Notes under the pieces: model-generated
What the model saw: only the letters and a program-made list of their open reading frames with translations
What the model was told of the DNA's origin: nothing
Databases searched by the model: none
Translations under genes and position numbers: made by a program
Shown here: one piece after another, positions 1 through 64,000 of the stretch
Numbering within the stretch: position 1 is the first letter of the stretch
Layout of the letters: each line of letters begins with the position of its first letter
From: Polyangia bacterium
GTDB taxonomy: Bacteria > Myxococcota_A > Polyangia > Palsa-1104 > SHYY01
Length of the DNA stretch: 64,000 nucleotides
Direction: 5' to 3'
Assembly (NCBI GenBank): GCA_036263495.1
Contig: DATAGU010000153.1
Span: 4,611 to 68,610 of the forward strand

Positions 1-740
1 CGTCGCCCCACTCGTTGGCGTAGCGCGAGGTGGTGTACGAGGGCGAGAAGGCGCCGAGGTAGTTGCCGTCGGGGCCGAGGTGGTTGTAGACGACGTCGAG
101 GAGGACGGCGAGGCCGAGGCCGTGGGCGCGGTCGACGAAGCGGCGCATGTCGTCGGGCGTGCCGTAGAGGTGGTAGGGGGCGTAGAGGTCGACGCCGTCG
201 TAGCCCCAGCCGAAGCGGCCGGGGAACTCGGCCACGGGCAAGACCTCGAGGGCGGTGACGCCGAGGTCCACGAGGTCGCCCAGGCGCTCGGTCGCCGCCT
301 GCCAGGTGCCCTCGGGGGTGAAGGTGCCGATGTGCAGCTCGTAGAACACCTGCCCGCGCAGCTCGGCGCCGCGCCAGGCCCGATCCGCGTCGCTCCATGG
401 ATAGCTGTACGGATCGACGACCTCCGAGGGGCCGTGCGGACCCTCGGGCTGGAAGCGGGAGGCCGGGTCGGGGTAGAGGGTGGGCTCGTTGTCGAGCCGG
501 AGGCGGTAGCGGGTGCCGGCGCGCAGGCTCGGGACGAGACCCGAGAAGTAGCCGCGCGCGCTCTGTTCGGGCTCGAGCCGGATCGGGCGTGGGGCGCCCT
601 CGATGACCATCTCCACGGTCGTGCGCCGGGGCGCCCACACCCGGATATGGGCCCCGCCCTCGGTGAGCGGCAGGGTTCGCGGGGGGATGAGCTCCACCCC
701 GATAGGCAGCCTCCTCTTCCAGATCGGCGCAGGGGATGTC
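1..740 (-). CDS. treZ: Malto-oligosyltrehalose trehalohydrolase (GH13), 5' two-thirds missing past the left edge; N-terminus at ~738-740
   Basis: Reverse-strand translation gives MTSPAPIWKRRLPIGVELIPPRTL...FYELHIGTFTPEGTW...LPVAEFPGRFGWGYDGVDLYAPYHLYGTPDDMRRFVDRAHGLGLAVLLDVVYNHLGPDGNYL, matching the TreZ N-terminal E-set domain and GH13 region I (VxNH). The ORF runs off position 1, which is why the ORF track does not list it. Confidence 0.8.
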
Positions 741-1054
741 ATGGACAGGCGTATAGGCTTGCACCCCGACCCCGCAAGCCACGCCCGCGGGAGGTGCCGA
801 GAACCATGGGACTGCGCGTCAGCCGGCCTGGCGCGCCACCCGCAGGGCTGCCCATGCGGAACCGAGGACGAGCAGACCGGCGGGGTGTATGTCCAACTCG
901 ATAGCCGGAGGAGGCGGCGCTACGGCCCGCGAGGTGTTAGGGGAGGCGCATGACGTCGAGGCGCTCATCGGCAGCTTCCCAAAAAACCGGCGTGGGAAAC
1001 CCTCTCCCACGCCGCCCGGCAGGACAGCGACCGATGCCGCTCGACGACAGCTGG

Positions 1055-1520
1055 TTATGGGTAGGCCGGGGTCTGTTCCCACAGGCGCGAGTTGAGCGCC
1101 TGGACGACCCACGCGAGGTGACGCTGCTCGTCGCCGTAGTTGCGCTGGATCACCTGCAGCACATCGGTCGGGAAGTCGAGGTTCGAGCGGTTGGCGTACT
1201 GCTTGTTGAGGACCTCTTCGTTGCTGCGCATGGCGCGCAGCGTGGCCTCGGTGCCGACCAGGCCGGCGACCTTGGTCATGGTCTTGCGCACGACGCCGCG
1301 CAGGCCCGGCATCTCCGGTGGGTCGCCGCCGAAGCGGCGCACCAGGGCCGAGAGGTCGGTGATGTGGCGCTCGTGGTCACCGCGGAAGGCGATGAGCTGC
1401 TGGCGGATGTGCGTCTCGGTGATGGCGTCGATGGCCTCGTTGTAGGCGCCGACGGCGTCGTAGTCGAAGCGGATGAGGTCGTTGCATTCGTCGATGATCT
1501 TGTCGGTGGACAGCGCCATG
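1055..1520 (-). CDS. PA2169-family four-helix-bundle (ferritin-like, DUF2383-type) protein
   Basis: Internal start MALSTDKIIDECNDLIRFDYDAVGAYNEAIDAITE... preceded by GGAGG at a 6-nt spacing. The long upstream extension of ORF 1055..2071 is low-complexity and probably not translated. Confidence 0.55.
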
Positions 1521-1699
1521 AAATGCCTCCGGGCTCGAGTCTGTGCGTTTTGCCCCCCCGGAGGCTTGATGTGCGCCGCGTGCGGGCGGGTGCAATCGTC
1601 GCTGGCGCGTTTTTCCTGAGGTGGTGGCTGGGGCCTGGGTGGGCATCGGCCGTGCACAGGGTCGATCGAGCCGTCTTCGGCGGCGAAAGGAGGCCCTGT

Positions 1700-2221
1700 A
1701 TGCGAGATCGCTCTACGTCCGCGGTGCGGCGCGCCGTGGTGCGCGCCGGCCTGGTCTTTGGCCTGGGGATCGGTGGTTTCCTCGACGGCATCGTCTTGCA
1801 CATGCTGCTCCAGTGGCATCACCTCCTCTGCTTCGCCTGTCGGCCGGAGGCCACGGCCGCCGAGGTGCGGCGCAACGTGTACTTCGACGGCTGGTTCCAC
1901 GTGGGCACGCTGGCCCTCACGCTCGCCGGCGTGGCGCTCCTGTGGCGGGCGCTGCGGGCCCAGTTGAACCCGCCGCCGGTGCGCGTCTTCCTCGGCGCCT
2001 CCGTGGCGGGCTGGGGCCTCTTCAACTTGGTCGAGGGGATCATCGACCACGAGCTGCTCGGCATCCATCACGTGCGGCCCGGGCCGTATTACGTGGCGTG
2101 GGACATCGGCTTCCTCGTCGTGTCGGTGGTGATCATGGGGATCGGCTGGGCGATCGTTCGCGAGCGGCGCACCACCACCGTGCGCTGGGGCGCGCCCCAG
2201 CCGGCCGGGGCCAGGATCTGA
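1700..2221 (+). CDS. DUF2243-like integral membrane protein
   Basis: AAAGGAGG sits 6 nt before ATG 1700. Product MRDRSTSAVRRAVVRAGLVFGLGIGGFLDGIVLHMLLQWHH... has about 4 predicted TM helices. It is the tail of ORF 950..2221, whose 5' part is antisense to the previous gene. Confidence 0.55.
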   Translation: MRDRSTSAVRRAVVRAGLVFGLGIGGFLDGIVLHMLLQWHHLLCFACRPEATAAEVRRNVYFDGWFHVGTLALTLAGVALLWRALRAQLNPPPVRVFLGASVAGWGLFNLVEGIIDHELLGIHHVRPGPYYVAWDIGFLVVSVVIMGIGWAIVRERRTTTVRWGAPQPAGARI

Positions 2222-2237
2222 TCCTCTCCACTATATA

Positions 2238-2270
2238 AAGAGGGCGCCCCCACCCGGAGGCGCCCTCCTT
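2238..2270. terminator. Bidirectional hairpin between convergent genes
   Basis: GAGGGCGCC(2240-2248)/GGCGCCCTC(2259-2267) is a 9-bp GC stem with a 10-nt loop, flanked by TATATAAA on one side and CTTGTTCC on the other. Confidence 0.45.
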
Positions 2271-2292
2271 GTTCCTGGGCTCCTATGTCCGA

Positions 2293-2952
2293 CTACCGGT
2301 TATTGCCCGTGTCGTTGCCGGTGCCCGACGTGCCGAGGTTGCCGCCACCCTGCACGTTGCGGTGCGCCTTCTTGTGGCGGCCCTGCCGCTTGATGCTGTG
2401 GCGGTGGTGACGCACGCTGCCCTGCGCGCCGAAGCGGCTACCGGTGTCGGAGCGGCCCTGCACGTTGCCCTGGCCCTGGGACCCCTGCATGTTGCCCTGG
2501 CCCTGGGACCCCTGCACGTTGCCCCGATCCTGAGAGCCACCGAGGGTGGATCCGGCGGTACCCTGCTGGCTGCCGGTATTTCCTCCCAGCGTGTCTTGTC
2601 CGGTGCCGGTGGTGCCGCGCTGCTCCGTGCCACCCAGGTTGCCCGGGGTGCCTTGGTTGCCCTGCGCACCGAGGTTGCCCTGCGTACCCTGGCTGCCCTG
2701 CGCGCCCTGATGGCCGGTGTCACCCGTGCGGGGACCGACGAGGGTGCCGCGGGGCTCGGTGCCGAAGCTCGACGAATCCTGGGTGGCCTGGCGGTCAGGG
2801 TTCCAGGGGCCTCCGGCCTTGCTGCCGGGCTGGGTGGGCATGGTGCCCTGGCCCGTGACGCCGGCGCCGGACTGCGCCAGCGCGCTCGCCGACCAGGTGA
2901 GGCTGGCGGCCAAGAGTCCCGTCTGGATAAGACGCCCGATCGTTCGCGTCAT
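2293..2952 (-). CDS. Secreted Gly/Gln/Thr-rich low-complexity repeat protein
   Basis: N-terminal signal peptide (MTRTIGRLIQTGLLAASLTWSASALAQS), then GxQG-type repeats (QGSQGQGNMQGSQGQGNVQG) and a basic His-rich C-terminus. Confidence 0.45.
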   Translation of the reverse strand: MTRTIGRLIQTGLLAASLTWSASALAQSGAGVTGQGTMPTQPGSKAGGPWNPDRQATQDSSSFGTEPRGTLVGPRTGDTGHQGAQGSQGTQGNLGAQGNQGTPGNLGGTEQRGTTGTGQDTLGGNTGSQQGTAGSTLGGSQDRGNVQGSQGQGNMQGSQGQGNVQGRSDTGSRFGAQGSVRHHRHSIKRQGRHKKAHRNVQGGGNLGTSGTGNDTGNNR

Positions 2953-3078
2953 GTTCTTCTCCTTGAAGATGGATCGCCCGTCTGCATGTCCCGGGCTGGT
3001 TATTCCCCCCGACGCCGGAACTCATTTGCATGGGCCATTCCAGCCGCAGCGAGCCGCGGGGTGAGGCGCGCGCCGTCG

Positions 3079-3534
3079 TCAGACGCGCTGCTCTGCGCCA
3101 CTCTCCTGCAGGAGCTGATCGAACCGCTCCTTGAGCTCCCTGCCGAGGTCGTCGAGCATGTCGTTGGTCCACAGGCTCTCGACCCGCGGCAGGAGCTCCT
3201 GCTCCTCGATGCCGACGTGCTCGAGCACGAGCTGCTCGACGCGGTCGAGGAGGTCGATGAGCGAGGGATCGCCAGGGTCCGCGGTCTCGACGTCGCGCAG
3301 CGCCAGCACCGCCTGCTGGTGCTGATCGAAGCTCGTCGAGATGAGGTCCTCGAAGCCCTCCTTGTGTTCGAACCGCGGATAGAAGAGCTCCTCCTCGATG
3401 GTGTTGTGGCTGCGCAGCATCTGGGCCAGCTGGTTGCAGAGCTGCCGCTGCTCGTCGCCCTCCGTGTCCCGGATCTGCTGGAACAGCGCCTTCACTTCGT
3501 TGTGTTGCCTGCGAAGTAGATCGGTGGCCTTCAT
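3079..3534 (-). CDS. Hemerythrin HHE cation-binding domain protein
   Basis: 151 aa; LRSHNTIEEELFYPRFEHKEG... with H/E spacing typical of hemerythrin-like domains. Confidence 0.75.
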   Translation of the reverse strand: MKATDLLRRQHNEVKALFQQIRDTEGDEQRQLCNQLAQMLRSHNTIEEELFYPRFEHKEGFEDLISTSFDQHQQAVLALRDVETADPGDPSLIDLLDRVEQLVLEHVGIEEQELLPRVESLWTNDMLDDLGRELKERFDQLLQESGAEQRV

Positions 3535-3769
3535 CCCGTCCTCCTCGGGGGCCTGCCCTGCCGGAACTGCTCCGGATCGCCCCCACGCTCGGGAGAAGCA
3601 AGGAGGATTCCATCAGGGAGAACGACCCGGAGCGAGGAGACGCGCCGGTCCCCGGGCCTCGATCGCCGGCCGGCACGGGCGCGGGGGCGGGCATCTTTTG
3701 GCGAGCCCCGAGGGCCCGTGTTATCCGTCAGTCCGGGTCCGGACGGACCGGACCAAGGAGGCTGCTCCG

Positions 3770-4906
3770 ATGAGCGCCCAAAGACCCGGAATGCCACCGC
3801 GGATGCCGCCGGTGGCCGCGGCCCGCATGGTGGAAGGGGCGGCCTCGGCGCTCGACGCCCTGAAGACGAGGCTCCTCCCGGCCCCCGCCATCATGGGCAC
3901 CGTCCTCTCGGGCGGGATGATCCTGGCGCGCTGCGTGTCCGCGGCGGCCGAGCTGCGCGTGGCCGATCACCTCGCCGAAGGCCCGCGCGACGTCGAGGAG
4001 CTCGCGCGCCTGTGCGACTGCAACGTGGACGCGCTCTATCGCTTCCTGCGGGCGCTCGCGGGCCACGGCATCTTCGAGGAGCTCGACGGGCGGCGCTTCC
4101 AGCTCAACCGGCTGAGCGAGTGTCTGCGCAGCGACGTGCCCATGTCGCTGCGTGGCTGGGCGCACTACGCCGGGGTGGAGTGGTACTGGCAGCTGTGGGG
4201 CTCGTTCGTGGGCACGCTGCGCAACGGCAAGACCGTGCACGAGAACCTGCACGAGCGGCGGTTCTTCGAATGGTACGAGGAGAACCCCGAGTACGCCGAG
4301 GTGTTCGACGAGGCGATGAGCAGCTTCTCGCGGGTCGCCAACCCGGCCATCGTGGCGGGCTACGACTTCGCGGCGCTCGAGACCCTGGTCGACGTGGGCG
4401 GCGGTCAGGGCAGCCTGCTCGGCACCATCCTGCACGCGTGTCCCCGGCTGCGCGGCACGCTGTTCGACCAGCCGCAGGTGATCGAAAAAGCGCGCCTGGC
4501 GGCCGACCTCGCGGATCCGGCGGTGGCGGAGCGCTGCGAGTTCGTGACCGGCTCGTTCTTCGACGAGCTGCCGCCCGGGCGCGACGCCTACCTGTTCAAG
4601 TGGATCCTGCACGACTGGACCGACGACGAGGTGCGGCGCATCCTGCGCAACTGCCGGCGGGCCATGGCGCAGGGCGGTCCGGGAGGGGGCCGGGGGCGGC
4701 GCCTCCTCGTGGTGGAGATGCTCATCGAGCCGGGCAACCGGCCGTCGCCGGCCAAGCTGCTCGATATCGCGATGTTGGCGCTCACCGGGGGGCGCGAGCG
4801 CACGGCCGCGGAGTTCCGCGCGCTCTTCGAGGAGACGGGCTTCCTCCTGCAGGGGATCCATCCCACGGTGTCGCCCTACAGCGTGATCGAGGCCATCGCG
4901 GTGTGA
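3770..4906 (+). CDS. Class I SAM-dependent O-methyltransferase (COMT-like, with N-terminal dimerisation domain)
   Basis: AAGGAGG sits 8 nt upstream of ATG 3770. LVDVGGGQGSLLG is the SAM glycine-rich motif, and the C-terminal LFKWILHDWTDDE block is typical of plant/bacterial OMT family 2. Confidence 0.85.
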   Translation: MSAQRPGMPPRMPPVAAARMVEGAASALDALKTRLLPAPAIMGTVLSGGMILARCVSAAAELRVADHLAEGPRDVEELARLCDCNVDALYRFLRALAGHGIFEELDGRRFQLNRLSECLRSDVPMSLRGWAHYAGVEWYWQLWGSFVGTLRNGKTVHENLHERRFFEWYEENPEYAEVFDEAMSSFSRVANPAIVAGYDFAALETLVDVGGGQGSLLGTILHACPRLRGTLFDQPQVIEKARLAADLADPAVAERCEFVTGSFFDELPPGRDAYLFKWILHDWTDDEVRRILRNCRRAMAQGGPGGGRGRRLLVVEMLIEPGNRPSPAKLLDIAMLALTGGRERTAAEFRALFEETGFLLQGIHPTVSPYSVIEAIAV

Positions 4907-4976
4907 CGCCGGGACGCGGCCGGGGGCGGCCAGGGCCAGGCCCGCCGCGGCGCGGCCCTGTGCTATCTTCCGCGCC

Positions 4977-5348
4977 ATGGCCAAGGAGTACAAATGTCCG
5001 GCGTGCAAGAACGACGTCGATCGTGGGGCGGTGATCTGTTCCAACCCTGAATGCCGTAAGTCGCTCGCCTTCTGTTCCTATTGTCGCGACGTCACCACCT
5101 ACGCGCTGGTGGAGAAGGCGTCGGGCGCGCTCGGGCGCGACAAGTTCCGTTGCGACCGCTGCCAGCAGCTCGGCGTGCGCTGCCTGACCTGGGCGGCGGG
5201 CGGCTACTGCAACGGCCTGGCGAGCGCCAACGAGCGCTCCCGCGCGCTGTGCGCCAACTGCAACGCGCGTCTCTCCGACTTCAGCCGCTCGGTGGCGAGC
5301 TGGACCCTCATCGGCGCGCTCGGCGGTCTCGTCCGGCGCAAGCACTGA
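4977..5348 (+). CDS. Cys-rich (14 Cys) zinc-ribbon-like hypothetical protein
   Basis: Multiple CxxC / CxxxxC pairs: CPACKN, CSNPEC, CSYC, CDRC, CANC. Confidence 0.45.
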   Translation: MAKEYKCPACKNDVDRGAVICSNPECRKSLAFCSYCRDVTTYALVEKASGALGRDKFRCDRCQQLGVRCLTWAAGGYCNGLASANERSRALCANCNARLSDFSRSVASWTLIGALGGLVRRKH

Positions 5349-5352
5349 TCTT

Positions 5353-6333
5353 GTGATCATGGCGATCAAGACCGAGCTCGACCTCGGGGCGCTCGGCCAC
5401 CTGCTCGCGCCGCTCGATCTGCGCCCGCGTCGCCTGCGAGGGCTCGAGGAGGGGACGGTCAATTCCAACTACCGCGTGGAGACCGACGGCGGGCCGGTGT
5501 TCGTGCGGATCAACGAGGGTAAGTCCGAGTCCGACGTGGGCTACGAGGCGGCGCTCCTCTGGCACCTCGGGGTGCGCCGGTTCCCGACGCCGCAGCCGCT
5601 GCGCCGCGTGGACGGCGTGCCGTTTCTCCTCTATCAGGGCAAGCCGGTGACGGTGTTCCCGTGGGTCCTGGGGCGGCACGTCGACGAGGCCCACATCACC
5701 CGCTCGCACACCATCCAGGTGGGCCAGGTGCTCGGCGAGCTGCACCGCGCCACGGCGAGCTTTCGCCGGCGGCGCGACGGGATCTACACGTTCGACCACA
5801 TCGTCAAGCGGGTGGAGGGGATGCGGGGGGAGCCGCGGGTCGCCGAGGTGCTGCCGATCCTGGACGAGGAGATCACATACCTCGAGCAGGCGCGCGCCAA
5901 GGGTCTGCCGGCGGGCACGATCCACGGCGACCTGTTCCCGGACAACGTGCTCTGGCGCCACGGTCGGGTGTCCGCGGTGCTCGACTTCGAGCAGGCGTCC
6001 TTTGGCAGCCTGGTCTACGACCTGGCGGTGACGATCCTCTCCTGGTGCTGGAATGGCGCGGACCTCGACGACGCGCGCGCGCAGGGGATGGTGCTCGGGT
6101 ACGAGCGGGCGCGGCCGCTCGAGCGGGTGGAGCGGGAGGCGCTGTTCGACGAGGCCCGCATGGCGGCGCTGCGGTTCACGGTGACCCGGCTGACGGATGT
6201 GTTCCTGCCCGCGCTGCCCGGCGCCGAGCGGCTCGGCAAAGACTACCGCGACTACCTCGCCCGGCTCGAACGGCTGCGCACGAGCCTGCCGGGCCGGGTG
6301 CACGCCTGGTTCGCGGCCTCGCCGCCCGGCTGA
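5353..6333 (+). CDS. Phosphotransferase of the homoserine kinase type II / APH family
   Basis: GTVNSNYRVETD nucleotide-binding brace, HGDLFPDNVLW catalytic motif and DFE metal site. Confidence 0.7.
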   Translation: MIMAIKTELDLGALGHLLAPLDLRPRRLRGLEEGTVNSNYRVETDGGPVFVRINEGKSESDVGYEAALLWHLGVRRFPTPQPLRRVDGVPFLLYQGKPVTVFPWVLGRHVDEAHITRSHTIQVGQVLGELHRATASFRRRRDGIYTFDHIVKRVEGMRGEPRVAEVLPILDEEITYLEQARAKGLPAGTIHGDLFPDNVLWRHGRVSAVLDFEQASFGSLVYDLAVTILSWCWNGADLDDARAQGMVLGYERARPLERVEREALFDEARMAALRFTVTRLTDVFLPALPGAERLGKDYRDYLARLERLRTSLPGRVHAWFAASPPG

Positions 6334-6405
6334 GGCCGGGCAGGTCGTGGTCTGCGGGAATAAGGGTGGGCGGTCGCGATTTTGATCCTGACTGGAGGTC
6401 CTAGG

Positions 6406-6882
6406 ATGAAGTTCCCCAAGCTCCTATCTTCCCTGCTGCTCTTCGTGGCCCTGCCGGCCTGTGGTCACATCCAGACGATCCCGGGCACCACGGTGCAGGA
6501 TAACCGGCTCAATCGGCATCTCATCGAGGTGATGGAGGAGTACCGGACGGCGCTCGAGTCGCGGGATCCGGTGCGGCTGCTCGCCCTGGCCCACCCGCAG
6601 TACTTCGAGGACTCGGGCACGGTCAAGACCGATGACGATTACGGCTACGATGGTCTCAAGCGGGTCTTGGAGACCCGCCTCGCGGCCGTGCGCACGCTCC
6701 ATTACAACATCGAGTACCGCCGCATCCAGGTGACGGGGACGCGCGCGCAGGTGGACATCCGCTACGACGCCACGCTCCAGATGGCCACCGCCCTCGGCGA
6801 CCGCTGGGAGCGCAAACAGAACGACAAGCGCATCGAGCTCGAGCGCGAGGGCGAGCGCTGGCTCATCATCTCCGGCATGTGA
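6406..6882 (+). CDS. Small lipoprotein of unknown function
   Basis: GGAGG precedes ATG 6406. MKFPKLLSSLLLFVALPACG has a lipobox (LPAC). Confidence 0.55.
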   Translation: MKFPKLLSSLLLFVALPACGHIQTIPGTTVQDNRLNRHLIEVMEEYRTALESRDPVRLLALAHPQYFEDSGTVKTDDDYGYDGLKRVLETRLAAVRTLHYNIEYRRIQVTGTRAQVDIRYDATLQMATALGDRWERKQNDKRIELEREGERWLIISGM

Positions 6883-6911
6883 GTCGCTAGACCCCCAGGG
6901 CTGGAGCGGAC

Positions 6912-7961
6912 ATGAGTGAGCCCATCTTTTCCGAACCGGGGGCCGAACCGGCCGAACCGGGGGCCGAACCGGCCGCCGATTCGGCCCCCGCGGCAGGGCC
7001 TCCTTCGCCGCCGCCGCCGCCCTTCGACAATCCCGCCTGGGAGGGCAAATACCATGAGGAGCTCGAGCTCCTCCTGAACCCGCGGCAGCTCGGGGACAAG
7101 ACCCTCCTCCTCCTCGTCACGCTCGCGCTCTTCGTGGCGTCGTCCTGGGTCTCCGACCTCGAGACCTCGATGCGCAAGCTGCTCCTCCTCGTCGGCGTGC
7201 TGTTCTTCCATGAGGCGGGGCATTGGATCGGCATGCGCGCGTTCGGCTATCGCGACGTGCGCATGTTCTTCATCCCCTTCTTCGGCGCCGCCGTGTCGGG
7301 CGCGCGGGCCGGCGCCGCGGGGTGGAAGGAGGCCGTGGTGCTGCTGCTCGGGCCGCTGCCCGGGATCTGCGTCGGCCTCGGGTTCGCGGTCCATCAGGTG
7401 GTGGGCGGCGATCTATCGTCCTGGATGCGGGAGCTCGCCCTGTACCTCCTCTTCGTCAACGGGCTGAACCTGCTCCCGCTCGCCCCGCTGGATGGGGGGC
7501 GGCTCTTCCAGCTGGTCTTGTTCTCACGGCAGCGGCACCTCGAGATCGCCTTCATGGCGCTCGGCGCGCTGGCCCTCCTGGTCGGCGGGCTCCTCACGTC
7601 GAGCTGGGTCCTGGCGATCTTCGGCTTCTTCCTCCTGCGCGGGCTGCCGCACATGTGGCGCCTCATCCGTGAGGCGGCGCGGCTGCGCGAGCGTTTTCCC
7701 GGGCTCCCGGCCGAGGCTCATCTCCTCGGTGACGAGGAGTGCCGCGCGCTCTTTTTAGCGGCGCGCGACGTCCTGCCCGAGCAGCTCCTGCCCCGGCGAG
7801 GGGCGATGGCGCCCACCATGGCCAACATCCTCGAGCGCACGTCGCAGCACCCGCCCGGGTGGTTGGCGTCGCTCGGGATCCTGCTCGTGTGGGGCGTGGC
7901 CTTGCTGGTGATGCTGGGGAGCGCGGCGATCATCGTCGCCCACTCGCCCGCCGCCGCGTAG
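6912..7961 (+). CDS. Site-2 protease family (peptidase M50) membrane metalloprotease
   Basis: HEAGHW (HExxH) and NLLPLAPLDGG (LDG) motifs, multiple TM segments, Pro/Ala-rich N-terminus. Confidence 0.8.
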   Translation: MSEPIFSEPGAEPAEPGAEPAADSAPAAGPPSPPPPPFDNPAWEGKYHEELELLLNPRQLGDKTLLLLVTLALFVASSWVSDLETSMRKLLLLVGVLFFHEAGHWIGMRAFGYRDVRMFFIPFFGAAVSGARAGAAGWKEAVVLLLGPLPGICVGLGFAVHQVVGGDLSSWMRELALYLLFVNGLNLLPLAPLDGGRLFQLVLFSRQRHLEIAFMALGALALLVGGLLTSSWVLAIFGFFLLRGLPHMWRLIREAARLRERFPGLPAEAHLLGDEECRALFLAARDVLPEQLLPRRGAMAPTMANILERTSQHPPGWLASLGILLVWGVALLVMLGSAAIIVAHSPAAA

Positions 7962-7972
7962 CGCTTGGCGTC

Positions 7973-8899
7973 TCAGGGTTTGAGGATCCACAGGCGCGGA
8001 CCCACCCGGATGCGGAGGTGTCGCGCGCGGAACAGCTCGCCATCGAGGACATAGGTCTCGGGCGTGGGGAACTCGACGTCGAGCTCGCGCACCAGGCGGT
8101 CGATGTGCGGCTGGCCGGCGAGCGGCTGCCCCTGCACGACGCGATGGATCTGGAGCGCCATCTCGGTCGTGGGCAGCGAAGAGGCGATGAGGTGGAAGCG
8201 GTTGGGCTGGAGGTTCGCCTGCCAGGTGACCTTCATGCCGATGCCGACGTCGGGGATGACCGAGGCGAGGAGCAGCCGCACCTCCTCGAGCGGTAGGCGC
8301 TCGCCGTCGGAGAGCATGGTGCAGCGGCGGGGGGCGAAGAGCGAGCGCGCGAAGGACCCCTGGATGAACGCCGAGCCGAGTGTGCGCAGGGCCAGGATCG
8401 AGGCCCAGGTCATGCCGGGCCGGGGGCCGCTGTAGTAGCTCTCGATGAAGCGCGCGCCCATGCCGGCCGCGAGGAGGAAGCCGTACTGATCGTTGACCTC
8501 GATGAGGTCCTGGCCGATCTCGATGGGCGGGTGCCCGTTGCGCAGGCGGCCGACGATGCGCTCGAGGATCTGGTCGGGCGAGCCGAGGATGCGCAGGTTC
8601 TTGGCCGTGGTGTTGATGGTGCCGCCGCGCAGGAAGGCAAAGCGCGGCATGTGCTCTTTGCCGTAGCGGCGCACCACCTCGGTGATGGTCAGCTGGTTCG
8701 TGCCGTCGCCGCCGCAGGTGGCGATGATGTCGCAGCCCTGCTCGCGGAAGCGCTCCACCGCGGTTCCGAGCTCACCCGGCTGACGGGTCTCGATGACCTG
8801 GCCGATGCCGTCGACGAGGACCCGCAGGCGCGCGGCCAGGGCGGGAGAGCGGGCGCCGGCGGCGTTGGGGTTCAAGATGACGCCGATCACGGGGCGCAC
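7973..8899 (-). CDS. Diacylglycerol/lipid kinase catalytic-domain protein (YegS/DgkA-like)
   Basis: The GGDGT motif sits inside ...IIATCGGDGTNQL. Confidence 0.8.
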   Translation of the reverse strand: MRPVIGVILNPNAAGARSPALAARLRVLVDGIGQVIETRQPGELGTAVERFREQGCDIIATCGGDGTNQLTITEVVRRYGKEHMPRFAFLRGGTINTTAKNLRILGSPDQILERIVGRLRNGHPPIEIGQDLIEVNDQYGFLLAAGMGARFIESYYSGPRPGMTWASILALRTLGSAFIQGSFARSLFAPRRCTMLSDGERLPLEEVRLLLASVIPDVGIGMKVTWQANLQPNRFHLIASSLPTTEMALQIHRVVQGQPLAGQPHIDRLVRELDVEFPTPETYVLDGELFRARHLRIRVGPRLWILKP

Positions 8900-8951
8900 G
8901 ATAGCACCGCCGACGGTGGAGTGTGAGGTTTCCGTGTGCTAGCGTGCGCCC

Positions 8952-9356
8952 GTGATCAAGATCTGTCCGCAGTGCCGCAGCACCTGGGCCGGCGGGAGCT
9001 TCTGTGAGGAGTGCCGCGCCCCGCTCGTAGACCCCTTCGGGCCCAAGGCGCACGAGCTGCCCGAGGACGTGTGGCGCTACATCCGTCTCCAGTACGGGGC
9101 GCGTCGCGGCATGCTGGTGCGGGTGATGGCCGCCCTGCTCGGGCCGGTGGTGGGCCTCGTGCTCCTGCGCCGCGCGGTGCTCTTGCCCATGCCGTGGATG
9201 GCGGCGGGGATGATCGGGGCCATCGGCGCGGGTGTCCTCGTGTGGTGGACGCTGTATTGGTTGGCGGGGAAGGCCGTGCGTCTGTGGGTGCTGCGGCGCG
9301 GGCAGGTGCGCCGGGCACGGCTCGCGCGCGCTCTCCTCAAACGCGCGGTGCGCTAG
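8952..9356 (+). CDS. Zinc-ribbon membrane protein
   Basis: CPQC...CEEC at the N-terminus followed by two hydrophobic helices. The start is probably GTG at 8952. Confidence 0.45.
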   Translation: MIKICPQCRSTWAGGSFCEECRAPLVDPFGPKAHELPEDVWRYIRLQYGARRGMLVRVMAALLGPVVGLVLLRRAVLLPMPWMAAGMIGAIGAGVLVWWTLYWLAGKAVRLWVLRRGQVRRARLARALLKRAVR

Positions 9357-9577
9357 GACGTCGCGCTCGCTCGCCGGGCGAGCTCTCGCCGAGCCAGCAG
9401 GGGCGAGCTCGGGGGCTTACTCGGTTGTCGACAGGGCCAGGGCATCTGGGCCATGTTGGAGAGATACCGCCGATCACACGCATCGATGGGACCAGATGCG
9501 GGCGAAGCCCGCGGTGAGCGAAGGCAGGAAGGCCTGAGCGGATCATGCGTGTGAGCGGCGTTTCTCAGGAGGAGCCC

Positions 9578-10135
9578 ATGCGCGAGACCTTGCTCGGGAT
9601 ATTGACGCTCGCCATCTGCGGGAGCTGGGGGTGCGGACCGGGAAGCTTCAAGGGCACCGTGGAGGGCCGCGGACTGAAGGTCGCGGACGCCGTGTTCTAC
9701 GTGTCCCAGGGCAGCGACACCGCCCCGCCCCACATCGAGATCATCATCTCGGACCGCCCCGATCTCTGTGACGACCTGAAGGCGGGACGGCTGCGCAAGA
9801 ACTCGGCCCTCCTCGACATCCTCCTCGTGCGCCGGATCAACGGCGAGTACATGGCGCCGGACAAGGGGCCCTATGCGATCTCGGGCGACGCGGGCCGCAT
9901 CGGCAGCGCCATCTTCGCGCCCTTCGACGAGAGCTGCACGATCTCGCTGGACTCGAGCCAGGGCAGAGCGGCCAGCGGCACGGTGGACGTCCGTCAGCTG
10001 CAGGGAGACTCGGGGGGACGGCTCGAAGGGTCCTTTTCGATGGCGATCGGACAGCAGGCGGATCAGATCTCGGGCACCGTCCTGGCCACGTGGTGTGACC
10101 TGAGCGTCCAGCCGGATTCGTTCAGCTGCGAATAG
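9578..10135 (+). CDS. Secreted hypothetical protein
   Basis: AGGAG precedes ATG 9578. MRETLLGILTLAICGSWGCGPG is a signal peptide. The opposite-strand ORF 9353..10336 is judged an artefact. Confidence 0.5.
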   Translation: MRETLLGILTLAICGSWGCGPGSFKGTVEGRGLKVADAVFYVSQGSDTAPPHIEIIISDRPDLCDDLKAGRLRKNSALLDILLVRRINGEYMAPDKGPYAISGDAGRIGSAIFAPFDESCTISLDSSQGRAASGTVDVRQLQGDSGGRLEGSFSMAIGQQADQISGTVLATWCDLSVQPDSFSCE

Positions 10136-10139
10136 GGCG

Positions 10140-10300
10140 GCGACTCCACGGTCACGCCCACGCTCACGCTCCCGCCGCTGCTTACGCTCCCGCCGCCGCT
10201 CCCGCTCCCGCCGCCGCTCCCGCGCTCGCCGTCGCTCACGTTCCCGCTTACGCCGCCGCTCACGCGCACGCTCCCGCTCACGGGGCGGGGCCGCAACCGC
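10140..10300. repeat. Degenerate GC-rich short tandem repeat (~12-18 bp units, CGCTCCCGCCGCCG-like)
   Basis: cacgctcccgcc / ttacgctcccgccgcc / gctcccgctcccgccgcc / gctcacgttcccgcttacgccgcc, and so on. It lies between the 9578 gene's stop and the TetR promoter. Confidence 0.5.
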
Positions 10301-10349
10301 GGTCCGACGCGCCCGTGACGTCTCCAAGACCGCCAAGCCCCTCGCAGGG

Positions 10350-10414
10350 CGCTTGACAGCGATCCGAGCGCATTGTATTTGACCAGAATAGTATTTTAGT
10401 CAAAGGTCAGGTTC
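10350..10414 (+). promoter_or_regulatory. Putative promoter with a palindromic operator upstream of the TetR gene
   Basis: TTGACA at ~10354, then TTGAC-N15-GTCAA (tttgaccagaatagtattttagtcaaa) overlapping the -10 region, immediately 5' of the TetR ATG 10415. Confidence 0.35.
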
Positions 10415-11095
10415 ATGCCGCGCCCGAAGCTTGGTGAAGACACACGCGACCGCATCCTGGATGCGCTCGACGACCTCCTCGCCCACTACGGCTACAAGAA
10501 GACCGCCATCGAGGACGTGGCGCGCGCGGCGGGGATCGGCAAGGGCACCGTCTACCTCTTCTTTCCCAGCAAGGAAGAGCTCGTGCTCTCTTCGATCGAC
10601 CGCATCTTCTTGCGGGTGCTGGCGCGGCTGCGCGGCATCGCCGAGAGCGAGGCCGCGGCGCCGCGGCGCATCGAGGAGATGCTGATCGGGCGCGTGCTCT
10701 TCCGGCACGAGGCCGCGGAGAAGCACGCACGCGCCATCGACGAGATCCTGGCGGCGCTGCGCCCCGCCTTCCTCGCGCTCCGCCGGCGGCACCGGGCGGC
10801 CGAGGCAGAGCTGCTCGGCGCGGTGCTGGCCGCGGGCGAGCGCGCGGGCGAGCTCACGCTGCCCGAGTCGCCGCTCGGCGTCGCGCACTCCCTGATCCTG
10901 GCCACGGATTCGCTCCTGCCCGCGGCGTTGCCCGTCGAGGAGCTGGCCGAGCGCTCGCGCATCGCCGAGCGGGCGCACCGCCTGGCCGAGCTGCTCCTCG
11001 TCGGCCTCGTTGGATCGTCCGGTCGCGAGCCGGCCGCCGCCCGATCCGCCCCGCGAGGCGAGGCGGACGCGGGGCGCAAGAAAAGACGTTCATGA
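10415..11095 (+). CDS. TetR/AcrR family transcriptional regulator
   Basis: N-terminal HTH: TAIEDVARAAGIGKGTVYLFFPSKEEL. Confidence 0.85.
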   Translation: MPRPKLGEDTRDRILDALDDLLAHYGYKKTAIEDVARAAGIGKGTVYLFFPSKEELVLSSIDRIFLRVLARLRGIAESEAAAPRRIEEMLIGRVLFRHEAAEKHARAIDEILAALRPAFLALRRRHRAAEAELLGAVLAAGERAGELTLPESPLGVAHSLILATDSLLPAALPVEELAERSRIAERAHRLAELLLVGLVGSSGREPAAARSAPRGEADAGRKKRRS

Positions 11096-11125
11096 ATCGG
11101 TCCTGATGGTGACCAAAGGAGGTCT

Positions 11126-12235
11126 GTGATGAAGCGCTCTTTTTATCGTCTCACGATGTATCTCTTGGCCACGGCCGCCGGCCTGAGTGGCAGCGCCGCC
11201 CGCGCCGCCGAGCCCCCGCCCATGCCCGACTTCCCGGTCGACGCCGCCACCCGCCTCCAGGTGATCGACGGCGTGCTGGCCCGGCTCAACGAGTCCTACG
11301 TGTTCCCGGACAAGGCCAAGGCCATGGAGAAGGCCGTGCGCGAGCGGCAGAAGAAGAAGGAATACGACACCATCGCCTCCGGCCCGGCGCTGTGCCAGAA
11401 GCTCACCGCCGATCTCCAGACCGTGAGCCACGACAAGCACCTGCGCGTCTTCTGCAGCGCCCAGCCACGCCAGGTCGACGACCAGCGCGGCGAGCCGAGC
11501 GAGGCCGAGCGCGAGCGGCAGCGCCAGTTCGCCCGCCAGACCAACCACGGCTTCGAGCGCGTGGAGCGGCTGCGCGGCAACATCGGCTACCTCGACCTGC
11601 GCTACTTCGGCGACCCCGAGCTGTCCGGGCCGACCTGCGCCGCGGCCATGAACTTCCTCAAGGACACCGACGCGCTCATCATCGACCTGCGCGAGAACCA
11701 CGGCGGCGAACCGGCCATGATCGCGCTCCTCACCACCTATCTCTTCGCCGGCGAGCCCGTGCACCTCAACGACATCTACTGGCGGCCCGACAACTCCACC
11801 CACCAGTGGTGGACCCTGCCCTACGTGCCGGGCGAGCGCCACGCGGGCAAGGACGTCTACGTGCTCACCAGCAAGACCACGTTCTCGGGCGGCGAGGAGT
11901 TCTCCTACAACCTCAAGAACCTGAAGCGGGCCACGCTGATCGGCGAGGTGACCGGCGGCGGTGCCCACCCGGTGCAGTTCCGCTCGGTGACGCCGCACTT
12001 CGCGGTGTCGGTGCCGGCGGGGCGGGCGATCAACCCCATCACCAAGACCAACTGGGAGGGGACGGGCGTCCAGCCCGACATCGTGATGCCCGCGGCCGAC
12101 GCGCTCCGCGCCGCGCACGTGATGGCGCTCGAGAAGGCGCGCGGCAAGACCACCGATCCCGAGCACAGGGAGCGGCTCAGCCGGGCCATCGAGGAGCTCA
12201 AGAATGCCTCGGCCGAGGTCCGGCCGCGGGGCTGA
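11126..12235 (+). CDS. Secreted S41-family peptidase (tail-specific protease / IRBP-like domain)
   Basis: Signal peptide; IIDLRENHGG and TSKTTFSGGEEF motifs. Confidence 0.75.
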   Translation: MMKRSFYRLTMYLLATAAGLSGSAARAAEPPPMPDFPVDAATRLQVIDGVLARLNESYVFPDKAKAMEKAVRERQKKKEYDTIASGPALCQKLTADLQTVSHDKHLRVFCSAQPRQVDDQRGEPSEAERERQRQFARQTNHGFERVERLRGNIGYLDLRYFGDPELSGPTCAAAMNFLKDTDALIIDLRENHGGEPAMIALLTTYLFAGEPVHLNDIYWRPDNSTHQWWTLPYVPGERHAGKDVYVLTSKTTFSGGEEFSYNLKNLKRATLIGEVTGGGAHPVQFRSVTPHFAVSVPAGRAINPITKTNWEGTGVQPDIVMPAADALRAAHVMALEKARGKTTDPEHRERLSRAIEELKNASAEVRPRG

Positions 12236-12266
12236 GGTCTAATGAGGGCAGGGGGGATGAAGCAGG

Positions 12267-12305
12267 GCCGGGCGCGGTAAAAGCCCCGAGGGGTTCGCGC
12301 CCGGC
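12267..12305. terminator. Bidirectional terminator hairpin between convergent genes
   Basis: GCCGGGCGCG(12267-12276) ...19-nt loop... CGCGCCCGGC(12296-12305). Confidence 0.45.
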
Positions 12306-12313
12306 AGCGGTCT

Positions 12314-13175
12314 CTACTGCGCGGCTTGCGCGGGCGAGCTCCCGGTCTGGGGCGCCTGCGCGGCCGCGAGCGCCGGAGCGGCGGCGCCGGGCGCATCCGT
12401 GGACGTGACGGCCGCCTGCGTCGGCGGCGTCGCGCCTCCCTGATCGTTCTCCGCGTCGCCCGCGGTCTGACCCGGGCGGCGGCGCGAGGGGCGCACGCGG
12501 TCGGCCAGCTCCCGCTCGCCCGCCAGGCGCAGGAAGCCCGCCACCACCATCGCCGCACCGGCGAAGAACGCGTCATAATCACTGATCGAGCGGTTCTTCT
12601 GGGTCTGGGTCACCTGGGCCTCGCGCACCTCGCGCGCCACCTCGTCGAGGTGTCTCTCGAGGTCGCGGGCGAGGCCGGGGAGCCGGCTCGTGATCTGCGC
12701 GACGTCGATGGTGGCGCCGGCCAGGCGCGGCGGCGGCAGGGGGATCTTGCCGAGCGCCTCCACCACCTGACGGCCGAGGCGCATGAGCTGCACCGGATCG
12801 TCGGGGGTATCGCCCTCGAGACCGAGGGCGCGCACGATGCCCGGGCCGTAGAGGGCGCGCGTGAGGTCGCGCAGGCTGATGATCTCGGCCGCGAGGGCGT
12901 CGCGCGCCTGGTCGCGGGCCTGGCGCGGGGCGTCGTCGTCGCTCAGCTCGAGCTCGTGCGTCTCGTCGGCGCTCATCATCACGTCGGCCGAGCCGCGCTG
13001 GGCGCGGCCGATGAGCTCCACGACGAGGGTGAAGTCGGGCAGCTGTTCGTCTGGACGGAGGTAGGGGGTAAAGAGGCTGGTGAGCGCCTGGCCGATGCGC
13101 TCTCCATAGGTATCGGCGGCGGCGGCAACGGCGGTGGCACTCTTCTGGCGGTCGGCAACGAGTTTGGAGGGCATG
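12314..13175 (-). CDS. Hypothetical protein with an Ala/Pro-rich C-terminus
   Basis: AGGAGA precedes ATG at ~13175 (MPSKLVADRQKS...). The longer extension to 13480 translates the palindromic repeat array and is probably not coding. Confidence 0.45.
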
Positions 13176-13295
13176 GCGTTCTCCTGTTGAGGAAGGGGTT
13201 GGGGAGCAGATGGCAGGAGGTCTAGCGCAAGAAATCTGGCGGGCAAGGCGAATGGACGAAAAATTTCACTTCGGGTGGACATGGACGGGGCTTTT

Positions 13296-13500
13296 GGTGT
13301 GCCAACCCACATTCCCGCGGCGGGGGAGGGGGTCGGCGAACGGAAAATGGCGTTCCCCGCAGCGGGGAACGCGATGAGCGAACGGCCAGGAGCGGATCCC
13401 GCAGCGGGAAACGCGATGGGCGAAAGGAAAGGGGCCGAAAACGCGGCGGGGGCAGGGATGATTCGTGTGCCAGCCCACATTCCCGCGGCGGGGCAGGGGA
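13296..13500. repeat. Array of five CCCGC-N(1-3)-GCGGG palindromes in ~42-bp repeating units
   Basis: TTCCCCGCAGCGGGGAA (perfect 17-nt palindrome, ~13350), ATCCCGCAGCGGGAAA (~13392), and CATTCCCGCGGCGGGG twice (13306 and 13475). Each is followed by aacgcgatg(a/g)gcgaa. Confidence 0.6.
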
Positions 13501-13987
13501 TTGGCGCAGGAAAGGAGGCGGAGGAGCCAGCGGGGAAGGGGATTGACGCCCGCGGTGCCCTGCCGATCCCCTTCAGAGTATGGGCTGGTAGGGCGCAGGG
13601 TCGAACCGGAGGCGAGCGGTCGCCGAGAGGAGAGCGTGGCCCCGCAGCGACGGGAGAGGTGCGCGCCGCCCCGGGAACGCGAGTGAGTTCGAGCGATCCT
13701 ATCGATAGATGTTTGAATACATCAGAGTGTTCTGATGCGTGTGTAATTTTGTATTTCGATAGAAGGCACCGAAAAAAATGCGCCGGATCGGAGGCTGCGG
13801 AGATCGATCAGAGGGGCACTTTTCCGTCGAGGAGCGTCTCTCGAAAATCCCTCGGTAAGGGAGCACACAGGAATAGAAGACAATATACAAATGCGACCTC
13901 ATCAATCGAAATAATCTTTACATCGGAACAACGAGCGTGTTATTCGATAGTCAACGGTCGAAACACAAAGAAGCACGGAGGCCCACC

Positions 13988-14143
13988 ATGAAGAAGCAGC
14001 CGAATCAGCCCCGGAAGAAGATGTCGCTCAGCAAGGAGACGCTGCGACTCATGACGGCGCTCGAGCTCAAGCAGGTGATCGGCGCTTCGATCGGCGGACC
14101 GACGGCCGAGTGCACCGGCACCTGCGGCGGTTCTGGTGGCTGA
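13988..14143 (+). CDS. Small peptide (51 aa) with a double-glycine-type leader (ELKQVIGA) and a Cys/Thr/Ser/Gly-rich C-terminal 18-mer; candidate RiPP/bacteriocin-like precursor
   Basis: GGAGG sits 8 nt before ATG 13988. Translation MKKQPNQPRKKMSLSKETLRLMTALELKQVIGA|SIGGPTAECTGTCGGSGG*. The gene lies at the edge of a 300-bp AT-rich island. Confidence 0.4.
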   Translation: MKKQPNQPRKKMSLSKETLRLMTALELKQVIGASIGGPTAECTGTCGGSGG

Positions 14144-14705
14144 ACCCGATACATCCCGCCTCCTATCCCCCGCAGGGTGCGGCACAATCCTTTCTTGTCG
14201 ATTGTCCTGCGCACATCCCGACTCCTTCTGAAACACCGCCCGCTCCTTCTTTCAAAAACCTTGAACTCCGAGGACTGCAGGCCGCGAAGACGCACTTCCT
14301 CGCGCTGGGGGACGCCAGCGCCCGACCTGCGCAGCAGAGATGCGAAATACCCCAGGGGCGACCTCCGTCCTCCGACACCCTGAGAATCCGCAGGAAATAT
14401 GCGCAGATCGCGGCGAAGGCAGGCTTTGCCGCAAGGCGTCATCGAGAGAGCCCGAGGGAGCGGCCCAGAAGAGGGATCGCAGGTAGTGATCTCTTGGGAG
14501 AGGGACGTGCGGCGTCAGCGACGCGAGGAGGTATCCTCAACTTGGCGCTCTCTATAGAGAGCAGGACTCCTCCCGATCGGGCTCCCGCAGGCCGCAACCC
14601 CTTGATCCTCGACACTTTTGCGAGCTTGCCAACGGCTCCCGCGAGATTTGTGGGGACCGTGACGATTCTTGTTGGTGCGCGGCCGAGATTGGGTATCCTG
14701 GACGC

Positions 14706-15410
<705 letters not shown>

Positions 15411-15583
15411 TCAATCGATCCACCTGATCATGATCGTTCATGCCCCGTGTGCGCGATCCCTGAGCGTCAGGGGCCGCGGCGCGACTCCGCGGGCGTGTAA
15501 CCCGAAAACCCAGTTGCCTGCCTGCTGCGGCGCCGCCAGCGACGGCATTCACTGTGGTCTTCGGGCGTAAGGGCCGCGCCCCG

Positions 15584-17290
15584 TCAGCCGCGCCAGCCCT
15601 GGGCCACGGGGATGCGCCGGCCGGCGCCGAACGCCTTGGAGGTGAGCTTGAGTCCCGGAGCCGCCTGGCGGCGCTTGTACTCGTTCGCGCGCACCATGCG
15701 CGTCACCTCGCTCACGAGGCGAGGATCGTAGCCCTCGGCGCGCAGCGCCACCGCGTCCAGCCCCCGCTCCACGATGGCCTCGATGAGCCGGTCGAGCACG
15801 TCGTAGGGCGGCAGCGAGTCCTGGTCCTTCTGGTCCGGACGCAGCTCGGCCGAGGGCGGCTTGTCGATGGTGGCCTGGGGGATGATCTCGCGCTCGCGGT
15901 TCACCTCCGCGGCCAGGCGATAGACCATCGTCTTGGGCACATCGGCGATGACCGCCAGGCCGCCCACCATGTCGCCGTACAACGTGCAGTAGCCGACCGC
16001 GAGCTCGCTCTTGTTGCCGGTCGAGAGGACGAGGTGGCCATGCTTGTTGGACAGCGCCATCAGGATGGCGCCGCGGATGCGCGCCTGCAGGTTCTCCTCG
16101 GTGGTATCGGGCGCCTTGCCACGGAAGGCCGGGGTCAAGGTCTCGAGGAAGGCGGTGAACGGGCCCTCGATGGGGATCACCTCGTAATGGATGCCCAGGC
16201 GCTCGGCCAGGACGCGCGCGTCATCCAGCGAGCCGCGCGAGGAATAGCGCGAGGGCATGGAGATGCCCCAGACATGGGCCGGGCCGAGGGCGCGGGCGGC
16301 GACGGCGGCCACGAGCGCCGAATCGATGCCGCCCGAGAGTCCCACCACCGCGGTGGAGAAGCCGCAGCGCCGCGCATAGTCGCGCGTGCCGAGGGTGAGC
16401 GCGGCCAGCGCCGCCGCCTCGTCCGTGCCGTGGTCCCGCTCCGACGGCGGCGGCAGGACCGGATGCACCTCGCCCGTCGCCACGTCGATGTCGACGACGA
16501 GCAGGTCCTCGGCGAACTCGCGCGCCTCGGCCCGCACCTCGCCCGTGGCGTTGATGACCAGCGAGTGACCGTCGAACAGGAGCTCGTCCTGGCCGCCCAG
16601 CTGGTTCACGAACACGAGCGGCCGGTGATGCTTGCGCGCCTGCGCCGCGAGCATCCGCGGCCGGAGGTGCCGCTTGCCGAGATCGAACGGCGAGGCGGAG
16701 ATGTTGATGAGCACCTCCGCCCCCTGCCCGACCAGCTCGGCGATGGGATCGTGGGCGTAGAGCCGGTGCGGCCAGAAGTCGGGGTCGTTCCAGATGTCCT
16801 CGCAGATCGAGATGCCGAGCGTGCGGCCGCAGGCCCGCGCCACCGTCACCTGGTGCGCCGGCTCGAACCAGCGCCCCTCGTCGAAGACGTCATAGGTGGG
16901 GAGGAGCGCCTTGTGGTGCACCGAGACCACCTGGCCGTCGGCGATGACGGCGGCCGCGTTGCGCAGGCGGCGCCCCACGGCCGTGGGCTCGAGCGGGCGA
17001 TCGACGAACCCCACCACCGCGACCGCGCCGCGCAGCGTGGGCGCGAGCTGCGAGAGCGCGACCAGGTTGGCGCTCACGAAACCCTCGCGCTCGAGGAGGT
17101 CCTTGGGCGGGTACCCGGGGATCGTGAGCTCGGAGTAGACCACCAGCTCGGCCCCGGCCTCGCGGGCGCGGCCGAAGCTGTCCCGGATCATCTGCAAGTT
17201 GCCGTTGAAATCCCCGATGGTCGGGTTGAGCTGAACCAGGGCCACGCGCAGGCGCGGTTTCTCGGAGCTGGTTGTCGTCATGGGCTTCAT
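15584..17290 (-). CDS. nadE: Glutamine-dependent NAD+ synthetase
   Basis: N-terminal CN-hydrolase domain (RVALVQLNP...VVYSELTIPGY) and C-terminal NAD synthetase P-loop (VVGLSGGIDSALVA). Confidence 0.9.
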   Translation of the reverse strand: MKPMTTTSSEKPRLRVALVQLNPTIGDFNGNLQMIRDSFGRAREAGAELVVYSELTIPGYPPKDLLEREGFVSANLVALSQLAPTLRGAVAVVGFVDRPLEPTAVGRRLRNAAAVIADGQVVSVHHKALLPTYDVFDEGRWFEPAHQVTVARACGRTLGISICEDIWNDPDFWPHRLYAHDPIAELVGQGAEVLINISASPFDLGKRHLRPRMLAAQARKHHRPLVFVNQLGGQDELLFDGHSLVINATGEVRAEAREFAEDLLVVDIDVATGEVHPVLPPPSERDHGTDEAAALAALTLGTRDYARRCGFSTAVVGLSGGIDSALVAAVAARALGPAHVWGISMPSRYSSRGSLDDARVLAERLGIHYEVIPIEGPFTAFLETLTPAFRGKAPDTTEENLQARIRGAILMALSNKHGHLVLSTGNKSELAVGYCTLYGDMVGGLAVIADVPKTMVYRLAAEVNREREIIPQATIDKPPSAELRPDQKDQDSLPPYDVLDRLIEAIVERGLDAVALRAEGYDPRLVSEVTRMVRANEYKRRQAAPGLKLTSKAFGAGRRIPVAQGWRG

Positions 17291-19086
17291 CGGGCACCTG
17301 GGGTGAGAATGGGACGACCGACGACGCGGTAGCGGCCGAGCGGCAGCCCGCTCGGCAACTCCACGGTGAGATCGAAGCTGCCGTCGGGACGGAGCGGCGC
17401 GTCGCCGAGCGAGATGGGGAGCCCGCGCGGACGGACGAGCTCGATGGCCACCCGACCGGTCGTGCGCCGGGCCAGCTCGGGCGCCTCGGGCTCGGCGATC
17501 CGCCCGCGCACGCGCACGGTCTCGCCGCGGAAGGCCTCACGCTTCTCGAGATCGAGCGTGACCTTGGGCGCCGCGTTCCGCTGCGCGCCCGGATCCCCGG
17601 GGGCCTGCGGCGCATCGGCCGGCGAGGGGGGCGCGAAACCGAGGGACGAGGGATCGATGCTCTCGATGTCCGGAGAATCGACCCCCCCGAGGTACGAGCT
17701 GCGATCCCCCGCCGCGCCGGCCCCTCCACCGGTGCCGGTTCCCGGCGGACGCGGCGCGATCCCATTGTGATGCTGGTAGGCCTCGGGCTGGGGAAAGGGA
17801 TCGATCTCCTCGTTCTGATACGCCATTTTCCCCTCCATGTTGCGCGCCTCCTGGGCCACCGCCGCGCCGCCGAGATTGATGCGCCGCCAGCCCTGCCCGG
17901 GCAAGTAGATCTCCACGAAGACGTGCAGCTCGTTCTCGACGTAGCGGGTGGGGATGCCGAGGGACAGGGCGGTGATGGTGAAGGCGTACGACCGGTGGCG
18001 GCAGCTGCCCTTGCGGCTCAGCGCCAGGTCCAGGTAGGTCGAGGCCGAAGCGCCATCGAGCTCGCCTTGTTCGAAGCCGCGGAACCACTCCACCAGACGG
18101 TCGACGATGCGGCGGAGCGGCCAGGTGCGCTGGATCCCGAGCCGTCTCACGACCACCGCGGCGCGCAGCGCAACGGGCGCCGGCACCGGCACGGACAAGG
18201 GCGGCAGGCTCTCGAGGCCCAGATCCTCGGGCACCGCCCCCGCCACATAGCTGCGCGGGGCATCGACCAGCCATACCAGTCGGTGCGGCACGCCGGCGCC
18301 GCCCTCCTGGCCCGCCGCGCGCACGTAGAGATTGTCCGCGCCGTCGCGCGCGAACTCGAGCTCGGCCGCCGGATCACTCTCATAAGAGATGAGGCGCAGG
18401 TCCGCGGCCGGCGAGGGCAGGGGGATCCAGCGCCCGGGGACCAGGTTCAGCACCACCGAGCCCCAGAACGCGTCCCGCCGACCGCCCGCGGTGCGCGCCG
18501 CCGCCATCCCCTGGACCGGCCAGGGGCGCAGCTGGCGATCCGCCACCGTCAGCGTCTCGTCGGCCGCCACGGCGTCGAGCGCCGTCATCCGTTTGAAGGG
18601 GTAGACCGCGGGGTTGAAGACCTCGTGATAGACGTGCGTCCCGGGCGGCTCGCTGTCGGTCACCCGGTCCATGCGCACGCGATCGTGCCGCTCGGGCGGC
18701 GGATCGCCCACCGCCGGCGGGGACCCACCGCCCCCCACCACCGGTGTGAGCGGCTGCGGCTCGAAGACCGGTTCGTCGCGCTGGGGCGTGGGCGGCGCGA
18801 GCGGGCGGGACACCAGGCCCCCGGCCGTCTGGATCGCATCGGGCATCCCGGTCGCCGTCGCGTCGTCCTCCGGGTCACGACGGCAGTGACCGTCCTCGCA
18901 GCGCAGCGGCCCGAGCGGCAGATACTCGTGCAGGACCGGCCTCCCGCCCGCGCCCTTCACATCGGCGCGCACGGCGGCCTCGGGGACGAGCAGGCCGGCG
19001 CCGAACGCCATCGCCATGATCGTCACCGTCGCCCCGGTCGCCATGGGGCCGACACGCCAATGGAGCCGCAAGGGGGCCGGAGCCAT
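17287..19086 (-). CDS. Secreted transglutaminase-like (TGc) domain protein
   Basis: Signal peptide and the KGSCRHRSYAFTITALSLGIPTRYV...HVFVE Cys-His core. The start overlaps the nadE stop by 4 nt, so the two genes are probably an operon. Confidence 0.7.
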   Translation of the reverse strand: MAPAPLRLHWRVGPMATGATVTIMAMAFGAGLLVPEAAVRADVKGAGGRPVLHEYLPLGPLRCEDGHCRRDPEDDATATGMPDAIQTAGGLVSRPLAPPTPQRDEPVFEPQPLTPVVGGGGSPPAVGDPPPERHDRVRMDRVTDSEPPGTHVYHEVFNPAVYPFKRMTALDAVAADETLTVADRQLRPWPVQGMAAARTAGGRRDAFWGSVVLNLVPGRWIPLPSPAADLRLISYESDPAAELEFARDGADNLYVRAAGQEGGAGVPHRLVWLVDAPRSYVAGAVPEDLGLESLPPLSVPVPAPVALRAAVVVRRLGIQRTWPLRRIVDRLVEWFRGFEQGELDGASASTYLDLALSRKGSCRHRSYAFTITALSLGIPTRYVENELHVFVEIYLPGQGWRRINLGGAAVAQEARNMEGKMAYQNEEIDPFPQPEAYQHHNGIAPRPPGTGTGGGAGAAGDRSSYLGGVDSPDIESIDPSSLGFAPPSPADAPQAPGDPGAQRNAAPKVTLDLEKREAFRGETVRVRGRIAEPEAPELARRTTGRVAIELVRPRGLPISLGDAPLRPDGSFDLTVELPSGLPLGRYRVVGRPILTPGAR

Positions 19087-19201
19087 CGGGCAGAGTATAG
19101 CGCCGCCCGCCCGGCCTTTTGTTCTCTGCGTCAGTTGTTATGAAGGAAGGGGCGTGGCCCCGGGACCGGGGCCACGTGAACGCGGGCGAAGACGCCGGAA
19201 A

Positions 19202-21589
19202 CTACTTCGCGATGAAGACGGCGAGGCCGCGGGCGCAGAGGCCGTAGGTCGTGAACTCGCCACCGATGAAGGTCTCCGAGCCGGGCGACGCCACCTGGTT
19301 CGCGCCTTCGGCGAAGGGACAGGTGTCGGTCACGCGGTACCAGCTCTTGCCGTTGAAGGGCCACGGCAGCGTGAAGTTCACGTTGCCCGACCAGCCGTTG
19401 TAGGCGATGTAGATCGCCGCCGCCGTGTCACCGAACTCGGTGCCGTCGATGCGCCAGGCGATGGCGTGCTGGTTCGGGTCGTTGAAGAACGTGGAGTCGG
19501 CCACCGAGCCGTCGGCCTTGAACCAGCGCAGCTGCTCCATCACGTTGCCGTTGTTGTCGACGCCGCTGTAGAAGTTGACCGGGCGCAGCGCCGGGTGCGC
19601 CTTGCGGAAGGCGACGAGCCGCTGCGTGAAGGTCTTGAAGTTCGTCTGATCGGTGTTGAGCGAGTAGTTCAGCCAGTTGGCGCTCGAGTCGACGTTGTAG
19701 GGGTTGTTGTTGCAGTTGATCGAGCGCAGCATCTCGTCGCCGCCCGTGAACATGGGCGTGCCCGCGCTGAGCAGGAGGAACGAGAGGCCGTTGCGCGCCG
19801 CCTTGCGCTGGTCGGCGGCGATGCCGCCCTGATCCCAGCTGTAGTTGGTGTCGTTGCCGCCGTCCGAGGGGCCGTAGGGCCACGTCTGGTTGTTGTTCTT
19901 GCCGTTGCAGGAGTAGAGATCCTTCAGCGTGAAGCCATCGTGGGCCACCATGAAGTTGATGGAGTTCCACGGGCGGCGGCCGTCGTCGCCGTAGAGGTCC
20001 GAGGAGCCGGCGAACCGGTTGGCCAGCTCCCCCGGGGTCACGCTCACGGTGCCGAGCTGATTCTGATCCTCGCGCAGCGAGTCGCGGTAGGTCCCGTTCC
20101 ACTCCGACCAACCGGCCGGGAAGTTGCCCACCTGGAACGAGTTGCCACCGATGGCCCAGGGCTCGGCGATGAAGTCCGTGCCCGTGCCGCCGCCGGCCGG
20201 CCGCGCGGGGAGGTCCCGCACGATGCGGTTGAGCGCCGTGCCCGAGTCGAGCTTGTTGTAGTTGTAGCAGCCGACCGTGCAGGTGTTGCCGAGGACCGAC
20301 GCGAGGTCGAAGCGGAAGCCGTCGATGCCCAGGCTGTCCTGGAAGTAGGCCAGCGAGTGGACAATCATGTCCTGCGCCACCGGCTTGTAGGTGTTGTAGT
20401 TACCGCCGACGCCGGTGTTGTCGTAGTAGAACTGCTTGTCGCTCGTGAGCTCGTAGTAGGTCGGGTTGTCGAGGCCACGGAAGGACATCACGTTGGCCGT
20501 CGAGGAGTCGCTGCCGTTCCACAGGCCACCCTCGCCCGTGTGGTTGTAGACCGCGTCGATGAAGACCTTGATGCCATTGTCGTGGAAGGCCTTGACCATG
20601 GCCTTGAACTCACGCGTCGGGCCGCCGGCCGACTTGTCGGCGGCGTAGCGGCGGTCCGGGGAGAAGTAATTGAGCGTCGCGTAGCCCCAGTAGTTGTCGC
20701 CCGAGGTGCTGGTCGCGTTGACGTCGTTGGCGTCGTTATCGGCCTCCTGCACCGGGAGGAACTCGACGGCGGTGACGCCCAGGCTGGCGAGGGCCGGGGC
20801 CTTGAGCGCCGCGCCCTGGTAGGTGCCGCGGTAGGCCGCGGTGATGCTGCTGTCGTTCTCGGTCAGGCCGCGGACGTGCACCTCATAGATGATGTCGTCC
20901 TTGAGCGCGCGGGTCGGCTTGGTGCCGAAGCTGGTCGTGTCCGGGGCGAGCACGATGCCCTTGGGCGCGTACGTGCCGCTGTCGAGGTTGCGATAGCTCG
21001 GGCCGCTGGCGAAGAACGTGCCGTTGGTGTTGCTCGGGTTGTTGGGGTCGTGGCTGAGCTCGCGGGCGTAGGGATCGTAGAGCAGCTTGTTCGGGTTGAA
21101 GCGGTTGCCGTTCGCGTCCACGTCGGAGATGAAGCCGGTGCCCGTGCCCTTGGTCCAGCTCGACGAGTAGGGCCAGTTCGGGCCCCAGGCGCGGTAGCCG
21201 TAGTAGACCGCGCCCGTGATGCCGTAGGTGTTCTGCAGCGTGGCGACCGAGACCGTGGTGCTCCACACGTTGGTGGTGGTGTTCTTGGTCAGGACGTACT
21301 TGGCCGCCTCCTGGGCGCCAAACGCGGTCTTGTAAAGCCACACCTCGATCCGGGTGGCCGCCGAAGAATAGACATTGAACGTGATGTTGCTCTTGGTGGC
21401 GTCATAGTTGGCGCCGAGGGTCCAGGTGACCGCCGACTGCGGCGCCTGGTCCACGGCCTCCACGGCCTCGGGCAGCGGGCCGCAGCTGCTCGCGAGGAGG
21501 ATTCCGGCGAGCGCGCCGCAGCGCACGCCGAGCCAGCGTCTGGTCTGACCGCTGAGCCAGGGGAAGAGGGCTTTGTCTTCACGGTTCAT
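19202..21589 (-). CDS. Secreted isoamylase-type glycogen/amylopectin debranching enzyme (GH13_11)
   Basis: 795 aa. Signal peptide, an N-terminal CBM48-like domain, and GH13 regions VFIDAVYNHTGEG, GIDGFRFDLASV, AEPW and MVAHDG. Confidence 0.85.
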   Translation of the reverse strand: MNREDKALFPWLSGQTRRWLGVRCGALAGILLASSCGPLPEAVEAVDQAPQSAVTWTLGANYDATKSNITFNVYSSAATRIEVWLYKTAFGAQEAAKYVLTKNTTTNVWSTTVSVATLQNTYGITGAVYYGYRAWGPNWPYSSSWTKGTGTGFISDVDANGNRFNPNKLLYDPYARELSHDPNNPSNTNGTFFASGPSYRNLDSGTYAPKGIVLAPDTTSFGTKPTRALKDDIIYEVHVRGLTENDSSITAAYRGTYQGAALKAPALASLGVTAVEFLPVQEADNDANDVNATSTSGDNYWGYATLNYFSPDRRYAADKSAGGPTREFKAMVKAFHDNGIKVFIDAVYNHTGEGGLWNGSDSSTANVMSFRGLDNPTYYELTSDKQFYYDNTGVGGNYNTYKPVAQDMIVHSLAYFQDSLGIDGFRFDLASVLGNTCTVGCYNYNKLDSGTALNRIVRDLPARPAGGGTGTDFIAEPWAIGGNSFQVGNFPAGWSEWNGTYRDSLREDQNQLGTVSVTPGELANRFAGSSDLYGDDGRRPWNSINFMVAHDGFTLKDLYSCNGKNNNQTWPYGPSDGGNDTNYSWDQGGIAADQRKAARNGLSFLLLSAGTPMFTGGDEMLRSINCNNNPYNVDSSANWLNYSLNTDQTNFKTFTQRLVAFRKAHPALRPVNFYSGVDNNGNVMEQLRWFKADGSVADSTFFNDPNQHAIAWRIDGTEFGDTAAAIYIAYNGWSGNVNFTLPWPFNGKSWYRVTDTCPFAEGANQVASPGSETFIGGEFTTYGLCARGLAVFIAK

Positions 21590-21711
21590 GTTGAACTCCT
21601 GGGAGGTGAAAGGATGACGAGGCGGGAGACCGCCGGATCCCTGTTGTGCGTCGGCCGTGCACTATACCGATCTCAAATCGGGAGCAAGTATTTCATGCAT
21701 GCACCCCAATC

Positions 21712-21752
21712 GTAAGTGCAGTATCGCTCCTCAGCCAATGTAAGTGCAGTAT
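21712..21752. promoter_or_regulatory. 13-bp direct repeat GTAAGTGCAGTAT x2 in the divergent isoamylase / alpha-amylase promoter region
   Basis: Copies at 21712-21724 and 21740-21752. A CATGCATG palindrome lies at ~21695. The intergenic region is relatively AT-rich. Confidence 0.3.
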
Positions 21753-22062
21753 GGCCACTCACGAATAATGCTACTCATCCGCGGCAAAGCATTCCGCCGC
21801 CGACCTCCTCCCCACCGGGATTCGATGTCCGCTGAACAATTCCAGCGAGGACCGCTACCAGCGCGGATGAAATGAGCCGTTTTCGCGCAGACTCATAGAA
21901 GCCTCCCCACACAACACGCATTCCGACGAACGCGCGCTCTGTAAGAAGGCCAAACCTCATCTTTCGCTACACGGAGGCAAGAGTTTGTTGCGCTCAGCGG
22001 GAACGCCATGTTAACGGCCTCCGCTACGCCTCGGGTCCTCACAAAGAAGAGGCCGGACCCTC

Positions 22063-23757
22063 ATGTCCTCTGTATTGCAAGTGGAAAGGAATCAGATGAA
22101 CATCACGGCTTATTGTTACAATTGTGTTACGCGCCTCTCATCAGCCCTCCCGGCCCTGTTCTGGCTATGCCTGGCGAGCGCCGGCTGCGCCGACCCCAGC
22201 AGCCCGACCCGCCTGACCCCCTCCCGCGAGGCCCAGGCCACCCAGCAGAACCAGGCCAGCAGCGCCATCCTCCTCCAGGGCTTCCACTGGAACTCCTGGA
22301 GCTACAGCGGCCCGAACTGGTACGTCCGCCTCCAGAACAACGCCGCCGACATCGCCTCCCTCGGCTTCACCCACGTGTGGTTCCCGCCCCCCAGCAACTC
22401 GGCGGCCCGCGAAGGGTACCTCCCGCGCGAGCTCAACCTCCTCGACTCCTCTTACGGCAGCGAGACCGATCTGCGCGCCGCCATCTCCGCCCTCTCGTCC
22501 CGGGGCGTCAAGTCCGTCGCCGACATCGTCGTCAACCACCGCGTCGGCGACACCGGCTACTACGACTTCCAGAACCCCGCCTGGGGCACGAGCGCCATCG
22601 TCAGCAACGACGAGTGCAACTGCGGCACCGGCGCCGCCGACAGCGGCTACGGCTACGGCTCCGCGCGCGACCTCGACCACAGCCAGTCCATCGTGCAGAC
22701 CGGCATCACCTCCTGGCTCAACAACCGCCTCAAGGCCGTCGGCTTCACCGGCCTCCGCTTCGACATCGCCAACGGCTACGCCCCGAGCTACGCCAAGACC
22801 TACCACGACGCCTTCGCCCCCGACTTCTGCGTCGGCGAGGTGTGGCCCACCCTCGATCTCAACAACGTCGACGCCAACCGCCAGGCCATCATCAACTGGG
22901 TCGACGGCACCCAGGGCACCTGCGGCGCCTTCGACTTCACCACCAAGGGCCTCCTCAACCAGGCCCTCGCCTACGGCGAATACGGGCGCCTGCGCGACGC
23001 CACCGGCAAACCCGCCGGCACCATTGGGTGGTGGGCGCAAAAGAGCGTCACCTTCGTCGACAACCACGACACCGGCCCGAACGAGACCTGCAACAGCGGC
23101 CAGCGCCTCTGGCCCGTGCCCTGCGACAAGGTGATGCAGGGCTACGCCTACGTCCTCACCCACCCCGGCATCCCGTCCGTCTACTACCCGCACCTCTACG
23201 ACTGGGGCCTCAAGACCGCCATCAAGGCCCTCATCGACGTGCGCCGCGCGCAGGGCATCACCTCCACCTCGACCATCTCCATCCAGAGCGCCCAGCAGGG
23301 CCTCTACGCCGCCATCATCAACGACAACACCGCCGTCAAGATCGGCCCCAACGCCTGGACCCCCGGCGCCGGCTGGACCCTCGCCGCCTCGGGCACCGAC
23401 TACGCCGTATGGACCAAGAGCACGACCCCCTGCACCGTGCCCATCACCTTCACCATCGCCAACGCCAACACCAGCCTGGGCCAGAGCCTCTACGTCGTCG
23501 GCAACCAGACCGCGCTCGGCAACTGGACCCCGGCCCAGGGCTTCAAGCTCACCATCCAGGGCAGCGGCGCCAACGTCCCCTGGAGCGGCACCGTGCAGCT
23601 GCCCGCCGCCACCGCCATCCAGTACAAGTACGTGAAGTACAACGGCTCGACGGCCGTGTGGGAGTCGAACGCGCCCACGACGAGCGGCAACCGCGAGCTC
23701 ACCACCGCCGCGTGCGGCGGCTCGAACACCCAGAACGACGGCAACTTCCGCTTCTGA
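22063..23757 (+). CDS. Alpha-amylase (GH13, plant/archaeal-like subfamily) with a C-terminal CBM20 starch-binding domain; probable lipoprotein
   Basis: LLQGFHWNSW, DIVVNHR, GLRFDIANGY, GEVW and FVDNHD motifs. The C-terminal ~100 aa resemble CBM20 (LGNW...YKYV). An alternative start is MNITAY at 22096 (signal LCLASAGC). Confidence 0.88.
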   Translation: MSSVLQVERNQMNITAYCYNCVTRLSSALPALFWLCLASAGCADPSSPTRLTPSREAQATQQNQASSAILLQGFHWNSWSYSGPNWYVRLQNNAADIASLGFTHVWFPPPSNSAAREGYLPRELNLLDSSYGSETDLRAAISALSSRGVKSVADIVVNHRVGDTGYYDFQNPAWGTSAIVSNDECNCGTGAADSGYGYGSARDLDHSQSIVQTGITSWLNNRLKAVGFTGLRFDIANGYAPSYAKTYHDAFAPDFCVGEVWPTLDLNNVDANRQAIINWVDGTQGTCGAFDFTTKGLLNQALAYGEYGRLRDATGKPAGTIGWWAQKSVTFVDNHDTGPNETCNSGQRLWPVPCDKVMQGYAYVLTHPGIPSVYYPHLYDWGLKTAIKALIDVRRAQGITSTSTISIQSAQQGLYAAIINDNTAVKIGPNAWTPGAGWTLAASGTDYAVWTKSTTPCTVPITFTIANANTSLGQSLYVVGNQTALGNWTPAQGFKLTIQGSGANVPWSGTVQLPAATAIQYKYVKYNGSTAVWESNAPTTSGNRELTTAACGGSNTQNDGNFRF

Positions 23758-23763
23758 TGCGGA

Positions 23764-26121
23764 TCACCTCGCGTCGTTGAGGAGCACCGTCACGCCGGCC
23801 TCATACGTCGCCACGGCCAGATCCGGCTTCCGGTCGCCGTTGAAGTCTGCCACCGCCACGCCGAAGGCCCCGGGCCCAGCGACGAAGAGACCCGGCGGCG
23901 GCCGAAACGCGCCCCTCCCGTCCCCGCGGAGGATCACCACGTCGTTGTTCCACGCCCGACTCGCGACCAGGTCCACCTGGCCATCCCCGTCGAAATCCCC
24001 GGCCGCCAGCGAGACCGGCAGCGCCCCGCCGGGATAGCCCACCGACGCCCGGAACGTCCCGTCCCCGACGCCGAGGAGCACCTGCACCGTGAAGTCGGTG
24101 TTGGCGAAGAACACGAACGACGTGCTGTGATCGGCCACGGCGAGGTCGTCCTTGCCGTCGCCGTTGAAGTCCCCCACCACCAGCGACGCCGGATGCACGC
24201 CCGCGGCATAGGAGACCGCCTCCTGAAATAGCCCACCCCCCATGCCGAGGCGCACGCTCACGTCGTGACCATCGTAGTTGGCGACGGCCAGATCGAGCCG
24301 CCGGTCGCCATTGAAGTCGCCCACGGCCACGGCCTTCGGCCCCAGGCCGGCGGGATGATGAACCGCCGCCTGGAACGCGCCGCCCCCGGCGCCGAGGAGC
24401 ACGCTCACGTCGTTCCCATCCGAGTTGGCGACGACGAGATCGACCCTGCCGTCGCCGTCGAGATCCCCGAGCGCCACCGAAGACGGACGCATCCCCGTGG
24501 CATAGGCCCGGGCGGCCGCGAAGCCGCCGCCCCCCGTGCCGAGGAGCACGCTCACGTCGTCACTGGCCCCGTTGGTCACCGCGAGATCCGCCGCCCCGTC
24601 GCCGTTCACGTCCCCCACGGCCACGAACGACGGCTCGCGGCCGGCGGCATGGCTCACCGCGGGCCGGAACGAGCCGTCCCCTGCGCCGACCAGCACGCTC
24701 ACGTCGTCGCTCCCGGCGTTGGCCACGACCACATCGGCCTGGCCGTCGCCGTCGAGGTCCCCCGCCGCCACGGACGACGGCTTCAGGCCCGCGGCATGGT
24801 TCACGTCCCTCGGGAAGGATCCGCCCCCCGTGCCGAGGAACACGCTCACGCTGTTGCTGCTGCTGTTGGCGACGGCGAGGTCGGCCCGGCCATCGCGATT
24901 GACGTCGCCGATCACCACCGCGTACGGGACCAGGCCGGCCGTGTAATGGACCGCCGGCGCGAACGAGCCGGTCCCGCCGTTCATCAGCACGCTCACGTCG
25001 CCGCCACCGACGTTGGCGACCGCGAGATCGTCCTTGCCGTCGCCATCCAGATCCCCCGCCGCCACGAACTGCGGGCGGGCGCCGGCCGCATATTCGGCGG
25101 CGGGGTCGAACCGACCGCTCCCCGTGCCGAGCAGCACCTTCACCCCGCTCCCCTGGTCGGCGAAGAGGTCGGCGTAGGCGACCGCGATGTCGTCATGGCC
25201 GTCGCCATTGAAGTCCCCCACCGCCACCGAGATCGGCTTCGGGCCCGCCGGGTAGTGGCTGGCGTCCTCGAAGGCGCCGTGCCCCGTGCCGAGGAGCACG
25301 GCCACCCCGTCGCCGGTCTCCACGCCATCCTCGTAGGCCACGGCGAGGTCGGCCTTGCCGTCGCCATTGAAGTCCCCCACCGCCGCCGCCACCGGGTTGA
25401 CGCCGGCGGGGTAGGGGACCGCGGCCAGGAGAGACCCGTCCCCGGCGCCGAGCCGCACGCTCACGGCCGGCGGACCGGCGGCGACGAGATCGTCCTTGCC
25501 ATCGCCGTTGAAGTCCGCCACCGCCAGGGCGTAGGGCACGGTGCCGCCGGGGTAGTCGACAGGCGCCCGGAAGGATCCGTCCCCCGTGCCGAGCAGGACG
25601 CTCACGCCGTCGCCCCCCACGGCGAGGTCGGCCTTGCCGTCGCCGTTGAAGTCCGCCACCGCCAGGGAGCGCGCGCCGAAGCTCACGTCGTGATGGACGG
25701 GGAGCAGGAACGCTCCGCTCCCCGTGCCGAGGAGCACGCTCACGTCGTGGCTCCCGTAGTTCGCGGTGACGAGGTCGATGTGGCCGTCGCTATTGAAGTC
25801 GCCGAGGGCGATGGCCCGGGGGGTCACGCCGGCCGGATAGTTCCGGCCCACCGGGCCGAAGCTTAGAGGCGTCGTCTGGGCGACGCACTGGCGCAGCGTC
25901 GTCCCTGCCATCTGCGCGGCGGGCGCACACACGCCGCTCTCGCAGTCGGCGCTTGTACGGCAACTGTGGCCTTCGCCACAGCGCGAGCAAGGGCCGCCAC
26001 AATCTACGTCGATCTCGTCGCCGTCGAGGAGGCCGTTGCGGCACGAGTCCTTCTTCGAAGAGCAGCCGAGCATCCCGGCGCACACCCCGACCAGGACAAC
26101 GGCGATACGGAATGTCTTCAC
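23764..26121 (-). CDS. FG-GAP/VCBS repeat lipoprotein (beta-propeller) with an N-terminal Cys-rich module
   Basis: MKTFRIAVVLVGVCAGMLGCSS lipobox; more than 12 repeats of GDFNGDGKADLAV...VSVLLG. Confidence 0.8.
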   Translation of the reverse strand: MKTFRIAVVLVGVCAGMLGCSSKKDSCRNGLLDGDEIDVDCGGPCSRCGEGHSCRTSADCESGVCAPAAQMAGTTLRQCVAQTTPLSFGPVGRNYPAGVTPRAIALGDFNSDGHIDLVTANYGSHDVSVLLGTGSGAFLLPVHHDVSFGARSLAVADFNGDGKADLAVGGDGVSVLLGTGDGSFRAPVDYPGGTVPYALAVADFNGDGKDDLVAAGPPAVSVRLGAGDGSLLAAVPYPAGVNPVAAAVGDFNGDGKADLAVAYEDGVETGDGVAVLLGTGHGAFEDASHYPAGPKPISVAVGDFNGDGHDDIAVAYADLFADQGSGVKVLLGTGSGRFDPAAEYAAGARPQFVAAGDLDGDGKDDLAVANVGGGDVSVLMNGGTGSFAPAVHYTAGLVPYAVVIGDVNRDGRADLAVANSSSNSVSVFLGTGGGSFPRDVNHAAGLKPSSVAAGDLDGDGQADVVVANAGSDDVSVLVGAGDGSFRPAVSHAAGREPSFVAVGDVNGDGAADLAVTNGASDDVSVLLGTGGGGFAAARAYATGMRPSSVALGDLDGDGRVDLVVANSDGNDVSVLLGAGGGAFQAAVHHPAGLGPKAVAVGDFNGDRRLDLAVANYDGHDVSVRLGMGGGLFQEAVSYAAGVHPASLVVGDFNGDGKDDLAVADHSTSFVFFANTDFTVQVLLGVGDGTFRASVGYPGGALPVSLAAGDFDGDGQVDLVASRAWNNDVVILRGDGRGAFRPPPGLFVAGPGAFGVAVADFNGDRKPDLAVATYEAGVTVLLNDAR

Positions 26122-26482
26122 CGTGAGACCCCTTCACCCGAGCAGCGGTAGGTCGCTGCTTCTATGCTCAAGCAGCATCGATGCCAGTCACCGCGCGGCC
26201 TCTGATGTGCAGGGTCGCTCCGCGCTCTGGGGTCCTCGGCCCACGCTGATGTCGCTGGGCCGAGCGGTGCTCCAGTTGCCTGCGGAGTCGCGCTCCGGAC
26301 CCTGCACATCAGAGGCCTCGCACACGCTCGGCAGGATCGTACGGGGAGCCGTATCTGCGACGGCGATTCAGGACGTCGCGCGCGGTGCGTGCGGGACGGG
26401 GGCAGCGGCTGGAGCGGGCGTTGTGCTTTTTTGAAGGGCCTCAGGGGGGGCGAGGCCTGCCGCGTCCGACGGCGGAGTGGTT

Positions 26483-26950
26483 CTATCCCTTTTCCATGGG
26501 GTCCCCGTGTTCGGCGCCGGGATAGATGTATACGACGGACAATTCTTCGTCCCGACGCGCGCCGGTCTTTGCGTACAGCGCCTGTGCCGCCAGGTTCCCT
26601 GCGCCCGTGAGGACGAACGCTTCATGCAGCCCTTCGGCCGCGACGATCTCACGCACATGCGTCATCAGACGCATGCCGACGCCGCATCGACGTGCATCGG
26701 CTGCCACATCCACCTCATACACGAACAATTGGGCCGGACGCTGGTCGATCCGTTCCAGGCGGTAGGCCCAGACAAAGCCGAGCAACCGTCCCGCCGATTC
26801 GGCGACGAGCAGATAGTGCGCGGGGTTCGCGAGCAGCTGGGCCGCGTACTCGATCGAGACCTGCGCCGATTTGTGAGCGGCGGCCACGGCCACGAGCAAG
26901 CGCTCGTCGCCAGGCGCCAGTCTGCGAGTGCAAACTTGCATGAGCTTCAT
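26483..26950 (-). CDS. GNAT family N-acetyltransferase
   Basis: RRCGVGMRLMTHV (Q/RxxGxG/A acetyl-CoA motif). Confidence 0.7.
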   Translation of the reverse strand: MKLMQVCTRRLAPGDERLLVAVAAAHKSAQVSIEYAAQLLANPAHYLLVAESAGRLLGFVWAYRLERIDQRPAQLFVYEVDVAADARRCGVGMRLMTHVREIVAAEGLHEAFVLTGAGNLAAQALYAKTGARRDEELSVVYIYPGAEHGDPMEKG

Positions 26951-27065
26951 GTGCCACGATCCGCGTCTTCAGAGAAGCGCGGCTCCGCCCACGTCGCCAG
27001 GCCATGCCCCACCGCCATGCGATGGTCAGGAGAGTGAGAGTCTAACGAGCTGGCAGAAAGGCATG
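26951..27065 (-). pseudogene. Duplicated toxin leader plus the first ~18 toxin codons, fused directly upstream of the GNAT gene
   Basis: 27006-27060 matches 29062-29120 and 61932-61975 (..catgcgatggtcaggagagYgagagtct..). It encodes MAWRRGRSRASLKTRIVAH (compare MALRRWRTLSCIRQHSL of the intact toxin), then shifts frame into GNAT. Confidence 0.5.
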
Positions 27066-27094
27066 TTTCGCGGGAGCGGGCGTGAGTGCGGGCG

Positions 27095-27673
27095 TTACTC
27101 GCCGACCGGCTTGAAGTAGGCGCCGACCAGGCCCTTGTCTTCGACCAGCGCCTTGAACTCGGCGGAGACCAGGTCGTGAAGCAGGCACTGCTTGCATTTG
27201 AAGAGATGGTGGCCGTCGGTGCTGCCGGGTTTGAAAGCATACTCTTCGACGATCATGATTTCCCCATCGGAATACCGCCGGACCTTCGAGCGCTCTTCAT
27301 CTAGGCAATCGACGATGTCGAGTATGTTCACAACCTGGAAGCGCCCAGGCCCATCGTGGGCGAGTGGTAAGAGTTCAATCCCGTCGCCGATAAGGGGTGC
27401 CAAGACCTCTGCCGCGCGATTTGAGAGAGCCAGACCATGACCCATGAGACCGATGAAGTCGACGGGCTTGCCGCGATTCTGCCGCACTGTGGCCCGCGTC
27501 CACTCCATGGGCACGGGTTCCCACCAGTCTGCACAGCGTACGCCCTCTGACAGCCTCCCGAAGATTGGAGACCATCCGCCAGGCCGGGATCCTAGAACGG
27601 TCAGCAGGTCATCGTGCTTATCTGGATTTGGATCCAGACGAAAAATCTTCGGCGGTGGAGAACTTTGGATCAT
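27095..27673 (-). CDS. Putative immunity protein for the adjacent AHH-nuclease toxin
   Basis: The ATG overlaps the toxin's TGA as ATGA (27670-27673). 192 aa, no signal peptide. Homologous 3' fragments recur at 59398-59652. Confidence 0.5.
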   Translation of the reverse strand: MIQSSPPPKIFRLDPNPDKHDDLLTVLGSRPGGWSPIFGRLSEGVRCADWWEPVPMEWTRATVRQNRGKPVDFIGLMGHGLALSNRAAEVLAPLIGDGIELLPLAHDGPGRFQVVNILDIVDCLDEERSKVRRYSDGEIMIVEEYAFKPGSTDGHHLFKCKQCLLHDLVSAEFKALVEDKGLVGAYFKPVGE

Positions 27674-29061
27674 GGAGGAAATGCTCCGTTCTGTATCTGT
27701 TGTGCAATGTCCCGCAACGCCTCGATCATCTTGGCACGCTGACCACTCCTCTCGGCCCGCAGGAGGCGAAAAAAAACTTCTCGAATCGCCGCCTTCATAT
27801 GGAGCCCGCGCCCCACATGCTGGCTCTGTGTCAGCACGACACCATTGTCCACGCTGTTGACGTCGATGCCGAACCGATCGAGGATTTCGCGTGCATCCTC
27901 CGCCTCGCGGTGCGTGCTTGGGACGATATGGTGTACTGCCTCGCTGGAGGCCAATTTCCTCCCGAGTTTCTTCTCGAGTGCTGCGCGTAGTCGGTCGGCA
28001 TTGGCGGATGTATCCCACTGCTGCGTCGAGGTGAAGCCGGGCGGCCGGCTACCACCGCCGCCAACCGAGTTGGTGCCGCGCAATCCCTGGGCGCGTGCCG
28101 TCTGCGCCGGCGTGAGTTCGCGTAGCGCGACATGAAGCATGGCCGCCGCCTGACCCATCCGGCGAGCTTCCACGAGCGCCCAGACCTCGACTTCGCTGAG
28201 CGCCAACGTCCTCGCCGTGGCTCCCGTGCCGATGACGAGCGCCAACGGGCCGCCGCCCGCACTGGTGGCGGTGACGGCCCAATACGCTTGCCCCATGCCC
28301 GGCCCTTGGGATGCCCCACGCCGCAGGAAGTCCACCAGCCGCCCGAGCCCCGACAGGTTCCCGAGTTCCTTGAGGAGCTCCGGGCCATGACCCACCAGCC
28401 GGGCGGCCGTCCACGCGGTACTGACCAGCGCCGCGGCCTGGATGCCGGCGTTGCCGGTCGCGATGCCCTTGATGGTGTCGACGAGGCTCTCCGTCTTGCG
28501 CCAGGCATCGGCGTGCAGCCTCCGCGCCTCGTCCGGCGCACGGTCCATCCAGAAGGGATCCTGTCTGAGTTCGCGGAAGCCGCGCCAGGTGAGGTCGAGC
28601 GCGCCGGTGTCGTAGTCGTTGCTGAGGTTGATTTTGACCGGCGGTGAACCGGCGCCAGGGCTGCGCTCGCACAAGAGGACCGAGAGGTTGAAGGAGGCGA
28701 AATCTCGGCCGTAGGCGATGGCCCGCCGGAGAGCGGCCTGGGCCTCGGGTCCAGCATCGGGCACATCGCCGAGCAGGGAGGCCAGATACTCAAGATGCTG
28801 ATCGAGGGTCTCGTAGTGGGTCTTCCAGGAACCAGTGAAGTAGGGCGCGACCTCCTGAAGCATGAGCGACATGCCGAGGAGATCCCGCCCGAGGTCTTCC
28901 AAGGGCGGTGGGACGCTGCCATCCGAGAAGGCGAGACTGGGCGGCGGCTCGGCCAAGGCGGGCCTGCTCGCAGCAAGGCATCCGAGGACCATGAGCCAGC
29001 GCCAGCCAACAAGAGAATGCTGGCGTATGCAGGAAAGGGTTCGCCAACGTCGCAAGGCCAT
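27670..29061 (-). CDS. Secreted polymorphic-toxin-like protein with a C-terminal AHH (HNH/EndoVII-fold) nuclease domain
   Basis: Sec signal MALRRWRTLSCIRQHSLVGWRWLMVLGCLAASRPALA|EPP, and a C-terminal AHHIVPSTHREAEDAREILDRFGIDVNSVDNGVVLTQSQHVGRGLHMKA motif. Confidence 0.65.
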   Translation of the reverse strand: MALRRWRTLSCIRQHSLVGWRWLMVLGCLAASRPALAEPPPSLAFSDGSVPPPLEDLGRDLLGMSLMLQEVAPYFTGSWKTHYETLDQHLEYLASLLGDVPDAGPEAQAALRRAIAYGRDFASFNLSVLLCERSPGAGSPPVKINLSNDYDTGALDLTWRGFRELRQDPFWMDRAPDEARRLHADAWRKTESLVDTIKGIATGNAGIQAAALVSTAWTAARLVGHGPELLKELGNLSGLGRLVDFLRRGASQGPGMGQAYWAVTATSAGGGPLALVIGTGATARTLALSEVEVWALVEARRMGQAAAMLHVALRELTPAQTARAQGLRGTNSVGGGGSRPPGFTSTQQWDTSANADRLRAALEKKLGRKLASSEAVHHIVPSTHREAEDAREILDRFGIDVNSVDNGVVLTQSQHVGRGLHMKAAIREVFFRLLRAERSGQRAKMIEALRDIAQQIQNGAFPP

Positions 29062-29135
29062 GCTTCACCTCGATGCGATGATCGGGAGAGCGAGAGTCTA
29101 GCGAGCTGGCACCAAGGCATGTTTCGCGGTGCAGC
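29062..29135 (-). promoter_or_regulatory. Conserved 5' leader of the toxin gene (three copies in the window)
   Basis: The ~75 nt upstream of the toxin ATG are near-identical to 27006-27065 and 61932-61985. Confidence 0.4.
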
Positions 29136-29171
29136 CTCGGCGGCGAGGGCATCTCGGCGCAAGGCTGCCTG

Positions 29172-29470
29172 ATGGTGGATCGACCATGTCGACATGATCG
29201 CAGGATATGTCGACATGGTGGATCGACCATGTCGACATGGTCGCGGGATATGTCGACATGGTCACGGGATATGTCGACATGGTCGGGGGATATGTCGACA
29301 TGGTCGGGGGATATGTCGACATAGTCGCGGGATATGTCGACATAGTCGCGGGATATGTCGACATAGTCGCGGGATATGTCGACATGGTCGCGGGATATGT
29401 CGACATGGTGGGTCGACTATGTCGACATGGTCGCGGGATATGTCGACATGGTGGATCAACCATGTTCACA
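29172..29470. repeat. 21-bp tandem repeat array (~14 units, consensus ATGTCGACATGGTCGCGGGAT) containing the palindrome ATGTCGACAT
   Basis: Direct reading shows a near-perfect 21-nt periodicity. All six frames are open (heptapeptide artefact ORFs MSTYPAT and YVDMVAG). Confidence 0.9.
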
Positions 29471-29523
29471 TGGTGTGGTTACAGGTGCGATATAGGGTTT
29501 ATTATCCTATAATCATAAAATTC

Positions 29524-29552
29524 TTGACCTGCGGCATGGATCCTCTTTTAAT
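29524..29552 (+). promoter_or_regulatory. Sigma70-like promoter TTGACC-N17-TTTAAT in an AT-rich stretch
   Basis: TTGACC 29524-29529, 17-nt spacer, TTTAAT 29547-29552, located 38 nt upstream of ATG 29590. Confidence 0.4.
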
Positions 29553-29589
29553 GATCCTGTTTTATTTTACATCGGGTGAGGGGAATACC

Positions 29590-30219
29590 ATGACGAAGAA
29601 AACGGCATCCTCTGCAGAGGCTCCTTCGGCGGCGGAGTCGCTGGAGCCAGCGGCTCCGCCCGTCGATGGGGGGGTCGAGAAGGGCACGGTGGCGGATACT
29701 CGCCGCAGCCCGATGGCTCCTCTGGCCAATCTCTATAAGCCACCGGCCACGTATCGTGAGCTCGATGGCGACACGATCCGTGGCTTGAGCAAGATCTCCG
29801 ACTCGCAGAAGGCCGAGCTGCAGCTGGCCGCCCAGCAGGCCATCAGCCAACAGTCGACGATGCAGGCCCGCTTCGGTGAGATCGCGCCGGATACGTCGGC
29901 GTTGAGCGGTCTCTGGCAGCGCTATCAGGACGCCGAGGCGGCGCGACAAACCGCCCTGGCCCAGGTGGCCTATTTTGGTGACATCGCGGCCGTCGCCCTG
30001 CACGACGTTCTTCAGATCCTCTATCTCGTGGACGAGACGGTCCGCGCGCCGGCGGGTCGCAATACGCAGATCGCGAGCGACTTCTCGGCGGTCCTCAGGA
30101 TCTCCGACCAGCGCAGCCAGGCGATCCGCGAGGGGCGGGCGCGCGCTCGCGCGGAGAAGAAGCAGAGCGGCGGCGATGGCAGCCCGGCCGAGCCCCCGAA
30201 GAACGACGAGTCGAAGTAA
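29590..30219 (+). CDS. Hypothetical protein (Ala/Gln-rich, predicted helical)
   Basis: GGGGAATACC precedes ATG 29590. The longer listed ORF 29194..30219 would translate the tandem array and is rejected. Confidence 0.5.
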   Translation: MTKKTASSAEAPSAAESLEPAAPPVDGGVEKGTVADTRRSPMAPLANLYKPPATYRELDGDTIRGLSKISDSQKAELQLAAQQAISQQSTMQARFGEIAPDTSALSGLWQRYQDAEAARQTALAQVAYFGDIAAVALHDVLQILYLVDETVRAPAGRNTQIASDFSAVLRISDQRSQAIREGRARARAEKKQSGGDGSPAEPPKNDESK

Positions 30220-30394
30220 CACCAGCGGACGCTGGCGAGTTCGATATCCTCTGCCGGTTCCATGGTCCTGGATCCCCGCTCGGGTTCAAGCCCATGGGGG
30301 CGCCGAGATGTTCCCCTGTGGGACGGTGGCGTCTTCCCTTGCAGTAGGGAATGGATCTGCTTATTTTCAATGAAAAATTTGCGGGGATCAGAAG

Positions 30395-30820
30395 ATGGCT
30401 GAGTCGACGGCTGGGTCCAGCGGCGGTGGCAAGGCGTTCATCGCGGACAAGAGTCAGTGGCCTTTCGTGACGCTGCTCACGCCCAAGGGCGAGATCGACG
30501 TGGGGAGCTTCTTCTCCATCATCGACTCCTGCCTCGAGCGGCAATCCACGTTCGTCGTGCTGCACGACATTCGCGGGATGGGGTCCCTCTCGCCGCTGCA
30601 ACGAAAGCAGTTCTCGGAGTACATCAAGAGCCGGGAAATGTCCCTGAAGCAGTACATCGCGGCGCACGCGGTGGTGGTCAGCTCGGCGATCGAGCGCGGG
30701 ATCGTGACGGCGGTGTTGTGGGTGAGCCCGCCGCCGTTCCCGGTGCGCGTCTTCACCTCGCCGACCGACGCCGAGACCTGGGTCCGGGGGGAGCTGAAGA
30801 CGCGCTTGATGCGAAAGTAG
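30395..30820 (+). CDS. Hypothetical 141-aa protein
   Basis: Clean ORF with codon usage like its neighbours; no motif recognised. Confidence 0.45.
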   Translation: MAESTAGSSGGGKAFIADKSQWPFVTLLTPKGEIDVGSFFSIIDSCLERQSTFVVLHDIRGMGSLSPLQRKQFSEYIKSREMSLKQYIAAHAVVVSSAIERGIVTAVLWVSPPPFPVRVFTSPTDAETWVRGELKTRLMRK

Positions 30821-31225
30821 TTCCTCGAGCACGCCGGGTCTCCGGTGTGTCGCTCTCTGTGATCCCGATCCTCGGGTGATCTCTACGGGCCTCTTCAGGC
30901 CCGGATATCTCGCGGACAAGGTGCGTATATGTGTGAGCTGGTGCTCGTCGAGCACGACGCCAGCCATTTGTCCCGCGATCCCCTACAGAGCGCCTAAGAC
31001 CCTATAATTCCACATCAATTCCTACATTGAAGGTGTCTCTGCGCCTGGCAGGTTCTCCGCGGCATTTCCGCTCCGATAAAACACAAGCAATATTGAATCT
31101 TTGTGGGATTCTTCTCCCTCTTTTTTGATCACGACTACAAAATCTCGTATTGCTGATCACGGTTTTTCGTTGCGGTGAACGACCGGCGAAGAGCGCAACT
31201 TGCATCAATAGAGATGGGAGGCGCC

Positions 31226-32848
31226 ATGACACTTGCCCACATTTCCGTCCCTGCCTCGGCATTCTCCAGGTCCTCATCGCGATTGATCTCGACCAGGGAC
31301 ACACGCCATCAGGAGCTCCTGGGGGCTCTTCAGCAAGCGGACGTCACGTCTCTGCCGCTGCAAGGGGGCTCGGCGGGCAGCCGTGCGCTGCTGCAGTTCA
31401 TCGAGCAGGAGCTCGAGGAGCCTTATCGCTCGTCGGCGCTGCGGCTCATCGACGGCAAGCCCTGCTTCGAGGCGGAGCCCGCGCGCTTCGACAAGCTGCT
31501 CGCGAGCCTGCGGCAGTATCGCCGGCTGATGTTCGACCGGTTCCTGATGGCGCCGCGGCCCTTCGACGAGTGGCGCGCGCTCCTCGGCAGTACGCTCTAC
31601 GGGGTGGTGAAGTACTCGGTGCGGCTCTATTCGTGGCAGGACGATCCGCACCTGTTCCCGGCGCAGCGGGCGTTGCTGGCGGAGGAGGCGGTGCTGCCGA
31701 TGGTGCTGCTCATCGCGGAGCGCTTCCCGGAGGAGCCGCTGGTGGCGGAGCCGGGGGATCGGTTGACGATGCTGTCGCAGGACTTCACGGCGCTCACCCA
31801 CAAGATGGCGCTCGCGGGGCAGCTCAAGAAGGTGCGCGGGGAGGTGGTGCTGAAGTGGTGCCACGCGAACATCACGAATACGACGCAGCGCTACTGCGAC
31901 GCGCACGGGCGGCCGTGTCTGTCGGCGAAGCTGCAGTCGGCGCTGGCGAGCGTGAAGGTGAAGCTGGTCATCTTCAACATCCTGCTCGACGAGCTGGCGG
32001 ATGACGTGCAGAGCCCGGAGCTGTTCGAGCTCTGTGCGCGGATCCCGTATGCCGGGGAGGGGGTGATCGGGCCGGTGTCACAGGAGCGGCTCGAGGCGCT
32101 CTTGGCCGAGGTGCCGCGGGCCTGGAGGGAGTATTTCGAGCTGGCGGCGCGGGTGTGGAATGCGGCGCTCCGGACGCTCTGTCTGCTGGTCGGGGAGGAG
32201 GCGTTCGTCAAGCACGGGCGGCAGCTCCACTGGGACTATGACCAGATCGTCGAGAGCATGCGCTTTGCGCTGAAGGCGAACCGGATGGCCCCGGACGAGA
32301 TGTTCGAGGACCAGGACGTGGGGATGCTGCTCGCGCACAACATGAACATGATGGCGTTCGAGACGATCGACCGGATGGCGATCGAGCGCGCGGCGCCGGC
32401 GGTGGCGGCGGTGCTGGATCGGGATTTGGCGCTGTATGAGGCGATCCGCGAGATCAATCTCTATCTCCAGTACAACGGCCAGCTCGGCAACTCGATCGCG
32501 ACGCTCGACGCCGAGATCGACGAGAACTGCGTGGCCAATGAGATCGTGCTGTTCGCGCGCAAGCACCGGGCGGGTCGCTGGCTCTTGCAGTGTTTCGCCG
32601 AGCGCCGGGCGGCGCTCGATGATGGGGACGTCGAGGCGTGCGACGCGATCGGGGCGCAGATCCGACAGATCATCGGGCAGACGCAGGCGCGCCGGCGCTA
32701 TCTGGCGCAGTGGGAGGAGATGCGCTGGCGCATCCTCGACGTGATGGATCGGCACCCGGCGATCTGGAAGGTGCTCGACGTGCTGGCGATGATGAAGGCC
32801 AATGACCAGCTCATGATCATGAGCTGGGTGTATCGCGGCGAGATCTGA
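31226..32848 (+). CDS. Large hypothetical alpha-helical protein (about 540 aa)
   Basis: Follows a ~390-bp AT-rich intergenic region. GGGAGG sits just before ATG 31226 (alternative ATG at 31214). No canonical DDxxD/NSE terpene synthase motifs were found. Confidence 0.5.
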
Positions 32849-32934
32849 GCCGAACACCACAGCTGGCGGCGCCGAAACGGGCCGTCAACTGTGGTGTCGG
32901 GGCTGAGCGGGAGAGGGCCCTGGGGGGGGCTGGA

Positions 32935-36369
<3,435 letters not shown>

Positions 36370-36688
36370 GGGGCCTCCTAATCGGGATGCCTTGAATACA
36401 AAAGGATGGGGGGCGAGTCAGACTAACGAACCTGTGCGGGCGCTCGCAAGCCCTTGGCGCTCATCGCCATGGCAGGCCCAGGACCGGGCGCGCCCTGTGA
36501 GCAGACCAGGCTTGACGCTTCTCCATCGAGACGGCTAGCGTAGCGGCCATGTGGGTGCGTACCATCGGCCTGTACTCCGAGGAGGCCGATCGCGCCGCCG
36601 CGAAGCAGGGGTCCACCCTCATCGCCAAGGAGTCTCGCCACATGTGCTCTCAACTCACAGGCTGGGCGACCGCGTCGCCGTCAATCCG

Positions 36689-38116
36689 ATGAAGCAGCGC
36701 CGCCATCTCGCGTCCTGGTGCTCATTCCTCCTTGTGTTGCTCTGCGCTCCGCTCGCCGCCCTGGGCGACGATGACAAGCCGCTCCCCCGTCAGATCGGCA
36801 GCCCACCACCGCCCGAGGTGACCGGGACCGGGTTCTCGTTCGGCAGTTATGGTCGCGTGGGCATCGGCATCGATGGCCGCGGCCACTCGGGCTATGACGT
36901 CAACGTCGTCTCCCACGGGTCGCGCCTCGAGTTGCCCCCGTACCTCGAGCTCGACCTTTATTATGGCGGTCAGATCGGGAACACCGACGCGCGCTGGCGC
37001 GTGATCCTGGCCACGGCCTTCGACGGTCAGATCTTCCATTACACCGGGACGTTCGCCTCGCGCTTCGGCGTGCGCAACGCCTACGTCGAGACCGATGGGC
37101 TGGGTGTGAAGGGCCTGAACATCTGGGCCGGCTCGCGGCAGCTGCGCGGGGACGACATCTATCTCCTCAATTACTGGCCGCTCGACAATCTGAATACGGT
37201 CGGCGCAGGGGCCAGCCTGTACCGGGAGCGGCTGTACCTCCAGATCCACGGCGGGGCGAACCGCCTCGATGACGCGACGCAGTTCGATACGGTCACGCTG
37301 CCGGCGCGCGGTCTCGGTCCGCCGGTGCAGGCGGTGGTGACGGACCGGCCGCGCTCGATCGGCAGCTTCAAGGCGACCTATTTCCTCGGGCCCAAGAACG
37401 TCCAGTGGGGGGCCAAGGTGTCGGTGTATGGCGAGTTCCACTTCCTGCCGACGGGACAGCGGGTGTACCTCCCGCAGCAGCGGACCGAGAAGCTGCCGGC
37501 CGATACGGGCTGGGTCGCGGGCCTGCAGCTCGGTGGCTGGCTCCGGCCCTTCACCTTCGTCAATCTCTGGTTCCGCTCGGCCGGCGGGCTCGGGGCCCTC
37601 GGCGAGCTGACGCCACAGCGCGGGGTCGATCTCACCCGCCGCACGGCCGCCACGCGGGAGTACCTCGGGGCGTTGTCGCTCAATTACGAGACGCAGTGGA
37701 TCGGCGTCCAGGGGGCGGCGTTCGTTCGCCGCTACAAGGACGCGTCGCCGGGCTCGTACCAGCGGGACAACTACCTCGAGGGCATCCTCATCGTCCGGCC
37801 GCACATCTATCTGTCGAAGTACTTCCAGGTGGCGAACGAGTACTCGTTCCAGCAGCGCCAGTACGGGGGCTTCGACCCGGAGGCCAACCGCCGCCTGACG
37901 CCGCGGGTCTTCCGGGCCAGCATCTTCCCGATCGTGGCGCCGTTCGGGCGCGGCACGTACAGCCGCCCGATCATCTATGGCGTCTTCACGTACTCGCGGC
38001 TGTCCGAGGACGCGCGCACCCAGCTCTTCGACCCGAACGACGTGCGGTACACGTCGAAGAACGTGCTCTATCTCGGTCTTGGCGCCGAGTGGTGGTTCAA
38101 CAGCTCGTATCGGTGA
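36689..38116 (+). CDS. Predicted outer-membrane beta-barrel protein (candidate maltodextrin/glycan porin)
   Basis: Signal peptide MKQRRHLASWCSFLLVLLCAPLAALG, alternating amphipathic beta-strand pattern rich in Y/G/R, aromatic C-terminus (...GLGAEWWFNSSYR). It sits between the pullulanase and three amylase genes. Confidence 0.45.
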   Translation: MKQRRHLASWCSFLLVLLCAPLAALGDDDKPLPRQIGSPPPPEVTGTGFSFGSYGRVGIGIDGRGHSGYDVNVVSHGSRLELPPYLELDLYYGGQIGNTDARWRVILATAFDGQIFHYTGTFASRFGVRNAYVETDGLGVKGLNIWAGSRQLRGDDIYLLNYWPLDNLNTVGAGASLYRERLYLQIHGGANRLDDATQFDTVTLPARGLGPPVQAVVTDRPRSIGSFKATYFLGPKNVQWGAKVSVYGEFHFLPTGQRVYLPQQRTEKLPADTGWVAGLQLGGWLRPFTFVNLWFRSAGGLGALGELTPQRGVDLTRRTAATREYLGALSLNYETQWIGVQGAAFVRRYKDASPGSYQRDNYLEGILIVRPHIYLSKYFQVANEYSFQQRQYGGFDPEANRRLTPRVFRASIFPIVAPFGRGTYSRPIIYGVFTYSRLSEDARTQLFDPNDVRYTSKNVLYLGLGAEWWFNSSYR

Positions 38117-38126
38117 GGACAGGGAT

Positions 38127-40016
38127 ATGGATATGGACAGGAGTTCTTGGATGAGCTGTCGTTCCCTCCGGGCCCTGGCGGCGTTCGCCCTGGTGCCTGC
38201 GCTCGGCGCCTGCCTCGACGTGAACCCGGTGCAGGACGATTTCAAGATCACGTCCAACGTGGTCGACTGGCGGGACGAGGTGATCTACCAGCTGCTGGTC
38301 GACCGGTTTGGCAACGGCGACTACAACAATGATCAGGGCGTGGACCCGAGCGGTCTGGCGCGCTATCAGGGCGGCGACTGGCAGGGGGTGATCGATCACC
38401 TCGACTATCTCGAGGCGCTCGGCGTGACGGCGCTCTGGATCTCGCCCGTGATCCGCAACGTGGACACCGACGCCAACGTCGATGGCTACCACGGCTACTG
38501 GGCGCAGGACTTCACGCTGACCAACCCGCACATGGGCGACCTCGCCAAGCTGCGCGAGCTCGTGAACACGGCGCACGCGCGGGGCTTCAAGGTGATCCTC
38601 GACATCGTCGCCAACCACGTCGGCCAGCTGTTCTACTACGACATCAACGGCAACGGCTTCCCCGACGAGACGCTGTATGGCTCGGGCGGCGACTCGACGG
38701 AGGTGCAGCGGGTCACGGAGTATGACCCGGACTTCAACCGGAACGGCCGGATCCAGGCGCGCACGTCGCTCGGCGAGTCGGGCGACGCCCAGATCCGCTT
38801 CATCTATCTGCCCGAGATCCATCGCATGCCGCCCATGCCGATCGAGTTCCAGAACCCGAACTGGTACTACCGGCGGGGCCGCACGGTGCACTTCGACCCG
38901 TACGTGGATCCGTTCAACCCGGCGCGCAGCTGCGACGCGCAGTGCGCGCTCGCGCAGACGCTGTATGGCGACTTTCCGGGGGGGCTCAAGGACGTGAACA
39001 CGGACCGCCCGGACGTGCAGCGGGCGTTCGTGGACGTCTACATGCGCTGGGTGGAGCTGGCCGACTTCGATGCCTTCCGCATCGATACGCTCAAGCACGT
39101 GGACCACCCGTTCTGGGAGTACTTCGCGCCCCAGATCCGCGCCCGCACCAAGGCGCTCGGCAAGAAGAACTTCTTCATGTTCGGCGAGGCGTTCGACGGC
39201 CGGGACGACCTCGTGGGGAGCTTCACGACCGGGACCAAGCAGGTGGATTCGGCCTTCTTCTTCCCGCAGAAGTTCGCGGTCATCGACCGGGTCATCAAGT
39301 ACGGCCAGGAGGGCACGACGTCGATCGAGAACCAGTTCCGGGCGCGGCTCAACTTCTACGGCCGTCAGCCCAAGGACAACGGGCCCGTGGCCGCCGACGG
39401 AACGCCGCTCACCACGCAGCAGCTCATGGTGAACTTCCTCGACAATCACGACATCGCCCGCTTCCTCTATCAGTACAAGGGGGCGGACGCGATCCCGGCG
39501 CTGCACCAGGCGCTGACGTTCCTCTTCACCGAGGACGGCATCCCCTGCGTGTATTACGGCACGGAGCAGCAGTTCAGTGGCGGCAACGACCCGGCCAACC
39601 GCGAGCGCCTGTGGGACTCGGGCTACAACACCACGGGCGAGACGTTCCGCTGGATCCGGACGCTGTCGGACATGCGCAAGAAGTTCCGCCCGCTGCGCCG
39701 CGGCAACCTGGACATCCGCTGGTCGACCCCGCGCATCGGTGACGAGAGCGACGCCGGCATCTTCGCCTTCGAGCGCAACGACGGCGGCAAGCGGGTGCTG
39801 GTGGTGATGAACGTCAACACCCGGCACGCGTCGTCGACGCAGGCGCCCGATGGCTCGCGCATGACCCTCAGCTTCCCGCCCGGGACGGTGCTGGTGAACG
39901 TGCTCGGCGACAACGACATCGCGCAGACGGGCTTCGATGGTTCGGCGGTGATCACCGTGCCGCCGCGCACGACCCGGGTCTATGTGGCGCAGGAGGATCG
40001 GGACGGGATTCCGTAG
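38127..40016 (+). CDS. Alpha-amylase family (GH13) lipoprotein
   Basis: Lipobox VPALGAC; DIVANHV, AFRIDTLKHV, FGEAFDG and LDNHD motifs. Confidence 0.85.
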   Translation: MDMDRSSWMSCRSLRALAAFALVPALGACLDVNPVQDDFKITSNVVDWRDEVIYQLLVDRFGNGDYNNDQGVDPSGLARYQGGDWQGVIDHLDYLEALGVTALWISPVIRNVDTDANVDGYHGYWAQDFTLTNPHMGDLAKLRELVNTAHARGFKVILDIVANHVGQLFYYDINGNGFPDETLYGSGGDSTEVQRVTEYDPDFNRNGRIQARTSLGESGDAQIRFIYLPEIHRMPPMPIEFQNPNWYYRRGRTVHFDPYVDPFNPARSCDAQCALAQTLYGDFPGGLKDVNTDRPDVQRAFVDVYMRWVELADFDAFRIDTLKHVDHPFWEYFAPQIRARTKALGKKNFFMFGEAFDGRDDLVGSFTTGTKQVDSAFFFPQKFAVIDRVIKYGQEGTTSIENQFRARLNFYGRQPKDNGPVAADGTPLTTQQLMVNFLDNHDIARFLYQYKGADAIPALHQALTFLFTEDGIPCVYYGTEQQFSGGNDPANRERLWDSGYNTTGETFRWIRTLSDMRKKFRPLRRGNLDIRWSTPRIGDESDAGIFAFERNDGGKRVLVVMNVNTRHASSTQAPDGSRMTLSFPPGTVLVNVLGDNDIAQTGFDGSAVITVPPRTTRVYVAQEDRDGIP

Positions 40017-40039
40017 TGAGTCTTTCCGGGGTGTGATGT

Positions 40040-42331
40040 ATGCGGCGAGTGTTGCTTGTCCTGGCCGCCTCCCTCGTGGGGGGCGGCTGTACCGAGGCGC
40101 CCCCACCTGAGAAGGTGCCTCGGGTGTGCAGGTTGGAGGCGTGGTACAGACCGGCGCGGGCCGAGGCCAACCCGAACCTCGATCTGACGGCGCAGGAGGC
40201 GCGGCGGCCGGAGCTCCTCGGGAGCTGGAACGGATGGAAGCGCCCGGGGCTCTTGCGCTGGGAGAAGCGCGTGACGCGCGATGGGACGGAGTGGCGCCGC
40301 GCGGTGATGAACCTGCCGCCCGGGACGTATGAGTACGGGATCCGTCTCGGCCAGCACTTCGTCCTCGACGAGACCAATCCGCAATCGACCTTCGTCACGG
40401 ATCCCCTGGCGTCGCCGGAGAGCGAACCGGTGACCTATGGGGTGGAGGTCTCGCGGATCGAGGTCGAGGATTGTTCCAAGCCGGTGCTGTACGTCGACGC
40501 GCTGCAGACGGTCGGGAGCGGGCTCGAGCTGCGCGCCGGGCTCCAGCCGGGGCGTGAGGGGGGGGCGCTGGATCCCGCCTCGTTGCAGTGGGAGTTGCGG
40601 CGCGGCCGCGAGCAGTTGCCGGCGGGGAGCCTGCAGCTCACGACCGAGGGCGACCTCATCACGCTGCGGGCCGCGGGCCTGGCGCCGGGCAAGTACACCC
40701 TCGCGCTCGAGGGGGCGGACCGGGAGGGGCGGCGCGCGGCACGCACCACGGTCAGCGCCTTTGTCGAGGCGGACGGGGGCGAGGGGGTGCGGCCGCTCGG
40801 CGATGGCCTCGTTTATCAGCTCATCGTCGATCGGTTCAGGAACGAGAACGGGGCGCTCGCGCCGCCCGACCTGCCGGGGGACCGCGCGGGCGGCGACCTG
40901 GCGGGTGTGCAGGCGGCGATCGAAGCGGGGTACTTCGAGCGGATGGGGGTGACCACGCTGTGGCTCTCGCCCCTGTACCAGAACCCGGCGGGGCGGCGGC
41001 TCGGGCGGGATGGTCGGCTGTACGAGGCGTACCACGGGTACTGGCCGAGCGAGCCGCGGTCGGTGGAGACGCGCTTCGGCGGCGAGGCGGCGCTCGACTC
41101 GCTGATCGCGGCGGCCCATGCGCGCGGCGTGCGCATCGTGGCCGACGCGGTGCCGAATCATGTTTACGAGTCGCATCCTTATTATCTCGCGCACTCGCGC
41201 CTGGCGAGCGACGTGTCCGCGAGCCCGGACCCCACGGCGGCGAGCTGGTTCAACGACGGCCCGAGCAAGTGCATCTGCGGTTACTCGCCGTGCGGCTGGG
41301 ACCAGACCTGCTGGTTCGACCGGTACCTGCCGGACTTCAACTGGCAGAACCCCGCGCTCGAGGACATCGGGGCCGAGGACCTCGTCTGGTGGACGAATCG
41401 CTTCGATCTGGATGGCCTGCGCATCGACGCGGTGCCGCTCATGCCGCGCGCGGCGACGCGGCTCATCAACCGCCGGGTGCGCCAGTCGGTGCGGCGGTTC
41501 GGGCTCGATGGGCTCCTCATCGGCGAGACCTACACCGGGCCCGGGGACCTCGGGCGCTCCGAGATCCGCGCCTACCTCGGCCTCAACTTCGATGGGCTCG
41601 ACAGCCAGTTCGACTTCCCGCTCATGTGGGCGACGCGCTCGGCGTTCGCCTTCGATCAGCTCGGGCTCGACGATCTGGAAGGGGAGGTGGAGGCGGGGGA
41701 CCGCGCGTGGGCCGGGTCGGGGGCGACGATCGCGCACATCATCGGCAACCACGACACGACGCGTTTCATCTCCGAGGCGGCCGGGGACGCGAACGTCGAT
41801 CCCTGGCTCGAGCCGCCCCCCCAGCCGACCGTGGACGGGCCCTACCTGCGGCACTTCCTGGCGATGACGTTCATGCTCACCCTGCCCGGGCTGCCGGTGA
41901 TATATCAGGGCGATGAAGTGGCCCTGGCCGGAGCGGGCGATCCGGATTGTCGGCGCGTGATGCCGGATGTCCTCGGGACCCTGCCGCCACGCCAGGCGGC
42001 GATGCTCGACAACGTATCGCGCCTCGGGCGGCTGCGCCGCTGTCTGCCGGCGCTGCGCCGCGGCACGAGGCAGGTCCTCTACAAGGATCGCGACCACTTG
42101 ATCGCGCTCCTTCAGCCCCCGGCGGGCGCTTCCGGGGGGCCGGCGCTGGTCGTGCTGGCCCATGGTCGTGCCCAGGGGGCCATCCCCATCCCGGGGATCC
42201 CTGCCGGGCGCTATCGCGACGCGTTGTCGGACACGCGCATCGAAGCGTCATCTACGACTTCGACTGTATTGAATGTAGCCCCCTGGACGGCTGCGGTCTT
42301 TCTGGAGGAAACCAGCCCATGCCACGAATGA
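40040..42331 (+). CDS. Alpha-amylase family (GH13) lipoprotein with an N-terminal E-set/CBM48-like domain
   Basis: LVGGGC lipobox; DAVPNHV, GLRIDAVPLM, IGETY and IGNHD motifs. Confidence 0.85.
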   Translation: MRRVLLVLAASLVGGGCTEAPPPEKVPRVCRLEAWYRPARAEANPNLDLTAQEARRPELLGSWNGWKRPGLLRWEKRVTRDGTEWRRAVMNLPPGTYEYGIRLGQHFVLDETNPQSTFVTDPLASPESEPVTYGVEVSRIEVEDCSKPVLYVDALQTVGSGLELRAGLQPGREGGALDPASLQWELRRGREQLPAGSLQLTTEGDLITLRAAGLAPGKYTLALEGADREGRRAARTTVSAFVEADGGEGVRPLGDGLVYQLIVDRFRNENGALAPPDLPGDRAGGDLAGVQAAIEAGYFERMGVTTLWLSPLYQNPAGRRLGRDGRLYEAYHGYWPSEPRSVETRFGGEAALDSLIAAAHARGVRIVADAVPNHVYESHPYYLAHSRLASDVSASPDPTAASWFNDGPSKCICGYSPCGWDQTCWFDRYLPDFNWQNPALEDIGAEDLVWWTNRFDLDGLRIDAVPLMPRAATRLINRRVRQSVRRFGLDGLLIGETYTGPGDLGRSEIRAYLGLNFDGLDSQFDFPLMWATRSAFAFDQLGLDDLEGEVEAGDRAWAGSGATIAHIIGNHDTTRFISEAAGDANVDPWLEPPPQPTVDGPYLRHFLAMTFMLTLPGLPVIYQGDEVALAGAGDPDCRRVMPDVLGTLPPRQAAMLDNVSRLGRLRRCLPALRRGTRQVLYKDRDHLIALLQPPAGASGGPALVVLAHGRAQGAIPIPGIPAGRYRDALSDTRIEASSTTSTVLNVAPWTAAVFLEETSPCHE

Positions 42332-42873
42332 AGACGTATTGGCTCGGTCTTGCAGCCGTGATGATGATCGGGTGCGGGTTCGGTTCCACGGGATCGATAG
42401 GGCCGGACTTTGGTTTCGAGCCGGATCCCGTGCCGGGAGGAGGGGGCAGTGGCAGTGGCAGCGGTGGCTACTACGGCGATGGCGGCTTCGGCGGTCGGCT
42501 GGACCAGGGTTTCGGCTCGCCGGACGCCGGGGTGCAGGCGAACAGCTGCCCCGAGACGGAGCGGCGCTGTGCCTGGGAGTTCGTCTATTCCGGCGTCGGG
42601 AACGAGAGCACGGTGGAGGTGCTCGGCGACTATCGGCCCAATGGCTTCGTGGTCGGGGACCCGCTGGTCTTCACCGGGCAGAGCTGGCGCACGGCCGTGA
42701 CCATCCCGTGGAATACCCAGGTCCTCTATAAGTTCCACATCGTCTATCAGGACCAGACCCAGCAGACCATCCCGGACCCGCTCAATCCGAGGAAGGTGGA
42801 TGACGGCTCGGGTGGGTTCAATTCGGTCATTCCCGGCATCACCTGCGCGCAGTGGATTTGCCCTGGGGGATAG
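42319..42873 (+). CDS. Lipoprotein with a glycogen/starch-binding (AMPK-beta/CBM48-like) E-set domain
   Basis: GGAGGA sits 9 nt before ATG 42319 (which overlaps the previous stop). MIGCG lipobox, Gly/Ser linker, then WEFVYSG...VEVLGDY...W..V.IPWNTQVLYKFHIV. Confidence 0.5.
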   Translation: MPRMKTYWLGLAAVMMIGCGFGSTGSIGPDFGFEPDPVPGGGGSGSGSGGYYGDGGFGGRLDQGFGSPDAGVQANSCPETERRCAWEFVYSGVGNESTVEVLGDYRPNGFVVGDPLVFTGQSWRTAVTIPWNTQVLYKFHIVYQDQTQQTIPDPLNPRKVDDGSGGFNSVIPGITCAQWICPGG

Positions 42874-42957
42874 CCACGAGGTCCTATGTGACAGGTAGGC
42901 AAATCTAAGAGCGGGTACGCTTTCCTAGTTGCAATCCAGGCAGAAAAATGATTTGAA

Positions 42958-42978
42958 CAGCGACGTTCCCTGCGTCGC
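42958..42978 (+). terminator. Possible hairpin after the CBM48-like gene
   Basis: AGCGACG ttccctg CGTCGCT is a 7-bp stem with a 7-nt loop. Confidence 0.25.
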
Positions 42979-43095
42979 TTGATCGGTGCTGCGGCCGCGG
43001 GCCGTGGGTAGTCCTTCATGAAGGTTTTCCGGCGGTGCGGCCCTATCGCGCGGCCGGCTCCGTCCAAGCTGGAACCTAGGACATCAGGAGGTCGT

Positions 43096-45624
43096 ATGAA
43101 TCGGTATGTTCGTTATCTGATGGTAGCGTCCCTGGTCGGTGTGCTGCCGCTCGGCTGTAAGGCGGGAAATGGCGGAGGCCAGGACGGAGGAGCGGACCTT
43201 GGGGGGGGCAACCCAGACCAGGCCAGCAGCGCGACGTTCGTGCGCCTCCATTACAGCCTGGGGAACAACCCGGGCCAACTGAGCGACTGGGGCGTCTACT
43301 GGTTTGGCGCCGGCTCCACCTCGCCCGACTTCAACAACTCGCCCAAGTTCAGCCAGGTCGATAACTTCGGTGTCTACCGCGACATCGAAGTCACCGACAC
43401 CAACGCCTTCCTGGGCCTCATCCCGATCATCTGCAACAACGGCAGCTGCAGCCGCAGGGACGTCCAGACCGAGGTGCGCTACGCCGACCTGCCGGCGGTC
43501 CAGGGGTCGGCCAACATCCATGAGGCGTGGATCGTTCAGGGCCGCGCCGTGTCGATCACCCGGCCCGACCTCACCCTGCCGCAGTATCGGATCTTCCGGC
43601 CGAGCGAGTTCATCGATCTCGGCAACGGCTCGGTCCGCCTGACGTTCCGCGTGGCCCCGGGCTCGACGGGCACGGTGTCGTACGGCACCTCGCAGACCAC
43701 GCTCAATCAGACGGCCACCTGGACCGCGGCGAACGACATCAACAAGAACGGCCTGGTCATCAGCGGCCTCACGCCGGGCACGACGTACTACTACCGGATC
43801 AACACGTCGCTGGTCTCAGGGACCCAGACCTACACGGATCAGAGCCCGGTGCAGAGCCTGACGCCCATCTCCTTCTCGACCGTGAGCGACGCGGCCGATT
43901 GGGCCGGGTGGGGCAACAGCTCGCTCATGTACCAGATCTTCGTGCGCACCTTCGCCGACGGCGGGAGCACGAAGGCGGTGACCGACAGCCGCACGCAGAG
44001 CGGTATCGACCCGGCCACGCGGGACGGCGTCGGTGACCTGGTCGGGCTGCGGAACACCCTGCCGTATCTCAAGGATCTCGGCGTGGACGCGATCTGGATG
44101 ACGCCGGTGTTCAAGGCCCGGAGCTACCACGGCTACGATACGACCGACTTCTACGACATCGATCCGTCGGTCGGCACGATCCGGGACTTCGTCGACCTCA
44201 CCGAGGCGGCCCACGGGCTCGGCATCCGCATCATCGTCGACTTCGTCATCAACCACGTGGCCGACGTGAACCCCTGGTTCACCGCCGCCCTGAACCCGAG
44301 CGATCCCGAGTACGCCACCTATCGCGACTGGTTCGTCTACTCGGACGACTACGAGAACATCCTGACCGACCCGCACCCCTTCGACTCGTCGGCGGTCATC
44401 TGGGCGTGCCGCAACTACCGCTGCTACCACCAGATCTTCGGCTCGTCGATCCCGGAGCTCAACTTCCATAACCCGGTCGTGCGCGCCAAGATGAAGGACA
44501 TCGCCAAGACCTGGCTCGAGCGCGGCGCCGACGGCTTCCGTCTCGACGCCTCGAAGCACATCGACCAGTTCGACGAGAACAACGGCATCGCGTACGCGCA
44601 GCACGGCACGCACGTCTGGTGGAAGGAGTTCAACTACTACGTGAAGAAGCAGGTGACGACGCGTCCGGCGAGCGCCGCCAACCTGGGACAGGTGATCCTG
44701 GCGGGTGAGAACCGGTACGACGCCTTGAATCAGTATCAGTTCATGATTCCTTATGCCGGCGACATGGACTCGCAGTTCGACTTCCCGTTCCGTACCGCCC
44801 TCAGCAACCTCCTGAACGGTCAGACCGGGACCGGCTCGGACTTCATCGCCTACATCAACCAGGTCCAGATCGACTCGGGTCTGCCGACGAACAATGGCAA
44901 CACGAACCACTTCTATCAGCGGTTCCTGTCGAACCATGACCTCGATCGGCCGGCCAGCCAGTTCGCCTCGCTCGGCGGGGCGCAGCTCACCGGTCTCCTG
45001 AGGCTGGCCGCGAGCGCCGTGTTCACGGTGCCCGGCATGCCGGTCATCTACTACGGTGAGGAGTTCGGCAAGCAGGGCCAGCGCGACATGTTCAACGGCA
45101 TCGGCGGCTATCCGCGCGATGAGTTCATCCGCGAGCCGATGAGCTGGTTCCAGAATCTGACCTTCACCGGCAACCAGCAGACTTCGTACGACATCGACTT
45201 CAACGCGACGAACACCGCCAACGCCACGCTGCGGCAGGGAGACCCGCTGAATGGGGCGGGTGTCACCTCGGCGCCGAACCCCGACTACCGCTTCATCAAG
45301 TTCATGCAGGCGAACGACCCGAACTCCTGGGCGGCGCAGCGGAATGACCCGAACAGCCTGTACAGCTACTACAAGAAGCTGGTCCAGGTGCGGAAGGCGA
45401 CCCCGCTCCTCACCGACCCGACCGCCACCAGGGCGACGGTGACCAACTCCACCTCCCTGTACGAGTTCCGGGTGACCAAGGCCACGCAGTCGCTGTCGGT
45501 GGTGATGAACCGCACCAGCAACCCGCAGACCGTGACCCGGCCGACCACGTCCACGGACCTGCTCACGAACACGACGAACACTTCGTTCACCGTGCCGCCC
45601 TACGGCACGCTGATCCTGCAGTAG
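43096..45624 (+). CDS. Large alpha-amylase family (GH13) lipoprotein with N-terminal carbohydrate-binding / Fn3-like domains
   Basis: AGGAGG precedes ATG 43096. LPLGC lipobox; FVINHVAD, GFRLDASKHI, LAGE and LSNHD motifs. Confidence 0.85.
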   Translation: MNRYVRYLMVASLVGVLPLGCKAGNGGGQDGGADLGGGNPDQASSATFVRLHYSLGNNPGQLSDWGVYWFGAGSTSPDFNNSPKFSQVDNFGVYRDIEVTDTNAFLGLIPIICNNGSCSRRDVQTEVRYADLPAVQGSANIHEAWIVQGRAVSITRPDLTLPQYRIFRPSEFIDLGNGSVRLTFRVAPGSTGTVSYGTSQTTLNQTATWTAANDINKNGLVISGLTPGTTYYYRINTSLVSGTQTYTDQSPVQSLTPISFSTVSDAADWAGWGNSSLMYQIFVRTFADGGSTKAVTDSRTQSGIDPATRDGVGDLVGLRNTLPYLKDLGVDAIWMTPVFKARSYHGYDTTDFYDIDPSVGTIRDFVDLTEAAHGLGIRIIVDFVINHVADVNPWFTAALNPSDPEYATYRDWFVYSDDYENILTDPHPFDSSAVIWACRNYRCYHQIFGSSIPELNFHNPVVRAKMKDIAKTWLERGADGFRLDASKHIDQFDENNGIAYAQHGTHVWWKEFNYYVKKQVTTRPASAANLGQVILAGENRYDALNQYQFMIPYAGDMDSQFDFPFRTALSNLLNGQTGTGSDFIAYINQVQIDSGLPTNNGNTNHFYQRFLSNHDLDRPASQFASLGGAQLTGLLRLAASAVFTVPGMPVIYYGEEFGKQGQRDMFNGIGGYPRDEFIREPMSWFQNLTFTGNQQTSYDIDFNATNTANATLRQGDPLNGAGVTSAPNPDYRFIKFMQANDPNSWAAQRNDPNSLYSYYKKLVQVRKATPLLTDPTATRATVTNSTSLYEFRVTKATQSLSVVMNRTSNPQTVTRPTTSTDLLTNTTNTSFTVPPYGTLILQ

Positions 45625-45631
45625 CCTCGTC

Positions 45632-45653
45632 GCGGGGGAGTCTCTTCACCCCG
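45632..45653 (+). terminator. Possible hairpin after the amylase gene
   Basis: GCGGGG-gagtctcttca-CCCCGC; no U-tract follows. Confidence 0.25.
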
Positions 45654-45839
45654 CCCGCCTGACGTTCCCCACGACCCAATGACCGGATACACCGCCGGCG
45701 GTTTCGGCCGCCGGCGGTGACTCTTTCGCAGGACGGTGCCGCGCGTCGGCGCTCAGGCTCTCATCTTCACAGGCCATGACGTCCGCTTGACAGATGAAGG
45801 GCGGTGCCGTCCGATCACCAGAACCACGTTCTCTGGAGA

Positions 45840-46475
45840 ATGACCATGTCGATGCCCCACGTATCCTCTCGCCCGTCGCGGTTGCGCCATGCCTGGGTGA
45901 TGGCCCTGATGGCGCTCGCCGCCTTGCCCGGTACGGCCTGCCACCGCTATGTCGTCGTCAACACGGCGGATCCCCTGTACGGGGCGCGCAACTTCATCAT
46001 CGAGCCGCTCGCCTTCAACAATCTCTCGGTCGGACGCCTGCCGGAGGAGGTGTACCTGTCCCGCAAGGATGCGCAGCAGCAACAGAGCTGGCAGATCGAC
46101 AAGGGCGAGACGGCGCAGACCTACTTCGCGCAGGTCACGCAGGCCGCCGGTGCCTTCGGCCTCCAGATCCAGCCGCCCCCTCCGCCAGGGCCGGGCTATT
46201 TCATCGTGCGGCCGTCGGTGTCGCAGTTCGAGCCGGGGAACTTCAACTACTTCGTCAACATCCCGACCCAGATGAGCATCGTGCTCGAGATCTTCACGCC
46301 CGATGGGCGACGGGTGGGTCTGGAGGCGATGTCGACGCGCGTGCCGGCCACGCTGGCCAACCCGTCGAGCGGCGGCCGGATGCGCCAGGCGGGGGGGCAG
46401 CTGGGCTATGAGACGGCGGTCTACCTCGCTCGCCGCGCGGGTGTGCGCCGTCCCAACGGGGCGCTGGTGCGGTAA
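45840..46475 (+). CDS. Hypothetical lipoprotein
   Basis: GGAGA precedes ATG 45840. MTMSMPHVSSRPSRLRHAWVMALMALAALPGTAC lipobox. Confidence 0.5.
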   Translation: MTMSMPHVSSRPSRLRHAWVMALMALAALPGTACHRYVVVNTADPLYGARNFIIEPLAFNNLSVGRLPEEVYLSRKDAQQQQSWQIDKGETAQTYFAQVTQAAGAFGLQIQPPPPPGPGYFIVRPSVSQFEPGNFNYFVNIPTQMSIVLEIFTPDGRRVGLEAMSTRVPATLANPSSGGRMRQAGGQLGYETAVYLARRAGVRRPNGALVR

Positions 46476-46482
46476 GGGGGTG

Positions 46483-47190
46483 TCAGGCGCCCCGCCGCCG
46501 GAAACGGAGGAAGGCGGCCCGGCTGGGGAAGACGGTGGTGAGCAGCATGGCGACGAGGAGGCCGCCCACGAATCCTCCGAGGTGTGCTTCGTGGGCGACC
46601 CCGGTGGGGGCGCCGCCGCTCCCGGCCAGGAAGAAGAGGTCCGTGCCGGCCGCGAGGACGGCGGCGGCCGCCGCTTGCAGCGGGGAGATGGGGTAGGCGA
46701 GGGGCCAGGCGTAGGCGTCCGGGACGTCCCAGCGGAAGGCGAGGAGGCAGTAGGCGCCGGCCACGCCGCTGATGGCCCCGGAGGCGCCGATCATCGGGAG
46801 CCCTTCGGGATTTTGCAGGGCATAGGCGAGGGACGCCGTCGCCGCGGTGATGACGAAGGTGATGAGGAGCCAGCCGTCGCCGGCCGCGCGCGCGAGCAGG
46901 CTGCCGAAGAACCAGAAGAAGATGACGTTGTGCAAGAGGTGCTTGGCGTCGGCGTGCGCGAAGACCGGGGTCCACAGGTGGGCGAGCCCGAGCCAGCCGG
47001 AGACGTCCGAGGGCGCGTGGCGCAGGACCTTCCAGGAGGCGAAGAACTCGTCGGGCTGGAGGGCGAGCGCCTGGCTCCAGCCGAGGTTCCCGAGTGTCTC
47101 CACGGCGAAGGCGAGGACGAACGACGCCGTGAGGAGGACGACAGACCACGTCTCCCATGATCGTGACGGGCGAGACCGGCGGCGGGTCAT
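46483..47190 (-). CDS. Rhomboid family intramembrane serine protease
   Basis: GASGAISGV (GxSG) and HLGGF (catalytic His) motifs within 6 TM helices. Confidence 0.8.
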   Translation of the reverse strand: MTRRRSRPSRSWETWSVVLLTASFVLAFAVETLGNLGWSQALALQPDEFFASWKVLRHAPSDVSGWLGLAHLWTPVFAHADAKHLLHNVIFFWFFGSLLARAAGDGWLLITFVITAATASLAYALQNPEGLPMIGASGAISGVAGAYCLLAFRWDVPDAYAWPLAYPISPLQAAAAAVLAAGTDLFFLAGSGGAPTGVAHEAHLGGFVGGLLVAMLLTTVFPSRAAFLRFRRRGA

Positions 47191-47264
47191 GTAGACAAAT
47201 CTAGTGCAGGAACCGAGAAGTCCTGCCGGGAATCCGTCGACGTGTGTGCCTGCGCATCAGCGTG

Positions 47265-47603
47265 AGAGACGTGGCCACGGGGCCATTCGACATCGCCATG
47301 AGGCCATTCGACGTGGCCACGGGGCCATTCGACGTCGCCATGAGGCCATTCGACGTGGCCACGGGGCCATTCGACGTCGCCAAGAGGCCATTCGACATCG
47401 CCAAGGAGCCATTCGACATCGCCACAGAGCCATTCGACATCGCCACGGGGCCATTCGACGTCGCCATGAGGCCATTCGACGTGGCCACGGGGCCATTCGA
47501 CATCGCCAAGAGGCCATTCGACATCGCCAAGGAGCCATTCGACGTCGCCACAGGGCCATTCGACATCGCCAAGAGGCCATTCGACGTCGCTACCAGGCCG
47601 GAC
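47265..47603. repeat. 21-bp tandem repeat array (~16 units, consensus GCCATTCGACRTSGCCAYGRG), related to the 29.2-kb array
   Basis: Perfect 21-nt periodicity, GACGTC/TCGAC cores, 13/21 positional identity with the array A unit. It is intergenic between NUDIX (stop 47632) and rhomboid (start 47190). All frames are open, giving artefact ORFs PFDVATG and DVEWPLG. Confidence 0.9.
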
Positions 47604-47631
47604 CTCGCGGCGACGGCCGGACAGGGCCGGG

Positions 47632-48120
47632 TCAATGGGGGGTGTGGCCGCCGGGCGGAAGGGCGGGCAGGGGATCGCCTTCGCTGGCGAGGAGTGTGAG
47701 CGGATAGATGGGGGCGCCGGCGGCGACATGGCGGAAGAACGCCTCGACCTCGGGGCTGCGTAGACGCAAGGTCGCGAGCTCCTCCAGGGTCACCCAGGCG
47801 GCGCCGAGGGATTCGGCATCGGGGGTCTGTTTGGGAGGGGTGTCATCGGCGGGGCGGGCGAGGAACACGGCGCGTACGCGAGCACTGTGGGGCCGAGGGC
47901 TATGCTCGATGCGGACGAGGCCCTCGATCACGATGGGGATGCCGGCCTCCTCGAGGGTCTCGCGCCGCGCCGCGGTGAGCAGGTCCTCGCCTGGTTCGAC
48001 CCGTCCGGCGGGCAGATACCAGGGCTGTCCGCGCTCGCGCTCCTGCACCACGAGGAACCGGTCGCCGCGCCGGACCACCACGAGGACGACGAACCAGGTG
48101 GGTATGGGTTCGCGTGCCAT
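47632..48120 (-). CDS. NUDIX hydrolase
   Basis: GRVEPGEDLLTAARRETLEEAGI is the Nudix box (GX5EX7REUXEEXGU). Confidence 0.75.
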   Translation of the reverse strand: MAREPIPTWFVVLVVVRRGDRFLVVQERERGQPWYLPAGRVEPGEDLLTAARRETLEEAGIPIVIEGLVRIEHSPRPHSARVRAVFLARPADDTPPKQTPDAESLGAAWVTLEELATLRLRSPEVEAFFRHVAAGAPIYPLTLLASEGDPLPALPPGGHTPH

Positions 48121-48176
48121 GTCGGGCACCAGTTTACTACGCCGGTCCTCGGTGGAGTGTGAGGTGTGGGGCGGGA

Positions 48177-48527
48177 TCAGCGAGTGCGCCAGGCGGCGAT
48201 GAGGGCGAGCAGGCCGCCGAGCACCATGAGGAGGAAGCTGGCGGCGCCGGCGTAGAACCAGGGCATGACGGCGCGCCGCTCGGATTCGTGGAGGCGCTCG
48301 TGCAGGGGGACCGGCGAGAGCCACCACCGTGGCGGCAGGGCGCGGCGGGCGAGGAGGCGGCGGCGAAGCTGGACGTGATAGAGGATGCTCGCCGGGATGC
48401 CCGCGCTCGCACCGAGGGCCAGCAGCGCGAGGCCGGTGAAGAACTGCAGGTCCCAGGGCAGCCCGAACACGAACGCGGTCGTGCCCAGGCCGAGCAGGAT
48501 GGCCAGCACGATGGCGAGCTCGCCCAT
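48177..48527 (-). CDS. Small membrane protein (about 3 TM helices)
   Basis: MGELAIVLAILLGLGTTAFVFGLPW...; divergent from the HD-GYP gene. The start is uncertain (alternative Met at 48608). Confidence 0.35.
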   Translation of the reverse strand: MGELAIVLAILLGLGTTAFVFGLPWDLQFFTGLALLALGASAGIPASILYHVQLRRRLLARRALPPRWWLSPVPLHERLHESERRAVMPWFYAGAASFLLMVLGGLLALIAAWRTR

Positions 48528-48606
48528 GGGGCGAGAGGTAGCGCGGTGCAGGGGAAGGAGCAAGCCTGGCCTCATCAGGCGATGAGACGAGGATATAATC
48601 GCGTCC

Positions 48607-50235
48607 ATGTCGCTCTTCCTTCGTGTCCCCCAGCCGAGCGGCCCGAGCCGGGTCTTCGAAGTCGCCCCCGGCGCCACTTCGATGGTCGGCCGGGGTCCCC
48701 AGTGCCAGATCCAGCTCGCCGACGAGAGCCTGTCCCGCACCCACTGCCTGTTCGGCTGGGAGGGCGACGAGCCCTACGTCGAGGACCTCGGCTCGACCAA
48801 TGGCACGGTGGTCAACGGGCTGGCGGTCAAGCGCCAGCGCCTGACGAGCGGCGACGTGGTGCGGCTCGGTCCGACGGTGTGCATCACGGTGTCGCGCAGC
48901 GATGTGCCGCAGGCGGCCGGCGGCCGGCCGCAGGGCCTGGTGGCGGCGCCGGTGCGTCCCGCCGAGCCCATCGACACCTCCGCCGTGCGGCTCAAGCGCC
49001 GGGTCGACATGAGCAAGACGGCCATGTTCACCGCGGTCGTCCCCGCGGCGCCGCCGGAGCTCACGCGCCTGCAGCGCGATCTCGCGACCATCTACCGCGT
49101 GGTCGACCTCTTCACCACCGAGCACGATCTGAGCCGCCTCTTCCGCGTGGCCATCGACACCATCATGGAGGTCACGGGCGCGGACCGCGGCGCCATCGTG
49201 ATGCGCGAGGACGAGGACGGGCCGCTCGCCACCGTGGCCTCGTGCAACCGCTTGTTCGACGGCCCCGGCGCCACGGTGACGGTGTCGCGCGCCATCCTCG
49301 AGGAGGGGCTCAAGGGGCTCTCGCTCATCACCGACAGCGCCTTCCGCGACGAGCGCTTCCGCGCGCGCGCCTCGGTGATGCTGCAGAACATCCACGCCGC
49401 GATGTGCGTGCCCCTCGAGAGCCACGACAAGGTCCTCGGCGTGATCTACGTGGACAGCCTGGCCAGCGACCGGCGCTTCCTCGAGACGGACCTCGAGCTG
49501 CTCACGGCCATCGGCCGTCAGGCCGGCATCGCCATCCAGCGCGCCGTCTACCTGCGGCAGACGCGCGACCTCTTCTACAGCACGATCAAGACCCTGGCCA
49601 TGGCCATCGAGGCCAAGGATCGCTATACCCGTGGCCACTCGGAGCGCGTCACCCAGCTGAGCGTGGCCATCGCCGAGGCCATGGAGCTCGACGCCGAGGT
49701 GGTGGACACGGTGCGGCTCGCGGCGCTGCTCCACGACGTGGGCAAGATCGGGGTGGCCGAGGCGGTGCTGAACAAGCCGGGCGGGCTCACCGACGAGGAG
49801 TACGCCGCCATCCAGGCCCACCCCACGATCGGGGCCCAGATCGTCCAGCACGTGCCCAAGATCGGCCGCGTGCTCGAGGGCGTCAAACACCACCACGAGA
49901 AGTGGAACGGCAAGGGCTATCCGGATCGCCTGAGCGGCGAGGACATCCCGCTGACCGCCCGGATCATCGCCGTGGCCGACGCCTATGACGCGATGTCGTC
50001 CCACCGCGTGTACCGCAAGGGGCTCAACGAGGAGGTGGTGTTCGAGGAGATCCGACGCAACGCCGGGATCCAGTTCGATCCCACGTGCGTCGACGCCTTC
50101 TTCCGCGCGGTGGAGAGCGGGCGCATCGCGCGGCCCCTGCAGCTCCTCGCCGAGCAGGCCTCCTTCAAGGATCTGCTCAAGCCGCCCGAGAACTCCGATG
50201 TCCAGGGGGTCAAGCCGCCCCGGGACATGGGGTAG
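48607..50235 (+). CDS. FHA-GAF-HD-GYP domain protein (probable c-di-GMP phosphodiesterase/signalling protein)
   Basis: FHA domain (GRGPQCQIQLADESLSRTHC...GSTNGTVVNG), a central GAF domain, and HD-GYP (HDVGK...HHEKWNGKGYP). Confidence 0.85.
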   Translation: MSLFLRVPQPSGPSRVFEVAPGATSMVGRGPQCQIQLADESLSRTHCLFGWEGDEPYVEDLGSTNGTVVNGLAVKRQRLTSGDVVRLGPTVCITVSRSDVPQAAGGRPQGLVAAPVRPAEPIDTSAVRLKRRVDMSKTAMFTAVVPAAPPELTRLQRDLATIYRVVDLFTTEHDLSRLFRVAIDTIMEVTGADRGAIVMREDEDGPLATVASCNRLFDGPGATVTVSRAILEEGLKGLSLITDSAFRDERFRARASVMLQNIHAAMCVPLESHDKVLGVIYVDSLASDRRFLETDLELLTAIGRQAGIAIQRAVYLRQTRDLFYSTIKTLAMAIEAKDRYTRGHSERVTQLSVAIAEAMELDAEVVDTVRLAALLHDVGKIGVAEAVLNKPGGLTDEEYAAIQAHPTIGAQIVQHVPKIGRVLEGVKHHHEKWNGKGYPDRLSGEDIPLTARIIAVADAYDAMSSHRVYRKGLNEEVVFEEIRRNAGIQFDPTCVDAFFRAVESGRIARPLQLLAEQASFKDLLKPPENSDVQGVKPPRDMG

Positions 50236-50252
50236 AGGGGCCCCGAGGTCCT

Positions 50253-50840
50253 GTGCCGAAGAGCGGCGCGAGCGAGCGCGAGCAGGTCATCGACATCCTG
50301 GCGTCGTCCTTCGAGACGAACCCGAGCACGCTCTGGGTCGTGGGTCCGGGGCCGGAGCGGGCGCGCCGGATCCGGCACCTGATGGACTACGCCTACCGCT
50401 GCGGCGAGGCGCAGGGGCGGATCTGGTGCGCCCCGCCTGAAGAAGGGCTCGCCGCTGCCATCGTCACGCTCCCGCGTCGACCCGCGGCGCTCCTGGGGGC
50501 GCTCTCGCGGAACCTCTTCTTCATCGGGAAGGTGACGGGCCTCGGGCGACTCGGGGCCGTGCTGCGGCGCGAGCGCTACATCCGGAGGCAACACCCGGCG
50601 ACCGATTTCGCGTACCTCTGGTTCATCGGCGTGCGGCCCGAGCATCAGTCGCGCGGGCACGGGCGGCGCCTGCTCCACAGCGTGCTCGCCTGGGCCAGGG
50701 AGCGCTCGCTGCCGCTCTATCTCGAGACGTCGGTGGCCCGGAACCTCGCCTTCTATCGCGCGGCCGGGCTCGAGATCTATCACCAGTGGGACAGCGAGCT
50801 GTGCGGCTTCCCGTTGTGGTTCCTGCGGAGCCCTGCCTAG
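50253..50840 (+). CDS. GNAT family acetyltransferase
   Basis: GTG start at 50253. RGHGRRLLHSVLAWARERSLPLYLET motif. Confidence 0.65.
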   Translation: MPKSGASEREQVIDILASSFETNPSTLWVVGPGPERARRIRHLMDYAYRCGEAQGRIWCAPPEEGLAAAIVTLPRRPAALLGALSRNLFFIGKVTGLGRLGAVLRRERYIRRQHPATDFAYLWFIGVRPEHQSRGHGRRLLHSVLAWARERSLPLYLETSVARNLAFYRAAGLEIYHQWDSELCGFPLWFLRSPA

Positions 50841-50846
50841 CGGGCA

Positions 50847-53800
50847 TGGACGCCTCGCCTTCCGTTGGCCGGCGCTACCGGCTCCTCGAGCCGCTCGGCC
50901 GGGGTGGCATGGGGGTGGTCTTCAAGGCGCTCGATCGACTGACGGGGCAGCGGGTGGCCCTCAAGCGCATTCGCATTTCGCCGGCGACGGGGAGCCCGGG
51001 GCGTGGGGCGGAGCCTCTGTCCCGCCGGGTGAGCCACTTCGCGAGCGAGAGCACGCTGACGCCGCGCCCGAGGCCCGACGCGGCTTCGGGAACGGAGGGG
51101 GGCGGGGCGAAGACGGAGCCCACCGTGCCCGAGTCCCTCCGCCTGGCGCTCGCCCAGGAGTTCCGGACCCTGGCGTCGCTGCGTCATCCCCACATCATCA
51201 GCGTCCTCGACTACGGCTTCGACGACGAGCGGCAGCCGTATTTCACGATGGAGCTGCTCGAGGGGGCCGTGCGCCTCGCCTCCGGACCCGAAGGCCCCGA
51301 GGGAACGGGAGGCGAGGGGATCCCCGAGCCCTTGCCGGCGCGCATCGGGCTCCTTCTTCAGGTGTTGCAGGCGCTCACGTACCTGCATCGCCGGGGGGTG
51401 CTGCACCGTGACCTCAAGCCGGCCAACATCCTGGTGGTGCAGTCGGCCGCCGGGCCCCAGGTGAAGTTGCTCGACTTCGGGCTGGCGTTGCCGCGGCGCA
51501 AGGAGGGCGACGCCCGGGGGCAGGTCCTCGGGACGGTGGGGTACATCGCGCCCGAGGTGGTGCGGGGCGAGCCGGTGAGCGAGGCCGCGGATCTCTTCTC
51601 GCTCGGGGTGGTGGCCTACGAGCTCCTCACCCGCCGCCATCCGCTCCTGCCCCGTCCGAGCAGCACGCTCCCGGTGGGGGAGGCGTGCCTGGAGTTCGAC
51701 TTCGACGGGCTCGATCTGCCGTTGCCCGTGGTGGCGGTGCTGCGCCGGCTCCTCGCCCGCGCCCCGGCCGAGCGCTACGCGAGCGCAGAGCAGGCGGCGG
51801 TGGCCCTGGCCAGCGCCGGTCGGGTGCCGCTGCCGGAGGAGAGCGCGACGGTCCGGGAGAGTTTCCTCCAGGCCGCGGACTTCGTCGGCCGCGAGGCGGA
51901 GTTCGAGGCCTTGCGCCAGGCGTTGACCAGGGCCTCCGCGGGCCGCGGGAGCGCCTGGCTCGTGGGCGGCGAGAGCGGGGTGGGGAAGTCGCGTCTCCTC
52001 GACGAGCTGCGGACCTGGGCGCTGGTGGAGGGGGCCTGTGTCCTGCGCGGGCAGGCCACGAGCGATGGGGGGGCGGGTCTCGGGCTCTTCGTGGACGCGC
52101 TCCGGACGCGGTGCCTCATGGGACCTGCCGCCGGCACGGACCCGCTCGACCCGCTCGCGGCCGGTGTGCTCAAGGGGCTCGTGCCCGATCTGCCGCAGCT
52201 CATCGAGGAGGACGTGCCGGATCCGCCGGAGCTCGACGCGCAGGCGGCGCGGCTACGCCTGATGAGCACGGTGGAGCAGCTCCTGAGCGACACGCCGGGG
52301 CTGACGCTGCTCCTGCTCGAGGATCTGCAGTGGCTCGCGGCCGACGCGCTCGAGCTCCTGCAGCGGATGGTGCCGCGGCTCGGCGAGCGGCCGCTGCTCG
52401 TGGTCGGGACCTACCGCAACGACGAGCGGCCGGATCTGCCGCGGCTCCTGCCCGAGGCGTATGCGCTCCTGCTGCACCGGCTGGATCGGGCGGCGATCGT
52501 GGAGCTGAGCGCCTCGATGCTCGGCCGGGCCGGGGCGTCTCCCGGGCTGGTCGAGTTCATCGAGCGCGAGACCGAGGGCAACACGTACTTCATCGTGGAG
52601 GTGGTGCGCGCGCTCGCGGAGGAGGCGGGCTCGCTCGCGGCGGTGGCGCAGGGCCCGCTGCCGCGGGAGGTGTTCGCCGGGGGGCTGCAGTCGATGGTGC
52701 AGCGGCGGCTGCAGCGCATCCCCGCCGGGGCCCGGCCGTTGCTCGCGGTGGCCGCGGTCGCGGGGCGGCAGCTCGACCTGCGTGTCCTGGCGGAGTTCGA
52801 ACCGGAGCTCGACGCCTGGCTGCAGGGCTGCGCGGAGGCGGCGGTGCTGGAGGTCAGCGAGGCCTCGTGGCGTTTCGCCCACGACAAGCTGCGCGAGGGG
52901 CTGCTGGCGGAGCTCAGCGCGGAGACGCGGCAGGGGATCCATCGCCGCCTCGCCGAGGCCCTCGAGCGGGTCTACGGGGAGGCGCTCGAGCATGCGGCGG
53001 CGCTCGCGTATCACTTCGATGAGGCCCGGGTGCCGGGTCGGGCCGCGCGGTATGCCGCTCGCGCGGGCGCCTGGGCGGCTCGGCGCGGCGCGCTCGGCGA
53101 GGCGGTGACGCTGCTCGAGCGGGCGGTCGAGTTGTATGAGGGGCTCGGGCGCCGTGGGCTCGAGCTGGCCGAGGTGCTCTTGAATCTGGCGCGGGCGCTC
53201 CGCGGGCTCGGGCGGATCGAGGAGTGTATCGCCGTGGCCGCCCGGGTCATGGTGCTCGCCGAGCAGCCGCTGCCGGAGACGCCGCTCGAGCGACACCTGC
53301 GGCTCGTCCAGGGCCTGGTGCGCGAATTGATGGAGCGGGTGGGCGTGCCGCGACGTCTGCTCGCGCCCCGGGGGCGCCCGGGCGACCGCATCCTGCTCGA
53401 GCTCCTGTCCTCGGTGGGCGACGCGTTCTTCGTGGCCCCGGGACGGAGCGAAGAGGCGCTGCTCCTCGGGCTCCGCAACCTCCGCCTGGCCGAGGCGCTC
53501 GGCAGCGTGCCGGATCAGGTGGTGATGCTGAGCGGGCTCGGCGGGATCCTCTTCCTCGCGGGCGCGCACCGGCTGGGCAAGCTCTACCTCCGGCGCGCCC
53601 TGGCGCTGGCCGAGGGGGTGGAGGCGCCGCTCGCGCGGGCGACGTGCTACCGCCTCTGGGGCTTCATCCGCAGCATCGAGGGGGACTGGGCGGCGGCGAT
53701 CGAGGATCTGACCCGCTTTGGCAGGCTGTGTCACGAGGTGGGCGATGCGCATCAGGAGGCGGTGGCGTGGATCTGCACCGGGCAGGTGTTGCTCCTGACC

Positions 53801-54553
53801 GGGCGCTGGAGCGAGGCGGAGGTGGATGTCCGGGAAGGGCTCCTGCTGGCGCAGCGTGCGGGGGCCCCGCAGTACCAGGCGATCGGTCTCGGCATGGCGG
53901 GGCTCCTGGAGATGCGGCGGGGTCGGCTCGCACCGGCCCAGGGGCTGCTCGAGAGGGCGTGGGAGCACGTGGAGCGCAGCAGCAACGAGATGTACCGCAT
54001 GTGCGTCCTCGCGTTCCGGGCGCAGCACGCGCTCTGGGCCGGCGAGATGGAAGCGGCCTTGCGCCTGGCGGCTCTGGCCATGGACCCGATGGCCCGCATG
54101 CGCTTGGCGACGCCCATGATCCTGGAGGGCTACCATGCGCTGCTGTCGGTCTGGGAGCACGGGGGGCTCGCTTCTCCGGGAGAGGCCCTCGGCCCGGAGC
54201 ACACCTATTTCGAGGAGGGGCTGCGTCGCCTGCGCCGCCTGACGTCGATCTTCGTCATCGCCCAGCCGCGGGCGCTCTTATGGGAGGGGCGGTGGCAGAT
54301 GCTGCGCGGGCATCGGGACGCGGCGCGGTCGCGGTTCGAGGCCGGTCTGGCGCGGGCCCGGCAGCTCGGGATGCCGTATGACGTGGGGCTCGGGCACCTA
54401 TGGCTCGGTCGGGCCCTGCTCGACCTCCGGGGTCCGGCGGAGCAGGTGCCGCGAGACGCCCGCGCGCACCTGGCCGAAGCGGTGGCTATCTTCGGCTCGC
54501 TCGGTGCGTCCAGAGAGCTCGGGCAGGCGGAGACGTTGCTCGAGTTTGTCTGA
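50847..54553 (+). CDS. Ser/Thr protein kinase fused to an AAA/NB-ARC-like ATPase and TPR repeats (STAND-type signal-transduction protein)
   Basis: Kinase subdomains (LGRGGMGVVFKA, HRDLKPANIL, DFG), P-loop GESGVGKS after the kinase domain, and a long helical TPR-like C-terminus. ~1235 aa. Confidence 0.85.
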
Positions 54554-54582
54554 TCTTCTGTGCGGCTGAGCTGAGACGCGCC

Positions 54583-57402
54583 CTACAGGCGCCCCAGGCG
54601 TTCGAGCGAGGCCTTGAGCTTGGCGATGCGGTCCTGCGACTCCGCGAGCCGCCGCCGCTCCTCCTCCACCACCGCGGGCGGGGCCCGCTCGACAAAGGAG
54701 GGTTTTTCCAGCTTGGCCTGCGACTGCGCCAGATCCTTCTCGGTCTTGGCCAGGTCCTTGGCGATGCGCACCCGCTCGGCGGCGACGTCGATCTGCCCCT
54801 CCAGGTTCACCGCCACGTCGATGTCCATGCCCGCCGAGGCGGCGTCGCCGCCGATCACGCTCACCACGGTGCCGTGCGGCGGCTCGCCGCGCGGCGCCAC
54901 CTGGAGCTCGCGCACGCGCCCGAGCCCCTGGATGAGCTCGGCGTGCGCCTCCACCTCGGCGCGCGTGGCCGCGTCGGCCGACATCACCGTCACGTCGAGC
55001 GGCACGCCCGGGCCCACGTGGTACTCGGAGCGCAGGTTGCGCACCGCGGTCACCACCTGCTGCACGAGCGCCATGCTGCGCTCGGCCGCGGCGTCGATGA
55101 GCGTGTCATCCGCCACGGGGTACATCGTGATCATGATCGAGCCCGAGGAGCCCGAGGGCCGCGGCAGCTGCTGCCAGATCTCCTCGGTGACGAAGGGCAT
55201 GAACGGGTGGAGCAGCCGGCACGCGACCTCGAGCGTGCTCGACAGCACGCCCTGGGCCATGCGCCGCCGCGTCTCGGCCGCCGGCGTGCCCGACCCCTGC
55301 AGCGCAGGCTTGGCCAGCTCGATGTACCAGTCGCAGAACTCGGTCCAGAGGAAGCGATAGATCGCCTGCGCCGCCTCGTTGAACTTGAACGCCTCGAGCG
55401 CCTGATCCACCTCGGCCACGGTGCGCTGCAGCCGCGACAGGATCCAGCGGTCGCCGAGTCCGAGCCGCTCGCGCGCCTCGGACCCGAGCTCGTCGTGCCA
55501 GCGATCCGCGTCGTGGCCCTCGAGGTTCATGAGGGTGAAGCGCGCCGCGTTCCAGAGCTTGTTGGCGAAGTGCCGGTAGCCCTCGACGCGGCTGAGGGCC
55601 AGGCGGATGTTGCGCCCCTGCGCGGCCATGGCCGCGAGGGTGAAGCGCAGCGCGTCCGCCCCCGCCGCCGGGATCCCCTGCGGGAAGTTCTTCTTGATGT
55701 TCTCGAGCGCCTCCTTGGGGGCGCCGTCGCCCTGCGCCTTGGTGAGGAGCTGCTCGAGGGTCGCGCCGTGGATGACGTCCAGGGGATCGATGACGTTCCC
55801 CTTCACCTTCGACATCTTGTCGCCGTTCTCGTCGACCACCAGGGCGTGGAGGAAGACGGTCTGGAACGGCACGTCCTTCATGAAGTGGAGCCCCATCATC
55901 ATCATGCGGGCCACCCAGAAGAAGATGATGTCGTAGCCGGTCTCCATGACCGACGTGGGGTAGAAGGTCCGGAGATCCTTCGTGTCGTCGGGCCAGCCGA
56001 GCGTCGAGAACGGCCACAGCGCCGAGGAGAACCAGGTGTCGAGCACGTCGTCGTCCTGGCGCAGCTCCTTGTGACCGCAGCGCGCGCACGCGGCCGGCGT
56101 CTCGCGCGCCACCGTGGGCTCCTGGCAGGCGGCGCAGTACCAGGCCGGGATGCGATGACCCCACCACAGCTGGCGCGAGATGCACCAGTCCTTGATGTTG
56201 GTCATCCAGTGCATGTACGTCTTGGTCCAGTTCTCCGGCACGAAGCGCGTCTTGCCCTGCTCGACGGCCTCGATGGCCGGGCGGGCGAGCGGACCGGTCT
56301 TGACGAACCACTGCAAGGACAGCATCGGCTCGACCACGGTGCCGCAGCGCTCGCACTGCCCGAGCGACAGCTTGTGCGGCTCCTCGCCCTGGAGCAGGCC
56401 GGCCGCCTTCAGGTCGGCGAGCACGCGCTCGCGCGCCTCCTTCGTGGTGAGCCCGCGGTACGCCGCCGGTGCGTTCTCGTTGAGCTTCGCGTCGGCGTCG
56501 AACACCGAGATCATCTCGAGCCCGTGGCGCAGGCCGGTCTCGAAGTCATTGAAGTCGTGTCCGGGCGTCACCTTCACGGCGCCGGTGCCGAACTCGCGGT
56601 CGACCAGGACGGCGTCGCCGATGATGGGGATGGTGCGGCCGGTGAGCGGCAGCTCGGCGCGGCGGCCGATGAGGTGGCGGAAGCGCTCGTCCTCCGGGTG
56701 GACGGCCACCGCGGTGTCGCCGAGCAGGGTCTCGGGCCGCGTGGTGGCCACCACCAGGCGCTCGCCGCCCGAGGAGCCCTCCACCGGGTAGGCGATGTGC
56801 CACAGCTTGCCGTCGGTGTCCGTGTGCTCGACCTCGAGGTCCGAGAGCGCCGAGTGGCAGCGCGGGCACCAATTGATGAGGCGCCGGGCGCGGTAGATGA
56901 GCCCCTCCTCGTAGAGCCGCACGAAGGCCTCGCGCACCGCGCGGGACAGCCCCTCGTCCATCGTGAAACGCTCGCGCGGCCAGTCGCACGAGGCGCCCAG
57001 CACCTTGAGCTGCTCGAGGATGCGTCCCCCCGAGCGCTGCTTCCACTGCCACACGCGTTCGAGGAACGCCTCGCGGCCGAGGTCCTGGCGCGTCTTCTGC
57101 TCCTCGCGCCACAGGCGCCGCTCGACCACCAGCTGGGTGGCGATGCCGGCGTGATCCGTGCCCGGCAGCCACAGGGCGTTGTAGCCCTGCATGCGCCGCC
57201 AGCGGGTGAGGATGTCCTGCAACGTGGCGAACAGGGCGTGCCCGATGTGGAGCGAGCCCGTCACGTTGGGCGGGGGGATGACGATCGTGTAGGGCGCCTT
57301 GGGCGTGTTGGCGTCGGCGTGGAAGACGTTCTGCTCGATCCACTCGCGATACCAGCGCCCCTCGACCTGGGCAGGGTCGTAGACCTTGGGAAGCTCGTTC
57401 AT
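54583..57402 (-). CDS. valS: Valyl-tRNA synthetase
   Basis: HIGH-type motif PNVTGSLHIGHA, KMSKS (DKMSKVKGN), and a C-terminal coiled-coil tail. Confidence 0.95.
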   Translation of the reverse strand: MNELPKVYDPAQVEGRWYREWIEQNVFHADANTPKAPYTIVIPPPNVTGSLHIGHALFATLQDILTRWRRMQGYNALWLPGTDHAGIATQLVVERRLWREEQKTRQDLGREAFLERVWQWKQRSGGRILEQLKVLGASCDWPRERFTMDEGLSRAVREAFVRLYEEGLIYRARRLINWCPRCHSALSDLEVEHTDTDGKLWHIAYPVEGSSGGERLVVATTRPETLLGDTAVAVHPEDERFRHLIGRRAELPLTGRTIPIIGDAVLVDREFGTGAVKVTPGHDFNDFETGLRHGLEMISVFDADAKLNENAPAAYRGLTTKEARERVLADLKAAGLLQGEEPHKLSLGQCERCGTVVEPMLSLQWFVKTGPLARPAIEAVEQGKTRFVPENWTKTYMHWMTNIKDWCISRQLWWGHRIPAWYCAACQEPTVARETPAACARCGHKELRQDDDVLDTWFSSALWPFSTLGWPDDTKDLRTFYPTSVMETGYDIIFFWVARMMMMGLHFMKDVPFQTVFLHALVVDENGDKMSKVKGNVIDPLDVIHGATLEQLLTKAQGDGAPKEALENIKKNFPQGIPAAGADALRFTLAAMAAQGRNIRLALSRVEGYRHFANKLWNAARFTLMNLEGHDADRWHDELGSEARERLGLGDRWILSRLQRTVAEVDQALEAFKFNEAAQAIYRFLWTEFCDWYIELAKPALQGSGTPAAETRRRMAQGVLSSTLEVACRLLHPFMPFVTEEIWQQLPRPSGSSGSIMITMYPVADDTLIDAAAERSMALVQQVVTAVRNLRSEYHVGPGVPLDVTVMSADAATRAEVEAHAELIQGLGRVRELQVAPRGEPPHGTVVSVIGGDAASAGMDIDVAVNLEGQIDVAAERVRIAKDLAKTEKDLAQSQAKLEKPSFVERAPPAVVEEERRRLAESQDRIAKLKASLERLGRL

Positions 57403-57469
57403 GGGATCCCTCGACGAGAGGCTAGAAGTAGGAAGGCGGACGGCGGTGCCAGCAGGGTCCGTCGAACCG

Positions 57470-59191
57470 TCAGGTGCGCGAGTTGCGCTCCCGCAGATGA
57501 CGCTCGACCTCGCTCCGCAAGATGATCTCGGCCAGCTCGGGGACGACTTCCCACGCGATCTGCTCGATGACCTCGCGGCTCAGCTTGGCGAGCGCCTCGT
57601 ACTCGGGCCCGCGCGCGGCGATGCGGTTCACCGCGTCGGCCACCACGCCCGACACGGCACCTGCGGCCGGCATGACGGGCGTCCCCATCGGGGTCGCCGA
57701 GCGCGGGCGCGGCGGGGCGCTCGGCGCGTTGGGGATCAGGGAAGGCCGCGGCATCTGCGGTACGGCGCCGGGGATCCCCCGCACGGAATGCGGACCCGAG
57801 GGCGATACCGGCACGGGCGCCGAGGGCGCCGCCGACATCGGTGCGGCGGACGCCGCCGACATCGGTGCGACGGGGGCCGCCGCCGTGGGCGCAGGGGCCG
57901 CCGCCATGGGCGGCAGGGTCCGCGACGGGCCGCGCCCCGCGGGCTCGACCGCCGGGGCAGGGGGCGATGGCGCATGCGGCGCTTCCTCGACCTCGGGTCC
58001 CGGCGTCGCCATGCTGGGCGCGCTGACCGGAGCGCTCGGCGTCGCAGGCGCCGCGGCCGCCGGGGCCTCGGCCGAACGCGCCGTCGCCGCGACGGCGGCG
58101 GGCGTGGGCTGCCGGGTCGGAGGCGCAGGCACGGCCGGAGCCGCGTGGCCCTGCGTGCCATCCATGCTGTCGCCCACCCGCGGGCGGCGCAGCGCAGGAC
58201 CCGGCGGCGCGGCCGGAGGCGGCGGCGCGGCCGGAGGCTCGGCCGCAGGAGGCGGTGCGGTGCCCATCATGGGAGGCGGGATCGGCGCTACCACCGAGAC
58301 CTCCCGCGGGGTGATCGTGTTCGAAGGCGAGGCGACCGGCGGCGCGTGCTCGGCCGGTGGCGCGGGCTCACGCTTGGGCAGCGGCGCGACCGCCGAGACA
58401 CCGGTGCGGCCGGGCACGGCCGGCGGTTTGACCGCGGCCGGAGTCGGTGCCGGGGGCGTCGGCGTTCCCCCGACCGGCACACCCGCCGGCGTCATGGCCG
58501 GCATCCCGACGATGGTCTTGGCCGCACCGCGCGGGATGACCGGTCGCGAGGACTCGGGCCGGACCGGGGCCGGCACTCCCGGAGGCTTGGCGGCCGGGGC
58601 CGGCGGGGCCTCCGCGGGGGCGCGAGGGGCCTCCTTGGCAGGAGCGTCGGCCGCCTTGGCGGCCATGGCCGGCGGCGCATCGTGCGCCGGGGCCGCGGCA
58701 GGGGCAGCCGCAGGGGCCGGTGGTGCCGCCGGGGCCGCGGGTTTGAGCACGGCCGGCGAGGCGGCCGGTGTCGGCGTGGGCCGCGGCGGCGCGGCCGCCG
58801 GTCGTGCCGGTGCCGGTGCCCCCGAGCGCTGGGCGATGGCCTGGGCCACGCGATCGATGATGCCCTGGGTATCGAAGGGCTTGGGCACACCCCCATCGGC
58901 GCCCACGCTCTGACCCTTGACCTCATCATAAGGAGTGAAGTTGTTGGTCAGGAGGAGCACTGGGACGTCCTTCAGGCCCGCCTCCCGCAGCGCAGCGCAC
59001 ACCTCGTAGCCGTTCTTGCCCGGGAGCCCGGCGTCGATCAGCACCACATCCGGTCGCTCTTGCCGTGCCCGTGCCACCGCCTCATCGCCGCTCGTCACGG
59101 CGTTCACGACGTAGTCCTCGTGGGCGAACGTGATCTGCACCATCTTTGCGATGGTTGCGCTATCGTCCGCCAACAGGATCTGCTTGGGCAT
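57470..59191 (-). CDS. Response regulator with an N-terminal receiver domain, a ~330-aa Pro/Ala-rich linker and a conserved acidic C-terminal helical domain (RomR-like architecture)
   Basis: MPKQILLADDSATIAKMV...VVLIDAGLPGKNGYEV...LLLTNNF is a CheY-like REC domain. The longer listed ORF start at 59266 is less likely. Confidence 0.7.
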   Translation of the reverse strand: MPKQILLADDSATIAKMVQITFAHEDYVVNAVTSGDEAVARARQERPDVVLIDAGLPGKNGYEVCAALREAGLKDVPVLLLTNNFTPYDEVKGQSVGADGGVPKPFDTQGIIDRVAQAIAQRSGAPAPARPAAAPPRPTPTPAASPAVLKPAAPAAPPAPAAAPAAAPAHDAPPAMAAKAADAPAKEAPRAPAEAPPAPAAKPPGVPAPVRPESSRPVIPRGAAKTIVGMPAMTPAGVPVGGTPTPPAPTPAAVKPPAVPGRTGVSAVAPLPKREPAPPAEHAPPVASPSNTITPREVSVVAPIPPPMMGTAPPPAAEPPAAPPPPAAPPGPALRRPRVGDSMDGTQGHAAPAVPAPPTRQPTPAAVAATARSAEAPAAAAPATPSAPVSAPSMATPGPEVEEAPHAPSPPAPAVEPAGRGPSRTLPPMAAAPAPTAAAPVAPMSAASAAPMSAAPSAPVPVSPSGPHSVRGIPGAVPQMPRPSLIPNAPSAPPRPRSATPMGTPVMPAAGAVSGVVADAVNRIAARGPEYEALAKLSREVIEQIAWEVVPELAEIILRSEVERHLRERNSRT

Positions 59192-59464
59192 CGCTTGTCG
59201 TCCTCCGGCCTGGGCCTGCGGAGAGGGGTGGGTGATCAGCCTCGAATCTCGCCCATTCCATAACACGCAGGTGTGTGGCGGTTCAAGAAAACCGTTGTAA
59301 ATTCAGGGGGGCTCCGCCCCTCCGCCCCGGCGAGCGCGAGCCTCCGCAGCGCCCGCGCGCTCCCACTCCCTTCGTATCATTGTTATGGTGTTATGGTTCG
59401 CGGGGAGGGCGTGAGAGCGGGCGTCCATCGCCGACCGACTGGAAGTAGGCGCCGACCCCCGCCA

Positions 59465-59652
59465 TCGACCGGTGCTCCGACGGTGACATTTCGAGCGTCA
59501 AGAAGTACGCCTTCAAACCCGGCAGCACTGGCGGCCGCCACCTCTTCAAGTGCAAGCCGTGGGGGCTTCACGACCTGGTCTCCGCCGAGTTCAAGGCGCG
59601 GGTAGAAGAAAACGGCCTGATCGGCGCCTACTTCACCCCCGTCGGCGAGTAG
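59465..59652 (+). pseudogene. 3' fragment of an immunity gene homologous to 27095..27673 (orphan immunity remnant)
   Basis: Encodes ...SDGDISSVKKYAFKPGSTGGRHLFKCKPWGLHDLVSAEFKARVEENGLIGAYFTPVGE*, compared with ...SDGEIMIVEEYAFKPGSTDGHHLFKCKQCLLHDLVSAEFKALVEDKGLVGAYFKPVGE*. A second, minus-strand 3' stub (GVGAYFQSVG..., ~59398-59445) abuts it tail-to-tail. Confidence 0.5.
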
Positions 59653-59820
59653 CGTCCGCCGGACGGCGGCGTGGCGGGTGGCGCAGGGGTCGGAACTCCT
59701 GGCGGAGATGGGCAGGCCGTCGGGGCTCGGCCGCGAGCCCCGACGGTTTCCGGACGAAGAGGGGATCGACATCGGCTCGGCGTCGGCCGAGATGGTGGCG
59801 ACTTCAGGGCCGTCCTGCGA

Positions 59821-60171
59821 TTACGAAATCGAGAACTCGACTTCGATGAGGCTCATCTTTCCCGGGATATTGGTGCTCCACTGGCCGGTAAACCGTCCGC
59901 CGTAGCTGGCTGCGATCGTGGGACCGATCTTCTGCGCCTCGTCGTTATTCCAGAGGGGGCCGGCGGGCACCATGCATTTGAACTTCGTGGGACCCGTATT
60001 GGGATCGGCAGGCAACACCACGTCCACAGTGCTCATGACACTGGGAACGACGGTGCGCCATTGGCCGTTGAACGTGCCGCCGTGAGCGGCCGCCACGGCC
60101 TTGCCCTTGACTTGGGCATCTTCGTTGTTCCAGATCGGACCGGCGGGAATACTGATGGTGTAGGTCGACAT
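59821..60171 (-). CDS. Small tandem-repeat (2 x ~55 aa) lectin-like protein
   Basis: AAGGAGAGAG precedes ATG 60171. The two repeats PAGPIWNNEDAQ...GGTFNGQWRTVVP and PAGPLWNNDEAQ...GGRFTGQWSTNIP are clearly internal duplicates. No signal peptide. Confidence 0.5.
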   Translation of the reverse strand: MSTYTISIPAGPIWNNEDAQVKGKAVAAAHGGTFNGQWRTVVPSVMSTVDVVLPADPNTGPTKFKCMVPAGPLWNNDEAQKIGPTIAASYGGRFTGQWSTNIPGKMSLIEVEFSIS

Positions 60172-60556
60172 GGGGCTCTCTCCTTGTTGGGTGGGCCGCC
60201 TTCTATGAAGACGCGCCGGTGGCGAATTCCAACGGTCGCCCTTCAATAACGGTGGACCCCTACGGCCAACGCTCAGCGCAATCGACGCGATCGGCGCCAT
60301 CTTCGTCCGTACCGACCGAATCGTCGGACCCAGCATTGGTGACGACTGAATCCGAGCGCTCTCATTTCTGGAGAGACATCCATCTCGTCACCTATGCAGG
60401 AAGATCTGAAAGAAATCGCCACCACGCGGGCCAGGGCGTAGCCGGTGTGGACTCCCGCCGCCGGCATCGTGCGAAGAGTCGCGCATAAAGCGAGCCCTCC
60501 CTGTCTCTAGCCCTTGAGGGCTTGTTCCGCCTCTCTCAACACAGGAGAACCCCACC

Positions 60557-61474
60557 ATGACGATCACAATGAACGGTGCCTACTTCAATAATTTGGATCA
60601 AAAGTCTGGCCTCAAGACCGCGCTGGCCCAGATCCAGGGGAGCGTGACGACCGACTACATCCTGTTCAGCCTCAACGTGGCGAGCGGCACCAGCCCCGAC
60701 ATCAACTTCGGGCTCACCGGGCCTGTCCTGGCCACCAACGGACAGGTCGCGCCGGCGACCGGCGACTTGCTGTCGAGCGTCGTGAGCGCGGGCGTCGCCA
60801 AGGGCCACTGCCAGTGGGTCTGGCTCTCCATCGGCGGCTGGGGCTCCAACGCGTTCACGAACATCCAGAACATCCTCACCGCCGGCGGCGCGCCTCGGTC
60901 GACGCTGATCGCCAACTTCGGTGCCATCGTCCAAGCGCTCGGCAGCATCAAAGGCGTCGGGAGCATCGGCTTCGACATGGATTACGAGGAGCAGGGCAGC
61001 GACCTGGCCTCTCTCGTGGCGAGCGTGACCATCGCCCTGAATGACGCGTTCAAATGCCCGATCACCTTCTGTCCATATCAGCAGCTCCCCGTGCCGGATC
61101 CCACCCGCTCCCCGTGGATCCAGGCTCTCCAGCAGGTCTATTCCCAGCAGGGGACCCAGCCCGTCGTCGGCTTCAACCTGCAGACCTATGCCGGTGGTGC
61201 CCTAAACGACCCGAGGGCATGGACGGCGGCCATCGCGAATGCGTCGAACACCGGCGTCTCCGACCCTGCGGCCTTCGTCTGGCCGATCGTCTCTTGTGAC
61301 ACCAGCGCCTCGCCGGTCAGTCCGCCCAGCCAGGTGATTCAGAAGATGAAGGAGTGGGGCTCGCAGGGGGCCTCCCTCTGGGCCACGGCGTCCCTGCCCT
61401 ACGAGGGCAACCCTCTGGCGGCCTACGGCAACGCGATCACCGCCGGCATCACCCCCCCACCGACTCGTCGCTGA
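60557..61474 (+). CDS. GH18-like (chitinase-like / narbonin-like) protein without a signal peptide
   Basis: WLSIGGWG (SIGGW motif) and GFDMDYEE (DxDxE-like catalytic motif region). Confidence 0.55.
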   Translation: MTITMNGAYFNNLDQKSGLKTALAQIQGSVTTDYILFSLNVASGTSPDINFGLTGPVLATNGQVAPATGDLLSSVVSAGVAKGHCQWVWLSIGGWGSNAFTNIQNILTAGGAPRSTLIANFGAIVQALGSIKGVGSIGFDMDYEEQGSDLASLVASVTIALNDAFKCPITFCPYQQLPVPDPTRSPWIQALQQVYSQQGTQPVVGFNLQTYAGGALNDPRAWTAAIANASNTGVSDPAAFVWPIVSCDTSASPVSPPSQVIQKMKEWGSQGASLWATASLPYEGNPLAAYGNAITAGITPPPTRR

Positions 61475-61499
61475 CGGCCGGTGAGGGCATGAAACGCCC

Positions 61500-61931
61500 C
61501 GAGACGCCGTAGGCTCTCCTATCTTCTCCCAGGCGAACGCCCGAGTCGGGGTTCGTGAGCGCCTCGATCGGACCCGGGCGCCAAGGAGCGTCGGCCTCTA
61601 CGAGGAGCGGCAGCACCGGGATGCTGGCAGCACGGGCGGCATCCACCTCGAAAGGGATCCTGTCTGAGTTCGCGGAAACCACGCCAGGCGAGATCCAGCG
61701 CGCCAGTGCCGTGATCGTTGCTGATGTTCGGTTTGATCAGCGGCGAGCCGGCGCCCGGGCTGCGCTCGCACAAGAGGACCGAGAGGTTGAAGGAGGCGAG
61801 CCGGACGGCGGCTCGGCCAGGGCGGGCATGCTCGCAGCAAGGCATCTAAGGATCACGATCACGAGCCAGCGCCAGCCGAGAGGAGAACCGCCGCGTGCGC
61901 GGGAAAGGGTCCGCCAACGTCGCCAGGCCAT
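61500..61931 (-). pseudogene. Frameshifted and internally deleted N-terminal remnant of the AHH-toxin gene family, with its conserved leader
   Basis: ORF 61737..61931 gives MAWRRWRTLSRARGGSPLGWRWLVIVILRCLAASMPALAEPP (toxin signal peptide). The shifted frame 61519..61845 contains ASFNLSVLLCERSPGAGSPLIKPNISNDHGTGALDLAWRGFRELRQDPF, which matches toxin residues ~125-175. About 230 bp are missing relative to the 28.7-28.9 kb region. Confidence 0.6.
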
Positions 61932-61977
61932 GCTTCACCTCCATGCGATGGTCAGGAGAGCGAGAGTCTTCTCTGGA

Positions 61978-62859
61978 TCAATCCTGGCTGTCGTCCAGGG
62001 GGCGTCCCAGCGCCTGCGGTGCGGCGGCGGCCCGCGGGCGCAGGATGAGGGCGATGAGGGTGGCGATGTAGGGGATGGCCTGCACCGTGCCGGGCGCCAG
62101 AAGATGAAGCCCTCCGGCCGAGGACTGGAGCTGCAGCTCGATGGCCTCGGCGCCGGCAAACAGGAGGCAGCCCAGGGCGGCTCCGAACGGCCGCCAGCCG
62201 CCGAGGATCATGGCGGCCAGCGCCACGTAGCCTCGCCCGGCCGACATGCCGGCCACGAACTGGTGCTGATCAAAGGCCAGCCACACCCCGCCCAGGCCGG
62301 CCAGCGCGCCGGAGGCGAGCACGCCTTGCCAGCGCAGGGGCGCCACCGCGATCCCTTGCGCGCGGGCGGCCTCGGGGTGCTCGCCCGCGGTGCGCAGGCG
62401 CAGGCCGAGGCGCGTGTGATGGAGGAGCCCATGAACCAGGAGGAGCGCGACCAGGGCCGAGGCGCCGAGCGGGAGGCTCGACCCGAGCGCCGGGATGCGG
62501 GGCGAGTTCGACGCGGAGTGATAGATGAGCTTGAGGAAGAACCGCGTGAGCCCCGAGGCGAGCAGGGTGACGGCCACGCCGCAGACGATCTGATCGGCGC
62601 GCAGCCGGATCACCGCCATTCCATAGATCGCGGCCAACGCCACGCCGGCCGCCATCCCGCCGGCGATGCCAAAGAGCGCGCTCGTGCTCTCCCGCGCGAT
62701 CACCGCGCCCACGAACGCGCCGACCAGGAGCAGGCCTTCGAGCGCGATGTTGATGACGCCGGACCGCTCGCACAGGAGGCCCCCCAGGGCCGCGAGGAGG
62801 TAGGGCACGGAGATGCGCAGCGTCTGCACGAGCAGACCGGCGAGGAAGGCGACGCTCAT
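61978..62859 (-). CDS. ABC transporter permease (BPD_transp_2 / nucleoside-sugar-BMP type)
   Basis: 8-10 TM helices; the stop overlaps the upstream permease's start by 4 nt. Confidence 0.8.
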   Translation of the reverse strand: MSVAFLAGLLVQTLRISVPYLLAALGGLLCERSGVINIALEGLLLVGAFVGAVIARESTSALFGIAGGMAAGVALAAIYGMAVIRLRADQIVCGVAVTLLASGLTRFFLKLIYHSASNSPRIPALGSSLPLGASALVALLLVHGLLHHTRLGLRLRTAGEHPEAARAQGIAVAPLRWQGVLASGALAGLGGVWLAFDQHQFVAGMSAGRGYVALAAMILGGWRPFGAALGCLLFAGAEAIELQLQSSAGGLHLLAPGTVQAIPYIATLIALILRPRAAAAPQALGRPLDDSQD

Positions 62860-63950
62860 GGTCCGTTCCCCTGGGGATTCGAGCCGGTCCCGGTCGTGGC
62901 CAACACGCGCCGCAGCTCCCCCGAGGCCACCGCCGCGGCCGCGGCCACGGCGAGGATGATCACGCCCTCCAGCACGTCGACGATCTCCTTGGGCAGGACG
63001 GCGTTCACGGCCAGGCCCCCCTGCGACAACGTGCCGAACAAGAGCGCCGCCAGCACGATGCCCGCCGGATGGCTCCGCCCCACGAGCGCCACGGCGATGC
63101 CCATGAAGCCGATGCCGCCCGAGAACCCTTCCTCATAGTAGTGCTTGTAGCCGAGCACGGCGTTGGCCCCGACCAGGCCCGAGAGGCCCCCGGCCAGCCC
63201 GAGCGCCAGGATCATCTGCCGCCCCACGGGGATGCCGGCGGCCTCGGCGGCCGGGGCGCCCTGACCCACCGCGCGCAGGCGAAAGCCGGGCGCCGTGCGG
63301 GCCAGCAGCCACCAGAGGACGAGCGCGCTCCCGAGCGCCACCAGGAGCGCGCCGTTGAGCGCCGAGCCCCGCAGCGCCGCGGCACCGGCGAGAGGCAGAT
63401 CGCTCGCCCGGCCGAGCGCCGCCGCGGGCACGATCGGCGGCGTGTGCACCGATTCCCGCAGGTAGAACACCTTGCCCACGTCGGACAGCTTGGCGAGGAT
63501 GATGAAGTTGAGCATGATCGTGACGATCACCTCGTGCGCGCCGCGCCAGGCCTTGAGCGCGCCGGCCAGCGCGCCGGCCGCCGCGCCGCCGAGGAAGCCG
63601 GCCCCGAGGCAGCACGCGATCGCCAGCGGCCCCGGGGTCGCGGGCGGCAGGTAGGTCCCCACCAGGCCCATGGCGAACGCGCCCAGCGCGAGCTGCCCCT
63701 CGGCCCCCACGTTGAGCAGGCCGGCCTCGAGCGCCACGGCCACCGACAGGCCGGTCAGGATGAGCGGCGTGGCCTTGAACAGCACCTGCCCGATCCCGTA
63801 GGGGCTGGTCCAGGTGCCGGCCAGGAACAGCCGATAGACCTCGAGGGGCGAGCCGCCATAGGCCAGGATCAGGAGATCGGCGCACACGAGCGCCACGAGC
63901 AGCCCGGCGAGCGGCGGCAAGAGCCACCACAGAGCGCCGCTCACACGCAT
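62856..63950 (-). CDS. ABC transporter permease (partner subunit)
   Basis: Multi-TM protein. An upstream ATPase is expected beyond the window. Confidence 0.8.
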   Translation of the reverse strand: MRVSGALWWLLPPLAGLLVALVCADLLILAYGGSPLEVYRLFLAGTWTSPYGIGQVLFKATPLILTGLSVAVALEAGLLNVGAEGQLALGAFAMGLVGTYLPPATPGPLAIACCLGAGFLGGAAAGALAGALKAWRGAHEVIVTIMLNFIILAKLSDVGKVFYLRESVHTPPIVPAAALGRASDLPLAGAAALRGSALNGALLVALGSALVLWWLLARTAPGFRLRAVGQGAPAAEAAGIPVGRQMILALGLAGGLSGLVGANAVLGYKHYYEEGFSGGIGFMGIAVALVGRSHPAGIVLAALLFGTLSQGGLAVNAVLPKEIVDVLEGVIILAVAAAAAVASGELRRVLATTGTGSNPQGNGP

Positions 63951-64000
63951 TGATCCGCTCCGGTCCTTCGGCCCTCGCTCACCGCGGGCCTTGCCCGCAT

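Follow-up and report, generated by a model that had tools for sequence, protein, structure and literature searches.

The two oppositely oriented pieces at positions 59393-59652 of the window (the whole stretch of 64,000 nt that was analysed) are very probably non-functional pseudogene fragments originating from separate copies of an Imm11 immunity gene. The plus-strand fragment and the minus-strand stub keep 32% and 6% of the gene, respectively, and both are without start codons. Their positions are compiled in Table 1 together with the reference cassette, the neighbouring features and the paralogous loci considered here.

Table 1. Features of the window and state of the paralogous AHH/Imm11 loci (positions are those of the window, except for the paralogous loci).
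Feature	Position	Strand	Description
Toxin leader and first codons, remnant downstream of reference immunity gene	26986-27073	-	86% direct repeat with 29042-29129
Reference Imm11 immunity gene, intact	27095-27673	-	192 aa; PF07791 match
AHH-nuclease toxin gene, intact	27670-29061	-	463 aa, AHH domain at residues 372-456; PF14412 match
Response regulator gene (flanking core gene)	57470-59191	-	Long Pro/Ala-rich region; adjoins permease gene in relatives
Imm11 3' stub	59393-59457	-	About 11 codons (59427-59457), lost stop codon and 3' flank
Imm11 gene 3' fragment	59464-59652	+	Equivalent of residues 131-192 and stop codon; without start codon
AHH-toxin mid relic	59662-59745	+	About residues 214-245 of 463; joined to the Imm11 fragment no more than a few nt past its stop codon
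GC-rich hairpin, near-perfect	59715-59748	.	15-16 bp stem, 4-nt loop; -37 kcal/mol, z = -2.7
MVL-type mannan-binding lectin gene, intact	59821-60171	-	116 aa, two-repeat; PF12151, E = 2e-16
305-aa ORF, intact	60557-61474	+	Weak GH18-like motifs LSIGGWG and GFDMDYEE; below Pfam threshold
AHH-toxin relic	61651-61800	-	Residues 121-170, 84% identity, E = 5e-22; out of frame with the next piece
AHH-toxin relic	61812-61969	-	Start codon and residues 1-38, preceded by a leader of 38 nt; begins 8 nt past the stop codon of the permease gene
ABC-transporter permease gene (flanking core gene)	61978-62859	-	Adjoins regulator gene in relatives
Paralogous locus L085			Toxin full length; immunity gene intact
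Paralogous locus L083			Toxin cut by contig end, otherwise intact; immunity gene intact
Paralogous locus L167	2213-3713		Toxin 5'-truncated (residues 192-463), preceded by Imm11 mid-fragment (residues 109-129); immunity gene intact
Paralogous locus L168	281-1343		Toxin shattered into three pieces; immunity gene intact
Paralogous locus L169	748-2230		Toxin with internal deletion, residues 144-287; immunity gene intact

The pieces were compared with the intact cassette at 27-29 kb of the same window. The product of 27095-27673 matches the Pfam family Imm11/DUF1629 (PF07791) with 36.5 bits against a cut-off of 22.1 (E = 4e-9), a domain carried by 43 of its 44 database homologs, and the product of the adjoining toxin gene matches PF14412 (AHH, E = 1e-9). 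The stop codon of the toxin gene and the start of the Imm11 gene overlap by 4 nt, and Imm11 is located directly 3' of an AHH toxin gene both in the reference cassette and in the paralogs L083, L085, L167 and L169. By definition, Imm11 proteins are the immunity counterparts of the nucleases Tox-AHH, Tox-HNH and Tox-SHH (PMC3482391). The immunity assignment of the 27095-27673 product, put forward in the first-pass annotation, is thus sound as a prediction from the Pfam match, the toxin adjacency and the pairing described in the literature; the debris at 59 kb, taken there as independent support for immunity function, does not provide it, since the assignment stands on the Pfam match and the adjacency of the toxin gene.

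The public calls for these genes, HEX2570718 (137 aa) and HEX2570719 (428 aa), start too late, family alignments favouring 192 aa and 463 aa, the longer forms of which homologs cover 96-100%. An exact look-up of the 192-aa reference immunity protein returned no record, the start codon of the public call lying further downstream. Matches to the N-terminal 371 aa of the toxin were confined to Polyangia AHH proteins, and no Pfam or NCBIfam model matched this part; NCBIfam scans of the toxin, the immunity protein, the plus-strand fragment, the lectin and the 305-aa ORF gave no matches either. In the polymorphic toxin systems described by Zhang et al. (2012) C-terminal toxins are varied, whereas here the toxin relatives nearly all carry AHH (13 of the 14 detected, the exception being one short protein for which no Pfam domain is recorded) and the N-terminus is 73-84% conserved among paralogs. 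Intact toxin copies show ...VLGC... after a charged N-region, with Arg seven residues before Cys, as well as an alternative ALA/E signal-peptidase-I site. AHH domains are present on some Myxococcus SitA lipoprotein toxins (PMC8546572); for the toxin described here an LGC lipobox is possible as read from the sequence, albeit atypical, and an affiliation with the SitA family or with a known delivery class is unproven.

The intact cassette is bracketed by an 88-nt direct repeat (86%, 26986-27073 and 29042-29129), the downstream copy of which consists of a toxin leader and a start-codon remnant and begins 22 nt past the stop codon of the immunity gene. We take this remnant leader as the trace of a tandem cassette since lost. 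It is directly followed by a GNAT acetyltransferase gene (26483-26950), which may now use the leader. Two 21-nt tandem arrays with differing units were also observed in the window. One, at 29186-29452 (unit ATGTCGACATGGTCGCGGGAT, 12.6 copies, 88% matches), lies upstream of the intact AHH toxin gene, some 60 nt from its conserved leader, aligns with its own reverse complement at 73-83% and contains several open frames, on both strands; the other, at 47268-47590 (unit GACGTCGCCACGGGGCCATTC, 15.4 copies, 85% matches), was first seen in tblastn noise, and its translations repeat WPRGHVEWPHGD.

A tblastn search of the window with the 192-aa reference protein returned, besides the gene itself, a sole significant match, 59464-59649(+), corresponding to residues 131-192 with 71.0% identity over 62 aa (E = 1.25e-24). 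The alignment runs down to the C-terminal ends, ...GAYFTPVGE in the fragment and ...GAYFKPVGE in the reference product, each followed by the stop codon, so that the similarity of about 70% over the last ~60 residues and the common GAYF(K/T)PVGE terminus noticed earlier hold on formal alignment. At the DNA level, the fragment is 83% identical to the 27095-27673 gene over 182-190 nt (blastn, E = 5e-50 to 1.5e-51), with homology extending 7 nt beyond the stop codon, to 59659; its translation alone scores 23.7 bits against Pfam Imm11 (gathering score 22.1) at profile positions 141-193 of 194. The nearest family members of the fragment, P0018 and P0006, are 80-82% identical to it versus 71% for the copy within the window, and the fragment hence derives from a distinct paralog, being approximately equidistant (82-86% DNA identity) from all paralogs sampled.

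The sequence 59449-59652(+) translates to APTPAIDRCSDGDISSVKKYAFKPGSTGGRHLFKCKPWGLHDLVSAEFKARVEENGLIGAYFTPVGE followed by a stop codon, leaving 67 codons open in the frame, and is immediately preceded by an in-frame TAG at 59446-59448. No ORF of at least 20 aa initiated by ATG, GTG or TTG and ending at 59652 was found in this frame, a reading of the sequence revealed no obvious ribosome-binding site, and tblastn detected no homology to residues 1-130 of the Imm11 protein anywhere near the fragment. Among the 44 database homologs of the protein, 40 are 180-200 aa long (about 192 aa); the fragment aligns to just the last ~62 residues of full-length homologs, whereas all 40 full-length relatives keep the ~130 N-terminal residues, many positions of which are invariant. 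The fragment is consequently not part of a longer gene overlooked in the first reading.

The minus-strand stub is not significant when searched at the protein level alone (10 aa, E = 4.2, tblastn). At the DNA level, 59457-59428 match nucleotides 546-575 of the gene at 28 of 30 positions (E = 4e-7), and the stub together with its 3' flank, 59393-59457(-), aligns with 27063-27128 at 86% over 66 nt (E = 1e-15). It represents, accordingly, a second copy of the last ~34 nt of the gene along with ~30-32 nt of 3' flank. The segment 59393-59423 is the cassette 3' flank, common to the reference cassette, L167 and L168 and not shared by L083 or L085; the codons preceding it read GVGAYFQSVGD, and GGA at 59424-59426 replaces the former stop codon. 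The stub of ~15 codons reported in the first-pass annotation is therefore real as DNA, although shorter than thought (~11 codons), the rest being 3' flank. Chance similarity in GC-rich sequence, for which the insignificant protein match of the stub might be cited, has practically no probability left in view of the DNA alignments of the stub with flank (1e-15) and of the fragment (1e-51), a Pfam match above threshold and the recurrence of the same pieces in five further paralogous loci. Because there is no start codon, a stop codon lies upstream in frame, the stop of the stub is lost and N-terminal homology is missing, neither piece is a gene, and the designation as orphan immunity genes, which presupposes an intact ORF, has to be given up in favour of pseudogene fragments.

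The mutual arrangement of the pieces also had to be revised. They had been described as lying tail-to-tail, that is, convergent; however, they are joined at their truncated 5' sides (junction 59457/59464) with the 3' ends pointing outward and are thus divergent. As the locus holds two distinct immunity 3' ends, it must have received material from at least two copies of the cassette. The presence of these two ends also speaks against a single simple inversion of one cassette. A shufflon-like invertible switch operating via the two inverted 3' ends was considered and rejected, as in neither orientation would there be an intact 5' gene part to join and the arms are only 74-82% alike.

The two 3' ends form an imperfect inverted repeat of 39 nt (59417-59455 and 59621-59659, 74% complementary), and the pieces are found 200-460 bp upstream of the start codon of the response-regulator gene. 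Together with the open frame of 67 codons, from which a 62-residue mini-immunity protein binding an AHH toxin could be made if a non-canonical start were used, these features might speak for an element that is still functional, either as such a protein or through regulation of the response-regulator gene by the repeat. We regard this as very improbable: apart from the missing in-frame ATG, GTG or TTG and ribosome-binding site, and the N-terminal part retained in every full-length relative, the arms of the repeat are 165 nt apart and 74-82% complementary, scans of 59.1-62.1 kb for promoter and terminator consensus sequences and against Rfam placed nothing on the Imm11 pieces, and relatives regulate the same gene without this sequence. 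The sole Rfam row in that interval was a sub-threshold microRNA, which was taken as chance.

The 62 codons of the plus-strand fragment contain neither frameshifts nor stops, and at columns conserved at 90% or more the fragment departs at one only, H to R. Its differences from paralogs are concentrated at third codon positions, dN/dS (Nei-Gojobori) being 0.17-0.44 against intact paralogs and 0.23-0.34 for intact pairs. Most of this divergence appears to have accrued while the sequence belonged to a working gene, the truncation being recent relative to the divergence of the paralogs; the coding-like look of the fragment follows from divergence that mostly predates the truncation, and the pattern of purifying selection does not require present function. 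One may alternatively consider that the fragments are kept as a silent reservoir, serving as donors for gene conversion or recombination with intact imm11 or ahh paralogs and thereby diversifying immunity C-termini or swapping cassettes, as orphan CdiA-CT/Rhs-CT modules can. The undecayed state of the fragment and its codon-position bias resembling functional genes would suit such a role, as would the many paralogs at 70-86% identity in apparently the same genome and the conserved cassette leader and 3' flank that could serve as homology arms. Recent truncation, however, explains the signature of purifying selection equally well, no mosaic or conversion tract was seen in the fragment with its near-equal distance from all sampled paralogs, and the adjoining toxin relics are frameshifted and internally deleted, as expected of junk. 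We therefore hold a reservoir to be improbable and retain the interpretation of both pieces as relics of cassette turnover.

This interpretation, already proposed in the first-pass annotation, gains from the surroundings of the pieces, that is, from further relics in the same island and the absence of that island in relatives, in addition to the leader remnant at 27 kb and the graded decay of paralogs. Starting from the regulator side, the order of the locus is response regulator (-), ~200 bp of upstream sequence, stub (-), Imm11 fragment and toxin mid relic (+), lectin (-), 305-aa ORF (+), toxin residues 121-170 (-), toxin residues 1-38 with leader (-) and permease (-). A scan with the receiver domain revealed two related metagenome contigs, L087 and L088, with regulators 74% and 71% identical, in which the order is permease2, permease1, regulator and the spacers amount to 147 and 104 bp versus 2786 bp here; no lectin, GH18-like, toxin or immunity homology was found on either contig. 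A query of GTDB representative genomes with the permease returned nothing closer than 54% identity and gave no comparison at species or genus level. Only ~110 nt of native spacer next to the regulator gene aligns with the spacers of L087 and L088, which puts the left boundary of the island at some position from about 59306 to 59393. GC content is 58-69% in the island versus 70-84% in the flanking core genes. The short, empty spacers in relatives and this contrast in GC show the interval from ~59.3/59.39 to 61.97 kb to be, as judged from gene order and composition, a lineage-specific insertion of ~2.6 kb between the permease and regulator genes. Both edges of the island are on the minus strand, with a toxin leader and 5' coding end on the permease side and an immunity 3' end with its flank, the stub, on the regulator side. 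The stub, first ascribed to yet another family member, does come from a separate copy; rather than being an unrelated additional one, however, it more plausibly marks the 3' edge of the founding cassette of the island.

The response regulator itself consists of an N-terminal receiver domain, ~400 aa of Pro/Ala-rich low complexity, in which local GC reaches 84%, and a short C-terminal segment that is conserved.

Paralogs at 82-86% identity in the same sample can confuse short-read assemblers, and a chimeric MAG contig in which paralogous cassettes were mis-joined at their conserved 3' ends was hence considered. An independent JGI assembly (L001, 3326 bp) covers 57724-61049 at 99.8%, from the response regulator through the GH18-like gene, and spans every junction at 59393-59806 with zero differences; most of its differences from the window fall in the Pro/Ala-rich region of the response regulator. 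A Logan assembly from another run (L002) matches 59574-61455 at 100%, and the permease-side junction at 61970-61977 is covered by the window's own assembly alone. Moreover, a divergence of 14-18% separates the pieces from each of the paralogs sampled, and they are thus not mis-placed copies of them. An assembly artefact is accordingly still less probable than a functional element, and the pieces are treated further as genuine debris.

The additional toxin pieces of the island were located by searching the window against itself. The mid relic at 59662-59745(+) matches the same toxin position in three paralogs with 71-74% DNA identity (E down to 5e-7). An 18-nt direct repeat (59658-59675 and 61800-61817) was examined as a junction signature and dismissed as too short and GC-rich to interpret. 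The lectin and the 305-aa ORF make up a carbohydrate-related pair of lower GC (58-68%), the match of the ORF to Pfam Glyco_hydro_18 being sub-threshold (E = 0.12, 12.4 bits against a cut-off of 29.6). About 75 nt past the lectin stop codon a hairpin is found, the left arm of which is toxin-derived; the right arm, in which a 5-nt insertion is involved, has no counterpart in the intact toxin paralogs. This hairpin, built from debris, may act as a terminator for the lectin gene, and it perhaps originated by a template-switch mutation.

Intact paralogous immunity genes, whose existence elsewhere the first reading had left to be checked, are present in L083, L085, L167, L168 and L169, loci that come from the same metagenome. 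At least six Imm11 paralogs have accessions in one run, HEX2570192-HEX2573750, three of them numbered consecutively with AHH proteins; this numbering suggests that the six belong to the same Polyangia MAG. The AHH/Imm11 cassette family seems, on this evidence, to have multiplied in this uncultured Polyangia genome. The paralogous loci range from a full-length toxin to a shattered one (Table 1), and in L167 an Imm11 mid-fragment is fused upstream of the truncated toxin, resembling the junction in the window. The locus at 59.4-62.0 kb would constitute the end stage of this decay series. The leader and the 3' flank of the cassettes are conserved across loci, and this conservation of cassette ends, together with the relics, would indicate recombination.

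The following course of events may be envisaged. The first step would have been the insertion, at the permease-regulator site, of a toxin-immunity cassette on the minus strand or of several such cassettes in tandem; later, deletions together with one or more inversions or oppositely oriented insertions would have rearranged the interior of this insert. The plus-strand composite of an immunity 3' part and a toxin middle may have resulted from a deletion within a tandem array, in which an immunity gene is followed by the next toxin, and would now be inverted relative to the edges. What remains would be this composite, the two intact unrelated genes (MVL lectin and GH18-like ORF) and the two 5' toxin pieces. 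The fragments would record the loss of the toxin, the retention of immunity and finally the loss of immunity as well. The sequence of these steps is a reconstruction, in which the lectin gene and the GH18-like gene may have preceded the cassettes or followed them. As an unlikely, though more far-reaching, extension, the AHH/Imm11 cassette might be a discrete mobile unit with conserved ends that inserts between housekeeping genes and becomes a landing pad for further cassettes and cargo. The ends of such a unit would be the leader of ~40-130 nt before the toxin start codon and the ~30 nt of 3' flank after the immunity stop; the stub and the toxin leader at the island edges would then be the ends of the original cassette, hollowed out while the lectin and GH18-like cargo was gained by recombination.

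Debris of this kind as such is already well known, AHH/Imm11 having been studied in Myxococcus. The AHH/Imm11 pairs of M. xanthus are experimentally studied kin-discrimination systems, DK1622 possessing 14 ahh and 20 imm11 genes, and neutralisation of toxin by Imm11 has been shown for Myxococcus members only (PMC12077181). The same order, PF14412 followed by PF07791, characterises the myxobacterial pairs (M. xanthus T6SS-linked and SitA-type, with MXAN_0049 as the Imm11 prototype), and the M. xanthus ahh-imm11 loci and those described here are alike in the overlapping immunity gene directly 3' of the toxin, the many paralogs and the myxobacterial lineage. They differ in that the pieces at 59 kb are not genes, in the host, an uncultured Polyangia MAG and not a member of Cystobacterineae, and in the toxin N-terminus of ~370 aa, which has no detectable relative outside Polyangia AHH proteins. 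Imm11 is also among the families forming homogeneous polyimmunity loci (Zhang et al. 2012, PMC3482391). In such loci and in orphan immunity genes (PMC3482391), immunity sequence likewise outlives the cognate toxin; L168 and L169, with eroded toxin and intact Imm11, fit the orphan category, whereas the pieces at 59393-59652 are dead relics, one step beyond it.

A further parallel is offered by CDI and Rhs systems. There, orphan CdiA-CT/CdiI and Rhs-CT/RhsI modules are tandem remnants generated via recombination in conserved sequence and are taken as footprints of cassette replacement; CDI/Rhs orphans usually keep the variable toxin C-terminus and an intact immunity gene beside an intact main locus. 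In contrast to them, the remnants here are 5' and middle parts of the toxin and 3' ends of immunity genes, in both orientations and with no intact toxin at the locus.

Taken alone, this clear example of toxin-immunity cassette decay matters little, and the debris agrees with the annotation of the locus at 27-29 kb as AHH/Imm11. Combined with the paralogs, it would complete a within-genome series from the intact pair through eroded toxin with intact immunity to total debris, and would extend a family important for kin discrimination in Myxococcus to another myxobacterial class.
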